Part shown: positions 1 through 64,000 of the stretch, piece after piece | Layout of the letters: every line of letters starts with the position of its first letter | Position numbering within the stretch: position 1 is the first letter of the stretch | DNA from: Clostridia bacterium | GTDB lineage: Bacteria > Bacillota > Clostridia > Oscillospirales > CAG-382 | Assembly: GCA_017456765.1 (NCBI GenBank) | Contig: JAFTIR010000021.1 | Location: forward strand, 395 to 64,394 | Reading direction: 5' to 3' | Length of the DNA: 64,000 nucleotides | Made by a program: the position numbers and the translations under genes | The notes under the pieces: generated by a model | Database searches by the model: none | What the model was told of the DNA's origin: nothing | The model's input: only the letters and a program-made list of their open reading frames with translations

Positions 1-159
1 CACGGTAAGATTTTCTATTTCAGACCCGGTCATGAAACATATCCCACATTTTACAGAGACGATGTTGCACTCATTCTTAAGAATGCTGTTGAATGGGCAA
101 AGCCTACAAATTTCACACGCCCCACATTGGGTCACTTTATGCCTCTTGAGAATGTTTGA
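1..159 (+). CDS. ThuA-like (trehalose utilization) domain protein, 3' part only
   Basis: Frame 1 reads HGKIFYFRPGHETYPTFY...NAVEWA to TGA at 157-159; GKIFYFRPGHETYP is typical of ThuA C-termini. Not in the ORF track because it is truncated by the window edge. Confidence 0.75.
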   Translation, partial: HGKIFYFRPGHETYPTFYRDDVALILKNAVEWAKPTNFTRPTLGHFMPLENV

Positions 160-174
160 TAAAGGAGAAGAATT

Positions 175-2301
175 ATGATTAAGTATACTTTCAAAGAAGC
201 ACTTCCCGTGTGGGAAGAGGGTAAAGATAAGGAAATGAACTACAACCTTGTTTTTCGCGCGGTTGTTGATAAGGCACAGAGTGTAAAGATAGCCCTTTCG
301 GCTTCAAATATGTATCAGATGTTCATTGGAGGAAGGCTTATTTCCGAGGGTCCTGCAAGAGCAGGTCACGGAAGATACCGTGTGGATGAACTTGATGTAT
401 CAGAATATATGACAGAGGATAAGAACATTGTCTGCATTTATGTTGACGGCTACTATGTAGAAAACTTCTATCTCATAAAGCAGCCTGCATTCCTCTGTGC
501 CGAAATTATCTCTGACGGCAAGGTTGTTGCTGCAACGGGTAAGGATGGTTTTGAAGCTAAGTATCATAACGAGAGAATGAGAAGGGTAGTCCGTTATTCC
601 ATGCAGAGAACCTTTGCCGAAGTTTATACATATGATGAAAACTACCGCGACTTTGAAAAAAGGCTTGATGCACCGTATGTTCCCGTAAAGCTTGCGGTTG
701 TGGAGGATAAAAAGTTCATCGAGAGGGGAGTGCCACATCCTCGATATGACGAATGTGATGCAGATAAGATTATAGCAAGAGGAAAAGCCACCTTCAGCGA
801 TGAGCCTGAAAAGCCTTTCCGTATTGGCTATGCAATTCCGTCAGCTACTATAAGAGGTTTTGAAAACCCCGATATTATAATTTTCGATGAAGTAAATAAG
901 GGCAAATATACACCTACATCTAAAAGCGAAGAAAAGGCAGACGTTGTAAATATAGATGCAAACGGTTACGTTATCTATAAAATGCCTATCGAAAAAACGG
1001 GCTTTATCCGTTTTGATATTACGGCACAGGAGGACACTGAAATTATTGTCCACTTTGACGAGGTACTCAAGGACGGTGATGTTCTTACCAATAGACTTGA
1101 AACACATCAGAGGGGTGTTGTGTGGTTCTTAAAGAAAGGCACATATTCCGTTATTACAAACGAGCCTTACTCTGTAAATTACCTAAAGTTTATCAATAAG
1201 TCAGAGGGTGCGGTTACCGTAACAAAGCTCGGTATTACCGAGTACGCTGCGGACGTTGAGTATAAACCACTCTGCAGCGGTAATGAAAACCTTGACCTTG
1301 TTCATAAGGCGGCTGTTGAAACATACAGACAGAACACAATTGATATTTTCATGGATTGCCCCTCAAGAGAGAGAGCAGGCTGGCTCTGTGATACATTCTT
1401 TACAGGAAGAGTTGAAAAATTACTCACAGGCAAGAATGTAATCGAGAGAAACTTCCTTGAAAACTTCCTTATTTCCGACGGCTGGGAACATATAGACAAG
1501 CGTATGCTTCCCATGTGCTACCCCTCGGACCACCTTGACGGACTCTTTATTCCCAACTGGGCAAAGTGGTATATTCTCGAGCTTCTCGAACACTATGAAA
1601 GAAACGGCGACAGAGAAATAGTCGATATGGCAAAGGATAGGGTGATTACTCTCTGTGACTACTTTGCCTCGTTTGAGAATTCCGACGGTCTTATCGAAAA
1701 TCCCGATGGCTGGGTGTTTGTTGACTGGTCTGAGGCAAACAATTATATAAGCGGCGTCAATTATCCTACAAATATGCTTTATGCAAGAACTTTGCGCGCA
1801 GTGACGAAACTCTACGGTGATGAAAAGTATGCAGAAAAGGCAAACCGCATAGAAGAGGTGATAAGAAAGCAGTCCTATGTTGACGGCTTCTTCCATGACC
1901 ATGCGGTGAGAGACGAAAACGGAAATCTTGGTCTCGTAATGGAGCATGTCAGCGAATCCTGCCAGTATTACGCATTCTTTGGCGGTACGGCAACGCCCGA
2001 AACATTCCCCGAGCTCTGGAAAAAGCTCACCGAAGAATTCACTCCCGACAGAGAAGAAAAGGGACTTTACCCCGAAGTTGCCCCGTCGAATGCCTTTATC
2101 GGTCTTTATGTAAGACTCGAGGCACTTTCTCAGTACGGTGCATATGACGTGCTTATGTCAAACATCGAGGGCTTCTTTGCACCCATGGCAAAGGAAACAG
2201 GCACCCTCTGGGAGGATAAGTACGGAATGGCAAGCTGTAACCATGGCTTTGCAAGCCATGTGCTTGTATGGATGGATAAGGCAATGAACAACAATAAGTA
2301 A
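175..2301 (+). CDS. Alpha-L-rhamnosidase-like glycoside hydrolase (GH78-like)
   Basis: 708 aa; DCPSRERAGWLCD catalytic-region motif, TGTLWE and SCNHG C-terminal motifs; RBS AAGGAG at 162-167; no signal peptide seen. Confidence 0.8.
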   Translation: MIKYTFKEALPVWEEGKDKEMNYNLVFRAVVDKAQSVKIALSASNMYQMFIGGRLISEGPARAGHGRYRVDELDVSEYMTEDKNIVCIYVDGYYVENFYLIKQPAFLCAEIISDGKVVAATGKDGFEAKYHNERMRRVVRYSMQRTFAEVYTYDENYRDFEKRLDAPYVPVKLAVVEDKKFIERGVPHPRYDECDADKIIARGKATFSDEPEKPFRIGYAIPSATIRGFENPDIIIFDEVNKGKYTPTSKSEEKADVVNIDANGYVIYKMPIEKTGFIRFDITAQEDTEIIVHFDEVLKDGDVLTNRLETHQRGVVWFLKKGTYSVITNEPYSVNYLKFINKSEGAVTVTKLGITEYAADVEYKPLCSGNENLDLVHKAAVETYRQNTIDIFMDCPSRERAGWLCDTFFTGRVEKLLTGKNVIERNFLENFLISDGWEHIDKRMLPMCYPSDHLDGLFIPNWAKWYILELLEHYERNGDREIVDMAKDRVITLCDYFASFENSDGLIENPDGWVFVDWSEANNYISGVNYPTNMLYARTLRAVTKLYGDEKYAEKANRIEEVIRKQSYVDGFFHDHAVRDENGNLGLVMEHVSESCQYYAFFGGTATPETFPELWKKLTEEFTPDREEKGLYPEVAPSNAFIGLYVRLEALSQYGAYDVLMSNIEGFFAPMAKETGTLWEDKYGMASCNHGFASHVLVWMDKAMNNNK

Positions 2302-2305
2302 TATT

Positions 2306-2331
2306 AAATCCCCGACTTTCGTCGGGGATTT
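2306..2331. terminator. Intrinsic terminator-like hairpin
   Basis: AAATCCCCGAC-TTTC-GTCGGGGATTT directly after the GH78 stop. Confidence 0.7.
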
Positions 2332-2360
2332 CACTTATATTGAACAAGTTGTTATGTGAA

Positions 2361-2406
2361 AGGCTCCCTCCGGGAGGGGGCTGTCAGCAAAGCTGACTGA
2401 GGGAGA
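2361..2406. repeat. REP-like double-hairpin element
   Basis: GGCTCCCTC-CGG-GAGGGGGCT, then GTCAGC-AAA-GCTGAC, then TGAGGGAG; resembles small palindromic intergenic repeats of gut Clostridia. Single copy in this window. Confidence 0.55.
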
Positions 2407-2423
2407 ATGCGAAAACGTGACAT

Positions 2424-3644
2424 TTATTCTTTTATCTCAAAATAGGCATAGTAAATTTGCTCGTCAAAGTCTGCCGTACCTCTGAAGTCCATGACTTCTT
2501 TCTTTATTCTGTACTGTCCCTTTTCAAGCTCTCCGTATAGCCATTCCCATTCTGTTTCAAGTTCAGTTTCGTCGTTATTTGCAATGCCGTATGCAACCAT
2601 GTTAAAGGCATAGTCAATGAGCGGCTTTGTGTCAACGGAAATCCACTTGTTTCCGACCTTTTTTTCTAAATAAAATGCTTCACCGGTCTGCAGAGTGCCT
2701 GTGACATTTCCGCCAAATTGCTTGAATACAATTGTCGCACCTTTGTTTGTGACATCCTTTGTCTTGAGTCTTAGACCCCATTCATAATGCCTATATACTC
2801 TGATTATCATGTGCAGACGTCCGATAGCGTTTATATCCATATCGCTTGTGCCGATAAATACATCTCTGTTGCCCTCGAGCGTGTGATACTTTATAATTTT
2901 AAAATCTCCGAAATCAAAAAGAACACTTCCTCCGTCCTTGTACTGCTCGCTTTTTATTTTGCCCAGACTTGACAGCCTGTTGCAGTCTGCAATAATTCCG
3001 TCCAAGGTGACCTTGCCGTAGGTGAGTGCTTCTTTGAGAGGGAGGGTAGCACCGTCAACCGTCACATATACATCAGAAAGTCCAAGGTAATAAAGACTAA
3101 AATCGCTTGCATTCTCGTCAAAATCAGTGTTGTTCGCAATATATACAAGCGTGTCGCCCGTATAATTCTCGGCAGCGTACAGTGGAAGCGAATCCTTTTT
3201 GTACTGAACCGAAAGCTCGAATTCTTCAAAGCCGTCGTGGCGTATGTCATCGGTTACGATTGTTTTTCTGCCCGAAATGGGAGGAATGTAGGTAATTACC
3301 ACCTTTCTTCCGACGCCGTAGAGATAGTCTATATGGTCGTGAATATACTCGAAGCGGATTTTTTTGGATATGTTGTATTCATCTTCGTCAATGTTGGGTT
3401 CGACAACCATGTAATATGTGTCTTCCTCAATAACAGTGCCAACAAAGCTCTCGGGCGGAAGCTCACTCTCAACGAATTCTGTCATGTCCTCTCCCGGTGC
3501 CTGTGTCTTGCCATCGGAGGTGTAATGCTTAAGTGTGTCGGTATATTGAAGTTTTTCCTCATTGTCGCAGGAAATGAAAATTGTCGAAATAAGCGCCGCA
3601 AGGAATACGGCACACACAAGAATTATAAATGTTCTTCTCTTCAT
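2424..3644 (-). CDS. Hypothetical lipoprotein, possible Ig-like C-terminal domain
   Basis: Start moved to MKRRTFII (ATG 3644, RBS GGAGGT upstream); basic N-terminus, hydrophobic stretch and lipobox-like IFISC; beta-rich C-terminus (WEWLYGELEKGQYRIKK). Confidence 0.7.
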   Translation of the reverse strand: MKRRTFIILVCAVFLAALISTIFISCDNEEKLQYTDTLKHYTSDGKTQAPGEDMTEFVESELPPESFVGTVIEEDTYYMVVEPNIDEDEYNISKKIRFEYIHDHIDYLYGVGRKVVITYIPPISGRKTIVTDDIRHDGFEEFELSVQYKKDSLPLYAAENYTGDTLVYIANNTDFDENASDFSLYYLGLSDVYVTVDGATLPLKEALTYGKVTLDGIIADCNRLSSLGKIKSEQYKDGGSVLFDFGDFKIIKYHTLEGNRDVFIGTSDMDINAIGRLHMIIRVYRHYEWGLRLKTKDVTNKGATIVFKQFGGNVTGTLQTGEAFYLEKKVGNKWISVDTKPLIDYAFNMVAYGIANNDETELETEWEWLYGELEKGQYRIKKEVMDFRGTADFDEQIYYAYFEIKE

Positions 3645-3715
3645 TTTTCTACCTCCGAGGTTGTGTTTTATATCCTTTAGACGCTTTATACTGTCAAAAA
3701 GTTCCAAAAAAGGAA

Positions 3716-3736
3716 AAGAGTCCTTGTAGGACTCTT
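3716..3736 (-). terminator. Terminator hairpin after amidase gene
   Basis: AAGAGTCCT-TGT-AGGACTCTT with T-rich tail on the minus strand. Confidence 0.6.
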
Positions 3737-3739
3737 GTC

Positions 3740-4498
3740 TTATGAATTGGGAATGTCAATATACTGCGCCGAGGCAAAGCCGAGTATGCCGTTGTGTTCA
3801 ACAACATACCAAAGACCTGTTGTACAGTAAACATCAACCGTCTCTCCGTTGGGAATCTGTGTTAAAATGTTTGCTTCAAGGTTGGGTCTTTCTCTTACAT
3901 TGAGTCTTCCGCCTGCCGTCGTTACAATACCGCGCCTTACGCCGCTGTATTCGTTTGGCGATACAAACAGAACACCTAAAAACTCCGCAACGCCCTGAAC
4001 GAGATTTCTTGCAATTTCGTTTATGTTGTTCTTTATCCATTCGGCATCTGCTACGTTGTCGTGATAGGCAAGCTCTGCAAGAACCGCCGGTGCGGTTGTT
4101 CTTACAACCTCCGCAAGGCTTGTTGTCGGAACGATTTTTACGGCAGAAGGATTAGGGTAGATGCTCATGAAGTTGTCGGCGAGAATTGTTGCGGCTTCTC
4201 TTCCGCGCCTGCTTCTTGTGTAGTAGTAAAAGTCAGAGCCCGACAATTGTCCGCTGAGACTTTCGGGAGAGGCATTTGAATGGAGCGCAAGATGTAGGTC
4301 ATAATTGCCTGCGTTTGATTCCTCGATTGCCTGACGCACAGTGTTGTACCTGTTGTTACGGGTGTAGCTGATGCCTGACGAAATAAGATAAGGCTCCATT
4401 GCGTCGGCAATTAAATTCATGTAATATTCTTCACTGCCCGAGCCGTCGTAGTATTTGTTGAACTCCTGAGTTGACGGACTTAAATAAATTGATGGCAT
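3740..4498 (-). CDS. N-acetylmuramoyl-L-alanine amidase (Amidase_3-like) with C-terminal SH3b domain
   Basis: IYLSPS...SEE, LALHSNA, PAVLAELAYHDN motifs; C-terminal LNVRERP...WYVV..NG..GF SH3b pattern; RBS GGAGG. Confidence 0.85.
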   Translation of the reverse strand: MPSIYLSPSTQEFNKYYDGSGSEEYYMNLIADAMEPYLISSGISYTRNNRYNTVRQAIEESNAGNYDLHLALHSNASPESLSGQLSGSDFYYYTRSRRGREAATILADNFMSIYPNPSAVKIVPTTSLAEVVRTTAPAVLAELAYHDNVADAEWIKNNINEIARNLVQGVAEFLGVLFVSPNEYSGVRRGIVTTAGGRLNVRERPNLEANILTQIPNGETVDVYCTTGLWYVVEHNGILGFASAQYIDIPNS

Positions 4499-4583
4499 AA
4501 TATCCCTCCGTTTTAGTGGTTATTATATTGTATTCCTTGTTCTGTAAAAATGTCACAGCGAATACACTTTATTGGGTGATAAT

Positions 4584-5168
4584 ATGCTTGCAAAAACTTT
4601 TTCTGTAATGATGATTGTTTCTTTCCTTTCCGCACTGATGACGGGAAATGCCCACAGAATGAGCGGAGAATTTGCGACATCTCTTTCTGACGGGGTGACC
4701 CTTTGTTTGTCTTTGCTCGGCATGATGTGCTTCTGGTCGGGACTTATGAATGTTCTGAGGAACTCGGGTGTGCTTGAAAAACTCTCATCTTTTCTTAAAC
4801 CTTTAATGAAGCTCATATACGGTAAGCACGCACTTGACGAAAAAAACGCCGAAAATCTCTCGGCATCCTTCGCGGCAAATTTTTTAGGACTCGGTAATGC
4901 GGCACTGCCTCTTGGAATAAATGCGGTGCGCGACTTTGAAAAGAACAACAAGAGCGGTAAGGCGCGCGATAGCACAATTATGTTTGCAGTACTCAACACC
5001 GTGCCATTTCAGCTTCTCCCGTCAACGCTGATTGCCATGCGTGCAGGATATGGCTCTGAAAACCCCTTTGACGTTGTGCCGTATATATGGATTTGCTCTG
5101 TAATAATATGTACCTTTGCAGTTGTTGTCTGCAAAGTAATGGCAAGGCTGTGGAGGGATAAGGAATGA
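4584..5168 (+). CDS. spmA: Spore maturation protein A
   Basis: ANFLGLGNAALPLGI and QLLPSTLIAMR motifs; ATGA overlap with spmB; start ATG 4584 behind GGGTG. Confidence 0.9.
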   Translation: MLAKTFSVMMIVSFLSALMTGNAHRMSGEFATSLSDGVTLCLSLLGMMCFWSGLMNVLRNSGVLEKLSSFLKPLMKLIYGKHALDEKNAENLSASFAANFLGLGNAALPLGINAVRDFEKNNKSGKARDSTIMFAVLNTVPFQLLPSTLIAMRAGYGSENPFDVVPYIWICSVIICTFAVVVCKVMARLWRDKE

Positions 5169-5692
5169 TACTTTTATCGAATTTAACAAAATATGTCATG
5201 CCGGTAATTTTGCTTGCTTTTGCACTGTTGCTGCTGTTTTCAAAGAAACCTCTTTTTGAGAGTTTTGTGTCGGGGGCAAGGGAGGGTATGGAGTGCTGTA
5301 TAAATTTGCTTCCGACGCTTTTACTTGTGATGTGCGGCGTGTCGGCGCTTTTCTCGAGCGGTGCGGTGGATGTTCTTTGCAGTGTTTTCAGACCGTTGCT
5401 TTCTCTTTTCGGCGTCCCCGAGGAAATGCTTCCGTCAATCATTCTCCGTCCCTTTTCGGGAAGCGGAGTTACAGCCGTTGCTGACAGAATGTTCAGAGAG
5501 TGCGGTGCCGACAGCGATGTGTCAAAAATCGCCTGCCTACTCATGGGCTCAACAGATACAATCATATATACTCTCAGCCTTTATTTTTCTGCCGCAAAAA
5601 TAAAAAGAACGAGATATGCCGTTTTCTCGTCCTTTGTGGTGTTTTTGTTCAGTATTGTTGTTTGTACTTGGGTGGGGAATTTGTTTTTCTGA
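5165..5692 (+). CDS. spmB: Spore maturation protein B
   Basis: FVSGAREG, LRPFSGSG, MGSTDTIIY, IKRTRYA motifs; follows spmA. Confidence 0.9.
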   Translation: MILLSNLTKYVMPVILLAFALLLLFSKKPLFESFVSGAREGMECCINLLPTLLLVMCGVSALFSSGAVDVLCSVFRPLLSLFGVPEEMLPSIILRPFSGSGVTAVADRMFRECGADSDVSKIACLLMGSTDTIIYTLSLYFSAAKIKRTRYAVFSSFVVFLFSIVVCTWVGNLFF

Positions 5693-5716
5693 GTGGCGGG
5701 ACACAGTCGCGCGAAT

Positions 5717-5752
5717 AAAAAAGAGAGATGTCATAAAACATCTCTCTTTTTT
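5717..5752. terminator. Bidirectional terminator between spmB and tRNA-Pro
   Basis: AAAAAAGAGAGATGT...ACATCTCTCTTTTTT perfect stem with A/T tails between convergent genes. Confidence 0.8.
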
Positions 5753-5828
5753 TGGTCTGAGTGGCGGGACTTGAACCCACGGCCTCTACCACCCCAAGGT
5801 AGCGCTCTACCACCTGAGCCACACCCAG
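5753..5828 (-). tRNA. tRNA-Pro(GGG)
   Basis: Minus strand CTGGGTGTGGCTCAGGTGGTAGAGCGCTACCTTGGGGTGGTAGAGGCCGTGGGTTCAAGTCCCGCCACTCAGACCA, 76 nt; anticodon arm CTACC-TTGGGGT-GGTAG; encoded CCA. Confidence 0.97.
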
Positions 5829-5873
5829 ATTTACCCTTAAGTTGTGAAAGGGGTCTTGCTCACAACGTGTGAT

Positions 5874-5902
5874 ATTATAACATAACGATTTTGGTTTGTC
5901 AA
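5874..5902 (-). promoter_or_regulatory. Sigma-A promoter of tRNA-Pro
   Basis: Minus strand TTGACA (5902-5897), 17-bp spacer, TATAAT (5879-5874), with extended TG. Confidence 0.85.
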
Positions 5903-6001
5903 TAGGATTTTGAAAAAAAATGAAATTTTTAACCTTCGTTCTTTTCCTGTTATGTCTTATGTATTCGTCAAAAGTTTTTTGCACTTTTTTCCAAAAAACT
6001 A

Positions 6002-6059
6002 TTGACAAAAGCTGTACTGCATGATATAGTACAGTTAGTACAAGCGAGAATGCAGTACA
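6002..6059 (+). promoter_or_regulatory. Sigma-A promoter with overlapping YtrA-type GntR operator
   Basis: TTGACA 6002-6007, 17 bp, TATAGT 6025-6030; palindrome CTGTACT-N9-AGTACAG at 6012-6034 (TGTA-N13-TACA); extra AGTACA copies at 6037 and 6054. Confidence 0.75.
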
Positions 6060-6097
6060 ATGTGCACATAAAAATATGAAAGGGGAGTGACAAAGAT

Positions 6098-6478
6098 ATG
6101 TTTAAGCTTGACTATGCTGACGGTAAACCGATATATGAGCAGATTAAGGATAACTTCAAACAGCTCATTATTGAGGGAGTATTAAAACCCGATGACAGAA
6201 TACCGTCTGTGCGTGAGCTTGCAATCTCTATGGCGATAAATCCCAACACAATACAGAAGGCCTACAAGGAGCTTGAGTTTGAGGGTTATGTCTATTCGGT
6301 AAGGGCAAAGGGCGTGTTTGTTGCGTCGCTTGAAAACATTGCACTCGATAAGAATACCGAAAAGCTCTATAAGAACCTTGAGGATGCGGTCCGTGAGCTT
6401 TACTTTGTCGGTGAAGATAAAGCAAAACTCATAGACGCTATTGAGAAAATATATGAAAGGGGAAATAATCATGATTAA
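6098..6478 (+). CDS. GntR family regulator, YtrA subfamily
   Basis: 126 aa; PIYEQI, PSVRELA, INPNTIQKAYKELE HTH; precedes ABC transporter genes. Confidence 0.92.
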   Translation: MFKLDYADGKPIYEQIKDNFKQLIIEGVLKPDDRIPSVRELAISMAINPNTIQKAYKELEFEGYVYSVRAKGVFVASLENIALDKNTEKLYKNLEDAVRELYFVGEDKAKLIDAIEKIYERGNNHD

Positions 6479-7373
6479 CGCGGCAGGCGTTGTAAAAACC
6501 TTCGGCGACTTCAGGGCGCTTGACGGTCTTTCGCTTCATGTAAAGCGTGGCTCTGTCTACGGACTCGTTGGCCCTAACGGCGCTGGTAAAACGACCATTA
6601 TCAAGACAATCATGGGTGTTTACAGACAGGACGAGGGCGAAGTAAGAATTGACAGTGAGCTTACATATGAAAATAAAGAAATCAAGAAAAAGGTAATATG
6701 TATTTCTGATGACCTGTTTTTCTATCCCACATACTCCATTATGGAGACAGCAAAGCTCTATGCGGGAATTTACCCCGAATGGAGCTGGGAAAAGTTTGAA
6801 AAAATGAAGGAAGTCTTCAAAATAGACACTAAGAAAAAGGTAAGAAGACTGTCAAAGGGTATGCAGAAGCAGGTTGCTTTCTGGCTGGGTCTTGCATCAC
6901 AGCCGTCTGTGATGATTCTTGACGAGCCGGTTGACGGACTCGACCCCGTAATGAGAAGAAATGTCTGGAAGCTCATGCTTCAGGCTGTTGCGGAAAAGGA
7001 AATGACGGTGCTTGTGTCAAGCCATAATTTACGCGAGCTTGAAGATGTCTGCGACTATGTGGGTATTCTCCATGAGGGTAGGGTGGTAATTGAAAAGTCC
7101 CTTGATGATATAAGGGGCAATATCCATAAATTGCAGGTGGCTTTTTCCGACAGAGGCTTTCCCGATGCGCTTGACACAAAGCTCGAAATACTTAATAAAA
7201 CAGGCTTTGGCAGCGTGAATATGCTGATTGTCAAGGGTGACTCTGATGAAATTGTAAGGCTTGTCAATGAGTATAATCCCGTAGTATGCGACATTCTTCC
7301 TCTGACACTCGAAGAGGTATTTATCTATGAACTGGGAGGTATGGGCTATGAGTTCGAAACAATCCTGCTTTAA
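6471..7373 (+). CDS. ABC transporter ATP-binding protein (YtrB-like)
   Basis: Walker A GPNGAGKTT, signature LSKGM, Walker B ILDEP, SSH loop; start ATG 6471. Confidence 0.92.
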   Translation: MINAAGVVKTFGDFRALDGLSLHVKRGSVYGLVGPNGAGKTTIIKTIMGVYRQDEGEVRIDSELTYENKEIKKKVICISDDLFFYPTYSIMETAKLYAGIYPEWSWEKFEKMKEVFKIDTKKKVRRLSKGMQKQVAFWLGLASQPSVMILDEPVDGLDPVMRRNVWKLMLQAVAEKEMTVLVSSHNLRELEDVCDYVGILHEGRVVIEKSLDDIRGNIHKLQVAFSDRGFPDALDTKLEILNKTGFGSVNMLIVKGDSDEIVRLVNEYNPVVCDILPLTLEEVFIYELGGMGYEFETILL

Positions 7374-9480
7374 GACGGTAGTAAAGTGCGACCTTAAGCG
7401 CTCCTGGTGGATAAGCGCTCTTGCGGCTTTGTTTATATTCATGAGTACAACGTCGCCGCTGTTCAACTACAGCTTTGATAACGATAATTACTATTATTCA
7501 AGATACGACAACGCTCTTGACTTTGCTGAAATGATGTTCGGTAACTACGTAATCGGAATGTTCGTTTCTGCATTTGTTGTGCTGTATCTGTTTTCCTATG
7601 TAAATAAGGTAAATTCCGTTTCCTTTTTCCACTCGCTTCCCGCAACGAGATTTACCCTTATGTCTGCACATATAACCTCAGGCGCAATCCTTGTCGCCTT
7701 TCCCATGCTCATAAATTCTCTCATTTCATTTTTTGCGGTGGGCAGGGGAATCAGGGCATCGTGGATACTTGTAAGCCTTGCAATGTACCTTGTATACAGC
7801 TTTGTGATTTTCAGCCTTACTCTAGTAATATCCATGCTTACGGGAGTTTCAATTGCAAGCGGTATTTTTACACTTGTTGTGGCACTTTTGCCGCTCTTTG
7901 TCTTTGTCTTTGTTTCTGAGCTTTGCTCGGATTATCTTTACGGCTTTGCAGACTTTGAAATATTTGAAGATGCGCTTGTAAGATACGTTTACCTTGCACC
8001 TGAGCTCTTGATGACACCGAAAGTTCTTATTTATATTGCTCTCATTGCAGTGTTTCTTGTGCTGTCGTTCTTCATTTACAAAAAACGACACCTTGAAAAC
8101 TACGGCGAAGTTATAGCATTTCCGGAACTCAAGGGACTTTTCAAGGTACTCTTCGGACTCTGCTCTGGCGTTCTCAGCTATTATTACTTTGAAGCCTTCT
8201 GGAACATTTCAAGTGTTCTCACAATGCTTGTTTTCGGTACTCTCGGCACAGTCATTGCCCATATGCTTGCCAATAAGAGTATTAGCCTTAAGGGCGCGTT
8301 AAAACCACTGCTTGTCACTTTTTCAATTATTCTTGCTTTGTTTGTCTCATTCTTCTTTGATATGTTCGGATATGAAAAGAGAATTCCTGAGCTTTCAGAG
8401 ATTGAATATGTGGATATAGGAGGCTTCTATTATGAAGATTATGCCTATGTTGACAGCGGAATGTACGGCGTGTCTGATATAAGAGTAGTAAGAAAGGACC
8501 CGTTTGTTCCTCACTTTAAGACAAAAGAGGAAATACAGCTCTTTCTCGACCTTCATAAATATGCTGTTGATCATCAGGAAGAAAATGATGATTGGAATGA
8601 CGATTTCATAACTCCCACATACAGAATTGTCGAAAGGCGCTACTTTGAAATTGAATATACTCTCAAAAACGGCAGTGTAATGAAGCGTTCCTACGATTTG
8701 CCAAAGGAAGAGCTTGAAAAGTATACCTCAAAAATATACTCATCCGATACATACAGAAAGTGGAAATATCCCGTACTTGACGGAACGGAAAAGACTTACA
8801 AATCTGTGTTTGTATACGATGACAGAATGTTTTATGATGATGAGTTTGCTCTTCTTTCTCCCGGTAAGGAAGAAACAAAGAAGTTGATTGAAGCGCTTAT
8901 CAAGGACAGAGAAAATATTTCCTACGAAAGAATGCAGGCGAACGATTACGGCTCTCTTATGCGTGTTGAGCTGAATTATACAGCGCCGTATCTTTCCGCT
9001 GACGGTAAGGAATACCAAGTTGAACTGTCGGAAACGTATGCGGTAAGCAAGTATGATGAAAATACCTGGGCGCTTTTGGAGGAATTAGACCTTTTTGCAG
9101 ATTCAAGAAAGATTACGGCGAAGGATATAGAGAGCATAGACGTTTATGTTGACGGATATTTTCCTGCAGAAGAAGCGCAAGCAGCTGAAGTAGTCGAAAC
9201 AGCAGTAAGCCACGCACAGATGAAACAGTACGATTCCTACGAATATGACGATGAAGACACAGGTATCAGTAAATCCTTTAACGAAAAAGAGGATATTGAA
9301 ATACTTCTTAATCTGTATATGAATCATCATAACGACACGATGAAAAAGGGACAGGATTATGTTTCTCTCAGCATTGATATTTATTTGAAGGAGAGTAATT
9401 CCCGTATCCGTCAGATTATTATTCCAATTAAGGATTTACCCGAAAATCTTAAGTTTATAGAAGAGCTTTACGTAAAGTAA
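7348..9480 (+). CDS. ABC transporter permease with large soluble C-terminal domain
   Basis: Many hydrophobic helices in the N-terminal half, FFHSLP..R motif; RBS GGAGG before ATG 7348; operon context. Confidence 0.8.
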   Translation: MSSKQSCFKTVVKCDLKRSWWISALAALFIFMSTTSPLFNYSFDNDNYYYSRYDNALDFAEMMFGNYVIGMFVSAFVVLYLFSYVNKVNSVSFFHSLPATRFTLMSAHITSGAILVAFPMLINSLISFFAVGRGIRASWILVSLAMYLVYSFVIFSLTLVISMLTGVSIASGIFTLVVALLPLFVFVFVSELCSDYLYGFADFEIFEDALVRYVYLAPELLMTPKVLIYIALIAVFLVLSFFIYKKRHLENYGEVIAFPELKGLFKVLFGLCSGVLSYYYFEAFWNISSVLTMLVFGTLGTVIAHMLANKSISLKGALKPLLVTFSIILALFVSFFFDMFGYEKRIPELSEIEYVDIGGFYYEDYAYVDSGMYGVSDIRVVRKDPFVPHFKTKEEIQLFLDLHKYAVDHQEENDDWNDDFITPTYRIVERRYFEIEYTLKNGSVMKRSYDLPKEELEKYTSKIYSSDTYRKWKYPVLDGTEKTYKSVFVYDDRMFYDDEFALLSPGKEETKKLIEALIKDRENISYERMQANDYGSLMRVELNYTAPYLSADGKEYQVELSETYAVSKYDENTWALLEELDLFADSRKITAKDIESIDVYVDGYFPAEEAQAAEVVETAVSHAQMKQYDSYEYDDEDTGISKSFNEKEDIEILLNLYMNHHNDTMKKGQDYVSLSIDIYLKESNSRIRQIIIPIKDLPENLKFIEELYVK

Positions 9481-9493
9481 TAGCTTCAACTTC

Positions 9494-9523
9494 AAGAGCC
9501 GCCCGAGGGCGGCTCTTTCTTTT
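9494..9523 (+). terminator. Intrinsic terminator
   Basis: AAGAGCCGCCC-GA-GGGCGGCTCTT followed by TCTTTT. Confidence 0.8.
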
Positions 9524-9544
9524 GCAATTATTTTTGTTTTTCTA

Positions 9545-9573
9545 TTGAAAAAGGGTAAAATTTGTGATACAAT
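9545..9573 (+). promoter_or_regulatory. Sigma-A promoter of the cca operon
   Basis: TTGAAA-N17-TACAAT with extended TG. Confidence 0.6.
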
Positions 9574-9607
9574 ATATTTTAATGTAAAATAGGGGTGGTG
9601 TTGTAAT

Positions 9608-10795
9608 TTGAATTTTCCCGAATATGTCTCCTTTACTCTCAAAAGACTTGAGGAAAACGGTTACAGTGCATACCTTGTTGGCGGCTGCGTAAGAGATTTT
9701 ATAATGGGCATAGAGCCGCACGATTTTGACATTACAACGAGCGCATCACCCGACGAAATCGAAAGGTGCTTTTGCGATATAAAGACTCTTGATGTCGGAA
9801 AGAAACATGGTACAATCACACTTGTCTTTGAAAAAGAGTGTGTAGAGGTTACAACCTACCGAATTGACGGAGAATACAGAGACTTGCGACACCCCGAAAG
9901 TGTCACCTTTACCGATAAAATCGAAGAGGATTTGGCAAGGCGCGATTTCACCATGAACGCAATAGCATTTTCGCCGATTCGTGGCTTCGTTGACCCGTTT
10001 TTCGGCAGGGAAGATATTCAAAAGAAGCGCATTGTCGCCGTGGGAGAAGCGGAAAAGAGATTCTGTGAGGATGCACTTCGCTTGCTTCGCGCCCTCAGAT
10101 TTTCGTCCCGTCTCGGATTTGAGATTGAAGAGAATACCAAAAAAGCAATTTTCGAGAAAAAACAGCTTCTTGGAAATATTGCAATGGAGAGAATCAACGC
10201 AGAATTCTGCGGAATACTTGAGGGTAGATATGCAGCAGGTGTTATGGCTGAATTCTTTGATTGTTTGTGTGCCGCCCTGCCGAATATCACACCGGTAGAC
10301 GAGGTGGCAATAGAGAGAGCCTTTGACTTTTGCTTAATGACAAAACTTTGCGTTTTCTTTTCGGGGCTTTGCGATGTAAAAACGCTATCCGACACCCTTA
10401 AACACATGAAGTTTGATAATAATACAGTCAAGTGTGTAACGACGGTTTTGCCACTCGTCGGAGTTTACACCTCAAAGACGGATGACGCCGACATAAAAAA
10501 GGCGGTTTCAAAAATCGGTGCTCAAAATGCCGAAATTCTCTATAATACCCTCTATTGCTTGCATGGCGATAAGACATATCTTGCGTCAGTCGAAAAACTT
10601 TATGGTTTTATAAAGAACGGCGAATGTATGACGGTGCAAGGCCTCTGTATAAAGGGAAATGAAATCATAGATTTATATAAAATTAACCCAGCTGAAACGG
10701 GAGGAATTCTGTCGTCACTTCTCTGTGACGTAATAGAGGGAAAAACACCCAACGAAAAAAACGCTCTCATTGACAGGGCAAAGATGTATATTTAG
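9608..10795 (+). CDS. cca: CCA tRNA nucleotidyltransferase
   Basis: YLVGGCVRD, DFDITT, RRDFTMNA, EDALRLLRALRF class II motifs; TTG start. Confidence 0.9.
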   Translation: MNFPEYVSFTLKRLEENGYSAYLVGGCVRDFIMGIEPHDFDITTSASPDEIERCFCDIKTLDVGKKHGTITLVFEKECVEVTTYRIDGEYRDLRHPESVTFTDKIEEDLARRDFTMNAIAFSPIRGFVDPFFGREDIQKKRIVAVGEAEKRFCEDALRLLRALRFSSRLGFEIEENTKKAIFEKKQLLGNIAMERINAEFCGILEGRYAAGVMAEFFDCLCAALPNITPVDEVAIERAFDFCLMTKLCVFFSGLCDVKTLSDTLKHMKFDNNTVKCVTTVLPLVGVYTSKTDDADIKKAVSKIGAQNAEILYNTLYCLHGDKTYLASVEKLYGFIKNGECMTVQGLCIKGNEIIDLYKINPAETGGILSSLLCDVIEGKTPNEKNALIDRAKMYI

Positions 10796-10816
10796 CGAAT
10801 ACCAAGGAGAAATCTT

Positions 10817-11746
10817 ATGCAAAATCAACAGCTTAAAGGCACAGTTTATATTCTTATTGCGACAGTTATCTGGGGAAGCTGTTTTGTTGCTCAGTCCGCT
10901 TCCACCATAGGACCCTTTACATATCAGGGCATACGTTCAATTATAGGCTGCCTTTTTCTTGTGGTGCTTTCTCTTGTGCTTGACTTCTTTGCTAAGAGAA
11001 AGGGTTCAGATGCAGCTGTTACAAAATGGACGGATAAGACACTTCTCACAGGCGGTCTTGTTTGCGGAGTTGTTCTCTTTGGCGCGACGAATCTCCAGCA
11101 GTTCGGTATTTTTTACGGAACAGAGCCCGGTAAGGCAGGCTTTATTACGGCAATGTATATTCTTCTTGTGCCTGTTATCGGACTTTTTATGAAGAAGAAG
11201 GTTCGGTATAATGTGTGGATTGGAATTGCTGTTGCGGTTGTGGGTCTGCTTCTTCTCTGCGTAAATCCCGCCAAGGGAATGGGCTTTCAGTATGGAGATA
11301 TATATGTAATTCTCTGCGCGGTTGTATTCTCGTTTCACATTGTTTTTGTTGACTATTATGCACCAAAGGTTGACGGCGTTAAGCTCTCATGTGTGCAGTT
11401 TTTGGTTTCAGGCGGAATTTCATGTATATGTATGCTTTTATTTGAAGAACCGAAAATCGGTGAAATAGTTGACAATACTGTGCCTATCCTTTATGCAGGT
11501 ATAGGTTCAAGCGGTATTGCTTATACCTTGCAGATTATCGGACAGAAGTATTCGCCGCCAACCATTGCATCTCTTGCAATGAGCTTTGAATCGGTGTTTG
11601 CGGTGCTTTCCGAGATTGTTGTCTCGTTCTTCATATATCTTGTGGGTAAGGGGCCTCTTTCGCTTCCCACTGTACGAGAGCTTATAGGCTGTGCGGTTAT
11701 GTTCGCGGCAATTCTTCTTGCACAGCTTCCCGAAAAGAAAAAATAA
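10817..11746 (+). CDS. DMT/EamA family transporter
   Basis: About 10 hydrophobic helices; IWGSCFVAQ, KAGFITAMY, AYTLQIIGQK, ESVF motifs. Confidence 0.9.
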   Translation: MQNQQLKGTVYILIATVIWGSCFVAQSASTIGPFTYQGIRSIIGCLFLVVLSLVLDFFAKRKGSDAAVTKWTDKTLLTGGLVCGVVLFGATNLQQFGIFYGTEPGKAGFITAMYILLVPVIGLFMKKKVRYNVWIGIAVAVVGLLLLCVNPAKGMGFQYGDIYVILCAVVFSFHIVFVDYYAPKVDGVKLSCVQFLVSGGISCICMLLFEEPKIGEIVDNTVPILYAGIGSSGIAYTLQIIGQKYSPPTIASLAMSFESVFAVLSEIVVSFFIYLVGKGPLSLPTVRELIGCAVMFAAILLAQLPEKKK

Positions 11747-11765
11747 AAATTTGGAGAGAACAGAT

Positions 11766-12710
11766 TTGTCAAAGATGTTGGCCGTTGTGGGACCCACCGC
11801 CTCGGGCAAGAGCGACCTTGCGGTTGCACTTTGCAAGAGATTTGGCGGAGAGGTTGTTTCCTGCGACTCAATGCAGATATATAAAAAAATGAATATCGGT
11901 ACTGCAAAGCCGACACATGAGGAAATGCAGAACGTACCCCACCACCTCATTGATTTTCTCACGGCGGGTGTCGAGTATTCCGTGTCGGACTACGTGGCGG
12001 ATGCCGAAAGGTGCGTAAAAGAGCTTGAAAACAGGGGAGTGCTTCCTGTTTTCTGCGGAGGTACGGGGCTTTATATTGATACCTTTCTTTCGGGTATTTC
12101 TCTTTCTGATTTCGAGAATGACCCGAATGTCAGAAAAAGACTTGAGTATGAATTTGAAAAAGACGGAATAGACGGCATTTACCTGCGACTTGTCACAGCC
12201 GACCCGCTCATTGCAGAAAGCATCGATAAGAATAACACAAAGAGAGTTATCCGCGCCCTTGAGGTGTATGAAACAACAGGCATCACTATGACCGAGTGGA
12301 ACAGACGCTCGCTTGAGTCGGCAAAGAAAAAGGACTGCCTTGTAATCGGTCTTGACTATGAGGACAGGCAGACGCTTTATGACAGAATCGACAGGCGTGT
12401 TGATATTATGCTTGAGGCGGGGCTTCTCGAGGAAACAAAGGCACTTCTTGATGAGGGACTTCTTTCAACCAAGACGGCTTCCCAGGCGATTGCGTATAAA
12501 GAATTTCTGCCGTATTTTGCCGGAGAGGACAGCCTTGAAAACTGTATAGAAACCTTAAAGAGAAATTCGAGAAGATACGCAAAGCGCCAGCTCACATGGT
12601 TCAGGCGCAATAAGGATATTAAATGGATTTTCAGAGACGGTAAAAGTACGGATGATGTATTGAATGAGGCATTTTGCCTTGTCGACAACTATCTTTCGGA
12701 GGAATGTTGA
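11766..12710 (+). CDS. miaA: tRNA dimethylallyltransferase
   Basis: GPTASGKS, SCDSMQIY, GGTGLY, YAKRQLTWF; probable TTG start at 11766 behind GGAG. Confidence 0.95.
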   Translation: MSKMLAVVGPTASGKSDLAVALCKRFGGEVVSCDSMQIYKKMNIGTAKPTHEEMQNVPHHLIDFLTAGVEYSVSDYVADAERCVKELENRGVLPVFCGGTGLYIDTFLSGISLSDFENDPNVRKRLEYEFEKDGIDGIYLRLVTADPLIAESIDKNNTKRVIRALEVYETTGITMTEWNRRSLESAKKKDCLVIGLDYEDRQTLYDRIDRRVDIMLEAGLLEETKALLDEGLLSTKTASQAIAYKEFLPYFAGEDSLENCIETLKRNSRRYAKRQLTWFRRNKDIKWIFRDGKSTDDVLNEAFCLVDNYLSEEC

Positions 12711-13993
12711 TGGATAGATTTGCAAAATTTTTATGTGACCCTGCAAGAGTTGTCAAAACGATTATTGCTCTGCTTGTATGTATAGGAATTGTGGTGTATG
12801 TATACCTTCAGGTAATAGGTACCTTTGACAGAGGTATTGTTACGGAAACGGCAATGTATGTTACTCTTAACGATACAATTACTGCAGATGCCTGTATTTT
12901 CAGGGATGAAACAATTCTTGAGAATGACGGAAATGGTGCTATCGTAACGCTTGTTTCGGAGGGAGAACGTGTTTCAAAGGGACAGCTTATAGCAAACATT
13001 TATCCCGATGAAAAGGACGCAAGACTGCAGGATGATATTAACAGAATTAACCGCAGACTCGAAATACTCCAAAACAGCTCTGTTGACAAACAGTTTGTAA
13101 TTTCAGATTTGCGACAGCTTGATGATGATATTGACGAGGTCTTTGCCGATATTTATGAGGATGCCGCAAAGGGGAATCTTTCTTCGGCAATTACATCCTC
13201 CTCGGAGCTTCTCGTAAGACTCAATAAGCGTGATTTGATTGTTGAATCGGATTTTGATTACTCCCAGGAACTTGAAAATCTCGAAAAAGAAAAAAAAGAG
13301 CTTGAGGGACAGATTAAATCCGTAGCAACTCCGCTTTATGCCGAAAATTCGGGCTACTTTTTCGGAGATGTGGATGGGTATGAACAGATTTTCGACGTTT
13401 CGCTTGTGGACACGCTGACTCTTTCGGACTTTGAAAAGCTGATTGCATCAGAGGGTAATGAAGAAAAGGCTTCAGGAAGTGTCAAAATCGTAAATGACTT
13501 TGTGTGGAATATTGTCTGCTCGGTTGATGCCCAACAGGCAAGAACACTGAAAGAGGGCAGGGAATATACCCTTTCATTCCCCGAAAATGCGGATTATGAA
13601 ATGACAATGACTCTTTCAAAGATTGTAAGCGAAACCAATTCAAAAACTTCGCTTGCTGTTTTCAGAGTTAATGTTCTGCCAAGGGATTTCAACTATAAGC
13701 GTTTCCAGAATGCTGAAATTGTAATAAAGGATGTTGAGGGAATCTCCGTTCCCAAAAAGGCGCTCAGAGTCGTTAACGGCGTTGAGGGAGTGTATATTCT
13801 TGTCGGCGACGTTGTAAGATTCAGAAGTGTTGAAAGAATTGCCGTAAAGGACGGATATTACGTTGTCAGAATTCAATCAAACACCGAGGTGTTTGAGGAG
13901 GATGGACAGCAGGTGCAGGTAAAGCCGCTGTCTCTTTATGATAATGTAATTGTTTCGGGTAAAGATCTTTTTGACGGTAAGATTATCGGTTAA
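12710..13993 (+). CDS. HlyD-like membrane fusion/adaptor protein
   Basis: N-terminal TM helix, EGERVSKGQLIA lipoyl-like half motif, coiled coil, LSLYDNVIV C-terminus; usual position upstream of yggS in Clostridia; TGATG coupling with miaA. Confidence 0.7.
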   Translation: MDRFAKFLCDPARVVKTIIALLVCIGIVVYVYLQVIGTFDRGIVTETAMYVTLNDTITADACIFRDETILENDGNGAIVTLVSEGERVSKGQLIANIYPDEKDARLQDDINRINRRLEILQNSSVDKQFVISDLRQLDDDIDEVFADIYEDAAKGNLSSAITSSSELLVRLNKRDLIVESDFDYSQELENLEKEKKELEGQIKSVATPLYAENSGYFFGDVDGYEQIFDVSLVDTLTLSDFEKLIASEGNEEKASGSVKIVNDFVWNIVCSVDAQQARTLKEGREYTLSFPENADYEMTMTLSKIVSETNSKTSLAVFRVNVLPRDFNYKRFQNAEIVIKDVEGISVPKKALRVVNGVEGVYILVGDVVRFRSVERIAVKDGYYVVRIQSNTEVFEEDGQQVQVKPLSLYDNVIVSGKDLFDGKIIG

Positions 13994-14006
13994 AGGAAGG
14001 ATAAAA

Positions 14007-14765
14007 ATGGAAGGCAAGTATTCAAAGGAAGTTGTATTGGGTAATATAATTTCCGCTAAAGAAAAAATTGAAGAGGCGGCGCGTCTTTCGGGCAGAAGCG
14101 GAAAGGATGTAACACTCCTTGCGGCGACAAAGACGGTGGATGCCGACACGATAAATTTTGCAATAGAAAACGGTATTACCTGTATTGGTGAAAACAGGGT
14201 GCAGGAATTGCTTGAAAAGTATGATGCAATCAATAAGGAAAATGTCGATATTCATTTTATCGGCAGACTCCAGACAAATAAGGTAAAATATATTGCCGAT
14301 AAGGTTTCGATGATACATTCGGTTGACACTGTAAAACTTGCAGCAGAAATCAATAAGCAGTGCGCAAAAATCGGTAAGGTTATGAATGTTCTTGTCGAAG
14401 TAAATATCGGAGAAGAAGAATCCAAGGGTGGAATTTCTCCCGATGAGCTTGAAAACTTCCTTGTCGAAATATCAGGCTTTGAAAATATAAAAGTCGTGGG
14501 ACTTATGTGTATTCCGCCCGTATGTAAAAATGATGATTTTGTTGCCGATAACGACGAAAAAAACGAAAGTACAAAAAAAAGTTACAAAAATCAGGCGTTT
14601 TTTAAAAAAATTATGAAATTATTCCTTGACATATCGGCAAAAAAAATAGATAATATATATATGCAAGTATTGTCGATGGGTATGTCAGATGATTTTGAAC
14701 AGGCTGTGGCGGACGGGTCAACAATTGTTCGTATCGGCAGAGGACTCTTCGGCAGTAGAATTTAG
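14007..14765 (+). CDS. yggS: Pyridoxal phosphate homeostasis protein
   Basis: LAATKT, GENRVQE, HFIGRLQTNKVK, LSMGMSDD, STIVRIGRGLFG. Confidence 0.95.
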   Translation: MEGKYSKEVVLGNIISAKEKIEEAARLSGRSGKDVTLLAATKTVDADTINFAIENGITCIGENRVQELLEKYDAINKENVDIHFIGRLQTNKVKYIADKVSMIHSVDTVKLAAEINKQCAKIGKVMNVLVEVNIGEEESKGGISPDELENFLVEISGFENIKVVGLMCIPPVCKNDDFVADNDEKNESTKKSYKNQAFFKKIMKLFLDISAKKIDNIYMQVLSMGMSDDFEQAVADGSTIVRIGRGLFGSRI

Positions 14766-14792
14766 TAAATATTTTTTAGGAGGATATATTCC

Positions 14793-15266
14793 ATGGGACT
14801 CAAAGATTTAGGCAAAATACTTTTCCCCGATGCAATAGCAGAAGATAATTATGAGGACGATTTCCTCGCAGAAGAAGAACAGTACGCAGAAGAAGAAAAT
14901 AAGGCTGCTCGTCCTGCTTCTTCATCCTATGCTTCAAGAGGCGGCGCAAACGTATCTGTTGCTTCCGGTTCATCAATCGAAATGAAGGTTGTAACTCCCA
15001 AGAGCTATGACACTGTAACTCAGATTGCAGACCTTCTTCTTGACAAGAAGACAGTTCTTCTCAACCTCGAAAACACAAACCGCGAAACAGCAAGACGCCT
15101 TATTGATTTTCTTTCAGGTGTGGCATACGCTCTTCACGGCGATGTACAGAAGGTTGCAGACAATACTTATGCAATTACTCCCAGCAACGTTGCTGTATCT
15201 AAGGAAAGCATCGGTACTGCAGGCGCAGGCGCACCCGAAACAGAAAATGGCGGCGTAAACTTCTAA
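14793..15266 (+). CDS. sepF: Cell division protein SepF
   Basis: VLLNLE...ARRLIDFLSGVAYALHG motif; follows yggS. Confidence 0.93.
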   Translation: MGLKDLGKILFPDAIAEDNYEDDFLAEEEQYAEEENKAARPASSSYASRGGANVSVASGSSIEMKVVTPKSYDTVTQIADLLLDKKTVLLNLENTNRETARRLIDFLSGVAYALHGDVQKVADNTYAITPSNVAVSKESIGTAGAGAPETENGGVNF

Positions 15267-15269
15267 GCT

Positions 15270-15536
15270 ATGCAAAGTGTTTATTTTGTATTGCGTTATA
15301 CTGTGGGACTCTTTCTCGACGTTCTGCAGTTTATGATGCTTGCAAGAGCAATATTTTCATGGTTTCCGAATCTTGCTGATTCGTCATTGGGCGATTTTCT
15401 TTTCACCGTTACGGAATGGGTTATAACACCGGTAAGAGCCTTGTTTGATAAACTCGGATGGGGCATGAATATGATGATTGATATGCCGTTTTTTGTAACC
15501 TTTATACTCCTGTCGGTTTTGCGTTCTGTGTTATGA
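15270..15536 (+). CDS. yggT: YggT family membrane protein
   Basis: RAIFSWFP, TEWVITPVR; sepF-yggT-ylmH synteny. Confidence 0.88.
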   Translation: MQSVYFVLRYTVGLFLDVLQFMMLARAIFSWFPNLADSSLGDFLFTVTEWVITPVRALFDKLGWGMNMMIDMPFFVTFILLSVLRSVL

Positions 15537-16321
15537 GTACGCTTTCCGGAAAGGACGAGGTGCTTTTCTATCAGCGCCTTTCTGAGCTGTGTGAAAGAGC
15601 GGTTGGGCGTTATTGCCCGGAATTTACGCATTTCCTTGACGGTAGAGAACTGAGCCTTGCAAGGGAATTTCTCAAGAAACAGAGCGGAGCAAGGATTGTT
15701 TGCTTTGGCGGATTTGGGGGAGCTGAGAGGTGTGTTGTCGGAATTTTTCCCGAGGACATCTACTCAGAAAGCCCTGAGGATGAACTTTGCTCAATGTTTG
15801 ATATTTCGGGCGTTGTAATTAGCGGTTCGGGATTTTCAAAATTTTCGCATAGGGACGTGTTGGGCTCTGTCCTGGCGCTTGGTGTAAAGCGTGAAACGAT
15901 GGGCGATATTTATGTTGACCAGAGTGAGAATAAAGCATATATTTGCATGAGCAACGTTGCGGCATCTTACGTTTGTGATTCTCTTGAATTTGTCAGCCGT
16001 GATAAGGTAAAATGCAGGTTGATTGAGGCTTTATCTCTGCCTGTACCGGAACGTAAATTTTCGCTAATTTCGGGAACGGTAGCTTCCGAAAGACTCGATT
16101 GTATCATATCTCTCGTCACAAAAACATCCCGCGAAAAGGCAAAAACCATGATAACTTCGGGACTTGTCAGCGTAAACCACGTGCCTGAAGTAAGAAGCGA
16201 TGCGCTTCTTTCTGTGGACGACCTGCTTTCTGTCAGAGGATATGGCAGATTTAAGATAATAACCTTAGGCGACCTTACCCGAAAGGGAAGGAACAGAATT
16301 GTTGTCCATAAAATGATATAA
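15533..16321 (+). CDS. ylmH: YlmH S4-domain RNA-binding protein
   Basis: HRDVLGSVLALGVKRE, SERLD, LSVRGYGRF. Confidence 0.9.
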   Translation: MSTLSGKDEVLFYQRLSELCERAVGRYCPEFTHFLDGRELSLAREFLKKQSGARIVCFGGFGGAERCVVGIFPEDIYSESPEDELCSMFDISGVVISGSGFSKFSHRDVLGSVLALGVKRETMGDIYVDQSENKAYICMSNVAASYVCDSLEFVSRDKVKCRLIEALSLPVPERKFSLISGTVASERLDCIISLVTKTSREKAKTMITSGLVSVNHVPEVRSDALLSVDDLLSVRGYGRFKIITLGDLTRKGRNRIVVHKMI

Positions 16322-16444
16322 TAGCTTGGTTTATATATGTAAGTGTCGGCATGGCTTTTTGCTCTTGCCGATATTTGCGTGATTAAAACAAATAATTTTT
16401 TACTCAAAAAAAGAACTTTTTAACAATAAAGGAGCACTCTTATC

Positions 16445-19267
16445 ATGTCAAAAGACTTTGGAAAGACACTTAATCTTCCTAAGACAGAGTTTTCAATGAG
16501 AGCAAATCTGCCTCAGAGAGAGCCTGCAACAAAGGATAAGTGGGAAGAACAGAACATTTACTCTAAAATGCTTGAGAAAAATAAAGGAAACAAGAGCTTC
16601 ATAATTCATGACGGCCCTCCTTTCTCCAACGGTAATATCCACATGGGTACTGCCATGAATAAGGTTCTCAAGGACATAATAAATAAGTCAAAGTCCATGC
16701 AGGGCTACTATGTACCTTACATTCCCGGTTGGGATAACCACGGTATGCCTATTGAGAGTGCGATTATCAAGAAGAATAAGCTTGATAGAAAGAAGATGTC
16801 GGACTCTGAATTTCGCTCTGCCTGCCAGAAGTTTGCGGAAAACTTTGTTGACATTCAGATGACATCCTTCAAGCGCCTCGGCGTTCTTGGTGACTGGGAG
16901 CATCCTTATCTCACCATGGCACCAAAGTTCGAAGCCAAGGAAGTTAAGGTTTTCGGCGAAATGTTCAAGAAGGGATATATCTATAAGGGCTTAAAGCCTG
17001 TTTATTGGTGTCCCTCCGATGAAACTGCACTTGCCGAAGCTGAAATTGAATACGCAGAGGATAAGTGTACATCTATTTATGTTAAATTCCAGCTTAATGA
17101 CGATAAGGGCTTCTTTGACGGCGTTTGCGATAAGGAAAAGACATACTTCATTATCTGGACAACTACAACCTGGACTCTTCCCGGTAACGTGGCTATTACT
17201 GTTCATCCGAGAGAGACATATGTTCTTATTAAGGCTGCTGACGGTAACTACTATATTACCGCCGAAGCACTTGCTTTCAAGACAATGGCGGCAGGTGAAG
17301 TGGAAGGCTTTGAGGTTGTCAAGGAATTCAAGGGTTCTGACCTTGAATACATGACAGCAAAGCATCCTTTCCTTGACAGAAACAGCCTTCTCACAACCGC
17401 AGAATATGTAACAATGGATAGCGGTACAGGCTGTGTTCATACAGCTCCCTCATACGGTGCAGACGACTACTTCACGGGTATGAGATACGGTCTTCCTATT
17501 GAGGTTGCAGTTGATGACAGAGGTTATCAGAATGAGCTTGCAGGAAAGTTTGCAGGTCTCAGATATGATGAATCAAATGAAGCAATCCTCAATGATATGA
17601 AGGAGAGTGGCGCACTCTTCTCAAGCGAAGAAATCGTGCACCAGTATCCTCACTGCTGGAGATGTAAGAATCCTATCATTTTCAGGGCAACTCCCCAGTG
17701 GTTCTGCTCTGTTGAAGCCTTCAGAGATAAGGCAGTAGCGGCGTGTGAAAATGTTCAGTGGCTTCCCGAATGGGGCGGAAACAGAATGGTTTCCATGATA
17801 AAGGAAAGAGCTGACTGGTGTATTTCCCGTCAGAGAAAGTGGGGTCTTCCTATCCCCGTATTCTACTGCGAGGACTGCGGTGAAATCATCTGCAACGACG
17901 ATACAATTGCTAAGATTTCCGAAATTTTCGGCGAAAAGGGCTCAAACGCCTGGTTTGATATGGAAGCCTGCGAGCTTCTTCCCGAGGGCTTTGTATGTCC
18001 TAAGTGCGGAAAGACTCATTTTGTAAAGGAAACAGATACACTTGACTGCTGGTTCGACTCAGGCTCTACTCACTTCGGTGTTCTTTCCGATGAAGAATGG
18101 CCCAGTGACCTTTACCTTGAGGGTGCTGACCAGTACAGAGGCTGGTTCCAGTCCTCACTTCTCACAGCTGTCGGTGCAAAGGATATGGGCGCTCCTTACA
18201 GAGCAGTTCTTACACACGGCTGGGTTGTTGACGGCGAGGGTAAAGCAATGCATAAGTCCCTTGGTAACTCGGTATATCCCGAGGATGTTATCAAGGTGTA
18301 CGGCGGAGACCTTTTAAGACTTTGGGTTGCTTCAAGCGACTATAGGGTAGACGTAAGAGTATCCGACCCCATCTTCAAACAGCTTTCTGAAATTTACAGA
18401 AAGATAAGAAATACAGCAAGAATTCTTCTTGCAAACCTCGGCACAATCGAGGAAGACTTCGACCCCAATAAGGATATGGTAGATGTATCCGAGCTTCTTC
18501 CTATCGATAAGTGGATTGTTTCCCAGTTCAATGCCCTTGTCGGCAGAGTTATGAAGGCATATAATGACTATGAGTTCCACCTCATTTATCATGATGTTCA
18601 TGACTTCTGTGCAGGCGAACTTTCCAAGCTCTACATTGATATTTCTAAGGACAGAGTTTACGTTGAAGCAAAGGATTCCTTCCTCAGAAGAAGCGCACAG
18701 ACAGCTATGTATATCGTGCTTCACGGTCTTACAAAGCTCCTTGCTCCTATCCTCTCCTATACAGCAGAGGAGATGTGGCAGTTTATGACACATCTCGACA
18801 CTGATAATAAGGAAAGCGTGTTCCTTAATAATGTTCCCGAATATAAGGCAGAGCTTGAATTCAAGGAAGTTGCAGATGCTTATAACAAACTCTTTGCTTA
18901 CAGAGATGATGTTATGAAGGCGCTTGAGCTTGCAAGAGCTGAAAAGCTTATCGGTAAGAGCCTTGATGCATCTGTTACAATATATGTAAATGATGAAAAG
19001 ACAAGCGGATTCTTTAAGAGCTTTGAAAATGAACTTAATGACATCTTCATTTGTTCTGAAGTTATGCTCAGTGCAGACAGCGCTCCCGCTGATGCGTTCA
19101 GTGAAACCGAAACAGGTATTGCTGTAAAGGTAGAAGCCATGAAGGGTATTAAGTGCGACAGATGCTGGTATGTAAAGAATGATTGCGAAGACCTCGGTGA
19201 AGAACAGCACCTCTGCAAGAGATGTATGTCAATTGTAAAGAGCACATTCCCCGAAATTCTTGCGTAA
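16445..19267 (+). CDS. ileS: Isoleucyl-tRNA synthetase (type 1)
   Basis: TLNLPKT, HDGPP, PGWDNHG, WTTTTWTLP, DWCISRQR, EGADQYRGWFQSS, C-terminal KCDRCW zinc site. Confidence 0.97.
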   Translation: MSKDFGKTLNLPKTEFSMRANLPQREPATKDKWEEQNIYSKMLEKNKGNKSFIIHDGPPFSNGNIHMGTAMNKVLKDIINKSKSMQGYYVPYIPGWDNHGMPIESAIIKKNKLDRKKMSDSEFRSACQKFAENFVDIQMTSFKRLGVLGDWEHPYLTMAPKFEAKEVKVFGEMFKKGYIYKGLKPVYWCPSDETALAEAEIEYAEDKCTSIYVKFQLNDDKGFFDGVCDKEKTYFIIWTTTTWTLPGNVAITVHPRETYVLIKAADGNYYITAEALAFKTMAAGEVEGFEVVKEFKGSDLEYMTAKHPFLDRNSLLTTAEYVTMDSGTGCVHTAPSYGADDYFTGMRYGLPIEVAVDDRGYQNELAGKFAGLRYDESNEAILNDMKESGALFSSEEIVHQYPHCWRCKNPIIFRATPQWFCSVEAFRDKAVAACENVQWLPEWGGNRMVSMIKERADWCISRQRKWGLPIPVFYCEDCGEIICNDDTIAKISEIFGEKGSNAWFDMEACELLPEGFVCPKCGKTHFVKETDTLDCWFDSGSTHFGVLSDEEWPSDLYLEGADQYRGWFQSSLLTAVGAKDMGAPYRAVLTHGWVVDGEGKAMHKSLGNSVYPEDVIKVYGGDLLRLWVASSDYRVDVRVSDPIFKQLSEIYRKIRNTARILLANLGTIEEDFDPNKDMVDVSELLPIDKWIVSQFNALVGRVMKAYNDYEFHLIYHDVHDFCAGELSKLYIDISKDRVYVEAKDSFLRRSAQTAMYIVLHGLTKLLAPILSYTAEEMWQFMTHLDTDNKESVFLNNVPEYKAELEFKEVADAYNKLFAYRDDVMKALELARAEKLIGKSLDASVTIYVNDEKTSGFFKSFENELNDIFICSEVMLSADSAPADAFSETETGIAVKVEAMKGIKCDRCWYVKNDCEDLGEEQHLCKRCMSIVKSTFPEILA

Positions 19268-19769
19268 TATGCTGTCTGTAATAATTGCGGCTGCGGTTGT
19301 TCTTCTCGACCAGATTTCTAAATACTTTGTCTGCCATTATCTCAAAGAAGCCGGCAGCATCACATTGATTGAAGGCGTTCTTAAATTCACCTATGTTGAA
19401 AACAGGGGTGCGGCATTCGGAATTCTTTCGGATAACAGAGCCGTTTTTATGGTGATTTCTATCATAATCATTGCTTTGCTCGGATATGTTATTGCAAGAT
19501 TTCACGGGCAAAGCAGGCTCTTTGATGCGTGCCTAGGACTTATTCTCGGCGGCGGCATCGGAAATATGATTGACAGAGCTGTTTTAGGCTATGTTGTTGA
19601 TTTTATTGACTTTTGTGCCTTTGATTTCTGGAAGTGGGTTTTTAATGTTGCGGACAGTGCCGTTGTTGTCGGCTGTATTCTTGCTGTCGTCTTTGTAATT
19701 TTTGATAAGAAAGCGGCAACAATCGGAGAAAAAACACAAGAGACGGATGTGGAGAGTCGTGATGAATAA
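19260..19769 (+). CDS. lspA: Lipoprotein signal peptidase II
   Basis: LDQISK, NRGAAFG, GGIGNMIDR, VVDFID, FNVAD. Confidence 0.95.
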   Translation: MRNMLSVIIAAAVVLLDQISKYFVCHYLKEAGSITLIEGVLKFTYVENRGAAFGILSDNRAVFMVISIIIIALLGYVIARFHGQSRLFDACLGLILGGGIGNMIDRAVLGYVVDFIDFCAFDFWKWVFNVADSAVVVGCILAVVFVIFDKKAATIGEKTQETDVESRDE

Positions 19770-20709
19770 CATTCCCTCAGATGTAAAAGAGATAATGGAA
19801 TTTGTCTGTGAGAGTGACGGTATCAGACTTGATGCGTATGTCAGCACAATGTGTGAGCTTACAAGAAGTAGTGCCTCAAGGCTCGTTGAGAACGGAAATG
19901 TTTCTGTAAACGGAAAGGCTGTCACAAAAAAGAGCTTTCCCGTAAAAAACGGATTGCATATAGCTGTTACACTGCCACCCGTTGAGGTATGCTCGGCAAC
20001 GGCGCAAAAAATGGACCTTGATATTGTCTATGAGGATGACGACATAATTATTGTAAATAAGCCTCAGGGGATGGTTGTGCATCCCGCACCGGGAAATCCC
20101 GATAAAACCCTTGTTAACGGACTTATGTACCATTGCGAGGGTAGACTTTCAGGGATAAATGGAGTAATCCGACCCGGAATTGTCCACAGAATAGATAAGG
20201 ACACAAGCGGTCTTTTGGTAGTTGCCAAGAATGATAATGCCCATAATTGCCTTGCAGAGCAAATAAAGGAACATTCCTTCAAGCGCGTGTATAAGGCAGT
20301 TGTTATCGGTAGCTTCTCAGAGGGTGAGGGAAGAATAGACCTTCCTATCGGTAGACACCACACAAACCGAAAGAAAATGGCTGTCACCTCGCAGAATTCT
20401 AAAGAGGCGGCAACTAATTATAAAACAATTGAAGTGTTCAGAGGCTATTCACTTTGTGAATTCAGACTTGAAACAGGAAGAACCCACCAGATAAGGGTTC
20501 ATGCTTCCCATTTCGGTCATGCCGTGGTGGGCGACCCGCTTTATGCACCCTTAGAGGGTAAAAATCCCTTTAACCTTTCGGGTCAGTGCCTTCATGCCCA
20601 AGTTCTCGGCATTGTACATCCAACAAGCGGAGAATATATGGAGTTCGAAGCACCTTTGCCACCACATTTTGAAAGAACACTCGAGCTTTTAAGAAAAAAC
20701 TATAACTAA
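19762..20709 (+). CDS. rluD: RluA/RluD family 23S rRNA pseudouridine synthase
   Basis: S4 domain, NKPQGMVVHP, HRIDKDTSG, LETGRTHQIRVH. Confidence 0.9.
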   Translation: MNNIPSDVKEIMEFVCESDGIRLDAYVSTMCELTRSSASRLVENGNVSVNGKAVTKKSFPVKNGLHIAVTLPPVEVCSATAQKMDLDIVYEDDDIIIVNKPQGMVVHPAPGNPDKTLVNGLMYHCEGRLSGINGVIRPGIVHRIDKDTSGLLVVAKNDNAHNCLAEQIKEHSFKRVYKAVVIGSFSEGEGRIDLPIGRHHTNRKKMAVTSQNSKEAATNYKTIEVFRGYSLCEFRLETGRTHQIRVHASHFGHAVVGDPLYAPLEGKNPFNLSGQCLHAQVLGIVHPTSGEYMEFEAPLPPHFERTLELLRKNYN

Positions 20710-20735
20710 AGTTAAAAATAACTGGAGGAAGTCCC

Positions 20736-21566
20736 ATGGATAAGACCAAACTTTCGGCAATAGCCAATGAAATCCGTAAGGGAGCTTTGACTGCAGTATA
20801 CTCGGCACAGTCGGGTCATCCCGGCGGGTCTTTGGGTATTGCTGATATTCTCGCTTACCTTTACTTTGAAGAAATGAATGTTGACCCCAAAAAACCCAAA
20901 ATGGAAGACAGAGACAGATTTGTTCTCTCAAAGGGTCATACATCACCTGCACTTTATGCGACACTTGCCGAAAAGGGCTTTTTTCCTAAAGAAGATTTAA
21001 AAACCTTCCGCCATAAGGATAGCTACCTCCAAGGACATCCCGACATGAAGAATATCCCCGGTGTTGATATGTCCACAGGCTCACTCGGTCTTGGCGTTTC
21101 TGCGGCTTGCGGTATGGCGCTCAGTGGTAAGATTTCCGAAAAGACATACAGAGTATGGGCAATTCTCGGCGACGGTGAAAGCCAGGAGGGTCAGGTATGG
21201 GAGGCGGCTATGTTCGCATCTCACTATGGACTTAATAACCTTGCAATCTTCGTTGACTGTAACGGACTTCAGATTGACGGAGCAACTTCTGATGTCATGA
21301 ATCCCGAACCCTTTGATGAAAAATATCGTGCTTTCGGCTGGAATACAATGGTAATCGACGGTCATGATTTTGATCAGATAGATGCGGCTGTAAAGGCGGC
21401 AAAGGCATCCGATAAACCCTTTGCAATTATCGCAAAGACTGTTAAGGGCAAGGGCGTTTCCTATATGGAAAATAAGTGTGAATGGCATGGAAGCGCACCT
21501 AAAGAAGAACAGTATGAAATCGGTATGAAGGATCTTGAAAACGCACTTTGCGTAGAATCAAAGTAA
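20736..21566 (+). CDS. Transketolase, N-terminal subunit
   Basis: SGHPGGSL, LSKGH, LQGHP, STGSLG, GDGESQEG TPP motif. Confidence 0.93.
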   Translation: MDKTKLSAIANEIRKGALTAVYSAQSGHPGGSLGIADILAYLYFEEMNVDPKKPKMEDRDRFVLSKGHTSPALYATLAEKGFFPKEDLKTFRHKDSYLQGHPDMKNIPGVDMSTGSLGLGVSAACGMALSGKISEKTYRVWAILGDGESQEGQVWEAAMFASHYGLNNLAIFVDCNGLQIDGATSDVMNPEPFDEKYRAFGWNTMVIDGHDFDQIDAAVKAAKASDKPFAIIAKTVKGKGVSYMENKCEWHGSAPKEEQYEIGMKDLENALCVESK

Positions 21567-21581
21567 GGGGAGGTAAGAGTA

Positions 21582-22517
21582 ATGTCAGAAAAAATCGCAA
21601 CAAGAGACGGTTACGGTAAGGCTCTTGCCGAACTCGGTGAAAAATATGATTTTGTAGTTCTTGATGCTGACCTTGCGGCGGCAACAAAGACGGGAGTATT
21701 TAAGAAGGCGTTCCCGAATAGATTCTTTGACTGCGGTATCGCTGAGGGAAATATGATGGGCGTTGCAGCAGGTATCGCTTCAACAGGTAAGACTGTATTT
21801 GCTTCTTCCTTTGCAATGTTTGCGGCAGGACGTGCCTTTGAACAGGTAAGAAACATCATCGGTTATCCTCACCTCAACGTTAAAATCGGTGCAACCCATG
21901 CAGGTATCACCGTAGGTGAAGACGGTGCAACACACCAGTGTAATGAAGATATTGCGCTCATGAGAACAATTCCCGGCATGGTAATCTTAAATCCTGCCGA
22001 TGCAGTTGAAGCAAAAGCGTGCGTAGAAGCGGCTCTCAAGCATAATGGACCTGTATACCTTCGTTTTGGCAGACTTGCTGTTCCCGTAATCTATGATGAG
22101 GGACACACAGTTGAAATAGGTAAGGGAAGCGTTATTTGTGAAGGTACGGATGTAACCATTATCGCAACAGGTCTTATGGTTTCAATTGCTCTTGAAGCAA
22201 ATGAAATCCTGAAAGCAGAGGGCATATCTGCAAGAATCGTAAATATGCCTTGTATCAAGCCTATTGACGCAGAGCTTATTAAAGAATGTGCGGAAAAGAC
22301 GGGTTTGATCGTAACCTGCGAGGAGCATAATATAATCGGCGGTATGGGAAGTGCGGTTGCAGAGGTTGTCTGTGAATCAAAACCCGTTCCCGTCGTTCGT
22401 GTCGGTGTAAATGACACCTACGGTAAGTCGGGTAAGGCTCAGGATCTTATTCCTGTGTTCGGACTTGATGCTGTAAGCGTAGCAAACCGTGTTAAAGAAG
22501 CGCTTAAATTAAAGTAA
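21582..22517 (+). CDS. Transketolase, C-terminal subunit
   Basis: GIAEGNM, GEDGATHQ, GPVYLRFGR, EEHNIIGG. Confidence 0.93.
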   Translation: MSEKIATRDGYGKALAELGEKYDFVVLDADLAAATKTGVFKKAFPNRFFDCGIAEGNMMGVAAGIASTGKTVFASSFAMFAAGRAFEQVRNIIGYPHLNVKIGATHAGITVGEDGATHQCNEDIALMRTIPGMVILNPADAVEAKACVEAALKHNGPVYLRFGRLAVPVIYDEGHTVEIGKGSVICEGTDVTIIATGLMVSIALEANEILKAEGISARIVNMPCIKPIDAELIKECAEKTGLIVTCEEHNIIGGMGSAVAEVVCESKPVPVVRVGVNDTYGKSGKAQDLIPVFGLDAVSVANRVKEALKLK

Positions 22518-22539
22518 TATATATAAAGGAGAAAAGACA

Positions 22540-23748
22540 ATGAAAGTATGAGTTATCAATGCGGGCAGTTCCTCCATTAAGTATCAGCTTATTGATATGA
22601 CAAACGAAACTCTTTTAGCTAAAGGTCAGTGCGACAGAATCGGTATTGACGGAGGCAACTTCAAGCAGAAGAATGCTGACGGCACAGAATATAAGGTAGA
22701 GGTTGATATTCCTGACCACGCAGCAGGTATCAAACTCGTAGTTGACGCTCTCACAGATAAGGACCACGGCGTTATCAGCTCCATGAGTGAGATTTCAGCG
22801 GTTGGACATAGAGTTGTTCACGGCGGCGAAAAGTTCTCCGGCTCCGTTGTTATCAATGAAGATATTATCGAAGCAATGAAGGAGTGTTCTGTTCTCAGCC
22901 CTCTCCATAACCCTGCAAACCTTACAGGTATCAGAGCTTGTCAGGAAATTATGGGTATGGATGTACCTCAGGTTGGTGTATTTGATACATCCTTCCATCA
23001 GACAATGCCCGACTATGCTTATATGTACGCTATTCCCTATGAATACTATGAAAAGTATAAGCTCAGAAGATACGGCTTCCACGGTACTTCTCACAGATAT
23101 GTAACAGCACGTGCTGCTGCTATGCTCGGAAAGAAACCCGAAGAAATCAATATCGTTACATGCCACCTCGGTAACGGCTCCTCCATCACTGCAGTTAAGG
23201 GCGGCAAGAGCTTTGATACAACAATGGGTGTTACACCTCTTGAAGGTCTCATGATGGGTACACGTTGCGGTAATATTGACCCTGCTATCATTCCTTTCCT
23301 CATGGAAAAGGAAGGTCTTACTGCTAAGGAAGTTGACGCCATAATGAATAAGAAGTCAGGTATCCTCGGTGTTACAGGCGGAGTAACAAGCGATAACAGA
23401 GACATCGATGACGGCGCAAGGAACGGTAACGAAAGATACCAGCTTATTGAAAAGATGCTCTGCCACCAGATTACAAAGTTTGTAGGCGGATATGCCGCTG
23501 CAATGGGCGGCGTTGATGCTATTGTATTCACAGGCGGTATCGGTGAAAACAATCCCAAGTACAGAACGGCTGTTGCAAATAACCTTAAGTTCATTGGCGT
23601 TGAAATCGACGAAGAAATCAACGGAAAGGCAAAGAGAACAAGCGACGAAAACGACATCTCCGCAAAGGGAGCAAAGGTTAAGATGCTTGTAATCCCCACA
23701 AACGAAGAACTTATGATTGCAAGAGATACTTACGAACTTGTAAAGTAA
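22540..23748 (+). CDS. ackA: Acetate kinase with in-frame TGA at codon 4 (nonsense allele or sequence error)
   Basis: RBS AAGGAG then ATG AAA GTA TGA GTT ATC AAT GCG GGC AGT TCC TCC = MKV*VINAGSSS, in frame with the 22597 ORF; GHRVVHGG, PLHNP, FDTSFH, YGFHGTSH, HLGNGSS, FTGGIGEN, PTNEELMIA all intact. Confidence 0.9.
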
Positions 23749-23758
23749 AATATTTTTG

Positions 23759-23790
23759 TGCAGCCGGTGTTTATATACCGGTTGCATTTT
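23759..23790 (+). terminator. Intrinsic terminator after ackA
   Basis: TGCAGCCGGTGT...ATACCGGTTGCA followed by TTTTT. Confidence 0.65.
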
Positions 23791-23818
23791 TGTGTTGTTA
23801 TAAAGAAAGGAAAACACT

Positions 23819-24136
23819 ATGCCCCAAATTAACTTTAACATAACCACCCTTTTATTTATTCTTAATATTCTCACTTTTTTGCTTTTCGGCTTTGATAAAA
23901 TAAGGGCGAAAAAGAAAGGTTATCGCATACCCGAGGCGGTGCTTATCCTGCTTTCGCTGTTTTTCGGGGGAGTGGGGGCAATGCTCGGTATGGTAATATT
24001 TAACCATAAGACAAACAGAATGCCCTTTAGAATAATTGTGCCGCTTTCATTTGTACTGAACTATATTTTCAGCTATGATTCCTTCCGCCTGTTTAAGGCA
24101 ATTCTTAAGGCAATTTTACAAATTATCCCTGAATAA
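23819..24136 (+). CDS. DUF1294 family membrane protein
   Basis: FGFDKIRAK...RIPEAVL...GG.GA..GM..FNHKT. Confidence 0.85.
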   Translation: MPQINFNITTLLFILNILTFLLFGFDKIRAKKKGYRIPEAVLILLSLFFGGVGAMLGMVIFNHKTNRMPFRIIVPLSFVLNYIFSYDSFRLFKAILKAILQIIPE

Positions 24137-24179
24137 CAGAAAATTAACAATTTTTGTGTAACTATTTGGCATTTAGGTA

Positions 24180-24208
24180 TTGCAAAAAAATTAACAATGT
24201 TATATAAT
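24180..24208 (+). promoter_or_regulatory. Sigma-A promoter of decarboxylase operon, possible overlapping Rex-like site
   Basis: TTGCAA-N17-TATAAT; 24180-24197 TTGCAAA-AAAA-TTAACAA resembles the clostridial Rex box TTGTTAA-N4-TTAACAA. Confidence 0.55.
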
Positions 24209-24281
24209 GAATTCATAATGGGGCGGAAGTGGTAATATTTCGCAAAAACCCGTTTTTTAACATCTGTATGGAGGTAAAGAT

Positions 24282-25769
24282 ATGGATTTACAGAAGAGAA
24301 GCGAAAGCCTCGTCAAAGCAAAGAAATCCCTTGTTGACAGAGCGGCTGCAGATAAACTCCATAAGGCAGGAAAATTTACTGCATATGAGCTTATAGGTCA
24401 GCTTTTCGATGAAGGTACATTTGTTGAGACAAACGCATATGTAAAGGCTTACGCAAATGAACTCGGCACATCCGACACCGCCGAATATGAAGGCGTTGTA
24501 TGCGGCTACGGTGCTGTTGACGGAAGACTTACCTTTGTTTATGCACAGAACGCAGCAAGACTTAACGGTGCGTTTTCCAAGGCTGCAGCTGAAAAGATTG
24601 CGGCACTTTATGATATGGCAAAGAAAAACGGTGCGCCCGTAGTATCTGTATTTGATTCAAACGGTGCAAAGGTAGAAGAGGGTATTGATGTACTCTCCGG
24701 CTACGGTAAGGTAATGAAGAAGGCTTCACTTCTCCGCGGAAAGGTTCCCCAGATTTCTGTTATCGTTGGTAACTGTGCAGGAGCTGCTGCCACAATTGCG
24801 GCACTTTCTGATATTTCCGTTATGGTTGAGGGCGCGTCCTATTCCATAACCCCCGCAAGTGTTCTTTCTTCCTGCGGAGCTAAAGAAAATGTAGCTACAA
24901 GCGAATATGCTTCCGAAAAGGGCATGGTTTGCATGACTGCAAAGAATACTGCCGAAGCATTCGCTTCTGTTAAGGATGTTCTTTCTTACCTTCCTTCAAA
25001 TAAGCTTGATACTAACGTTTATACAGGCGTAGAAGATAACCCCAACCGTGCAACACCTGAGGTTGCATCCATAGTTGCAGGTGAAAAGTATGACGTTCAC
25101 AGCGTGATTGCATCTGTTGCAGACGGCGCAAGATTTTTAGAGCTTAACGCAGGAAAATCTGCGGCAATTGTTACAGGTTTTATGACTGTTAACGGCGTTG
25201 TTGCAGGTGTTGTTGCTAATAACCCTGCGGCAAAGGACGCAAAGCTCTGCAAAGGCTGTATGAATAAGGCGGCAGATTTTATAAACTTCTGCGATGCTTT
25301 CGGAATTTCCATTGTCACTCTTGTTGACACAAACGGCTTCTGCGCTGAATGTGAAGCAAAGGGTAAGGACTTCGTTTCTGCATCCGCACGTCTTGCTGAA
25401 AGCTATAGCACAGCAACAGTTCCCATGGTAACAGTAAATGTCGGCTCTGCTTACGGCTCTGCTTTCACACTCATGGGTTCAAAAGAGCTTGGTGCTGATA
25501 TGGTTATCGCACTTGACAGTGCTAAAATCGGTGTTTTAAAACCCGGTGCAGGCGTTGCTATGATGTGGACAGAAAAGATGGCCGGCGCTAAAGCTCCCAT
25601 CGAAAAGAGAAAGGCTCTTGAGGAAGAATGGGAACTTCTCATGTCAACTCCTATTCTTGCTGCAGAAGCAGGTCAGGTTGATGACATTATTCCTGCAGAA
25701 GACCTTCGAGTTAAGATTGCATCTGCCCTTGAAATGCTCTCCATGAAGAGAGAGTTTGCATCCCTTTAA
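24282..25769 (+). CDS. Acyl-CoA carboxyltransferase-like subunit (MmdA/PccB family), divergent
   Basis: LFDEGTFVE, EGVVCGYGAVDGR, DSNGAKVEEG, VPQISVI, GVVAN, AAEAGQVDDII. Confidence 0.85.
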   Translation: MDLQKRSESLVKAKKSLVDRAAADKLHKAGKFTAYELIGQLFDEGTFVETNAYVKAYANELGTSDTAEYEGVVCGYGAVDGRLTFVYAQNAARLNGAFSKAAAEKIAALYDMAKKNGAPVVSVFDSNGAKVEEGIDVLSGYGKVMKKASLLRGKVPQISVIVGNCAGAAATIAALSDISVMVEGASYSITPASVLSSCGAKENVATSEYASEKGMVCMTAKNTAEAFASVKDVLSYLPSNKLDTNVYTGVEDNPNRATPEVASIVAGEKYDVHSVIASVADGARFLELNAGKSAAIVTGFMTVNGVVAGVVANNPAAKDAKLCKGCMNKAADFINFCDAFGISIVTLVDTNGFCAECEAKGKDFVSASARLAESYSTATVPMVTVNVGSAYGSAFTLMGSKELGADMVIALDSAKIGVLKPGAGVAMMWTEKMAGAKAPIEKRKALEEEWELLMSTPILAAEAGQVDDIIPAEDLRVKIASALEMLSMKREFASL

Positions 25770-25790
25770 TTAAGAATTGGTGGTGTAATT

Positions 25791-26180
25791 ATGAATATGC
25801 AATTGTTGAATGCAGTTTCTGAATTCTATACTCAGAAATTTGATCCCGGCTCTGCTGAGGCGGTGAATAAGGCACTTTCTTTCGGTCTTCCGTTTTCCCT
25901 CTTTGGCTTTGCAGTAGTTTTCGGCGTTCTTGCGGTTATTATGTTTATCGTAAAAATTTTCGGTAAGGTTTTTTCGTCAAAAGAGGAAAAGCCGAAAGTG
26001 AAGAAGGTTGAAATGAAGCCGGAAGTAAAGGTTGAAGCACCGGCACCTGTCGTAGAGGCAGCTCCCGTAGCCGATAACGGAGGTATAGTTGCGGCAATCA
26101 TGGCGGCAATAAGTGCTTTTCGCGCCTCTAACGGTGAAGGCGGCTCTTTCAGAGTAGTTTCATTCAAAAAGAGAAAGTAA
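25791..26180 (+). CDS. OadG/MmdD-type decarboxylase subunit
   Basis: Single TM helix (GFAVVFGVL), Ala/Pro linker, IVAAIMAAI, FRVVSFKK. Confidence 0.85.
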   Translation: MNMQLLNAVSEFYTQKFDPGSAEAVNKALSFGLPFSLFGFAVVFGVLAVIMFIVKIFGKVFSSKEEKPKVKKVEMKPEVKVEAPAPVVEAAPVADNGGIVAAIMAAISAFRASNGEGGSFRVVSFKKRK

Positions 26181-26208
26181 ATTCTATTTATAAAAGGAGA
26201 TTATTATC

Positions 26209-26613
26209 ATGGCTAAACAATATAGTGTTACAGTAAACGGCGTTGTATATGACGTTTTAGTTGAAGAAGTTGGTGCGGTAGCATCTGCACCCGTAGTTGC
26301 AGCACCTGTGGCAGCTCCCGTCGCAGCACCTGCACCCGTAGCGGCTCCTGCTCCTGCAGCAGCACCCGCAGCAGCTCCTGCCCCCGCAGCTCCCGGCGCA
26401 GGTGACCCCATCAATGCTCCCCTTAACGGTACTGTTCTTAAGATTAACGTTGAAAACGGCGCATCTGTAAAGAGCGGCGACGTTCTTTGCGTACTCGAAG
26501 CTATGAAGATGGAAAACGACATCGTAGCTCCCAGAGACGGTAAGATTACTTCTGTTGTTGCTCAGAAGGGTGCATCTGTAAATTCAGGTGACGTTCTCTT
26601 TACACTTGCATAA
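26209..26613 (+). CDS. Biotin carboxyl carrier protein
   Basis: EAMKMEN biotinylation motif; VTVNG..YDV.VEE N-terminus; Ala/Pro linker. Confidence 0.95.
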   Translation: MAKQYSVTVNGVVYDVLVEEVGAVASAPVVAAPVAAPVAAPAPVAAPAPAAAPAAAPAPAAPGAGDPINAPLNGTVLKINVENGASVKSGDVLCVLEAMKMENDIVAPRDGKITSVVAQKGASVNSGDVLFTLA

Positions 26614-26636
26614 GTAGTTTATAGAGGTGTATTTCA

Positions 26637-27851
26637 ATGTTTAATATTGTTGAAAGTTTGGTAAAACTGTGGAAAACAACAGGTATTTATCAGATGCTTT
26701 ATACTGACGGACAGATTGATGTTGCATTTGTAAAGACACTTATCATGCTTGCAATATCGGGTGTTCTGATTTACCTTGCAATCGGAAAGGGCTTTGAACC
26801 GCTTCTTCTTCTTCCAATTGCATTCGGTATGCTTCTTGCAAATCTTCCCGGAACAGGTCTTTTCCATAAAGAATTTTTTATAAACGATTCGGGCTCTATT
26901 GACTGGGCTCTTCTCGGTAATAAGGGCGGACTTATGGACTACCTTTACCTTGGTGTAAAGCTGGGTATTTATCCCTCGCTTATCTTCCTTGCTATCGGTG
27001 CCATGACTGACTTTACTCCCCTTATCGCAAAACCCTCAAGCCTTCTTCTCGGTGCCGGTGCACAGTTTGGTATTTATGTTGCCTTTACCGGCGCTCTTGC
27101 ACTCGGATTTTCTCCCCAGGAAGCGGCATCTATCGGCATTATAGGCGGTGCCGACGGTCCTACAGCTATTCTTGTTACAAAGACTCTTGCTCCTCATCTT
27201 CTTGGTGCAATTGCTGTTGCGGCTTATTCCTATATGGCACTTATCCCGATTATCCAGCCTCCGCTTATGAGACTTGTTACAACAAAGAAGGAAAGACAGA
27301 TAAAGATGGAAATGTCGTCGCTCCGACCCGTTTCCAGAATTGAAAAGCTCGTTTTCCCTGTGCTTGTTGCTGCAGTGGTAGCTCTCATTCTTCCCGATGC
27401 TGCACCCCTTGTAGGTTTCCTTATGCTCGGTAATCTTCTCAATGTCTGCGGCGTTACGGACAGACTTTCAAAAACTGCACAGAATGAGCTTTGTAATATT
27501 GTTACAATCTTCCTCGGTGTTTCCGTTGGTATCACAGCCGATGCCGAGAGCTTTTTGAAGCTTGATACAATTCTCATTATTGTACTCGGTCTTACAGCAT
27601 TTGCGTTCGCTACTATCGGTGGACTTATCCTCGGTAAGATTATGTGCCTCCTTTCAGGCGGCAGAATCAATCCCCTTATCGGTTCTGCAGGTGTATCTGC
27701 AGTCCCCATGGCAGCAAGAGTTGCCCAGACTGTCGGACAGAAGGAAAACCCCTCTAACTTCCTTCTCATGCACGCAATGGGCCCCAACGTTGCGGGTGTT
27801 ATAGGTTCTGCGGTTGCCGCAGGCGTATTCCTCGCATCAATTCCTCACTAA
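26637..27851 (+). CDS. oadB: Na+-translocating decarboxylase beta subunit
   Basis: FEPLLLLPI, GIIGGADGPT, AAYSYMAL, GSAGVSAVPMAARV, AMGPNVAGVIGS. Confidence 0.93.
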   Translation: MFNIVESLVKLWKTTGIYQMLYTDGQIDVAFVKTLIMLAISGVLIYLAIGKGFEPLLLLPIAFGMLLANLPGTGLFHKEFFINDSGSIDWALLGNKGGLMDYLYLGVKLGIYPSLIFLAIGAMTDFTPLIAKPSSLLLGAGAQFGIYVAFTGALALGFSPQEAASIGIIGGADGPTAILVTKTLAPHLLGAIAVAAYSYMALIPIIQPPLMRLVTTKKERQIKMEMSSLRPVSRIEKLVFPVLVAAVVALILPDAAPLVGFLMLGNLLNVCGVTDRLSKTAQNELCNIVTIFLGVSVGITADAESFLKLDTILIIVLGLTAFAFATIGGLILGKIMCLLSGGRINPLIGSAGVSAVPMAARVAQTVGQKENPSNFLLMHAMGPNVAGVIGSAVAAGVFLASIPH

Positions 27852-27904
27852 TGTTTTCCGATTTTTTACTCGTATCGTACTGATTCAAGAAAGGAAAAAT
27901 AACA

Positions 27905-29299
27905 ATGGCTAAAGTTAAAATAATGGAAACAGCTCTTCGTGACTCGCACCAGTCCCTTGTTGCAACACGAATGACTACAGACGAAATGCTTCCGATTCTC
28001 GATTCCCTCGATGAAATCGGTTACTATGCAATGGAGGTTTGGGGCGGCGCAACATTCGACTCCTGCCTCAGATTCCTTAATGAAGACCCCTGGCAGAGAC
28101 TCAGAACAATCAGAAGCCACATCAAAAATTCAAAGCTTCAGATGCTCTTCCGCGGACAGAATATTCTTGGCTACAGACACTATGCCGATGACGTTGTTGA
28201 ATACTTTGTACAGAAGTCTATTGCAAACGGTATTGACATCATCAGAATTTTCGATGCTCTTAATGACGTAAGAAACTTAAAGACTGCTATCAATGCGACA
28301 AAGAAGGAAGGCGGTCATGTTCAGGCGGCTCTCTCCTATACAACAGGCGCTACCTTTACAGAGGAATACTATGTAAAGTATGCAAAGCAGCTTGAAGAAA
28401 TGGGCGCAGACTCTATCTGTATCAAGGATATGGCAGGTCTCTTAAAGCCATACACAGCATATAGCCTCGTTAAGGCACTCAAGGAAAATGTAAAGGTGCC
28501 GATTCAGCTTCATACACACTATACAGCAGGTCTTGCTTCAATGACAGTTCTCAAGGCTGTTGAAGCAGGTGTTGATATTATCGACACAGCCATGGCTCCA
28601 CTCGCTATGGGTACATCCCAGCCTCCGACAGAGCCTATTGTTGCATCTCTTGCAGGCACAGAATATGACACAGGTCTTTCACTCGAAAAGCTCGATAAGG
28701 CTTCAAAGCAGTTCGATGCTTTACGCGAGAAGTATCTGGCAAGCGGTCTTCTTGACCCCAAGGTACTCAAGGTTGACGTTAACGCACTTCTTTATCAGGT
28801 ACCCGGCGGTATGCTTTCAAACCTCGTTTCTCAGCTTAAGAACGCAGGTAAGAGCGATAAGCTCTTAGAGGTTCTCGAAGAAGTACCGAGAGTAAGAGCT
28901 GACGTTGGTAATCCTCCTCTTGTTACACCCTCAAGTCAGATTGTAGGTACACAGGCAGTTATGAACGTAATTGCAGGTGAAAGATATAAGATGGTTACAA
29001 AGGAATTCAAGGGTCTTGTGCGCGGCGAATACGGTAAGACACCCGAGCCTATTTCTGAGGAAATCAAGAAGATGGTTATCGGTGACGAAAAGCAGATTAC
29101 ATGCCGTCCTGCAGATAATATAAAGCCCGAGCTTGAAAAGTTAAAGGCAGAATGTGCACAGTATGTAATGCAGGATGAGGACGTTCTCTCCTATGCACTC
29201 TTTGACCAGGTTGCAGTTAAGTTCTTTGAAGAAAGAAAACTTACTGCTAACGGTCTTGATAAGAATACCGACACCGAGAATAAGATTACTACTGTTTAA
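27905..29299 (+). CDS. oadA: Oxaloacetate decarboxylase alpha-type carboxyltransferase without fused biotin domain
   Basis: LRDSHQSL, EVWGGATFD, IKDMAG, LHTH, QVPGGMLSNL, PPLVTPSSQIVG; ends at 464 aa with no MKM motif. Confidence 0.9.
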   Translation: MAKVKIMETALRDSHQSLVATRMTTDEMLPILDSLDEIGYYAMEVWGGATFDSCLRFLNEDPWQRLRTIRSHIKNSKLQMLFRGQNILGYRHYADDVVEYFVQKSIANGIDIIRIFDALNDVRNLKTAINATKKEGGHVQAALSYTTGATFTEEYYVKYAKQLEEMGADSICIKDMAGLLKPYTAYSLVKALKENVKVPIQLHTHYTAGLASMTVLKAVEAGVDIIDTAMAPLAMGTSQPPTEPIVASLAGTEYDTGLSLEKLDKASKQFDALREKYLASGLLDPKVLKVDVNALLYQVPGGMLSNLVSQLKNAGKSDKLLEVLEEVPRVRADVGNPPLVTPSSQIVGTQAVMNVIAGERYKMVTKEFKGLVRGEYGKTPEPISEEIKKMVIGDEKQITCRPADNIKPELEKLKAECAQYVMQDEDVLSYALFDQVAVKFFEERKLTANGLDKNTDTENKITTV

Positions 29300-29310
29300 T
29301 TAAAGTATTT

Positions 29311-29347
29311 GGGCTGTAATTGTGTAAATAACGTCGCAATTACAGCC
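29311..29347. terminator. Hairpin between convergent oadA and ylmC
   Basis: GGCTGTAATTG...CAATTACAGCC perfect inverted repeat. Confidence 0.7.
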
Positions 29348-29644
29348 TTAATTCTTAAAAATTCCCGAAAGAAAAGAGTGTTTTTTCTCCTGTGAGACAG
29401 GCTCCGGCGGCAGAATATAGTCGGCAATTATAAGGTCGTCGCCGATTTTTTTGATGCACTCCCAGGGAATTACAATTGTGTTTCTTTTTAGGCTGAAGCA
29501 GCCTGACGGCAGTTCAACAACTACCGATACAATCTGCGCATTTTCAAGCTGAATGTTTATATCCACAATAAACCCAAGCCTTGAACAGTCCATACAGCTT
29601 ATGACTTCTTTCTTTGATAGCTCTTCAAATGAGCATACTCTCAT
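29348..29644 (-). CDS. ylmC: YlmC/YmxH family sporulation PRC-barrel protein
   Basis: ELSKKEVI...RLG...IPWECIKKIGDDLII. Confidence 0.85.
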   Translation of the reverse strand: MRVCSFEELSKKEVISCMDCSRLGFIVDINIQLENAQIVSVVVELPSGCFSLKRNTIVIPWECIKKIGDDLIIADYILPPEPVSQEKKHSFLSGIFKN

Positions 29645-29708
29645 GTAAAATCACCCCTTTACATTTTATGCTCGCACAAGATTTTTTTACACTTTTGCGG
29701 AGGTAACA

Positions 29709-31064
29709 ATGAACAGTTTTCCCGAAACAAATAACGAAAAATTACATGATACAGAGAATAAGGGGCACATAAATGTACTCCTTGTCGCAATATACCCGGA
29801 TAATGATATGCTCTCATGGTGTGAGGATTCCCTTTCGGAGCTTCAGCTTCTTGCCGAAACCTCAATAGGGGAGGATGCCGAGAATTCAAGGTTCTTTAAG
29901 ATGACCCAGTGTAAGAGTCATCCGGATGTGGCAACCTATCTTGGCTACGGAAAGGCGATAGAGGCGGGTAAGCTCTGTAGTGATAATAATATTTCTCTTG
30001 TTGTTGTTGACGGTGAAATGTCACCCTCTCAGATAAGAAACCTTGAGAAAGAAATTGTCGGCTGTTTTGAGGATAAACAAAAGGCAAACGTCAGGGTAAT
30101 AGACAGAACAATGCTTATCCTTGACATTTTCGCAAAGCACGCCGTTACGGGCGAAGGTAAACTTCAGGTTGAAATCGCACAGCTAAAATATACAGCACCT
30201 CGTCTTACCGGACGTGGAATAGATCTTTCAAGACAGGGCGGTACAAGCGGCTCTATCGGCTCACGTGGCCCCGGTGAAACAAAGCTTGAGACCGACAGAA
30301 GACATATCCAAAGACGTATTCTTTCCCTGAAAAATGCCCTTTCGGAAATGGAAAAGGACAGAAGCACAAAACGGAGCAAGCGAATAAAGGGCGGCGTTCC
30401 TCTTGCTGTTATTTCGGGTTATACAAATGCAGGTAAATCCACACTTCTCAATTACCTGACAGATGCAAATATCCTTGCCGAGGATAAGCTCTTTGCAACC
30501 CTTGACCCGACGGTAAGAAAACTGACTCTTCCCTCGGGAAGAAACATTCTTCTTTCTGATACTGTTGGATTTATCTCGCGGCTTCCTCACGGACTTGTCG
30601 AGGCATTCAAATCAACTCTTGATGAGGTGAGATACGCCGATATTGTGCTTATAGTCATTGATGCTTCGGATGAAAATGCCAAGGAAAAAACAAAGGTAAC
30701 AGAGGATATTCTCTCCCAGCTTGATGCGGCGGATAAGCCTACTATCTATGTCTTCAATAAATGTGACAGGCTTGAAGTCGTTCCTGCGGCAGATGCACTC
30801 AAAAATCATAGCACTGTCTGTATTTCAGCAAAGACGGGCGACGGTGTCGACAATCTCCTGTCAATGATTGACGAGGTGCTTGCAAAGTCTAAAAGACAAA
30901 TAAAATTCCTTTTTCCTTTTGATATGCAGGCGGCTGTAAATAACCTTTATGAAAATGCCACCGTTGTTTCAACAGAATATATCGAAAGCGGAGTTTTAGT
31001 TGAGGCAATAGTTGACGAAAAATGTATGGGAAAGTATGAAAATTACATTTTTGATGATAAATAA
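29709..31064 (+). CDS. hflX: GTPase HflX
   Basis: LILDIFA, EGKLQVE, RGPGETKLE, GYTNAGKST, LFATLD, DTVGFI, NKCD. Confidence 0.96.
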   Translation: MNSFPETNNEKLHDTENKGHINVLLVAIYPDNDMLSWCEDSLSELQLLAETSIGEDAENSRFFKMTQCKSHPDVATYLGYGKAIEAGKLCSDNNISLVVVDGEMSPSQIRNLEKEIVGCFEDKQKANVRVIDRTMLILDIFAKHAVTGEGKLQVEIAQLKYTAPRLTGRGIDLSRQGGTSGSIGSRGPGETKLETDRRHIQRRILSLKNALSEMEKDRSTKRSKRIKGGVPLAVISGYTNAGKSTLLNYLTDANILAEDKLFATLDPTVRKLTLPSGRNILLSDTVGFISRLPHGLVEAFKSTLDEVRYADIVLIVIDASDENAKEKTKVTEDILSQLDAADKPTIYVFNKCDRLEVVPAADALKNHSTVCISAKTGDGVDNLLSMIDEVLAKSKRQIKFLFPFDMQAAVNNLYENATVVSTEYIESGVLVEAIVDEKCMGKYENYIFDDK

Positions 31065-31145
31065 TAAAAAAATGTCAATTTTGAAAAAATAAAAAAAGTG
31101 TTTTTCTTTTTTGGGAAGTATAATAGGATATAAGGAGTTGATAGT

Positions 31146-32177
31146 ATGTCAAAGGAAAGCGGAATCTATTGCGGTCTTGATGGCTTTGAGCTTTGCGAAT
31201 TTGCGACACTTTCGTCAAATTCCAAGGGTAGGGCAAGAAGCGAAGACGGCGATGTTTGCGACATACGTACTCCCTTTATGCGTGACCGTGACAGGATTAT
31301 ACATTCAAAATCCTTCCGCAGACTTATGCATAAAACCCAGTGCTTTCTCTCACCCGAGGGAGACCACTACAGAACAAGACTTACCCATACCCTTGAGGTG
31401 TCCCAGATTGCAAGAACTATTGCAAGGGCGCTTCACTTAAACGAAGATTTGACCGAGGCAATTGCCCTTGGACACGACCTTGGTCATACTCCTTTTGGTC
31501 ATGCCGGAGAGAGAGAACTCGATAAGCTGTGTCCCGATGGCTTTAAGCATAATGAGCAGAGCCTTCGTGTTGTTGATATTATTGAGCGTGAGGGACAAGG
31601 CTTAAATCTCACATATGAGGTGAGAGACGGTATTCTGTGTCATACGGGCGATGCCGAGGCTGATACACCCGAGGGCATGATTATAAAACTTGCCGACAGA
31701 ATTGCTTATATAAATCATGATATTGATGATGCAGTAAGGGCAGGGGTTCTCAGCGAGAGAGATATTCCTTTCGGACTTCGTGCGGTGCTTGGCGAAACAC
31801 ATTCTGACAGAATTGATACTATGGTAAAGAGCGTTATCAGGGCAACAAGCAAGAATTTTAAAAACGGAATTTGTAAGGTTGCCATGGAAGCCAATATGTA
31901 TGACAGTACCATGACACTGCGTAAGTTTCTGTTTGATAACGTTTACTTTAACCCTGTCGCAAAGAGTGAAGAAACAAAGGCTTGCGACATGATAAATAAG
32001 ATGTATGAATATTTCTGTAAGAATGCAGATAAAATACCCTTTGAATACAGGAAAAATCTTGAAATCGGAGGTACGGTTGAAAGAACCGTCTGCGATTATA
32101 TTGCCTGCATGACCGACAGATACGCCGTGCAGACATTCCAGAATTTGTTTATACCAAAAAAGTGGGCAATACTTTAA
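31146..32177 (+). CDS. dgt: Deoxyguanosinetriphosphate triphosphohydrolase (dGTPase)
   Basis: RDRDRIIHSKSFRRL, RTRLTHTLEV, HDLGHTPFGHAGE, DYIACMTD; upstream of dnaG. Confidence 0.93.
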   Translation: MSKESGIYCGLDGFELCEFATLSSNSKGRARSEDGDVCDIRTPFMRDRDRIIHSKSFRRLMHKTQCFLSPEGDHYRTRLTHTLEVSQIARTIARALHLNEDLTEAIALGHDLGHTPFGHAGERELDKLCPDGFKHNEQSLRVVDIIEREGQGLNLTYEVRDGILCHTGDAEADTPEGMIIKLADRIAYINHDIDDAVRAGVLSERDIPFGLRAVLGETHSDRIDTMVKSVIRATSKNFKNGICKVAMEANMYDSTMTLRKFLFDNVYFNPVAKSEETKACDMINKMYEYFCKNADKIPFEYRKNLEIGGTVERTVCDYIACMTDRYAVQTFQNLFIPKKWAIL

Positions 32178-32207
32178 TTTAGAGAATAATCGGGAGGTGA
32201 ACGCATA

Positions 32208-34007
32208 ATGGCATATCCACAAGGGTTTATACAAGAATTAAAGATGCGTTCACCTGTACAGGATGTAATAGGTCGCTATGTTGAACTAAAGAGGGCGGGA
32301 CGGAATCTCGTCGGAAGATGCCCTTTTCATAGCGAAAAAACACCGTCCTTTACGGTGTTCGAGGATAATTTTCATTGCTTTGGCTGCGGTGCCGGCGGTG
32401 ACGTTATCACCTTTGCCATGAGAATTGAAAACCTCGACTATAAGGATGCTGTCACATTCCTTGCTGATAGGTGCGGGATGACTGTACCTCAGGAGGATAG
32501 ACGCTATTCCAATATTGAAAAGCCGAAACTTTCAAGAGAGAGAGCCTTCTCAATGAATAAGGCGGCGGCGAGAATTTTCTATGACAATTTAGCTTCCCCC
32601 GAGGGAGAGGTGGCAAGACAGTATCTTGCAAATAGAAATCTTGAGGCGGCGACAATAAAACGCTTTGGTCTCGGATACGCAAAGAATGAGTTTTATGATC
32701 TTTATAATAAACTGTCGGCGCTCGGCTATACAAAGGACGAGATAAAGGAGAATTTCCTCTGCGGCATTTCCCAAAAGAGCGGAAAACCCTTTGATATGTT
32801 CCGAAACCGTATAATGTTTCCCATAATTGATACCTCGGGAAATGTTATTGCTTTTGGCGGAAGAGTGCTTGATGACTCAAAACCCAAATATCTGAACTCC
32901 TCGGACACGGTTGTTTTCCGCAAGGGAAAACAGCTCTTTGCTTTAAATTACGCAAAGGATGTGCTTCTGGGCAATGTCGAAAGTAAACTTGTAAAGAGCG
33001 GAGAAATAATTCTATGTGAGGGGTATATGGACGTTATCGCCATGCACCAGGCAGGCTTTACAAATGCCGTAGCCACTCTCGGAACGGCGATAACCGCTGA
33101 GCACGCAAGGGTTGTTTCAAGATACGCAAAGACAGCCTTTCTTGCCTATGACAGCGACGATGCCGGAAGAAAGGCGGCCGATAAGGCAATGACACTTCTT
33201 AATGAAGTGGGTGTTGACACAAAGATTATCCGTATGCAAAATGCAAAAGACCCTGATGAATACATAAAGAAGTTCGGAGCAGAAAGCTATGCAAAGCTGC
33301 TTTCAGGCTCTGTAGGACAGATTGACTTTAAACTCAACGGTGTTCTCTCAAAGTATAATATGAATAACCCAGATGAAAAACTTAGGGCTGTTGACGAATG
33401 CTGTAAGGTAATTTCATCAATCTACTCTGAAGTAAAGCAGGATATATATATCCAAAGGCTTTCTGAGATTACGGGTGTTAAGACCGAGAGCATACGAAGT
33501 ATGATAAGCCGTGACAAAAGAAAGAGTGCAGGAAAGGTAAAGGCAGAAAGACGCGCCGATACCGAAAAAAAGACAATGCACTTTGACGACAGAATAAATC
33601 CTGAGGCAATTGCAAATCCCGTGGCGGTTGAAATTGAAGAAAGAATACTCGGAATTATCCTGCTTATGCCCGAGGAATACGCAAAGTGCGATGCAATTTC
33701 AAAGGACGACTTTGTAACCTCGTTCAGTGCCAGAGTATTTGGTGCCGTTACCGATTTGTATAAAGAAAATATCACTGACCTTACGCCTTTAAATGAAATG
33801 TTCACCCCCGAAGAGGTTGCAAGAATATTTGATATGAGGTTTAAGCGTAGCGAGCTTTCCGCAAACGGAACCGCAGCGCTTAATGAGCAAATAGCGGCAC
33901 TCAAAAAGGAAAAAATGAAAGCTGCCGCTAAGACAAAGAACATTTCCTCCGATGAGGATTTGATAAATCTTATTTCCAAGGCCCGAAAGGATAAGGGAAT
34001 AAACTGA
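32208..34007 (+). CDS. dnaG: DNA primase
   Basis: [11 protein letters not shown]...HCFGC zinc finger, [33 protein letters not shown]. Confidence 0.97.
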
Positions 34008-34059
34008 ATGTGTTAAATACAGAATGTCGCAAATTTTGCGACTGAAAGGAAGTATAACT

Positions 34060-35337
34060 ATGCCAAGAAAAAAGAAAGAGGTTCTCGAAGAAGCAGTGGA
34101 GGTTGTTGAGAACGGTGCTTCGGAAGAAATAGCAGATGCGGCACAGGAAGTTGCCGAAGAATCTGTCGCACAGGAAAAGCCCAAGAGAAAAAGAGCATCA
34201 AAGGCATCAAAGGAAAACGAAGCAGATGCACCCACGCCCAGAAGAAAGAACGATATTCAGGAGCTTCTTGAAAAGGGTAAGGCGAAGGGTTCTCTTACAA
34301 ACGAAGAAATCCTTGAAGTTCTCGATGAAGAAGAGCTTGACGTTGAAAACATGGAAAAGCTCATGGAAACAATTGAAAATCTCGGCATCGAGGTTACAGG
34401 CTATAACGATGAATCCTTCAGCGACCTCGAAGCAGGTCTTTCAAATGTTGATTCCATGGGTGAATACTCCGATGAAGATTCCGAAAGTCTACTCGGTCAG
34501 GACGGTCTCATTATCGATGACCCTGTAAAGATGTACCTTAAGGAAATCGGTAAGGTTGACCTTTTGAACACAGAGCAGGAGCTTGAGCTTGCCGAAAAAA
34601 TGGCGGCAGGTGATGAAAGAGCAAAGCAAAAGCTGGTTGAAAGTAACCTTCGTCTTGTTGTCAGCATTGCAAAAAGATATGTTGGCAGAGGTATGTTCTT
34701 CCTTGACCTTATCCAAGAGGGAAATCTCGGTCTTATGAAGGCGGTCGAAAAGTTCGACTATACAAAGGGATATAAGTTCTCGACCTATGCAACCTGGTGG
34801 ATAAGACAGGCAATTACCCGTGCCATCGCAGACCAGGCAAGAACAATCAGAATTCCCGTTCATATGGTTGAAACCATAAATAAGGTTCTTCGTGTTTCCC
34901 GTCAGCTTCTTCAGGAGCTTGGCAGAGAAGCGACAACCGAAGAAATCGCATCAAAGATGAATATGAGTGTTGAAAAGGTAAGAGATATTATGAAGCTGGC
35001 TCAGGAGCCTGTCAGCCTTGAAACACCTATCGGTGAAGAGGAGGACAGCCACCTCGGCGACTTTATTCCCGATGACGATGCTCCAGCACCTGCGGAAGCG
35101 GCTTCCTATACGCTTCTTCGCGAGCAGCTTTGCGAGGTGCTTCACACCCTTACTCCAAGAGAAGAACACGTTCTTAAACTCCGCTTCGGTCTTGAGGACG
35201 GCAGAACAAGAACACTTGAAGAGGTCGGTAAGGTGTTTAATATCACCCGTGAACGCATCCGCCAGATTGAGGCAAAGGCATTGCGTAAACTCCGCCATCC
35301 CAGCCGTTCAAAGAGACTCAGAGATTATCTCGATTAA
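34060..35337 (+). CDS. rpoD: RNA polymerase primary sigma factor
   Basis: [67 protein letters not shown]. Confidence 0.97.
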
Positions 35338-35348
35338 CAGGTGAAAAT

Positions 35349-36026
35349 ATGAAAATAGGAATAATTGCAGCCCTCGACTGTGAAATGGAAGAATTCTGCC
35401 GTGATTTCGGTGCTGTTGACAGCGGTCACTACGGGATTTTTTCGGGCAAATGTAAGGAGCATGATGTCTATATCTGCCTTGCAGGTGTAGGAAAGGTAAA
35501 TGCTGCGGCTAATACACAAAGACTTATTGACCTTTTCGGGGTTGATTATGTTATAAATTCGGGCGTTGCAGGTTGTACCTGTAATCACCTTGGTGTTTGC
35601 GACGTGGTTATATCAAAAGAGCTTACATATCACGATTTTTCGCCCCTTGATATACTTGATAAGTACGCACCCAATGCGTCGGTCTTCAAAGCAAATGAAA
35701 AACTTGTAAAGCTGGCAAATGACGCCTGCGCAAAAATTGAAGACGAAAATTTCCGCTACGATACGGGAATGATTGTAACAGGTGATATTTTCGTTGAGGA
35801 CAGCACACTTGTAAAAAAATTCAGAGACAATTTCGGCGCACTCTGTACCGAAATGGAGGGCGCGGCGGTAGCACACGTATGCCTTCTCAATAAAGTGCCC
35901 TTTGTGGTAATACGGGCAATGTCGGACAACGCTGACGAAAAGGCAGATATGTCATTTAATGAAATGGCGGCTATTGCGGCAAAAAGAGCCGGCTTTGTTT
36001 CGACATATATTATATCCAATTTGTAA
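35349..36026 (+). CDS. mtnN: MTA/SAH nucleosidase
   Basis: IGIIAA, GVGKVNAA, INSGVAG, TGDIF, EMEGAAVAHVC, IRAMSDNA. Confidence 0.92.
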   Translation: MKIGIIAALDCEMEEFCRDFGAVDSGHYGIFSGKCKEHDVYICLAGVGKVNAAANTQRLIDLFGVDYVINSGVAGCTCNHLGVCDVVISKELTYHDFSPLDILDKYAPNASVFKANEKLVKLANDACAKIEDENFRYDTGMIVTGDIFVEDSTLVKKFRDNFGALCTEMEGAAVAHVCLLNKVPFVVIRAMSDNADEKADMSFNEMAAIAAKRAGFVSTYIISNL

Positions 36027-36043
36027 TTTACGGAGAAATTGAA

Positions 36044-38128
36044 ATGTTAAAGAAAAAGGATAACCGTTCACTTAATAAAAGCATAGACCTTTTGCGTATT
36101 GTCATAATGTCTGTGCTTTTCGGTGCGGTTATCCTTTTGTTTGTTTTTAAACTTGCAGTTCTTCAGATAATAGAGCATGACAGTTACTCGTCAGAGGCGG
36201 TACTCAAGACATACAAAACCCGTCCCATTGAAATGAGCAGGGGACATATATACGACAGAAACGGCGTGCTTCTTGTTTCCAATGAAAAAATGTACAATGT
36301 TGCTGTTCAGTATTCCACTCTTGACGGACTGGATTATAATACATCACTTTTAAAGTTCATTGATTTCTGTGATAAACATTCAATTGAGCTTTCTGAAAAC
36401 CTTCCCGTTTCAAAAAACGCGCCGTATGTTTTTGACGAGGATTATATCTTTGATGAAACTAAGGAAAAACTGCTTAATGAGTTTATAGAGATAAATCTTC
36501 TTTCTGATGAGCCGCTTTTTGGCGGTGATGAAGCCTTTTATAACTATCTTTGTAAGCGCTACGGGGTCGAGGATATGGACACGTCTTCTGCCAGAATCAG
36601 ACTCCTTGTCGGAATAAGATATGACATGGAAACCCATAGCTTCGGCTATTTTGATAACTATGTGCTTATTTCGGATGTTGATGAAAGAGTTCGCACACTT
36701 ATCACCGAAAACCTCTACAGTATGCACGGAATCGTGATAGTCACAGAGGATAAACGGTATTATAATAAAAATAGTCTTGCATCACATGTTCTCGGAAGAA
36801 TAGGTAAGCTCGACTCTTCCGATGTTGAGTATTATGTGAATGAAAAGGGATATTCCTACGATGAAACGGTGGGAAGAGAAGGTGCCGAGAAGGCTTTTGA
36901 AGAATATCTTCACGGATATAACGGTATAGAACGAATAGAAATTGATAAAAATAATAATATAGTTTCAAGTGAGGTTCTCAAAGAGGGTAAAAACGGATAT
37001 TCCGTAAATCTCACCATCGATTCCGAAATGCAACGGATTGCAGAAGAAGCCCTTGCGGAGCAGATAGATACGGCGAGACGAATCGGACTTTCCGATTATG
37101 TTTCATATAACGGTGAGGACTGTAATGCAGGAAGTGTCGTTGTAATGGGGGCAAAAACCGGCGAGGTGCTTGCCTGTGCCAGCCTTCCTAATTATAATCT
37201 CAACACATTCTCGCTTGATATAGACTTGCTCAATTCCAATGAGGCGCGCCCTCTTGTAAACAGAGCAACGCTCGGTATTTATCCTCCCGGCTCAACCTTT
37301 AAAATTGCCACAGCCGTTGCCGCACTCTCTGAGGGTGTAATTACACCAAATACAATTATCAATGACACCGGTCGCTATACTGCCTATGAAGACTATCAGC
37401 CTGCCTGCTGGTCGCTGACCAAAAGGGGCTACGGTCATGGCTGGGTTGACTTGAGGGCGGCAATTGAGCAGTCTTGTAACTACTACTTTTATAAGGTCGC
37501 GGATGACATGGGAATTGATGCTCTTACAAAGTACGCATCACTCCTTGGTCTCGGACAGAAAACGGGAATTGAGCTTCCCGAATCCGAAGGCATCCTTGCA
37601 GGTCCCGAATACCGTGACAGCAAAGGCCTTTTGTGGAATCCCGGCGATACGCTCCAGGCGGCAATCGGGCAGTCGGATAATGCCTTTACTCCCATTCAGC
37701 TCTGCTCTTATATGAGCGCTGTTGTAAATGGCGGTAAGAGATATAAGGCTACACTTCTTAGTTCTGTTGTTGACTTTTACACGGGAGAGACGGTGTTTAA
37801 AAATAAGCCCGTAGTTCTCAGCGAGGTGGGTATTCCGTCAGACACGGCAGAGATTCTCAAAGGTGCCATGAAGTCGGTTGTCGATGAGGGTACTGCAAGC
37901 TCGGTATTCTTGAATTATGATTATGAAATCGGCGGAAAAACGGGTACTGCACAGGTTTCAAGCGGAAGCGATACTGTTTTGTTTGTCGGATTTGCCCCCT
38001 ATGATGACCCTGAGATTGTAGTGTCGGTTGTAGTTGAACACGGCGACCAGAGCTCGCGTGCAACTCTTGTCGCAAAAGCAATTTTCGACTACTATTTCGG
38101 CGTAAATGAAAAAGTCGATGGAGAATAA
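36044..38128 (+). CDS. Class B penicillin-binding protein (PBP2/MrdA-like)
   Basis: N-terminal TM, RGHIYDRNG, PGSTFK (SxxK), SCN (SxN), KTGTAQ. Confidence 0.9.
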   Translation: MLKKKDNRSLNKSIDLLRIVIMSVLFGAVILLFVFKLAVLQIIEHDSYSSEAVLKTYKTRPIEMSRGHIYDRNGVLLVSNEKMYNVAVQYSTLDGLDYNTSLLKFIDFCDKHSIELSENLPVSKNAPYVFDEDYIFDETKEKLLNEFIEINLLSDEPLFGGDEAFYNYLCKRYGVEDMDTSSARIRLLVGIRYDMETHSFGYFDNYVLISDVDERVRTLITENLYSMHGIVIVTEDKRYYNKNSLASHVLGRIGKLDSSDVEYYVNEKGYSYDETVGREGAEKAFEEYLHGYNGIERIEIDKNNNIVSSEVLKEGKNGYSVNLTIDSEMQRIAEEALAEQIDTARRIGLSDYVSYNGEDCNAGSVVVMGAKTGEVLACASLPNYNLNTFSLDIDLLNSNEARPLVNRATLGIYPPGSTFKIATAVAALSEGVITPNTIINDTGRYTAYEDYQPACWSLTKRGYGHGWVDLRAAIEQSCNYYFYKVADDMGIDALTKYASLLGLGQKTGIELPESEGILAGPEYRDSKGLLWNPGDTLQAAIGQSDNAFTPIQLCSYMSAVVNGGKRYKATLLSSVVDFYTGETVFKNKPVVLSEVGIPSDTAEILKGAMKSVVDEGTASSVFLNYDYEIGGKTGTAQVSSGSDTVLFVGFAPYDDPEIVVSVVVEHGDQSSRATLVAKAIFDYYFGVNEKVDGE

Positions 38129-38129
38129 A

Positions 38130-39230
38130 ATGAAAAAAATAAAAAATGCAGACAAAGGTATATTGTTGTTTAAAATAGGAGCCATTCTTTTTGCATATAC
38201 GACTCTTGTGCTTTTGCTCTGCATTTTTTCGCGCTCTTTTGCCGAAAGCTATTGCCGTACAGTATCTGCCTTTTTGAGATTTTTGCTCTCGACAGTTACG
38301 GGAGTTTTTCCGTTTTCGCTGGCAGAAGTCCTGCTCTTTCTTTTGCCGGTTACGTGGCTTGTATATGAGATAGCCTTAATAATAAAAAAACGTTTCAGAT
38401 TCAAAAGATTTCTCATGAGGATAGGGCTTTTTATCTTTGCGGCATATTTTTTGTTTATAAATATTTTCGGTGTCTGCTACGTAAGACGGCCGCTTGAAGA
38501 AAACATGGGTTTTGAAGTTGAAGAAATTACCGGAAGTGAGCTTGCCCGTGCGGCACTTTATATAAAAGGAGAGCTTGAAAAGACAGCAGATAAAGTTGAT
38601 TTTGCCGAGGGCGGTGCATCTACGAACCCTCATGAATGGAAAGCTATTAACGAAAAGTTAGACTACGGCTTTGAAAGACTTGAAAAGAAATATAAGTTTT
38701 TATCAGCAATAAATGCGGATGCAAAAAGAATTGTCCTTTCTCCCTATATGACCTATACCCATATATCGGGAGTGTTCATTCCCTTTACGGCGGAAGCCAA
38801 TGTAAACACGAATTATCCCGAATATGTAGTTGCCTTTTCAACGGCACACGAAAAGGCTCACCAGAGGGGAATTGCAGGGGAGGACGAGGCAAACTTTGTT
38901 GCATTTCTTGCTTGCCTTTCGTCACAGGACGATTATCTGAGGTATGTGGCATATCTTAGTATGTACGACTATTATCTTGAGGAAATATATCTGTCCGACA
39001 GTGAAATGTATTTTGATTTATTGAATGGCACCGACCGCAGAATACTCGGTGAAATGTACGCATATTCTGTTTTCTTCGATAAATATAGGGATTCTACAGC
39101 GTCAAAGGTCGCCGATACCGTAAATGATACCTATATTAAGACTATGGGCGACAGCGAAGGCACAAGAAGCTATGGCAGGGTAGTGAAGCTCTGCACGTCG
39201 TATTTGATGCATCAAAAAAATTTCAATTAG
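38130..39230 (+). CDS. DUF3810 family membrane protein, putative zinc metallopeptidase
   Basis: FPFSLAE, PFTAEANVN, HEKAHQRG...EDEANF (HExxH). Confidence 0.8.
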   Translation: MKKIKNADKGILLFKIGAILFAYTTLVLLLCIFSRSFAESYCRTVSAFLRFLLSTVTGVFPFSLAEVLLFLLPVTWLVYEIALIIKKRFRFKRFLMRIGLFIFAAYFLFINIFGVCYVRRPLEENMGFEVEEITGSELARAALYIKGELEKTADKVDFAEGGASTNPHEWKAINEKLDYGFERLEKKYKFLSAINADAKRIVLSPYMTYTHISGVFIPFTAEANVNTNYPEYVVAFSTAHEKAHQRGIAGEDEANFVAFLACLSSQDDYLRYVAYLSMYDYYLEEIYLSDSEMYFDLLNGTDRRILGEMYAYSVFFDKYRDSTASKVADTVNDTYIKTMGDSEGTRSYGRVVKLCTSYLMHQKNFN

Positions 39231-39445
39231 GTTTCCGCGGCTTTCGAGCCGCGTTTTCCGTTACTTTTGACTCAGCAAAAGTAACCAAAACTGCCCACTC
39301 TGCAAAAAATTACCGCTTCGCTCATATTTTTTGCGAGCCGTGGAGGCTCATACTCAACGGCATATTTGTAAAAGCTCTAATATTCATCCCACTAATAGGG
39401 ATGGTTCGCCTCGCCTTGCGAGGCCATAGCCTGCCAAAGGCAGGC
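39231..39445 (+). repeat. Structured repeat copy 1 (four-hairpin core plus 3' module)
   Basis: CGCGGCT-TTCG-AGCCGCG; GTTACTTTTG..CAAAAGTAAC-CAAAA; CCAC at 39295; GCAAAAAAT..ATTTTTTGC; GAGCC-GTGGA-GGCTC; then ATATTTGTAAAAG..CACTAATA and two GC hairpins shared with 42640-42724. Confidence 0.75.
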
Positions 39446-39494
39446 TTTCTCAGACATATTAGTGAATCTTTTATATGATTTTCCGCTGTTATTG

Positions 39495-39624
39495 CTTAGA
39501 GGGTAAAAAGGGGCACCACGCCCCGTGTCGGAATATCAAAAATTCCGACACATGAGTGGAGCGTTTTTGGTTTCTTTTGGGGCGAGCCAAAAGAAACTCG
39601 TCACCGCAGTGACGAAATTCTTCC
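39495..39624 (-). repeat. Structured repeat copy 2
   Basis: Reverse complement aligns with 42504-42637; plus strand aligns with 42806-42912 (CGACACATGAGYGGAGCGTTTTTGGTTTCTTTTGGGGCGWGCCAAAAGAAACTCG). Confidence 0.9.
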
Positions 39625-39709
39625 AAAGCAAAGGATTCCGCGCGGCTCAAGGTACGGAATTTATAAAAAAGACCATGGCAACATTAAATCACCACAGTCT
39701 TTTAATTAT

Positions 39710-40546
39710 CTATTCCTTCTGCGCAAGACAAACCCTTTCAACCTCAAACATATCACGAAGCAGACTTGCCGAAAACTTCTGCGAGCGGAAAATCGCCGCA
39801 ACTTCTTCGCCGATGTCGTAACCCACCTCAACAGCACAATAACCCTTGTCCGAAATAAATTTGTTTGCAAAATACTTTGCAATGAGCTTGTAAAAATCGA
39901 GTCCGTCGTGTCCGCCGTCAAGGGCGATTGCAGGTTCAAAAAGAACCTCGGGACTAAGAGAACTCATGTCGTCTGACTTTATATAGGGTGGATTTGAAAC
40001 GATTACGTCAGGCAGAAAGTTTGGGGTGTACTCGTATATGTCGGCACATATAAACTTTAATCTCTCGGGAGAAATGCCGTGATATTCGGCGTTTCTTTTT
40101 GCGTATTCAAGAGCATCTTTTGAAATGTCCACAGCCACCGCCGTAACATCGGGTCTGTTGTTTAAGACAGCCACCGAAATACATCCGCTTCCTGTGCATA
40201 GGTCAAGTAATTTTCCGTTGCGGGGCAGTTTCTTTATCGCAATTTCCGCCAGCATTTCGGTTTCGGGTCGGGGGATAAGACAGCCCTTGCCGCAGAACAT
40301 ACGAAGCCCGAAAAACTCCCATTCCCCGATGATGTACTGAAGCGGCTCAAACTCAAGACGCCTTTTTACGGCACTTGTGAGCTTTTCGAGAATTTCTCTG
40401 TCAAGAACGTTGCACCTTGTTAGAAGAAGCTCGCTCTTTTTCATTCCCGAAACGGCCTGCATCATTGTTTCAAGCTCAAATGAGGCGTTGTCACTTATAA
40501 GTTGTAATTTTGGTAGATATTCTGCTTTAAATTCGTTGTATGTCAT
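39710..40546 (-). CDS. prmC: Release factor glutamine methyltransferase
   Basis: EPLQYIIG, LIPRPETE, LDLCTGSGCI, SNPPYI, ALDGGHDGL. Confidence 0.95.
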   Translation of the reverse strand: MTYNEFKAEYLPKLQLISDNASFELETMMQAVSGMKKSELLLTRCNVLDREILEKLTSAVKRRLEFEPLQYIIGEWEFFGLRMFCGKGCLIPRPETEMLAEIAIKKLPRNGKLLDLCTGSGCISVAVLNNRPDVTAVAVDISKDALEYAKRNAEYHGISPERLKFICADIYEYTPNFLPDVIVSNPPYIKSDDMSSLSPEVLFEPAIALDGGHDGLDFYKLIAKYFANKFISDKGYCAVEVGYDIGEEVAAIFRSQKFSASLLRDMFEVERVCLAQKE

Positions 40547-40566
40547 AAATAATTTCCGAGTAATTC

Positions 40567-41541
40567 TTACTCGGCTGTGTTTTCTTTGTCTGTGTCTTCT
40601 TTTGATTCTTGCGGGTAAATGTCGGGAAGTGCCGCTTTCAATGAGGTAATAGCAACCTCAATCTGACTTTCATCCGGCTCCTTTGTAGTAAGTCTCTGAA
40701 TCCAGAGACCGGGTGCAGAAACAATCTTTACAAACAGATTGTTGTGAGTGCCGGCAAACTTTATAAATTCAAATCCCACGCCCACAACAATGGGGAGAAA
40801 GAGTAGCTTTAAAGGCACTCTTGCAATAACGGGAAGATGAATGATAAGAGCTGATGTGATAATGCCGAGGAACATCATAACAAAAAGAAAACTTGTTCCG
40901 CATCTCGGATGAAATCTTGACTGCTTCTTAACGTTTTCAACCGTCAGTTCAAGTCCTGCCTCGTGGCAGAAAATGCTCTTGTGTTCAGCACCGTGGTACT
41001 GGAAAACTCTCTTCATGTCGGGAATGAGCGCACAAAGATAAATGTAGAGAACGAATATAAGTATCTTGACTATTCCCTCGGTAACACTGAGAACAAGTCT
41101 GCTGTCGGTAAAATTCTTAACAAACTCCGCAATCTGCGCGGGAAGATAGATGAAAAGAAGCACCGCAAGACCGAGACCGAGAATTGTACCAACCGCCGAA
41201 GCGATTGCCGTTACACTCTTGCCGAATTTTTCGTTAAGCCACTTTTCAAACTTTGTTTCCTCCTCCTCAATGCCGAGCATGTCTGCCGAACGGTTGAGAG
41301 TCTTAAAGGAAAGAATCATTGTTTCAACAAAATTGACTATGCCGCGTATAACAGGAAGATTTAAGATTTTGTGCTTTGTTCTTATAGACTCGAAAGGATT
41401 TACCTCTGTTGTAATATTCCCGTCAAGGCCTCTGACAGACAGTGCCACAAGGTCCTTCGACTTCATCATGACACCCTCAAGCACAGCCTGACCGCCGACA
41501 GTTCCGAGACGGCAGGAAAGGTTTTCGTTTTTATTGCTCAT
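40567..41541 (-). CDS. DUF1385 family membrane protein
   Basis: GGQAVLEGVMM, FQYHGAEHK, HPRCGTSF, LTTKEPD; upstream of prmC as usual. Confidence 0.92.
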   Translation of the reverse strand: MSNKNENLSCRLGTVGGQAVLEGVMMKSKDLVALSVRGLDGNITTEVNPFESIRTKHKILNLPVIRGIVNFVETMILSFKTLNRSADMLGIEEEETKFEKWLNEKFGKSVTAIASAVGTILGLGLAVLLFIYLPAQIAEFVKNFTDSRLVLSVTEGIVKILIFVLYIYLCALIPDMKRVFQYHGAEHKSIFCHEAGLELTVENVKKQSRFHPRCGTSFLFVMMFLGIITSALIIHLPVIARVPLKLLFLPIVVGVGFEFIKFAGTHNNLFVKIVSAPGLWIQRLTTKEPDESQIEVAITSLKAALPDIYPQESKEDTDKENTAE

Positions 41542-41801
41542 AATATAATCACCTTAAGATTTTAATACAAATATTATACAGAATAATAATCAATTGTATG
41601 GGGACAAACTGTTGAATTAAAGTAAACATCTAAGTAATAATTATTGAATATTTTTCGCAATTTATATTATCAAACGTTTAATGAACCGGGTGTTGTAAGA
41701 TAATACAAAAAAATTCGTCAATTTGAATAATGTTTTTGTATACCCCTTGAAATAAGAATAGAAATGTAATATAATAAAAGAAAAGGGCAGGTGGACATTT
41801 A

Positions 41802-42449
41802 ATGTCGAACTTCACAACTTTTAAGTATGAAACCAAAAGAAACAACCTCTTTCTGCGTGTTTGCAAGGGTCACTTTGCAACCAATGACAGACACAGCAAC
41901 TACTATATAGATGTTGTGGCGCAGAAGGCAAGACTTTCCGAAGCAAAGGCTGTCGCACAGGAACTTAGCTCCTACTATTATCAGTCAACTATTGTTGATA
42001 CAATTCTTTGCCTTGACGGCACAGAGGTTATAGGTGCGTGCCTTGCAAATGAACTTACAAAAGCAAATTTTGTGAGCATGAATGCCCATAAGTCGATTTA
42101 CGTTGTTTCTCCTGAAATAACAAATTCAAGCCAGATTTTGTTCCGTGACAACATTGTGCCCATGATTGAGGGCAAGAGTGTGATGCTTCTTGCGGTTTCC
42201 TATTCCTCGGGCAGAAGCGTTGAGGCAGCCATTGATGCTGTAAAGTATTACGGCGGCTCTGTTGTGGGTGTTTCTGCAATATTCTCGACTGCTGAAAAAT
42301 CAAAGGCAGGTCATCCGATTTATTCCTGCTTCAACCCCGATTTCCTCGGTGATTATCAGCACTTCAATCCTCAGGAATGTCCCATGTGTAAGGCAGGGCA
42401 GAAGCTCGATGCGCTGATCAATGGTTTTGGTTATTCGCTTCTTAAATGA
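41802..42449 (+). CDS. Orotate phosphoribosyltransferase-like protein with degenerate PRPP motif
   Basis: GHFAT..RHSNYY, C-terminal CPMC; the PRPP-loop position reads LLAVSYSSGRS with no acidic pair. Confidence 0.7.
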   Translation: MSNFTTFKYETKRNNLFLRVCKGHFATNDRHSNYYIDVVAQKARLSEAKAVAQELSSYYYQSTIVDTILCLDGTEVIGACLANELTKANFVSMNAHKSIYVVSPEITNSSQILFRDNIVPMIEGKSVMLLAVSYSSGRSVEAAIDAVKYYGGSVVGVSAIFSTAEKSKAGHPIYSCFNPDFLGDYQHFNPQECPMCKAGQKLDALINGFGYSLLK

Positions 42450-42462
42450 TTACAGGTATTTG

Positions 42463-42503
42463 CCCCCGACCGAAAGGTCGGGGGATTGTTTTGCATTTTT
42501 TTT
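42463..42503 (+). terminator. Intrinsic terminator after PRT-like gene
   Basis: CCCCCGACC-GAAA-GGTCGGGGG followed by a T-rich tract. Confidence 0.75.
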
Positions 42504-42724
42504 GGGAGAGAGTTTCGGCACTGCGGTGCCGACCATATTTTGGCCCGCCCCAAAATATGGAAAAAACGCTCCACTTATGTGTCGTGACTTTTAGAGGTCA
42601 CGACACGGGGCGTGGTGCCCCCTTTTAACCCTCTAAGGAATATTTGTAAAAGTTTAAGTTTTCTTTACACTAATAAATGTGGTTTGCCTCGCAAGGCGAG
42701 GCTATAGCCTGCTGTATGGCAGGC
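42504..42724 (+). repeat. Structured repeat copy 3 (core plus 3' module)
   Basis: TCGGCAC-TGCG-GTGCCGA; CCATATTTTGG..CCAAAATATGG-AAAAAA; CCAC at 42571; GTGTCGTGAC..GTCACGACAC; GGGGC-GTGGT-GCCCC; then the module shared with 39362-39445. Confidence 0.88.
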
Positions 42725-42790
42725 AAATGCAGGTGGAGTGGTGAGAGAAAGATATAAGTTTTATTTACTCCTGCGTAGAGAATAAAAAAA

Positions 42791-42918
42791 GAGCCGCCGC
42801 GGCTCGTGTCGAATGTTATGGAGCGAAGCGGAGTTTTCGACACATGAGCGGAGCGTTTTTGGTTTCTTTTGGGGCGTGCCAAAAGAAACTCGCTTCCGCA
42901 GAAGCGAAATTCTCCCCC
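42791..42918 (-). repeat. Structured repeat copy 4
   Basis: Minus strand: TCGCTTC-TGCG-GAAGCGA; GTTTCTTTTGG..CCAAAAGAAAC-CAAAAA; CCGC; GTGTCGAA..TTCGACAC; GAGCC-GCGGC-GGCTC. Confidence 0.9.
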
Positions 42919-42978
42919 AAAGTCGACCGAAAACGTGGTCCGCCGTATGCGGAACCCATAACTTTTTTTATATTCATA

Positions 42979-43007
42979 TTGAAAATCATTTTCCTTTGTG
43001 ATACAAT
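42979..43007 (+). promoter_or_regulatory. Sigma-A promoter of glycoside hydrolase gene
   Basis: TTGAAA-N17-TACAAT with extended TG. Confidence 0.6.
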
Positions 43008-43048
43008 AACTTAAAAGGCGAATACTTTGTTTTTGAGGTGTATTATAA

Positions 43049-45595
43049 ATGAAGAGACTGAATGAATGTCTTACAGACAATTACGGTAGTTATATATTGC
43101 CATTTTTCTGGCAGCACGGCGATTCCCATGCGCTTCTTCGTGAAGAAATTGACGCTATGCAAAGAAGTGGTGCTAAAGAATTCTGCGTTGAGAGCAGAAT
43201 TCACCAGGATTTCTGCAAGGATAAGTGGTGGGAGGACTTCGGCTTTATCTTAGAAGAGGCGAAAAGACGGGACATGGGTGTGTGGCTTCTTGATGATAAG
43301 CAGTTTCCCTCGGGCTTTGCTAATGGTGCCGTTAGCGCAACACCTGAGCTTCAGAAGAAGCATATAGAGCTTTTGTTCAAAGATGTAGTCGGCCCCAAAA
43401 AGGATGCGGCAGTGGTATTGCCAAAGATAGATGAAGCAAACGAGAAAATTATAAATGTCGTTGCTTTCAAGAGAGTGGACGATAGCACAAATGAGCTTTG
43501 CGAGGGCGAGCCAATTCCCCTCATGCAGAACGTTTCCGACGGACTTTTGTTTTTTGATATTCCCGAGGGAGTATACAGAATTTTCTATGTAATTGAAACA
43601 CGCCTTCAAAAAATGGGTGCAAGAATGCACCTTTGTGATATGCTTAATATTGACTCCTGCAGACTTATGCTCTCACAGGTCTATGAGCCGCATTATGAAC
43701 ATTTCAAGGAATACTTCGGCAATACCTTTAAGGGCTTTTTCTCGGATGAACCCTGCTTCGGTAACGAGGCTTCAACCGGCTATTCGCCTTTAGGAAAAGA
43801 GAATGTTGTTCTTCCTTACAGCGATGAGCTTGTTTGTATGCTTTCTGAAAAATGTAAAAAGTCACGCGAGGAAATTCTCTGTCTTTTGCCCTTTTTGTGG
43901 TGTAATCATTCGGATAAAAATCCCGAAATCAGATACTATTACATGGACTGCGTTTCCGAGCTTTATAAGAGAAACTTTTCGCTTCTTCTCGGTAACTGGT
44001 GCCGTGAGCATGGAGTAATGTATATCGGTCATATCATCGAGGATGTAAACTACCATATGCGCCTCGGTGTCGGTGTCGGTCATTACTTCAGAGCAATGGC
44101 AGGTCAGGATATGTCTGGTGTTGATATTGTTCTCAATCAGATGATACCGGGCTTTAATGACCATATACACGCGGCAAACGTCGGTGTAAAGAGGGCAGAC
44201 CCCGAGTTTTACAGATATACACTTGCAAAGCTCGGCTCATCCGACTCCCACCTTGACCAAAAGAAAAAGGGCAGAGCACTGTGCGAAATTTTTGGTGCTT
44301 TCGGCTGGGCGGAGGGTGTGCCAATGATGAAGACCCTTGCAGATAATATGCTTGTGTCGGGTATAAATCATTTTGTTCCCCATGCCTTTACAAACAGATA
44401 CCCCTGTCCCGACTGTCCGCCTCACTTCTACTGCGGCGGAAAAAATCCCCAGTTTGATGCTTTCTCAGACCTTACAAAATATATGCAGAGAATGTGCCAC
44501 CTGCTTTACGGCGGACAGCATGTCAATAATGTTGCGGTGCTCTATAACTGCGATGCCGACTGGATTGCGGGAGAGCATGACCTTTTCCAGAAGGTTGCAA
44601 AAATCCTTGTGCAGAATCAGATTGACTTTGACTTTGTACCCCTGGATTCTTTAGAAAATCTCAATTTCAAAGACGGCGGCTTTGTTATTGGCGACGAGTG
44701 CTTCAAGACTATTGTCGTTTCACGCTCGGCTGTTCTTCCCAAAAAGCTCATTGAAAAATTGAATGTTCTTTCGGAAAACGGTGTTGAGGTAATATTCTGC
44801 GAACATCTTCCCGAACGTTTTGCCGACAGCGATGAAAAGATGAATTGCGATGGCTTTACCACCTCAAAATATGATGAGCTTCCCAAGGCTCTTGACAAGT
44901 ACAGGGACATCACTCTTTCCAAGGAATGTAAATACCTGCGCTACTATCACGTAAAGAACGAGGGTAAGGATGTTTATATGTTCAGCAATGAGGACATATA
45001 CAATGAAATCTGCGTTGATATTACCCTTTCCCACGGCGGAGAGTACATAAAGTACGACGCATGGAATAATAAAACCCTCTGCGGCAAGGCAGACGGCAAT
45101 AAAATTTCCCTTAAACTTCTCCCATCTCAGGCTTCTGTGCTTGTGTTTGAAGAACACGGACAGCAAATCACGGACTTTTACCGCGACTATGAAACTTCAC
45201 CCCTTTGTGCCGAATGGAAAATCAGCATAAGCAAGGACGGGGATGAGTTTTCCGAATTTGACACGACAAGTACACTTTATAACCTTGCAAGAAAAATCCC
45301 CTCATTCTGCGGAAAGGTAAGATACGAAGCTAAGGTGAATTTTGATAAGGTTCCCGAAAAGATTTCGCTTGGCAGTGTCGGTGAAATTGCAAGCCTTTAT
45401 GTCAACGGCGAAAAGTGCGAGGATGCTCTGTTTGTTCCTTATATCTTTGATGTTAAGGATAAGTGTAGGGCAGGGGAAAATGAAATTGTTGTTGAGGTTG
45501 TAACAAACCTTGCTTACCGCGAAAGAGACAGCGCTTCAACCTATCATTCACTAATGCCCATGGGCATGACAGGACCCGTTGAACTTAAATTTTAA
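43049..45595 (+). CDS. Glycoside hydrolase, GH106 (rhamnosidase)-like
   Basis: PFFWQHG, WLLDDKQFPSG, GFFSDEP, EIFGAFGW, GINHFVPHAF; C-terminal beta-sandwich (GENEIVVEVVT). Confidence 0.7.
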   Translation: MKRLNECLTDNYGSYILPFFWQHGDSHALLREEIDAMQRSGAKEFCVESRIHQDFCKDKWWEDFGFILEEAKRRDMGVWLLDDKQFPSGFANGAVSATPELQKKHIELLFKDVVGPKKDAAVVLPKIDEANEKIINVVAFKRVDDSTNELCEGEPIPLMQNVSDGLLFFDIPEGVYRIFYVIETRLQKMGARMHLCDMLNIDSCRLMLSQVYEPHYEHFKEYFGNTFKGFFSDEPCFGNEASTGYSPLGKENVVLPYSDELVCMLSEKCKKSREEILCLLPFLWCNHSDKNPEIRYYYMDCVSELYKRNFSLLLGNWCREHGVMYIGHIIEDVNYHMRLGVGVGHYFRAMAGQDMSGVDIVLNQMIPGFNDHIHAANVGVKRADPEFYRYTLAKLGSSDSHLDQKKKGRALCEIFGAFGWAEGVPMMKTLADNMLVSGINHFVPHAFTNRYPCPDCPPHFYCGGKNPQFDAFSDLTKYMQRMCHLLYGGQHVNNVAVLYNCDADWIAGEHDLFQKVAKILVQNQIDFDFVPLDSLENLNFKDGGFVIGDECFKTIVVSRSAVLPKKLIEKLNVLSENGVEVIFCEHLPERFADSDEKMNCDGFTTSKYDELPKALDKYRDITLSKECKYLRYYHVKNEGKDVYMFSNEDIYNEICVDITLSHGGEYIKYDAWNNKTLCGKADGNKISLKLLPSQASVLVFEEHGQQITDFYRDYETSPLCAEWKISISKDGDEFSEFDTTSTLYNLARKIPSFCGKVRYEAKVNFDKVPEKISLGSVGEIASLYVNGEKCEDALFVPYIFDVKDKCRAGENEIVVEVVTNLAYRERDSASTYHSLMPMGMTGPVELKF

Positions 45596-45613
45596 CTTGA
45601 TTGGAGAGTATTT

Positions 45614-46210
45614 ATGAACGAAGAAACACTTCGCTCCTTGCAGTTTGATTCTGTAAAGGATAAATTTATAAAAGCCTATAATGATGCAATAACTCGTCAG
45701 GGAAGCAGAGAGCTTCTTGACTGGATAACAAACAAGACGGACTTTTTTGTAGCTCCCGCAAGCTCAAAATTCCATAACGCCTTTGAGGGCGGACTCTGTG
45801 AGCATTCCCTCAATGTTTATCAGGCTATGATTGATAGATATAATGACGGCAAACCCGATGAATCCATGGCAATAGCCGCACTTCTTCATGACCTTTGTAA
45901 GGCTGAATTCTATAAGGTCAGCCAGAGAAATGTTAAGAACGAAGCAACGGGCCAGTGGGAAAAGGTAAACTATTACACAATAGAGGATAAATTCCCATTT
46001 GGTCACGGCGAAAAGAGCGTGTTCCTCATTGAACGCTTTATGCGCCTCAAGGTTGAGGAAGCTATTGCAATCCGCTGGCACATGGGCGGCTTTGACGATG
46101 CAGCACGCGGCGGAAGCTACGCCATAAACGGAGCCTTTGAAAAGTATCCGCTCGCAGTAAAGCTTCATATTGCTGACATTGAGGCAACATATCTTATTGA
46201 AAATATATAA
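45614..46210 (+). CDS. HD-domain phosphohydrolase
   Basis: PASSKFH...GGLCEHSLNV, ALLHDLCK, GHGEKSV, AIRWHMG, LHIAD. Confidence 0.88.
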   Translation: MNEETLRSLQFDSVKDKFIKAYNDAITRQGSRELLDWITNKTDFFVAPASSKFHNAFEGGLCEHSLNVYQAMIDRYNDGKPDESMAIAALLHDLCKAEFYKVSQRNVKNEATGQWEKVNYYTIEDKFPFGHGEKSVFLIERFMRLKVEEAIAIRWHMGGFDDAARGGSYAINGAFEKYPLAVKLHIADIEATYLIENI

Positions 46211-46230
46211 GTAATAATGTAAATGAATAT

Positions 46231-46264
46231 AAACAAGACACATCAAAAGAGATGTGTCTTGTTT
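46231..46264. terminator. Bidirectional terminator
   Basis: AAACAAGACACATC-AAAAGA-GATGTGTCTTGTTT between convergent genes. Confidence 0.75.
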
Positions 46265-46327
46265 TCTGTTAAAAAATAATCCGACCTATTTCAAGCTGAT
46301 ATTTGATGTGTGCTCCTCTGTATTAAA

Positions 46328-47170
46328 TTATAGAAAATCAGAATTGCTAAAACTTTTTCTGTACTTTAAAGGAGGGATTCCAACTTCTTTTCTGAAAATT
46401 CTGATAAAGTAGTTAGTGTCGTTATAACCGACAGATTCAGCTATAAGTGAGATGCTGTAAGTTGTTTTTTGCAATTTTTGCTTTGCTTCTTCGATTTTGA
46501 GATGCCTAATGTATTCTGTTGGGTTTTTACAGGTTGAATTTTTAACTGTCTTAAAAAGCATGTTGGATGAAATACCTATATTTTTACAGATGTCTCGTGG
46601 CATGATGGGTTTTTCAATATTTGCGAGAATAAAGCGTTTTACTCTATAAAAAATTGTATCAGATGACTTTTGAATTACATAGGAAAGATTCATGTATTCA
46701 ATAAGTACTTTTAGTGTGTTCATGCAGTATACAATTTTGTCATGGGAGCAAATGGTTGTTTTCTTAAGGCTATTGCGTAGTTCCTCTTTGAATTCGAAAC
46801 TTTCCGGAATGGTGTTGATACTGTTATGAATTTTTTCAAGATTTTCTTCTTCCGCTATTTGTCCCAGCATAAGATAGCCAACAATTTCGTCTTCCTGAAG
46901 GATCGGAAGTATTGCTTCTGTAAGTCCCATATGGCAGCAGTATTGATGTGGTTCCTTTGTTGTGTTAACTTCATCAAGACCATTTTTGTCGCACTTAAGA
47001 CAATTTAAATATAAAGTTCTGTTTTTTCGTACGTTTTTGCAAAACTCAGAATGAATTGCGGGAAAAGAGAATATGTTGTTTTTATTTTCATCCCAAAGAC
47101 TGAATTCCATTCCTGCTAACTTGAAAAAATCAGTACATATTTTTTTTAATTCTTCAATATTTATATCCAT
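46328..47170 (-). CDS. AraC family regulator with PocR-type sensor domain
   Basis: FC..VR...C..CD, CHMGLTEAILPI, GYLMLGQ; C-terminal IAESVGYNDTNYFIRIFRKEVGIPPLKYR. Confidence 0.9.
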   Translation of the reverse strand: MDINIEELKKICTDFFKLAGMEFSLWDENKNNIFSFPAIHSEFCKNVRKNRTLYLNCLKCDKNGLDEVNTTKEPHQYCCHMGLTEAILPILQEDEIVGYLMLGQIAEEENLEKIHNSINTIPESFEFKEELRNSLKKTTICSHDKIVYCMNTLKVLIEYMNLSYVIQKSSDTIFYRVKRFILANIEKPIMPRDICKNIGISSNMLFKTVKNSTCKNPTEYIRHLKIEEAKQKLQKTTYSISLIAESVGYNDTNYFIRIFRKEVGIPPLKYRKSFSNSDFL

Positions 47171-47358
47171 ACATTACACCCTTTTCTATTAATATAATAA
47201 TATTAAATTTTATATTTTCAATGCCAAAAATACAAAATAATATGATGGATATTGTTAATTCAATTGATATGTGCTATTTTTGTCTTTTTAAAATACTATT
47301 ATTTATTAAAAAAATCCCTTATAATTTTCTTGTAATTAATTTTAGAGGAATGAGTGTA

Positions 47359-49419
47359 ATGAAAAATAGCAAGTGGTATGAAAAAAATTACAGACGTCAT
47401 TTACTTGATATGCACATTGCAGACTGGGATGAAAGTTTTCTTTCGGAGTTTTCAGCTGAGACATATTTTGAAAACTTAAAACGTGCTAATGTTACCTGTG
47501 CAATGTTATATTATCAGTCTCATGCAGGACTTTGCTATTATCCGACAAAGTCTGGTAAAATGCATGGTGCTTTCATCGGTAAGGAAGACGAAATGAAAAA
47601 GCTCACCAATATGTGCAGAGCAAATGGTGTTGCTGTTGTAGGATATTATAGCCTTAACTATAATACCTGGGCGCATGATGAACATCCGGAATGGAGAATG
47701 ATAGAAGTTGACGGATGTTCCAAAAGAGATAAACCTTATTCCGATATTCCTCAGAGCTTTGAAAATGCAGGTGGAAGAAGATACGGTCTTTGTTGCCCGA
47801 ATAATGACGATTATCTTAACTTTGTATATAAACAGATTGATGAAATGATTGAATATTTTACGCCCCACGCGTTTTTCTTTGATATGCTTTTCTGGCCTCA
47901 TCAGTGCTATTGTAAACACTGCCAGAAGCGATGGAAGGATGAAACGGGAATTGACGGTCTTCCTACATCCTTTGATGAAAACGATCCTATGTGGAAACTT
48001 CATTATGAGAGAAGAAATTTCTGGATCGGGGAGTATGCTGAAAAGATTACAGCATATGTACATTCAAAGGCTCCGCATCTTACAGTTGAACATAATGTTT
48101 CGGCTGCTGCAAAGGGCGGATACTTCGGTACCTGCAATAAGGTCAATAATGTTAGTGAATTTGCAGGTGGCGACCTTTCGGGGGGGCTTCTTGAAGAATC
48201 GGTTACATGTAAAATGTATTCTGGAATCACAATGAATCAGCCTTTTGAATATATGTTCCCAAAGTGCGAACCCAGCCTTTATAAGCATACACTTACAAAA
48301 ACGGATGATCATATAGAAGCAGCTGTATTCCTGACTGCGGCTCACCATGGCGCGACACTTGTTATTGATGCAATTGATCCTGTCGGAACGATGAACATAA
48401 AAAGCTTTGATGCAATCGGCAGAGCCTTTGCAAAGCAGATACCTTATGAAAAGTATTTTGTTGGTGAGAGCATTGCTGATATTGCAGTGGCTTATGGACT
48501 TGAAAGCAAGAGTTTCGGGCTTCTTGGCAATAAGTATACAAACCATGATACTGCGGTTTCTTTTATCAAAAACATGATTGAGGCGGGCATACCGGTAGAT
48601 GTAGTAAGCAAGAGAAAGGATATGTCAAAATACAAGATGGTATTTGCATCATGCCTTTGGCAAGATGATAAAGAGCTTATTGATTCACTTCTTGAATTTG
48701 CTGAAAATGGTGGAGTCCTGTATGTCGGTGGTGCCGAAAACAAGCCACTCGTTGAGAAAATTACCGGCGGTAAGGTTGTTGGTATGACAACAAGTAACGC
48801 AAATTATTTAGAACCCAAAAATGAATTTGTAGAACTCTTTGAAGGTTTTGACCACGATTATCCTTTGCAGCTTGACGGCTATGTTCCGCTTATAGAACTT
48901 GATAAAAGTAATGGAAATGTCAGAGTACTTGCAACACTTACAGAGCCTTATACCAAGCTGAACGATACAAAGTTTGCTTCAATTCACTCAAATCCTCCCG
49001 GAATTCATACAGATTACCCGACTGCACTTGAGATTGATTATGGTAAGGGTAAGATAATTTATCTTGGATGCCCTATTGAAAACGAAGGTTACATAATTTA
49101 TCAGAAAATTATTAGAAACCTTATAGACAGATATGTGGGTCTTTCAAACCTTTCTGTATCGACAACCTCTCCGACAGATGTTGAAACTGTGGCGTTTAGA
49201 GATGGCAATGATTTTTACATCAATAACGTACTTCTCTATGACCCAAAGAATAAGCCGCATATTCCGTCATTTGAAGTAAGAGTTAAAACCGAATCAAACC
49301 CCAAACGAGTACTTATTTTACCGGATGAAACGGAGGTTGATTTTGTTTTTGATGGTAAGTTTACGACGTTTACCACAAGGGAAACAAAAATATTTGATAT
49401 GTATAAAATTGAAATTTAA
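47359..49419 (+). CDS. Putative glycoside hydrolase (GHL6/GH151-like, with GH42-type trimerization-like domain)
   Basis: RRHLLDMHI, SHAGLCYYPT, VVGYYS, CPNN..Y, FFFDM...CYCKHC; start trimmed to ATG 47359. Confidence 0.7.
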   Translation: MKNSKWYEKNYRRHLLDMHIADWDESFLSEFSAETYFENLKRANVTCAMLYYQSHAGLCYYPTKSGKMHGAFIGKEDEMKKLTNMCRANGVAVVGYYSLNYNTWAHDEHPEWRMIEVDGCSKRDKPYSDIPQSFENAGGRRYGLCCPNNDDYLNFVYKQIDEMIEYFTPHAFFFDMLFWPHQCYCKHCQKRWKDETGIDGLPTSFDENDPMWKLHYERRNFWIGEYAEKITAYVHSKAPHLTVEHNVSAAAKGGYFGTCNKVNNVSEFAGGDLSGGLLEESVTCKMYSGITMNQPFEYMFPKCEPSLYKHTLTKTDDHIEAAVFLTAAHHGATLVIDAIDPVGTMNIKSFDAIGRAFAKQIPYEKYFVGESIADIAVAYGLESKSFGLLGNKYTNHDTAVSFIKNMIEAGIPVDVVSKRKDMSKYKMVFASCLWQDDKELIDSLLEFAENGGVLYVGGAENKPLVEKITGGKVVGMTTSNANYLEPKNEFVELFEGFDHDYPLQLDGYVPLIELDKSNGNVRVLATLTEPYTKLNDTKFASIHSNPPGIHTDYPTALEIDYGKGKIIYLGCPIENEGYIIYQKIIRNLIDRYVGLSNLSVSTTSPTDVETVAFRDGNDFYINNVLLYDPKNKPHIPSFEVRVKTESNPKRVLILPDETEVDFVFDGKFTTFTTRETKIFDMYKIEI

Positions 49420-49430
49420 TCATAAAAATG

Positions 49431-49455
49431 TCCTGACACCATTTCGGTGTCAGGA
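49431..49455. terminator. Hairpin between convergent genes
   Basis: TCCTGACACC-ATTTC-GGTGTCAGGA. Confidence 0.65.
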
Positions 49456-49478
49456 TAAGGTGTTTTTTGTATATTGAT

Positions 49479-50360
49479 TTACAATGCATCAAACATATCG
49501 GCAAGACGTCGTGCCGATTTTGCAAGGTCGCATATGCCATCCTTAGCTGTCTCGGGCGTGAATTTTGTAAGGTAGGTCGCTGCTTCAAGAGTAAATTCTC
49601 CAGAGTAGTTTATTTCCTTGAGAGCTTTTACAATAGGCTCAAATTCTATATTCATGGAAAAAGGTATCTCGTGATTGTCGTTGAGCTTGTCGTTGTCGTG
49701 TATGTGAAGAGCCTGAAGTCGCGAGCCGAGTTCCTTTACCATTTCTACGGCAGTTGTGTCCGAGCCCTTCATTTCTGCGTGTCCGATGTCAAGACAAGCA
49801 ACAAAATATTCGTCGTTAACAAGGTCGAGATGTTCGTTGAAGCTTTTCGGTGTTGCACAGGAAGCAAAGCAGGAGTGTCCCTTTGCTTTGTCCCAGTCCC
49901 ACATGTTCTCTGTTGCAATTTTTACGCCGTAGCTTTTTGCAAAGGGTAAAATTTCGTTATACATTTCGGCATTGCCTTCTGGACTTATCGTACAGTCGGG
50001 ATGAATAACGCAGATTTTTCCACCTGCTTCAGCGGTACATTCAATAGCTCTTTTAAAATACGACCTGACGTCAGGTACATCACTCGGGTATGGAGCATGA
50101 GACTGATTGCAGTATATTCCATTGTCAAGACCTATATTTTTTAGTTTTCTTGCATATTTAAGATAATCGGGTCCCAAAAGATTTTTATCCCTGTATTCAA
50201 ATATGGGAGTTTTTCCGTTGTCCCAGTTCCACGCAACAACATCAATAAGCTCGGTTATTGAAAAATCCCATGCATCAAAACCAGCCTTTGCTATGTATTC
50301 AACAGCCTTTTCGTGACCAACAAGCTTGTGGAGTGAAGCTGTTTCAGTTGAAATCTTCAT
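49479..50360 (-). CDS. Sugar phosphate isomerase/epimerase (xylose isomerase-like TIM barrel)
   Basis: AGFDAWD, QSHAP, IATENM, CLDIGH, LHIHDN...H, YSGEFTLE metal-binding pattern. Confidence 0.88.
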   Translation of the reverse strand: MKISTETASLHKLVGHEKAVEYIAKAGFDAWDFSITELIDVVAWNWDNGKTPIFEYRDKNLLGPDYLKYARKLKNIGLDNGIYCNQSHAPYPSDVPDVRSYFKRAIECTAEAGGKICVIHPDCTISPEGNAEMYNEILPFAKSYGVKIATENMWDWDKAKGHSCFASCATPKSFNEHLDLVNDEYFVACLDIGHAEMKGSDTTAVEMVKELGSRLQALHIHDNDKLNDNHEIPFSMNIEFEPIVKALKEINYSGEFTLEAATYLTKFTPETAKDGICDLAKSARRLADMFDAL

Positions 50361-50376
50361 ACCAATATCAACCCTT

Positions 50377-53300
50377 TCAGAAGTTTATTGTTTTGAGTAC
50401 GCTATCCGAGAAATCAACCGTATGCTTTGTTATAACTGAGTCTTTTGCAATACAGAATGTAACATTTCCTTTGCCTTGAACAGTCGCTTGGTTACAATTT
50501 ACAGATATTACTTCGCCGTCTTCACTTTCGGGCCATACTGCGACCTTGTTGTTTGTCACAACTTTGATGAGCACCCCGTAAGGAACATCAATGTTGTAAA
50601 TCTTATCAGAAATTCTTAGAGAAGCAACTCTGTTTTCGGTACTTGCATTGTACCAGTCAACAGCAAGAAAATACATATGCTTGTCGCCGTTTTCCTGGGT
50701 GTAGCAACAAAACTCAACATCATTTTTGCATGATGCCCAAACGGTTTCTTGTGCAAGTATTTCGTTAGTAAGTTCTCTTAACCTTTCTCTGTAAGCACTT
50801 TCTATGTCGGCAGGATATCCGTTTGTATCAAAGAGATAAACCGTACCTTTTCCAATGTTGTATTTGCAAACTTCCTTTGTTTCTTTGTTTTCGCCAAAAA
50901 TTTCAGGACAGTAGTCAAACTTCATGTTGCCGCTTCTTACATCAGCTATATTTGTGGTCGATGTAAGATGAGAACGTGTCATGAGCACCTTGCCACCTTT
51001 TTCTACATACTTCAGAAGCTTTTCCTTGTCTTCTTGTGTGAACTTGTTGTAGCCCATAAAAACAAGGAGTTTGTAGTCGTCAAATGTAGACTGTTTTGAT
51101 TCGGCAGGAATGATGTCAACGTTACCATAAGGAGTTCCTGAGTAGAATCCGAGCGGTCTGTCCTTGGGACAATCGTATGTATAAAGAACTTTTCCCGGGT
51201 CTGTAACGGGGTAAAATTCGTTTGCAATGTCCCAGCTTTTTTCTGCAGAGCCGAATGAAGCGAAGGTGTACCAGATTTTATTCTTTCCGAACATTGTGAT
51301 TCCGTCATCTCTGCCATGAATAAGCGCAATGGGGCAGTAGAACTTACCGCTTCTTGTGTGTGAAGAAACATATCTGTAAAAATCGCTTTGCTGCTTCAGG
51401 TGAGCCTTGCACGCTTTGCTGAAACGGTGATGATGTTCGTAACCTTCTTCAAGATGCCAGAGCCCTTCCTCTGTGTTGATGTCTGTTACACCGAGCATGT
51501 AACAGGTGTAGAGAGCAAGTCGGTACCTCTTATAACGTTCAATGCTTTCGTGAGGAGTTGTTGACCACTGAACTGCATTGTGAGCACCAAAACCCTTCAT
51601 GTTTTTGTCCTTGGCAACACCTCTCAGGAATCCTAAAAGAATTTCCATGTTGGAGTACATTGTTTCGGCACTGAGCCACTGAAGTCCGCCTTCAGCAAAA
51701 TACTTGAATGTACAGGCAGGACCTGTGTGGCGTGGGTAAGACTTGCCGAGGATTTCATGAAGCTCGTTTATGACCTTTTTTCGTGCTTCGGAGTAGTCAA
51801 CAAGGGGAACACTCTTTCGTGAAAAGACGATAAGCTTTTCGCCTGAATAGTGAAGTGCTTTTTCGTGACCGCGGATTCCGACATATTTCGGGTTTTCCTT
51901 CCATGTGTAGTACATGTGTTCCTCGCCCTGTTCGTCGGTTATGTTGTTGATGACTCTTTCAATCCAGTAGCATAATGCGCCGTCAACCTCGCCTGCCTGT
52001 CGTCCCAGATAATGCTCGCCTGAAAGCATTTCGTCATCGGGCTGTGCGGCAAGACCCGGAACTTCACGTCCGTCGAGACACAGAGCATACTTGATTTCAA
52101 GCTCGTTCATAAGTCTGACAAAGTATTTTATTACGTCGGGCTTGAGTTCCTTAGTGCCGGCCCAGCGATAGCATGGACGAAGAGATATATAGTTTCCGAC
52201 ACCGTTTTTTATGTACCACATGAGGTATTCTTCGGTTTCTTCCATTTCCTGAGGAATGTAAATCATGTCGGAGGTACCCGTGATGACATTGTCGTTTTCT
52301 TTTATCAGGATGTTTTCTATACAGCCTGTTGTTTCAAAGCCGTCTGAAGAAAGGGTGAACCTGACATTTCGGTCGGGTTTTAAGCATTTTACGGTTATGC
52401 CGTGAAGTCCTTTTTCTTCAAAGAAATATTCATTGCCCGAACAGATGCTGTCGCTGTCGGATGTAAGTTTTACACGAGTGTTTTCTTTAGATGTTCTTAT
52501 AAGAACTCGCGCATTTCCACCGGAGGGAGCATATTCCGAAACAGAAACAATGTCAATGACATCGTCGGGCTGCTCAAGAATTGCAAGCTCGTAGAAAGTG
52601 TAGGGAAGAGGTTCGTGGTAATCGGAAATGAGGAAAAATTCAATTTTGTTTTCCTTTTTTAAGAGATGCGTTGGCAATAGCTTTTCCCACTCTGCAAATC
52701 GGTGAACCCTTTCAAAAATTTCACCTTCGAAAATTTTTTCTCCATTTAGCTTTATAATAAATTCGGGAAGCTCTTTTCTGCTGATAAACTGACCTGTCCA
52801 GTCAAACAGAGTCATGCCCGAAATGGGTTCGGCAAATGATGGGAGCATATTATGAATACCACATGATAGCTCAGGGTGTTCAATGTAGCATTTTCCCGTG
52901 TAGTTTCTGCCTTCAATAAATACGCATACGCATGCAGTGTCAAGAGGAATGTTGATTTCTTCAAGCAAATCTTTGTAGTCGTAAGTGCCCTCGGGAATGC
53001 TGATGATATATGTCTTGTCTGATGGAACTGTTACGTCTCGTCTGCTGACACCCTCACGCTTGAGACGGATTTCAAGACGCATCTGCACAAATCCGCCCTC
53101 GTTTATAGTAAGGTTTTCGGATTTGACTCTGAGTCCGGCTTTCCATGTTTCAAGAAGAGGCACAACAGGAATATATACGGCTTCGGGTTCCCACAGTACC
53201 TTTTTGTATACTCTTTTTATGTAATTAAAAGGTTTTTTAGCTGAAAAATCAAGACAGTATCTGTCAATGCCGGCTTCTTCATGGTTGAGACCATCTGTAA

Positions 53301-53490
53301 TGTCTCTATAAATGTATCTTCCGTCAGGCTCGTCCTTCCACCAGTAAAACTGTGATGTTTCGCCGACTGCAAAAATTTTATAGCGCTTTCCTTTTTTTAC
53401 ATCAAGAGAAAAATCAAACGCCGCACCGTCTTTTTTGGGACGTATGGTTATACCTTTTTCATCATTGTATATGCCAAAATATTTTTCCAT
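50377..53490 (-). CDS. Large hypothetical protein, possible glycoside hydrolase
   Basis: 1037-aa ORF with GGGGGTGA RBS; C-terminal YKLLVFMG...LLKYVEKGGKVLM resembles GH42-type trimerization domains; co-oriented with sugar isomerase genes. Confidence 0.6.
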   Translation of the reverse strand: MEKYFGIYNDEKGITIRPKKDGAAFDFSLDVKKGKRYKIFAVGETSQFYWWKDEPDGRYIYRDITDGLNHEEAGIDRYCLDFSAKKPFNYIKRVYKKVLWEPEAVYIPVVPLLETWKAGLRVKSENLTINEGGFVQMRLEIRLKREGVSRRDVTVPSDKTYIISIPEGTYDYKDLLEEINIPLDTACVCVFIEGRNYTGKCYIEHPELSCGIHNMLPSFAEPISGMTLFDWTGQFISRKELPEFIIKLNGEKIFEGEIFERVHRFAEWEKLLPTHLLKKENKIEFFLISDYHEPLPYTFYELAILEQPDDVIDIVSVSEYAPSGGNARVLIRTSKENTRVKLTSDSDSICSGNEYFFEEKGLHGITVKCLKPDRNVRFTLSSDGFETTGCIENILIKENDNVITGTSDMIYIPQEMEETEEYLMWYIKNGVGNYISLRPCYRWAGTKELKPDVIKYFVRLMNELEIKYALCLDGREVPGLAAQPDDEMLSGEHYLGRQAGEVDGALCYWIERVINNITDEQGEEHMYYTWKENPKYVGIRGHEKALHYSGEKLIVFSRKSVPLVDYSEARKKVINELHEILGKSYPRHTGPACTFKYFAEGGLQWLSAETMYSNMEILLGFLRGVAKDKNMKGFGAHNAVQWSTTPHESIERYKRYRLALYTCYMLGVTDINTEEGLWHLEEGYEHHHRFSKACKAHLKQQSDFYRYVSSHTRSGKFYCPIALIHGRDDGITMFGKNKIWYTFASFGSAEKSWDIANEFYPVTDPGKVLYTYDCPKDRPLGFYSGTPYGNVDIIPAESKQSTFDDYKLLVFMGYNKFTQEDKEKLLKYVEKGGKVLMTRSHLTSTTNIADVRSGNMKFDYCPEIFGENKETKEVCKYNIGKGTVYLFDTNGYPADIESAYRERLRELTNEILAQETVWASCKNDVEFCCYTQENGDKHMYFLAVDWYNASTENRVASLRISDKIYNIDVPYGVLIKVVTNNKVAVWPESEDGEVISVNCNQATVQGKGNVTFCIAKDSVITKHTVDFSDSVLKTINF

Positions 53491-53581
53491 GTTGTCACCC
53501 CCAAGTTAAAATAACAACCAATATATATTTACAGCAATTATATATTACGGCTTAATAAATGTCAATAACGAATTTAAATTT

Positions 53582-54553
53582 CTATGCCTCTGAAACTATA
53601 ATTTCAAAGCAGTCGCTTTCAGACACTACAACAAATCCCTCGCATGCCTTTGGAATAAGGTAAGAATCTCCCTTTTTGATTTCATAATCCTCACCGCCGC
53701 AGGAAATTTTTCCCATGCCGTCAAGACAGATAATGCTCTTCATGCTGCCTTCTTCAAAATATGCACTTTTGCCTTGTGCAAGATTGTATTTTATAACGCT
53801 GAAAAGCTCGCACTTGCAGAGAATTTCACATCTTTCTCCATCCTTTTCGGAAACAACCTTGCCCGAAACAAAATCATCGGGAAACTGTGTTTTGATAACC
53901 TCTGAAGCCTTTTCTATATGAAGCTCTCTCTTTTTGCCGTCCTTTCCCACTCTGTCGTAGTCGTAAAGACGGTAGGTGGTGTTGGAATTCTGCTGGATTT
54001 CAGCAATTACAATTCCGTCGCCTATTGCGTGAACAAGACCTGCAGGGATAAAGAAGCAGTCGCCCTTGTGAACATCGGCATAATTTAACATTTCCGAAAG
54101 AGAGCCGTCGTTGTTCGCCTTTTCGATTTCACTGAAGGTCGGTGCTTTCTCGCCCTTTAGACCGTAAACGAGCTTTGCACCCTCTTTGCAGTCCACAATG
54201 TACCACATTTCTGTCTTTCCTGCATCAAGACCGTTTGCCTTTGCGTAGGCATCGTCGGGATGTACCTGTACAGAAAGTCTGTCGTTTGCGTCAATAAATT
54301 TTATAAGCAGGGGGAAGGCATCAAAATCTCCGCAGACGTTCTCTATACCGTTTTCGTTTATGTAGTCGCCAAGGGTTTTGCCCGAAAAGAACCCATTTTC
54401 GATGATGTTTTCTCCATCGGGACGGCTTGTTGTAAGCCAGGCTTCTGCAATGTTTTCGTCATTACTTTCAAAGCCGAAATGTTCTTTTAAGTAGTTTCCG
54501 CCCCATATGATTGACTTTGTGACGGGCGCGAGTTTTAGTGGATAAAATTTCAT
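53582..54553 (-). CDS. manA: Mannose-6-phosphate isomerase, class I
   Basis: IWGG, AEAW, FPLLIKFIDANDRLSVQVHPDD, GKTEMWY, HAIG, EIQQNSNTTYRLYDY. Confidence 0.93.
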   Translation of the reverse strand: MKFYPLKLAPVTKSIIWGGNYLKEHFGFESNDENIAEAWLTTSRPDGENIIENGFFSGKTLGDYINENGIENVCGDFDAFPLLIKFIDANDRLSVQVHPDDAYAKANGLDAGKTEMWYIVDCKEGAKLVYGLKGEKAPTFSEIEKANNDGSLSEMLNYADVHKGDCFFIPAGLVHAIGDGIVIAEIQQNSNTTYRLYDYDRVGKDGKKRELHIEKASEVIKTQFPDDFVSGKVVSEKDGERCEILCKCELFSVIKYNLAQGKSAYFEEGSMKSIICLDGMGKISCGGEDYEIKKGDSYLIPKACEGFVVVSESDCFEIIVSEA

Positions 54554-54574
54554 AATAAAAAATCTCCTCTGTGT

Positions 54575-54604
54575 GAATTATTTTAGAAGAATCGTTAAAT
54601 ACTA
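54575..54604 (+). promoter_or_regulatory. SigmaG/F-like forespore promoter
   Basis: GAATT (54575-54579), 18 bp, AATACTA (54598-54604); resembles the Bacillus sigmaG consensus GHATR-N18-CATAnTA. Confidence 0.45.
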
Positions 54605-54635
54605 CTTGTACCAAATAAAAAAGGAGTAATGATTT

Positions 54636-54782
54636 ATGTCAAAAAAGAATTCCAAAAATAAGAACGAACAGAACTATTCCGATAAGCAGAACAACTGCCC
54701 TTCAAGCAAGAACGAGAATACGCAGAATCAGAATAAGAACGAAAATAAGAATCAGAATCCTTCTTCAAAAAACGCAAAGTAA
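54636..54782 (+). CDS. Small N/K/Q-rich protein, 48 aa (candidate spore protein)
   Basis: MSKKNSKNKNEQNYSDKQNNCPSSKNENTQNQNKNENKNQNPSSKNAK; RBS AAGGAG at 54621-54626; own terminator; below the ORF-track length cut-off. Confidence 0.7.
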   Translation: MSKKNSKNKNEQNYSDKQNNCPSSKNENTQNQNKNENKNQNPSSKNAK

Positions 54783-54800
54783 ACCATTTTCTCTCTCCTT

Positions 54801-54822
54801 AAAGCCCTCCGGGGCTTTTTTT
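54801..54822 (+). terminator. Intrinsic terminator after small ORF
   Basis: AAAGCCC-TCCG-GGGCTTT followed by a T run. Confidence 0.7.
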
Positions 54823-54969
54823 ATTATACCTTTTTTTTACGTTGTTTTCAATATCTAAAAACAAGTTTTGTAAAATAGTAAATTTTTTGTACACAATATT
54901 AAATTTTTTCAATATTAGAATTGATTTTCATATAAAAGATGGTATCATAAACTTATAGGAGGTAATGTT

Positions 54970-57696
54970 ATGAGAATTACACATGCAGCTGACCCTTTTT
55001 TGAATAAGCAGCCTGAAATTACTTTTACCAAGGAATTGTCAAGTCCCGTTCATGAACAGTGTATGCCGAGATGGAATGAGATTCCTGCCTCAGAGAATGA
55101 GGTTGATTTTTCAAAGGTTAATCTGATTTTTGATTTTGAAGATGAGCTTCTTGAAACTGCGTATGACGATTTCAGAAAGTTTTTGTCGGTTTCACAGGTT
55201 GAAATATGCCCAAATGGCAAAAAAATTCATGTTGTCAAGGGTGAAACCGATTGCTTTGAGGCGTATAGAATAATTGTTGACGAAAGCGGTTGTACAATTG
55301 TCGCTGCCGATACCGAAGGAATAAGACGTGCCCTTGTCTTTGTTGAAGATGAAATGCAAAGGCGCGAGGGAAGTATTCTTAAAATCGGAGAAATCAAGAG
55401 AAAACCACACATAACAGCAAGAATTTCACGCTGTTACTTTACTCCTGCAAGCTGTACCACAAATGAAGAAAAAGAAAATGAACTTAGTGATGATATAGAT
55501 TACTATCCCGACGAATATCTTAATCGCCTTGCTCATGACGGAATAAATGCACTCTGGTTAGGGGCTACACTTCGTTTTCTTGTTAAAAACGACAGAGTTC
55601 CCGAGTATGGCAAGGATGCTGAAAAGAGAATGGCAAAGCTTAAGAGCGTTGTGGCAAAGTGCAGACGTTACGGAATTAAGGTTTACCTTTTTGCTGTTGA
55701 CCCGGCATCAAGCTATGAAAACCCCGATCTTCTCAATCACCCTGAAATTATGGATGACCCTGAGGTTGATTGCGGTATAAGATTCCTTTGCCCGTCAACG
55801 GAAGGGGGAGTAGCTTATATGCGTGAAGCTATTCAGCAGGTGTTCAGAAACATTCCCGACCTTGCAGGTTTTATCAATCTTTCGACCGGTGAATCTCTTT
55901 CGCATTGTGGCTCAAGAGATGTTCTTACATGTAGAAGATGTAAGAAGAATTTTGGTACTCTAGGTAATACGCTTGCATATGCCGAGAAGATTTTTGCCGA
56001 TGCTATTCACGAGGTATCACCAGACGCTGAGTACATAAGCTGGACCTATGGACAGAGATATTGGAATACACCCGATACAATTGATGCCTGCAATTGCCGT
56101 GATAAGATCGTTAAGCACCTTGTAAACTTTGAAGATGGGGCAAAGGTAGAACAGCTCGGAAAAGAACGCATTGCTTATGACTATTGGTTGTCCTTTGCAG
56201 GTCCCGGCGAGCTTTTTAAGACTTGCCTTGAAATCAATAAAAAGCGTTCAATTGATACATGGGCAAAGATTCAGGTTTGCTCATCTCATGAAATATCGAC
56301 AGTTCCCTATGTTCCCGTTCCCGGACTTCTTTACGAAAAGTATAAGTATATGTACGAAAACGGTGTACATGGCGTTATGCAGTGCTGGTTCTTCGGAAAT
56401 TATCCCTGCCTTATGAATAAGGCGGCAGGAGAACTGGCATTTGAGCCATTTTTTAACGATAAGGAGAAGTTTCTTGAGCATCTTGCAGGTATTTATTGGG
56501 GACGTGATGCAAAGCTTGTGGCAAAAGCTTGGGATTTGTTCACAGAGGGCTATAAGAATTTTCCTGTTGGTGTAATGTTTGAGTGGTACGGACCTATGCA
56601 GGATTCGCCTGCCGCCCCACTTCACTTAAAACCCGTTGACAGAACCCTGTCATCCACCTGGCTTCTTAATGAAATGTCAGGCGGTGACAGAATAGGAGAT
56701 TGCCTTCTCAACAGCCATACTATTGATGAGGCTGTAACACTCACAACAGAGCTTGTACGACTCTGGAATCTTGGTTGTGAAGAACTTTCAAAAATCAGCC
56801 TTTTGGACAACAAAAACAGAACTGAACAGATGAATGTCGCAAAGGCGATAGGTCTTATTTTTGAAAGCGGCCGCAATTCATTCAGATTCTATGGACTCAG
56901 AGGTAAGCTTGGTTTGGGTGAAGGGGATGCAAAGTCACTCCTTTCGGAAATGAGAAAAATCGTTGAACGTGAAATTGAAATTTCCACATCACTCGTACCG
57001 CTTTGCCGTAATGATAACAGAATCGGCTATCATTCCGAGGCGCACGGCTTCAAATTCTTCCCTGAAAAACTTGAGTGGAGAGTTGAAAAGCTTCGTGAGC
57101 TTCTTGAAACCGAATTTGTTGAGGTTGAACAAAGGGTTGAAAATGGTCTTGTTCCTCTTGAATATTACTATGGTAAAGAGCCCGGTTCGAGAGTTTATAA
57201 AATAAAGAGTGATAATATTGAAGATGCCGAGTGGATGCCTTTTATCTGTCCTGACGGCACAGAAAGTAAGAATACCTTCCTTAGAATTGCATCATCCTCA
57301 GGTGTAAACACTATTGAATTTTGCGTAAATGGTGCAGATGGAATTCTTTTGCAGCCTGAATTTACAATGTTCTATCTTACAGCACCCATATGGCTACAAA
57401 ACGCAACAGCATCGCTCAGACCAAATATAAAGTTTGCATATGGACTATTTGAGGATAGAGAAGATGAGTGGCTTTCTAAGTTCAAATTCGTTTGCAGAAA
57501 GGACGCAGATAAGTATTATTATGCAATTTCATATAAGCCTGAGGATGTGGGTTCTTCAATAGATAAACCGTTCAGATTCAATGCGAGGCGCGGTCTTTAT
57601 AGCGGTGAAGCTACCGGAAAGGCTGATAATGTTATTCCGAGACTTGGCATAGGCCCTATTGCACCCGAACAGTTTTTATTTGTTATTCCAAAATAA
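54970..57696 (+). CDS. Unclassified glycoside hydrolase-like protein with GH20/GH67-type N-terminal domain
   Basis: 908 aa; EAYRIIVDESGCTIVAADTEGIRRAL matches the hexosaminidase N-terminal domain pattern; shares motifs with 57909-59990; RBS AGGAGG. Confidence 0.6.
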   Translation: MRITHAADPFLNKQPEITFTKELSSPVHEQCMPRWNEIPASENEVDFSKVNLIFDFEDELLETAYDDFRKFLSVSQVEICPNGKKIHVVKGETDCFEAYRIIVDESGCTIVAADTEGIRRALVFVEDEMQRREGSILKIGEIKRKPHITARISRCYFTPASCTTNEEKENELSDDIDYYPDEYLNRLAHDGINALWLGATLRFLVKNDRVPEYGKDAEKRMAKLKSVVAKCRRYGIKVYLFAVDPASSYENPDLLNHPEIMDDPEVDCGIRFLCPSTEGGVAYMREAIQQVFRNIPDLAGFINLSTGESLSHCGSRDVLTCRRCKKNFGTLGNTLAYAEKIFADAIHEVSPDAEYISWTYGQRYWNTPDTIDACNCRDKIVKHLVNFEDGAKVEQLGKERIAYDYWLSFAGPGELFKTCLEINKKRSIDTWAKIQVCSSHEISTVPYVPVPGLLYEKYKYMYENGVHGVMQCWFFGNYPCLMNKAAGELAFEPFFNDKEKFLEHLAGIYWGRDAKLVAKAWDLFTEGYKNFPVGVMFEWYGPMQDSPAAPLHLKPVDRTLSSTWLLNEMSGGDRIGDCLLNSHTIDEAVTLTTELVRLWNLGCEELSKISLLDNKNRTEQMNVAKAIGLIFESGRNSFRFYGLRGKLGLGEGDAKSLLSEMRKIVEREIEISTSLVPLCRNDNRIGYHSEAHGFKFFPEKLEWRVEKLRELLETEFVEVEQRVENGLVPLEYYYGKEPGSRVYKIKSDNIEDAEWMPFICPDGTESKNTFLRIASSSGVNTIEFCVNGADGILLQPEFTMFYLTAPIWLQNATASLRPNIKFAYGLFEDREDEWLSKFKFVCRKDADKYYYAISYKPEDVGSSIDKPFRFNARRGLYSGEATGKADNVIPRLGIGPIAPEQFLFVIPK

Positions 57697-57765
57697 ATTT
57701 TGATATTATTTTACTTGACAAAAAGTGTTTTTTGTGATAATATATCAACGTTGCAAAAAGCACAT

Positions 57766-57850
57766 GCAGGTATGGCGGAATTGGCAGACGCGCTAGATTC
57801 AGGTTCTAGTGGGGCAACTCGTACAGGTTCAAGTCCTGCTACCTGCACCA
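57766..57850 (+). tRNA. tRNA-Leu(CAG)
   Basis: GCAGGTATGGCGGAATTGGCAGACGCG CTAGA-TTCAGGT-TCTAG, long variable arm, GGTTCAAGTCC, ends ACCA; TTGACA at 57715 upstream. Confidence 0.97.
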
Positions 57851-57889
57851 AAAAGCCGCTGATTTCGTTACAGAATCAGCGGCTTTTTT
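57851..57889 (+). terminator. tRNA-Leu terminator
   Basis: AAAAGCCGCTGATT...AATCAGCGGCTTTTTT. Confidence 0.8.
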
Positions 57890-57908
57890 AGTTAAAGGAG
57901 TGTTTTTT

Positions 57909-59990
57909 TTGAAGGAACTTAACTATCAGTTCAGACGTGACCTTGCACAGGTACATAAGCCTGACAGACGGGATATGGAAAAAAAGGTAAAATCAGGGCA
58001 GGTTGAGATTGACTCATCCTGGACAATCGCCATTCCACGCGACTGTGATATAGTAATGCAGAACGCGGCACGTGATCTTGAGGATTACTTCTTTACCTCC
58101 ATGAAAGTGTGTGTAAATTTTGCGTATGCAGATGAGGTGAATGACAAGGTAATTGCCTATTCTACCGACGACACGCTTCCAGAGTATTCCTACAGATTTA
58201 CCGTCACTCAAAACAAAATTGAGCTCTGTGGAAAAGACAGCCGTTTTGCTGCTCAGGCAGGCTACTTTGCAGAAGATCTCATGAACCTTGAGGAAGCACC
58301 TTTCCTTGAAATCGGGGAAACAGTCAGAACCTCTTTGTTTAATCCCAGAATGGTACATTCAGGCTACGGTCTTGATATGTATCCCGATGATCATATAAGC
58401 GCCATTGCCCATTCGGGTATCAGCGCACTTCTTGTGTTTGTCAAGGGTGTTGACCTTACTCCCTTTGGTTATCAGGATTTTAACGACTTGATTTACAGAG
58501 CTTCACGTCTTGGAGTCGATGTTTATGCTTACAGCTATATACACAGTGACCTTCATCCAGAAGATGATGGTGCAGAGGAATTCTACGAAAATGCCTACGG
58601 TACACTCTTTGACAGGTGTCCCGGCTTTAAGGGCGTAATTTTTGTCGGTGAGTCCTGTGAGTTCAGAAGCCATGACCCGAGAACGCACGGTGTTCCAAAA
58701 CGCTTCATGATTGGTCCTGACGGCAGAGCACCTGAAACGGATAAACCATATCCCGGATACTTCCCCTGTAATGATTTCCCCCAGTGGCTGAATCTTGTTA
58801 AGGGCGTTATCAGAAAGAGAAAGCCGGATGCGGATATTGTTTTCTGGACATATAACTGGGGTTGGTGTGATGAAAAGGATAGACTTGCACTTATTGACAA
58901 TCTTCCCACAGACATCTCACTTCAGGCAACTTATGAAATGTTCCAGAATGTTGAAAGAGATGGTATTATAAACCGTACAACCGACTATTCTCTCTTCTTT
59001 GAAGGTCCCGGAGACTATTTTAAGAGCGAGGCTAAGAGGGCGGGAGAAAGGGGTATAAAAATGTACTCCATGACAAATACAGGCGGTCTTACCTGGGATG
59101 TCGGTGTAATTCCCTATATTCCTGCACCTTACCAGTGGATGAGACGATATGACGGTATGCTTAAAGCACACTATGAGGACAGCCTTTGCGGTACTATGGA
59201 CAGCCACCATTACGGCTTTTATCCCTCGTTTATTTCCGACCTTGCAAAGTGGGCGTTCCATGCACCTGCCGTTGACCTTGATGAAGTTTTGCATAAGATT
59301 GCCTCGCGTGATTTTGCGCCCGAATACGCAGATGATGTCTGCCGTGCTTATGAGCTTTTCAGTGAGGGTGCAAGACACAATGTTTCAACAAATCCCGACC
59401 AGTACGGCCCCTCCCGTGTCGGTCCGTCTTTTCCGCTTATTCTCTTTGATGATAAGGACTTTGTGTTCAAATCACCTGCCCATGCTCATTTCGGAAGAAA
59501 TACAATTTGCTTTCCCAATTATGATATTTATCCTGCGCTTAACTCAAAGGAAGTATGTGAAAAACTTGAGTTTGAGATACGTACCTATAATGAAACCTCA
59601 AGGTTTTATGACGAGGGCGCAGATATACTTGAAGAAATAATTCCACACATTCCACAAAGAAAACAGAAGAACGCTACAAAGATTATGAATGTTGCAAGAT
59701 TTATCGCAAACACAGCCAAGACCGTTGTTGCGGTAAAGGAATGGATGAAGAGAAAGCGTGTGCTTCTTGATGCTCATGGTGAAGAGAGAAATACACTTGT
59801 CCGTGAAATGATTGAAATTGCACGGGCAGAGGTGCAGAATGCAAAAAACACAATTCCTCTTGTGGAGTTTGACTCTCGCCTCGGTTATGAGCCGAGTATG
59901 GAATACATGTGCGACAGAGAGCATCTTGAAATAAAGATTGCCCAGGTCGAAAATATGCTTGAAAACGAGCTGCCGAAATACTTTGAGTGA
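57909..59990 (+). CDS. Unclassified glycoside hydrolase-like protein, paralog of 54970-57696
   Basis: YSYRFTVTQNKIELCGKDSR N-terminal domain pattern; shared motif blocks (see findings); probable TTG start 8 nt after AAGGAG. Confidence 0.6.
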   Translation: MKELNYQFRRDLAQVHKPDRRDMEKKVKSGQVEIDSSWTIAIPRDCDIVMQNAARDLEDYFFTSMKVCVNFAYADEVNDKVIAYSTDDTLPEYSYRFTVTQNKIELCGKDSRFAAQAGYFAEDLMNLEEAPFLEIGETVRTSLFNPRMVHSGYGLDMYPDDHISAIAHSGISALLVFVKGVDLTPFGYQDFNDLIYRASRLGVDVYAYSYIHSDLHPEDDGAEEFYENAYGTLFDRCPGFKGVIFVGESCEFRSHDPRTHGVPKRFMIGPDGRAPETDKPYPGYFPCNDFPQWLNLVKGVIRKRKPDADIVFWTYNWGWCDEKDRLALIDNLPTDISLQATYEMFQNVERDGIINRTTDYSLFFEGPGDYFKSEAKRAGERGIKMYSMTNTGGLTWDVGVIPYIPAPYQWMRRYDGMLKAHYEDSLCGTMDSHHYGFYPSFISDLAKWAFHAPAVDLDEVLHKIASRDFAPEYADDVCRAYELFSEGARHNVSTNPDQYGPSRVGPSFPLILFDDKDFVFKSPAHAHFGRNTICFPNYDIYPALNSKEVCEKLEFEIRTYNETSRFYDEGADILEEIIPHIPQRKQKNATKIMNVARFIANTAKTVVAVKEWMKRKRVLLDAHGEERNTLVREMIEIARAEVQNAKNTIPLVEFDSRLGYEPSMEYMCDREHLEIKIAQVENMLENELPKYFE

Positions 59991-59992
59991 CT

Positions 59993-60020
59993 AAAAAACA
60001 GCCTTTACAGGCTGTTTTTT
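59993..60020. terminator. Bidirectional terminator
   Basis: AAAAAACAGCCT-TTAC-AGGCTGTTTTTT. Confidence 0.8.
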
Positions 60021-60911
60021 CTATTCTTCATCGGGATGATTTATTTTTCTTCTGTATACGGCAGGGGAGAAGCCGACAGCCTTTTTGAAGGCTCTTGAAA
60101 AATTATGTACCGAGGAATAGCCGAGCATATCCGAAATTGTACTGATTGACAGCTCCTCCTTTATAAGCAGCTTCTTTGCTTCAGCCGTTTTGAGCTTCGC
60201 ATAATATTCGATAGGACTTTCGCCTACGTATTCACCAAACAGCTTGCATAACTGACTTTTGCCCATAAAGAATTTTTTGCATATGTCTGAAAGAGTAACA
60301 CCTTCGTACAGGCTTTCCTTGAGATATGTGATAATAAGCTCTGTGAGTGAGCTCTGGGCAAGCTCCTTTGCATCATTACTTCGGATTACCTTTGTGCCTG
60401 TATCATCATTTCTTCTGCTGAGAATGAGCAAAAACTCTGTAAGATAACACTCAAGTAGCTGTAAAGAACCAAAGGGAGCAGAGGAAAAGTCGAGGGGGTT
60501 TTTGTTGTCATATTCTCCGGAAATTTCGCCGAGGGCATTTTTCGCTTCGTTTATAAAGAGCGTGAGCAGGGTTTTGCCTGTTTTGTCGAGGGAAAAGATT
60601 TTCTTGTCGAAAAACTCCATTGCCGGACTCTTTGATGTAAAGGACACAACCAGCATATTGTTCGGTACGACCTTGTTTGAGACATGGGCGTGTATTTCCA
60701 TGGGGCGGTGAAAGATTACCTGCCCCTGGCTGAGGGTTCGTCCGAGACCGTCTGTGACGGATATGATTTCTCCTCCGTCAACATAAACCATTTCCCAGAA
60801 ATCGTGCATTTCGGGCGGATGTGAAAAGTCCTTGCCGAACTCAAAATAGTATATGCTGTTGAAGCCGTCGATGGTTATTTCCCGATTTATGGGTCTGATT
60901 TCGAATTCCAT
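60021..60911 (-). CDS. AraC family regulator with cupin sensor domain
   Basis: HDFWEMVYVDGG, FHRPMEIH; C-terminal ISDMLGYSSVHNFSRAFKKAVGFSP; start trimmed to ATG 60911. Confidence 0.92.
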   Translation of the reverse strand: MEFEIRPINREITIDGFNSIYYFEFGKDFSHPPEMHDFWEMVYVDGGEIISVTDGLGRTLSQGQVIFHRPMEIHAHVSNKVVPNNMLVVSFTSKSPAMEFFDKKIFSLDKTGKTLLTLFINEAKNALGEISGEYDNKNPLDFSSAPFGSLQLLECYLTEFLLILSRRNDDTGTKVIRSNDAKELAQSSLTELIITYLKESLYEGVTLSDICKKFFMGKSQLCKLFGEYVGESPIEYYAKLKTAEAKKLLIKEELSISTISDMLGYSSVHNFSRAFKKAVGFSPAVYRRKINHPDEE

Positions 60912-61036
60912 GCTTGCTACCTTCCTTGACTGCGGAATAAATGATAAATAATGTGCAATGAATGATAAATACAAATTTGCAAAAATATTGTATCATATAT
61001 ATGTATAAAAGTCAATGATACAAGGAGGAAAATTAT

Positions 61037-61741
61037 ATGAATGTACTTGCAATCGGTTGTCATCCCGATGACATCGAAATCAATTGTGCCGGAACATTGG
61101 CAAAATGCGTAAAGCGTGGTGACAATGTAACTGTGTGCCATGTATGTAACGGCGACATGGGACATGTAGTTATTATGCCCCCCGAACTTCGCAAAATCCG
61201 TATTGAAGAAGCGAGAAAGGCAGGTTCTCTTGCCGGAATCAAGGTTGTTACTGCCGACATAGGCGACCTTGTTGTTTATCACCAGAACAGAGAACACAGA
61301 GATAAGATTGTTGATATTATCCGTGAGGCGAATCCCGATTTTATCATCACTCACGCCCCCAACGACTATATGCCCGACCACGTGGCTGTCAGCAACCTTG
61401 TTTTTGATGCGGCATTTGCGGCAAGCTGTGCTCATTACGAAACAAAAGTTCCCGGTGCTACAAAGGTTACACCAATTTTTTATATGGACAACCTCGGAGG
61501 AAATGAATTCCTTCCCACTGAGTATGTAGATGTAACAGACGAAATCGAGCTTAAACTTCAGATGCTTGAATGTCATGAAAGCCAGCTCAAGTGGATGAGA
61601 GAGCATGATAACATTGACTTTGCCGACATGGTAAAGACAATTTCAAAGTACCGCGGCTATCAGTGCGGCGCACAGTATGCTGAAGCCTTCGCACAGTGCA
61701 TGGTTTATCCCAAGCCTACAACACGGAGGTTGTTGCCGTGA
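61037..61741 (+). CDS. PIG-L/LmbE family N-acetyl-sugar deacetylase
   Basis: AIGCHPDDIE, ITHAPNDYMPDH, HESQ, YAEAF. Confidence 0.9.
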   Translation: MNVLAIGCHPDDIEINCAGTLAKCVKRGDNVTVCHVCNGDMGHVVIMPPELRKIRIEEARKAGSLAGIKVVTADIGDLVVYHQNREHRDKIVDIIREANPDFIITHAPNDYMPDHVAVSNLVFDAAFAASCAHYETKVPGATKVTPIFYMDNLGGNEFLPTEYVDVTDEIELKLQMLECHESQLKWMREHDNIDFADMVKTISKYRGYQCGAQYAEAFAQCMVYPKPTTRRLLP

Positions 61742-62688
61742 TGAAGAAGGTTGCTTGTGTCGGAATTCTTGTTGCCGATGTAATGGCAAGTCCCGTTGAT
61801 GCCGTTCCCGAAAGAGGAATGCTGTCTCAGGTAAATTCCATTACGGTACATAACGGTGGCAACGCGATGACAGCATCAATCAATCTTACAAAAATGGGTG
61901 TTGATGCAAAGATTGTCGGCAAGGTTGGCGCTGATATGTTCGGTACATATCTCAGAAGCTGTCTTGATAAGGCGGGTGTTGATACAAGAGCACTTAAGGA
62001 AGACGATAAGGTTCAGACCTCTGCATCGGTTGTTCTTTCCGAAAGCTCCGGTGAGAGATCTTTCCTTCACTGTGTGGGAACAAATGCGGTTTTCTCGATT
62101 GACGACATTGACTATGATGTTGTAGGTGAGTGTGACCTCGTGTTCGTTACAGGCTCGTTCCTTATGAACACCTTTGACGGAGAGCAGACAGCGGATTTCT
62201 TAAAGAAGTGTCAGGAAAAGGGTAAGACCACATTTCTTGATGTATGCTGGGATGCAAAAGGCAACTGGGGCAAGGTGCTTGACGTATGTATGCCTTATCT
62301 TGATTTCTTTATGCCAAGTATTGATGAGGCTGTTGAAATTGCAGGCGGTGAGACAGACCCCGACAAAATCGCCGACGTATTTATGAAGAAGGGCGTTAAG
62401 AATGTCATCATAAAGCTCGGCAAGAAGGGCAGCTACTTAAGACTTGCAGGTCAGGAAAAGGGTAAGGTATTCCCGATTGTCGGACGCCATAAGCCTGTTG
62501 ATACAACGGGTGCGGGCGACAGCTTCTGCTCGGGCTTCCTTGCAGCATATGCAAGAGACGAGGAAATAGAAAAGTGCATGATGGTAGCAAGTGCCACAGG
62601 CGGTCTTTGCACAATGGCAAAGGGTGCTACGGCAGGAACAAAATCATATGAAGAAACATTAAAATTCCTGGAGGAAGAAACATGTTAG
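61741..62688 (+). CDS. PfkB family carbohydrate kinase
   Basis: GGNAMT, GKVGADMFG, GERSF, KLGKKGS, VDTTGAGDSF; TGATG coupling with the deacetylase. Confidence 0.93.
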   Translation: MKKVACVGILVADVMASPVDAVPERGMLSQVNSITVHNGGNAMTASINLTKMGVDAKIVGKVGADMFGTYLRSCLDKAGVDTRALKEDDKVQTSASVVLSESSGERSFLHCVGTNAVFSIDDIDYDVVGECDLVFVTGSFLMNTFDGEQTADFLKKCQEKGKTTFLDVCWDAKGNWGKVLDVCMPYLDFFMPSIDEAVEIAGGETDPDKIADVFMKKGVKNVIIKLGKKGSYLRLAGQEKGKVFPIVGRHKPVDTTGAGDSFCSGFLAAYARDEEIEKCMMVASATGGLCTMAKGATAGTKSYEETLKFLEEETC

Positions 62689-63521
62689 TTACATTAGAAG
62701 AAATTTTAAAGGATGCCGAAGAAAAAAAGTACGGCGTAGGACTTTTCAATATGCTTAATCTTGAAATGGCAAGAGGTATTATTGATGCGGCTGAGCAGGA
62801 AAAATCACCTGTAATTTTAGGTGTTGCTGAAGTACATCTTCCTTTTGTTCCCTTCGATTATGCAGAAATTATCATGAACAAGATTGCAAAGGATGCAAAG
62901 GTTCCCGTGTGTCTCCACTTTGACCACGGTACAGACTACAAGAAGATTCTCGGTGCTATCAAGGCAGGCTTTACATCCGTTATGTACGACGGTTCTGCAC
63001 TTCCTTACGAAGAAAACATTGCTAACACAAGAGAAATCTCAAAGGTTGCTCATGCAATGGGATGCTCTGTTGAAGCAGAACTCGGTCATGTCGGCGGTGC
63101 TGAAGGCGGCGGAGATGACGGACACGAAGCTATGTACACAAATGTTGACCAGGTTAACGACTTTATAAGAAGAGCTGACATTGATGCTCTTGCGGTTGCT
63201 ATCGGTACTGCTCACGGTAAGTACGCAAAGAAGCCCAAGCTCGACATTCAGAGACTTGCTGACATTTACAAGATTGCTGAAAAGCCCCTCGTTCTTCACG
63301 GTGGTAGCGGTCTTTCGGACGACGACTTTAAGAATACAATCAAAAATGGTATCAGAAAGGTTAACATCTGTACCGAAATGTGTATTGCAGGTCTTAAGGC
63401 ATTCAATGCGGCATTTGAAAGAGACACAGGCTTTGAGCTTGCTACAATGGTTGCAAAGGCAACTGTTCAGGAAGTCGTTAAGGGCAAGATGAGACTCTTT
63501 GGTTCTTCCGGCAAAGCTTAG
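62682..63521 (+). CDS. Class II fructose/tagatose-bisphosphate aldolase
   Basis: LHFDHG, FTSVMYDGS, VEAELGHVG, AIGTAHG, PLVLHGGSG, KVNICT. Confidence 0.93.
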   Translation: MLVTLEEILKDAEEKKYGVGLFNMLNLEMARGIIDAAEQEKSPVILGVAEVHLPFVPFDYAEIIMNKIAKDAKVPVCLHFDHGTDYKKILGAIKAGFTSVMYDGSALPYEENIANTREISKVAHAMGCSVEAELGHVGGAEGGGDDGHEAMYTNVDQVNDFIRRADIDALAVAIGTAHGKYAKKPKLDIQRLADIYKIAEKPLVLHGGSGLSDDDFKNTIKNGIRKVNICTEMCIAGLKAFNAAFERDTGFELATMVAKATVQEVVKGKMRLFGSSGKA

Positions 63522-63900
63522 TCGGGAAAGCCCGACAGCAAATTTCGCGGGAAGTATTTGACGAAATTTAGTTGTTCGGTGTCGCGTAATAAACCTCGTT
63601 TGACCGCCATAAATCAAAGCGGTCAAACTCTGCTGAAAACACGCACTATAAAAATGTGAGTGGTAAGCCACCGCGGCGAAGGAGAGAAGTCAGCGGAGGT
63701 TTGAGAGTAGTACATAAAAGTTAGAAACACATGCAAATTTTGACCACAGTTGTGTGGCAGTTTGTAAAGTTTGTGCGTGTCAAAATTTGACAAGTACTGA
63801 AAAGTAGCCTTCAAACCGAGCCATCTCTCCTGTTGAGCGGAGAATTTTTGGTACTTTTGTTTCGGGACAAAAGTACAGGGGCGGGAAAGCTCTGAGATTC
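63521..63900 (-). repeat. Structured repeat copy 5 (expanded) in a highly structured intergenic region
   Basis: Minus strand GTACTTTTGT..ACAAAAGTAC-CAAAAA-TTCT-CCGC-TC, then an about 150-nt interrupted stem (63681-63830), GCC-GCGGT-GGC, then three further hairpins. Confidence 0.7.
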
Positions 63901-63961
63901 AATCCATATATCTCAAAGAAACTAATAATTAAAAATACTAAATCGAAAAGGAGAATTTACC

Positions 63962-64000
63962 ATGGATTTTTTATCAACAGTAAAAGGCAGCCTTCTTGAA
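63962..64000 (+). CDS. Start of next operon gene, possibly glucosamine-6-phosphate isomerase/deaminase-like
   Basis: RBS AAGGAG then MDFLSTVKGSLLE; only 13 codons visible, so the product call rests on recalled N-terminal similarity and context. Confidence 0.4.
   Translation, partial: MDFLSTVKGSLLE

Follow-up and report, generated by a model that had tools for sequence, protein, structure and literature searches.

A high-copy interspersed repeat in a Clostridia genome, built from inverted units that share a covarying double-pseudoknot fold

Five copies of a structured element recur in a 64,000-nucleotide stretch of DNA from a Clostridia bacterium (the window analysed here; contig JAFTIR010000021.1), and they raise the question of whether they are a handful of noncoding RNA genes or parts of a larger repeat. 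The five structured copies listed in a preliminary description are real; however, rather than a few ncRNA genes, they belong to a repeat of >100 copies arranged in inverted pairs around a centre. The order proposed there for all five (hp1, hp2, A-run, CCRC, hp3, and hp4) holds in the four short copies, whereas the fifth has no hp1 and has its hp3 replaced. That description also lacked the arrangement of the four short copies, which are both arms of two ∼400-bp composites with a common centre. We consider the five copies to be probably lineage-restricted, high-copy, and nonautonomous interspersed repeats of the MITE/BOX/BIME kind, with arms that fold when single-stranded, and this arm fold most likely acts as RNA at the 3′ ends of genes. 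Bacteria commonly carry small interspersed repeats, most of them simple hairpins; the fold of this one is as elaborate as that of a riboswitch or a small ribozyme.

From the outside inward, the short unit (∼130 nt) comprises hp1, hp2, an A-run linker, hp3, and hp4, and two units, inverted and facing inward around a structured centre of ∼125 bp, make up the ∼400-bp composite. The first composite, E1 (39231-39624), consists of unit c1, a centre, and unit c2. Its L-type arm, c1 (39231..39349, plus strand), is supported by its sequence, an nhmmer match, and a fold z-score of −5.8, and contains hp1 at 39236-39253 (found by our terminator scan), hp2 at 39260-39285, the linker at 39286-39300 with CCAC at 39295-39298, hp3 at 39302-39334, and hp4 at 39335-39349 with a GTGG loop (39340-39343). 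The E1 centre (39350..39494, plus strand) comprises a hairpin with a TAATA-type loop, followed by GCCTCGC-N3-GCGAGGC and then by GCCTGCC-N3-GGCAGGC. The R-type arm, c2 (39495..39624, minus strand; covariance model 155 bits, z = −6.5), has hp1 at 39597-39616, hp2 at 39570-39597, hp3 at 39525-39551, and hp4 at 39510-39524, the last followed by a T-run on the minus strand; both hp1 and hp4 of c2 are terminator-like in the scan.

The second composite, E2 (42504-42918), is formed by unit c3, a centre, and unit c4. In its left arm, c3 (42504..42637, plus strand; covariance model 156 bits, z = −6.2), hp1 lies at 42515-42532, hp2 at 42533-42560, CCAC at 42571-42574, hp3 at 42579-42606, and hp4, followed by a T-run, at 42607-42621. 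The E2 centre (42638..42772, plus strand) has the same orientation as the E1 centre, with which it forms a direct repeat (D2; 76% over 82 nt). The right arm, c4 (42773..42918, minus strand), found by the covariance model (141 bits) and the terminator scan, has hp1 at 42889-42908, hp2 at 42862-42889, and hp4 at 42791-42805, with a T-run past hp4 on the minus strand. The fifth copy (about 63655-63876, minus strand; ∼220 nt, without hp1) is a long-form unit; such units measure ∼220-260 nt and have a long purine-pyrimidine helix in the position of hp3. In this copy, hp2 is at 63851-63876, helix P3 pairs a purine arm (63825-63832) with a pyrimidine partner (63680-63687) and encloses about 130 nt, and the hp4 equivalent, at about 63667-63679, has a GCGG loop.

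The pairing on which the preliminary description was built stood up to a reading of the sequence. The hp1 stems of c1-c4 are CGCGGCT/AGCCGCG, CGTCAC/GTGACG, CGGCAC/GTGCCG, and CGCTTC/GAAGCG, with TGCG as the loop in three copies and TTCG in one; hp2 and hp4 likewise have the stems described, and the linker and the hp4 loop read CCAC/GTGG in copies 1-3 and CCGC/GCGG in copies 4 and 5. Fold z-scores ranged from −3.5 to −6.5, and none of 200 shuffles equalled the units. A covariance-model search, suggested earlier as a check, returned 99 matches in the whole 1.8-Mb genome, and the pairing held on the 64 units found at E < 1e-12 when 427 kb of it were searched. In the alignment of these 64 units, 96.0% of 2201 cells were paired, against 76.2% after shuffling (0 of 500 shuffles reached 96.0%); sliding the partners by 1-3 columns lowered pairing to 41-47%. 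Both sides had changed in 29 of the 37 pairs, and compensatory changes were found in every helix, in line with the selected fold that had been proposed. The hp1 loop was TGCG in 42 of the 64 units, and some of the single-stranded linker bases were invariant.

Both pseudoknots that had been put forward, between the linker and the hp4 loop and between the hp2 loop and the linker, covary. Among the 64 aligned units, the linker/hp4 pair was CCAC/GTGG in 34 and CCGC/GCGG in 19, and both states occurred inside the same hp2/hp4 classes. In the long forms, this pairing was complementary in 32 of 34 and took six states (39 distinct rows were read by eye, of which 34 from the genome and its kin were kept and 5 dropped as spurious). 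The hp2-loop/linker triplet was complementary in 54 of 108 units under strict criteria (17.7 on average and at most 28 in permutations) and in 79 of 108 under relaxed ones (45.5 on average and at most 60); by our own tally, it is missing in about 25 of the 108, which have an hp2 loop of the CNCGCC type. The stems are 98% Watson-Crick (1746 of 1784 cells), and a wobble-pair test for the RNA strand gave no strand signal, with 14 G-U against 8 A-C among the 1784 cells. Stems of this composition are equally compatible with palindromes acting at the DNA level. With ∼100 natural variants in one genome and relatives in a second family, the repeat is a ready covariation data set for structure.

No RNA family in Rfam matched the fold. 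At gathering score, Rfam 15 matched two tRNAs only in the whole window. The best match in 39150-39750, with E values up to 10, scored 17.8 bits against a cutoff of 58; nothing matched on contig C26 or the E2 stretch at E values up to 0.5, and a single match, at chance level, came from six loci of relatives. For the repeat, no Rfam 15 family, HEARO, the IS605-orfB motifs, and known ribozymes included, came near its gathering score. The likeness to Flavo-1 suggested earlier did not survive: Flavo-1 was absent from the matches (on 39150-39750 with E values up to 10, elsewhere up to 0.5-1), and because the Rfam search gave no match, the unit is not Flavo-1, the only likeness suggested being a hairpin followed by an A-rich stretch.

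We then consider the repeat as a family. An nhmmer search gave 121 matches on 16 of the 42 contigs of the 1.8-Mb genome, comprising 47 inward-facing pairs and 27 singles. Among 14 genomes of the genus, covariance-model matches numbered 99, 55, 33, 30, 20, 20, 16, 4, 2, 1, 0, 0, 0, and 0, and among 139 other genomes of the order, matches were confined to one further genus (three of its six genomes). This second genus belongs to another family, and its units again form inverted pairs; hp2 and the A-run are the best-kept part between the genera. Repeat density tracks contig composition in the assembly, and a mixed bin is therefore possible.

E1 is absent from the matching site in five of five relatives, where one bidirectional terminator hairpin stands in its place; a mobile element would thus have replaced a native terminator. 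E2 is absent from the matching site, with plain terminators in its place, in three of the four relatives read (G005, G008, and L068), and G010 carries other sequence there. Both elements have thus been inserted relative to kin, which at about 70-78% nucleotide identity are fairly distant and give low boundary resolution; since a gene-carrying copy was not found, it is on such kin that mobility rests. At the 20 anchorable composites among 26 examined, we found neither a target-site duplication nor a fixed terminal sequence, and conservation lies in the subterminal structure, the outermost 10-40 nt being variable.

The elements are intergenic, mostly directly past stop codons or native terminators, and 66 placed blocks occupy 47 tandem, 14 convergent, and 5 divergent spacers (611, 186, and 194 genome-wide). 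In the window, hp1 and hp4 fit the terminator pattern of a GC-rich hairpin followed by a T-run; a T-rich tract lies past hp1 in 63 of 64 units, and at least four T occur in the 6 nt past hp4 in 49 of 60. Hp1 with its U-rich tract and hp4 with its T-run would give the units the look of intrinsic terminators in this genus. Because some elements sit between his genes of an apparent single operon, they would not be strong terminators, and because related elements of the other genus have no T-runs past their hairpins, the family probably has a core role other than termination. We propose that transcription of flanking genes runs into the element, where the arm fold may work as RNA; the compact double pseudoknot could shield the RNA 3′ end, which would leave the host unharmed by the insertion or slightly better off.

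A bolder form of this idea, which we hold to be rather unlikely, is that the unit represents a complex-folded RNA of a new class, carried by mobile elements in inverted pairs. Its double pseudoknot would be capped, in the long form, by a pyrimidine strand parallel to the purine-pyrimidine helix, forming a triple helix, and the RNA would itself be active as a self-cleaving ribozyme, an exonuclease-proof 3′ cap, or the partner of a recombinase encoded elsewhere. A pyrimidine tail that mirrors the helix arm is seen in the long forms and in the other genus, and in six left-hand units, its match to the pyrimidine arm of the helix is 9 nt in parallel and 5 nt in antiparallel orientation. The parallel match would fit a triple helix and counts for a rival reading, in which the units are free-standing functional RNA genes (for example, a guide RNA, an RNA that recruits proteins, or a new self-cleaving ribozyme), with the RNA driving or being needed for spread and the inverted layout being secondary. 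Four helices, two covarying pseudoknots, and invariant linker bases, which make the unit more complex than ordinary MITEs, speak for such genes, as do the lack of an Rfam match and the retention of hp2 and the A-run across two bacterial families. However, no conserved promoter was found upstream of the units, the flanks of which diverge beyond ∼10 nt, and the centre cannot drive the units because they point inward; further, no cleavage-site signature was recognized, and the stems show no wobble bias. We consider free-standing RNA genes improbable.

An enzyme might instead act on the DNA. The TnpA of IS608 picks its cleavage site through short base-pairing of a hairpin flank with a distant tetranucleotide, and by analogy, the folds here could be signals that an HUH or tyrosine-type enzyme reads in single-stranded DNA, as in REP/REPIN-RAYT systems or small IS200/IS605 derivatives, with hairpin-linker pairings guiding cleavage during replication. 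The Watson-Crick stems would suit such signals, as would the failure to find target duplications, which is also the case for IS200/IS605, and Y1 transposase genes occur in 7 of the 14 genomes of the genus. However, Y1_Tnp (PF01797) is absent from G000 (99 matches), from G005 (33 matches, 98% complete), and from all three repeat-bearing genomes of the second genus, whereas G003 has the gene but no repeat match; moreover, the six Y1 loci fetched have no unit within about 1.5 kb, and the TnpB zinc-ribbon family (PF07282) is missing from all 14 genomes of the genus. T-runs on one strand and UNCG-type loops have no obvious use in DNA. REP/REPIN-RAYT systems share with the units inverted doublets of structured palindromes with a spacer, high copy number, vertical retention, and a position at gene 3′ ends (PMC3337134, PMC3116915), and the doublet design of REPINs (PMC3337134) counts for the single-stranded DNA reading. 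Yet a unit of ∼130 nt with four helices is far larger than a REP of 20-40 nt, no conserved GTAG or CGTC tag precedes a hairpin, and hp1 has no fixed tag before it. We consider a role as single-stranded DNA signals doubtful. Membership in the REPIN/RAYT group was rejected, as the distribution of Y1 genes among kin does not follow that of the repeats and the six Y1 loci are free of units, and a small IS200/IS605 derivative with a TnpB guide RNA was rejected on the absence of PF07282 and on ends that are symmetric inverted copies.

The repeat has spread without an adjacent enzyme gene, as proposed at the outset; none was seen beside the units in a check for enzyme neighbours, and none of the 47 pairs enclosed a gene. 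In the assembly (89% complete), we found no Y1, TnpB, IS110-type, reverse-transcriptase, DDE_Tnp_1, IS256, or ISL3 gene; the lone transposase-like gene was an rve gene on contig C40. An ordinary MITE of the cut-and-paste type, in which the terminal inverted repeats are unusually long and imperfect, the hairpins incidental, and the covariation a product of a few founder subfamilies, might be read from this rve gene together with the ∼400-bp size, inverted ends, lack of coding capacity, intergenic position, restricted lineage, and variable copy number, but it is very improbable, given that the arms of one element often differ in their stems while each keeps its own pairing, that six pseudoknot states exist and both main states fall within the same hp2/hp4 classes, that the ends are unconserved and without target duplication, and that nhmmer found no unit on C40. 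For the nonautonomous repeat that we favour, hp2 and the A-run may be what a trans-acting protein recognizes in copying the element, and in an orphan repeat with 0 to 99 copies per genome of the genus, genes that co-vary with copy number could reveal how such repeats move.

Its design resembles that of BOX repeats (boxA/B/C of streptococci; boxE and boxF of Streptococcus suis), which are likewise intergenic composites of interchangeable 50-130-nt modules in Firmicutes, with an extensive predicted fold if transcribed; they lack a clear target duplication, and no transposase is known for them (PMC3049150). BOX repeats are thought there to act on cotranscribed genes (PMC3049150). The likeness is one of design and not of sequence: the present elements are intergenic, foldable composites of interchangeable modules without a transposase, but they consist of inverted copies of one fold around a centre and contain two covarying pseudoknots, not one long stem. 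The pneumococcal SPRITE, a Rho-independent-terminator-like element, shares a hairpin with a U-rich tract and is enriched near gene 3′ ends (PMC3049150). However, SPRITE is a single 18-bp duplex, whereas the terminator-like hairpins here are parts of a larger fold; units also lie inside the his cluster, and relatives in the other genus have no T-runs. Bacterial MITEs (Correia, ERIC, RUP, and bcr1, among others) are similarly small, noncoding, inverted-ended, intergenic, lineage-restricted, and RNA-foldable (PMC3184786, PMC2229807, PMC10969869), but for our units, no target duplication, conserved termini, or parent insertion sequence was found.

The modules of the repeat are variously combined: besides L-type, R-type, and long-form units, they include partial units, arrays of 8-mers, and centres of two kinds. 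We aligned 26 composites picked from the 47, for 19 of which a BLAST search with the E2 centre gave the orientation, and the closest full elements were only 87-95% identical, which gives no sign of recent movement. In Logan contigs, the depth of repeat bins was 10-50× that of their flanks, an example of how repeats fragment the short-read assemblies of gut Clostridia that have not been cultured. A degenerate L-type fragment (hp1 and the start of hp2; 42919..42957, minus strand) abuts c4 and illustrates how the family is put together as a nested mosaic; by eye, without a scripted count of the flanks, the same fragment/c4-type junction recurs at no fewer than six other copies.

Reading the sequence at 39000-43300 and 63300-64000 bore out every stem and loop of the preliminary description, and it placed the four copies at 39231-42918 as the arms of two composite elements, so that they are not independent loci. 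Each arm (the unit, ordered hp1, hp2, A-run linker, hp3, and hp4) faces a partner on the opposite strand. Unit c1 (39231-39349, +) faces c2 (39495-39624, -) across a 145-bp center, together forming element E1, and c3 (42504-42637, +) faces c4 (42773-42918, -) across a 135-bp center, forming element E2. The two centers resemble each other and share one orientation (direct repeat D2, 76% over 82 nt). Both elements are ∼400 bp long and occupy most of an intergenic spacer, E1 having a DUF3810 gene and prmC as neighbors, and E2 a 215-aa gene and a glycoside hydrolase gene. The 215-aa gene (41802-42449, +) encodes a protein without a Pfam match at E up to 1e-5, which is conserved at 51-93% identity in 41 metagenome loci. 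The fifth copy (about 63655-63876, -) retains hp2, the linker, and a GCGG loop, lacks hp1, and carries in place of hp3 a purine-pyrimidine helix that encloses about 130 nt.

The stems are strongly conserved as pairings. In an alignment of 64 units, which was fitted to a covariance model and is thus biased towards the structure, standard pairs made up 96.0% of 2201 cells versus 76.2% in shuffles (reached by 0 of 500), pairing dropped to 41-47% when partners were slid by 1-3 columns, and both-sided changes were present in 29 of the 37 pairs. The raw unit rows nonetheless show discrete compensated stem variants directly. The proposed pseudoknot between the linker and the hp4 loop also held, as CCAC/GTGG in 34 and CCGC/GCGG in 19 of the 64 aligned units, the remaining 11 being gapped or mismatched; both states are found within the same hp2 and hp4 classes. 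Long forms of the unit (∼220-260 nt), represented by 34 of 39 distinct rows from this genome and its relatives after five had been judged spurious by eye, are complementary here in 32 of 34 cases, with one mismatch in each of the other two, and display six states (CCAC/GTGG, CCGC/GCGG, CCUGC/GCAGG, CCCC/GGGG, CCCU/AGGG, and CCCAC/GUGGG). A second pairing, between the hp2 loop and the linker, had been noticed in copies 1 and 5 only, and it extends to 54 of 108 units under a strict test (permuted mean 17.7, maximum 28 in 2000 permutations) and to 79 of 108 under a relaxed one (permuted mean 45.5, maximum 60), employing six different triplet pairs. Since the hp2 loop and linker are adjacent and co-inherited, their association itself is not weighty, and it is the complementarity across many classes that counts. 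About 25 units with a CNCGCC-type hp2 loop, by a hand tally, do not fit this pairing. A closing helix of the short form, between the 5' purine flank and a 3' CCCTCT tail, showed no covariation when read by eye and was rejected.

The five-member RNA family first envisaged proved instead to be a high-copy repeat. The window belongs to a 1.80-Mb genome in 42 contigs (G000; 89% complete, contamination given as 2.55%), in which an nhmmer profile of c1-c4 found 121 matches on 16 contigs, resolving into 47 inward-facing pairs (mostly 400-420 bp) and 27 singles, several of which have a long-form partner that the profile overlooks. A covariance model built from c2-c4 gave 64 matches at E < 1e-12 in 427 kb of the genome and 99 in the whole of it. 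Further, some contigs terminate within units, and public sequencing runs containing the window stretch, among which no RNA run was listed, have a contig depth 10-50 times as great over units as over flanks. In Logan contigs from four DNA runs no clean empty-site joint emerged, because these contigs break inside the repeats. Repeat density per contig tracks both the first axis of tetranucleotide composition and GC: contig C26 (45.8% GC) holds 24 units and C10 (40.8% GC) none, and the largest contig, C32 (253 kb), has zero profile matches and a single long form. This unevenness could be a real regional bias or the mark of a mixed bin.

Within the genus, BLAST of E2 matched 9 of 13 other genomes, versus 0 of 27 belonging to other genera in the same family and order, and the covariance model gave 99 (G000), 55, 33, 30, 20, 20, 16, 4, 2, and 1 matches per genome, followed by zero in four. 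Among 141 sampled genomes of the order, matches outside the genus were confined to one genus of another family (three of six genomes), where the units share hp1, the CUUUUUG...CAAAAAG top of hp2, the CAAAAAC linker, and the purine-pyrimidine hairpin, and are likewise arranged as inward-facing pairs, with outer ends about 520 bp apart. A first sequence-pattern search of genome contigs returned zero loci; a second pattern found 21 in genome bins labeled uncultured Clostridia, Eubacteriales, 'Feifaniaceae', and Oscillospiraceae, one of them labeled as from deer colon. E2 had no BLAST match in phage and plasmid collections, and a degenerate core pattern found none in viral contigs. The 41 loci recovered in a metagenome scan with the 215-aa protein contain no units; the closest, at 93% protein identity, is just 71% identical in nucleotides across 2.7 kb, and the set thus includes no strain of the same species.

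Locating the matching regions in same-genus genomes showed what occupies the two sites elsewhere. The DUF3810-prmC spacer without E1 is 48-124 bp in four relatives (G005, G008, G009, and G010), and in these and a metagenome contig, L068 (5/5), it holds a single GC-rich bidirectional terminator hairpin that stands between an A-run and a T-run. In G000 (window 39210-39710), compared with stretches L055-L058 and L068, this hairpin is missing and E1 stands in its place, with the DUF3810 stop codon directly at the E1 boundary. In G005 and G008 the E2 site spans 110-145 bp and contains a terminator as well as the next promoter; in L068 it has a terminator hairpin without a unit, and in G010 other sequence. 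G000 keeps the native terminator, with E2 lying immediately past its T-run. T-runs lie on both flanks of E2 and may or may not represent a target duplication; no consistent duplication was seen at 20 anchored composites of the 26 examined. The 66 placed blocks lie in 47 tandem, 14 convergent, and 5 divergent spacers (genome-wide, 611, 186, and 194), and in tandem spacers the element is usually closer to the upstream stop codon. Elements on contig C26 (stretch L044:1-11500) lie between hisF and hisH, hisC and hisD, and hisD and hisG, and after hisZ, only 6-50 nt from the neighboring genes; strong termination by the elements is excluded if these genes are still cotranscribed. A rhamnosidase-like gene is also found within this his cluster.

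The proposal that the repeat spread without an adjacent enzyme gene was upheld, and no pair of units encloses any gene. Searches of the 89%-complete G000 found no Y1_Tnp, TnpB zinc ribbon, DEDD_Tnp_IS110, RVT_1, DDE_Tnp_1, Transposase_mut, or DDE_Tnp_ISL3, and its one rve gene lies on a 2.7-kb contig without an nhmmer unit. Y1 genes occur in 7 of the 14 genomes of the genus with a distribution that does not track the repeats, being absent in G000 and G005 and present in the repeat-free G003; no units lie within about 1.5 kb of the six Y1 loci read, and Y1 is found in none of the three repeat-bearing genomes of the second genus. None of the 14 genomes of the genus has TnpB, and one of them has an IS110-type match above cut-off.

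The family is a small structured interspersed repeat, a known kind, and is unusual in its multi-helix, double-pseudoknot arm, conserved across two bacterial families. The suggested resemblance to the Flavo-1 motif was not sustained, since no Rfam family matched the repeat at gathering or loose thresholds, and titles and the opening parts of abstracts disclosed no published description of such an element. An integron attC site (the ends of hp2 would mismatch the attC core) and a CRISPR repeat (there are no arrays) were set aside as unlikely. REPINs are likewise inverted doublets; the family fails the tests that define REPIN/RAYT systems, as it does those for classical MITEs. The closest parallels are streptococcal (PMC3049150): the modular design of BOX-type repeats and the terminator-like design of SPRITE.

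Whether the fold acts as RNA or as DNA is more evenly balanced. Of 64 units, 42 have TGCG as the hp1 loop, and a C-G pair closes this loop in 53 of 57; at least four T residues fall within 6 nt after hp4 in 49 of 60 units; a T-rich tract lies downstream of hp1 in 63 of 64; and a terminator pattern scan caught both hp1 and hp4. These strand-dependent features favor an RNA read from outside to inside. However, the unit stems are 98% Watson-Crick, and among 1784 cells the nonstandard ones (14 G-U, 8 A-C, and 16 of other kinds) show no strand bias; this near-absence of the wobble pairs expected in an old RNA family counts against RNA. On balance, we lean slightly towards action at the RNA level.

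Several smaller features accompany the units. In left arms of the second genus (L125:1151-1215, L131:1138-1205, L120, L121, L126, and L135), a pyrimidine tail after the hairpin mirrors the pyrimidine arm, as it does in G000 long forms on C26 and C3; against the purine arm, the tail has a 9-nt parallel versus a 5-nt antiparallel match, clear in the second-genus arms. As a lead rather than a finding, such an arrangement would permit RNA to form an intramolecular triple helix, or DNA to adopt the H-DNA form. Four long forms (C26:9150-9195, 24680-24725, and 25660-25705; window 63790-63835, -) contain a 14-codon frame of equal length and differing codons, which starts inside the purine arm and stops inside a GTCAAATTTTGAC palindrome. 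It is not kept in relatives and was dropped as a peptide, being more likely a reflection of structure in the RNA or DNA.

Tandem 8-mer arrays (GGAATTAG/GGAATTGG, 3-6 copies) adjoin the outer end of many units, for example at L041:11195-11239 (= G000 C12:75590-75633), C8:73250-73290, C3:132390-132440, and C26:24815-24860. The 8-mer is similar to the purine-rich terminus of the unit itself, and the arrays may have arisen by slippage where the element ends, or they may form an additional module. Other modules co-occur with units in the genus, for example a GC-rich TTGTCAGCGGCGACTCGCCGC-type palindrome and a GTTAAGCGACACCGAG-type block after long forms (L003 and L012 in G010; C26:900-1000 and C3:6250-6330 in G000); several repeat families are interleaved in this genus.
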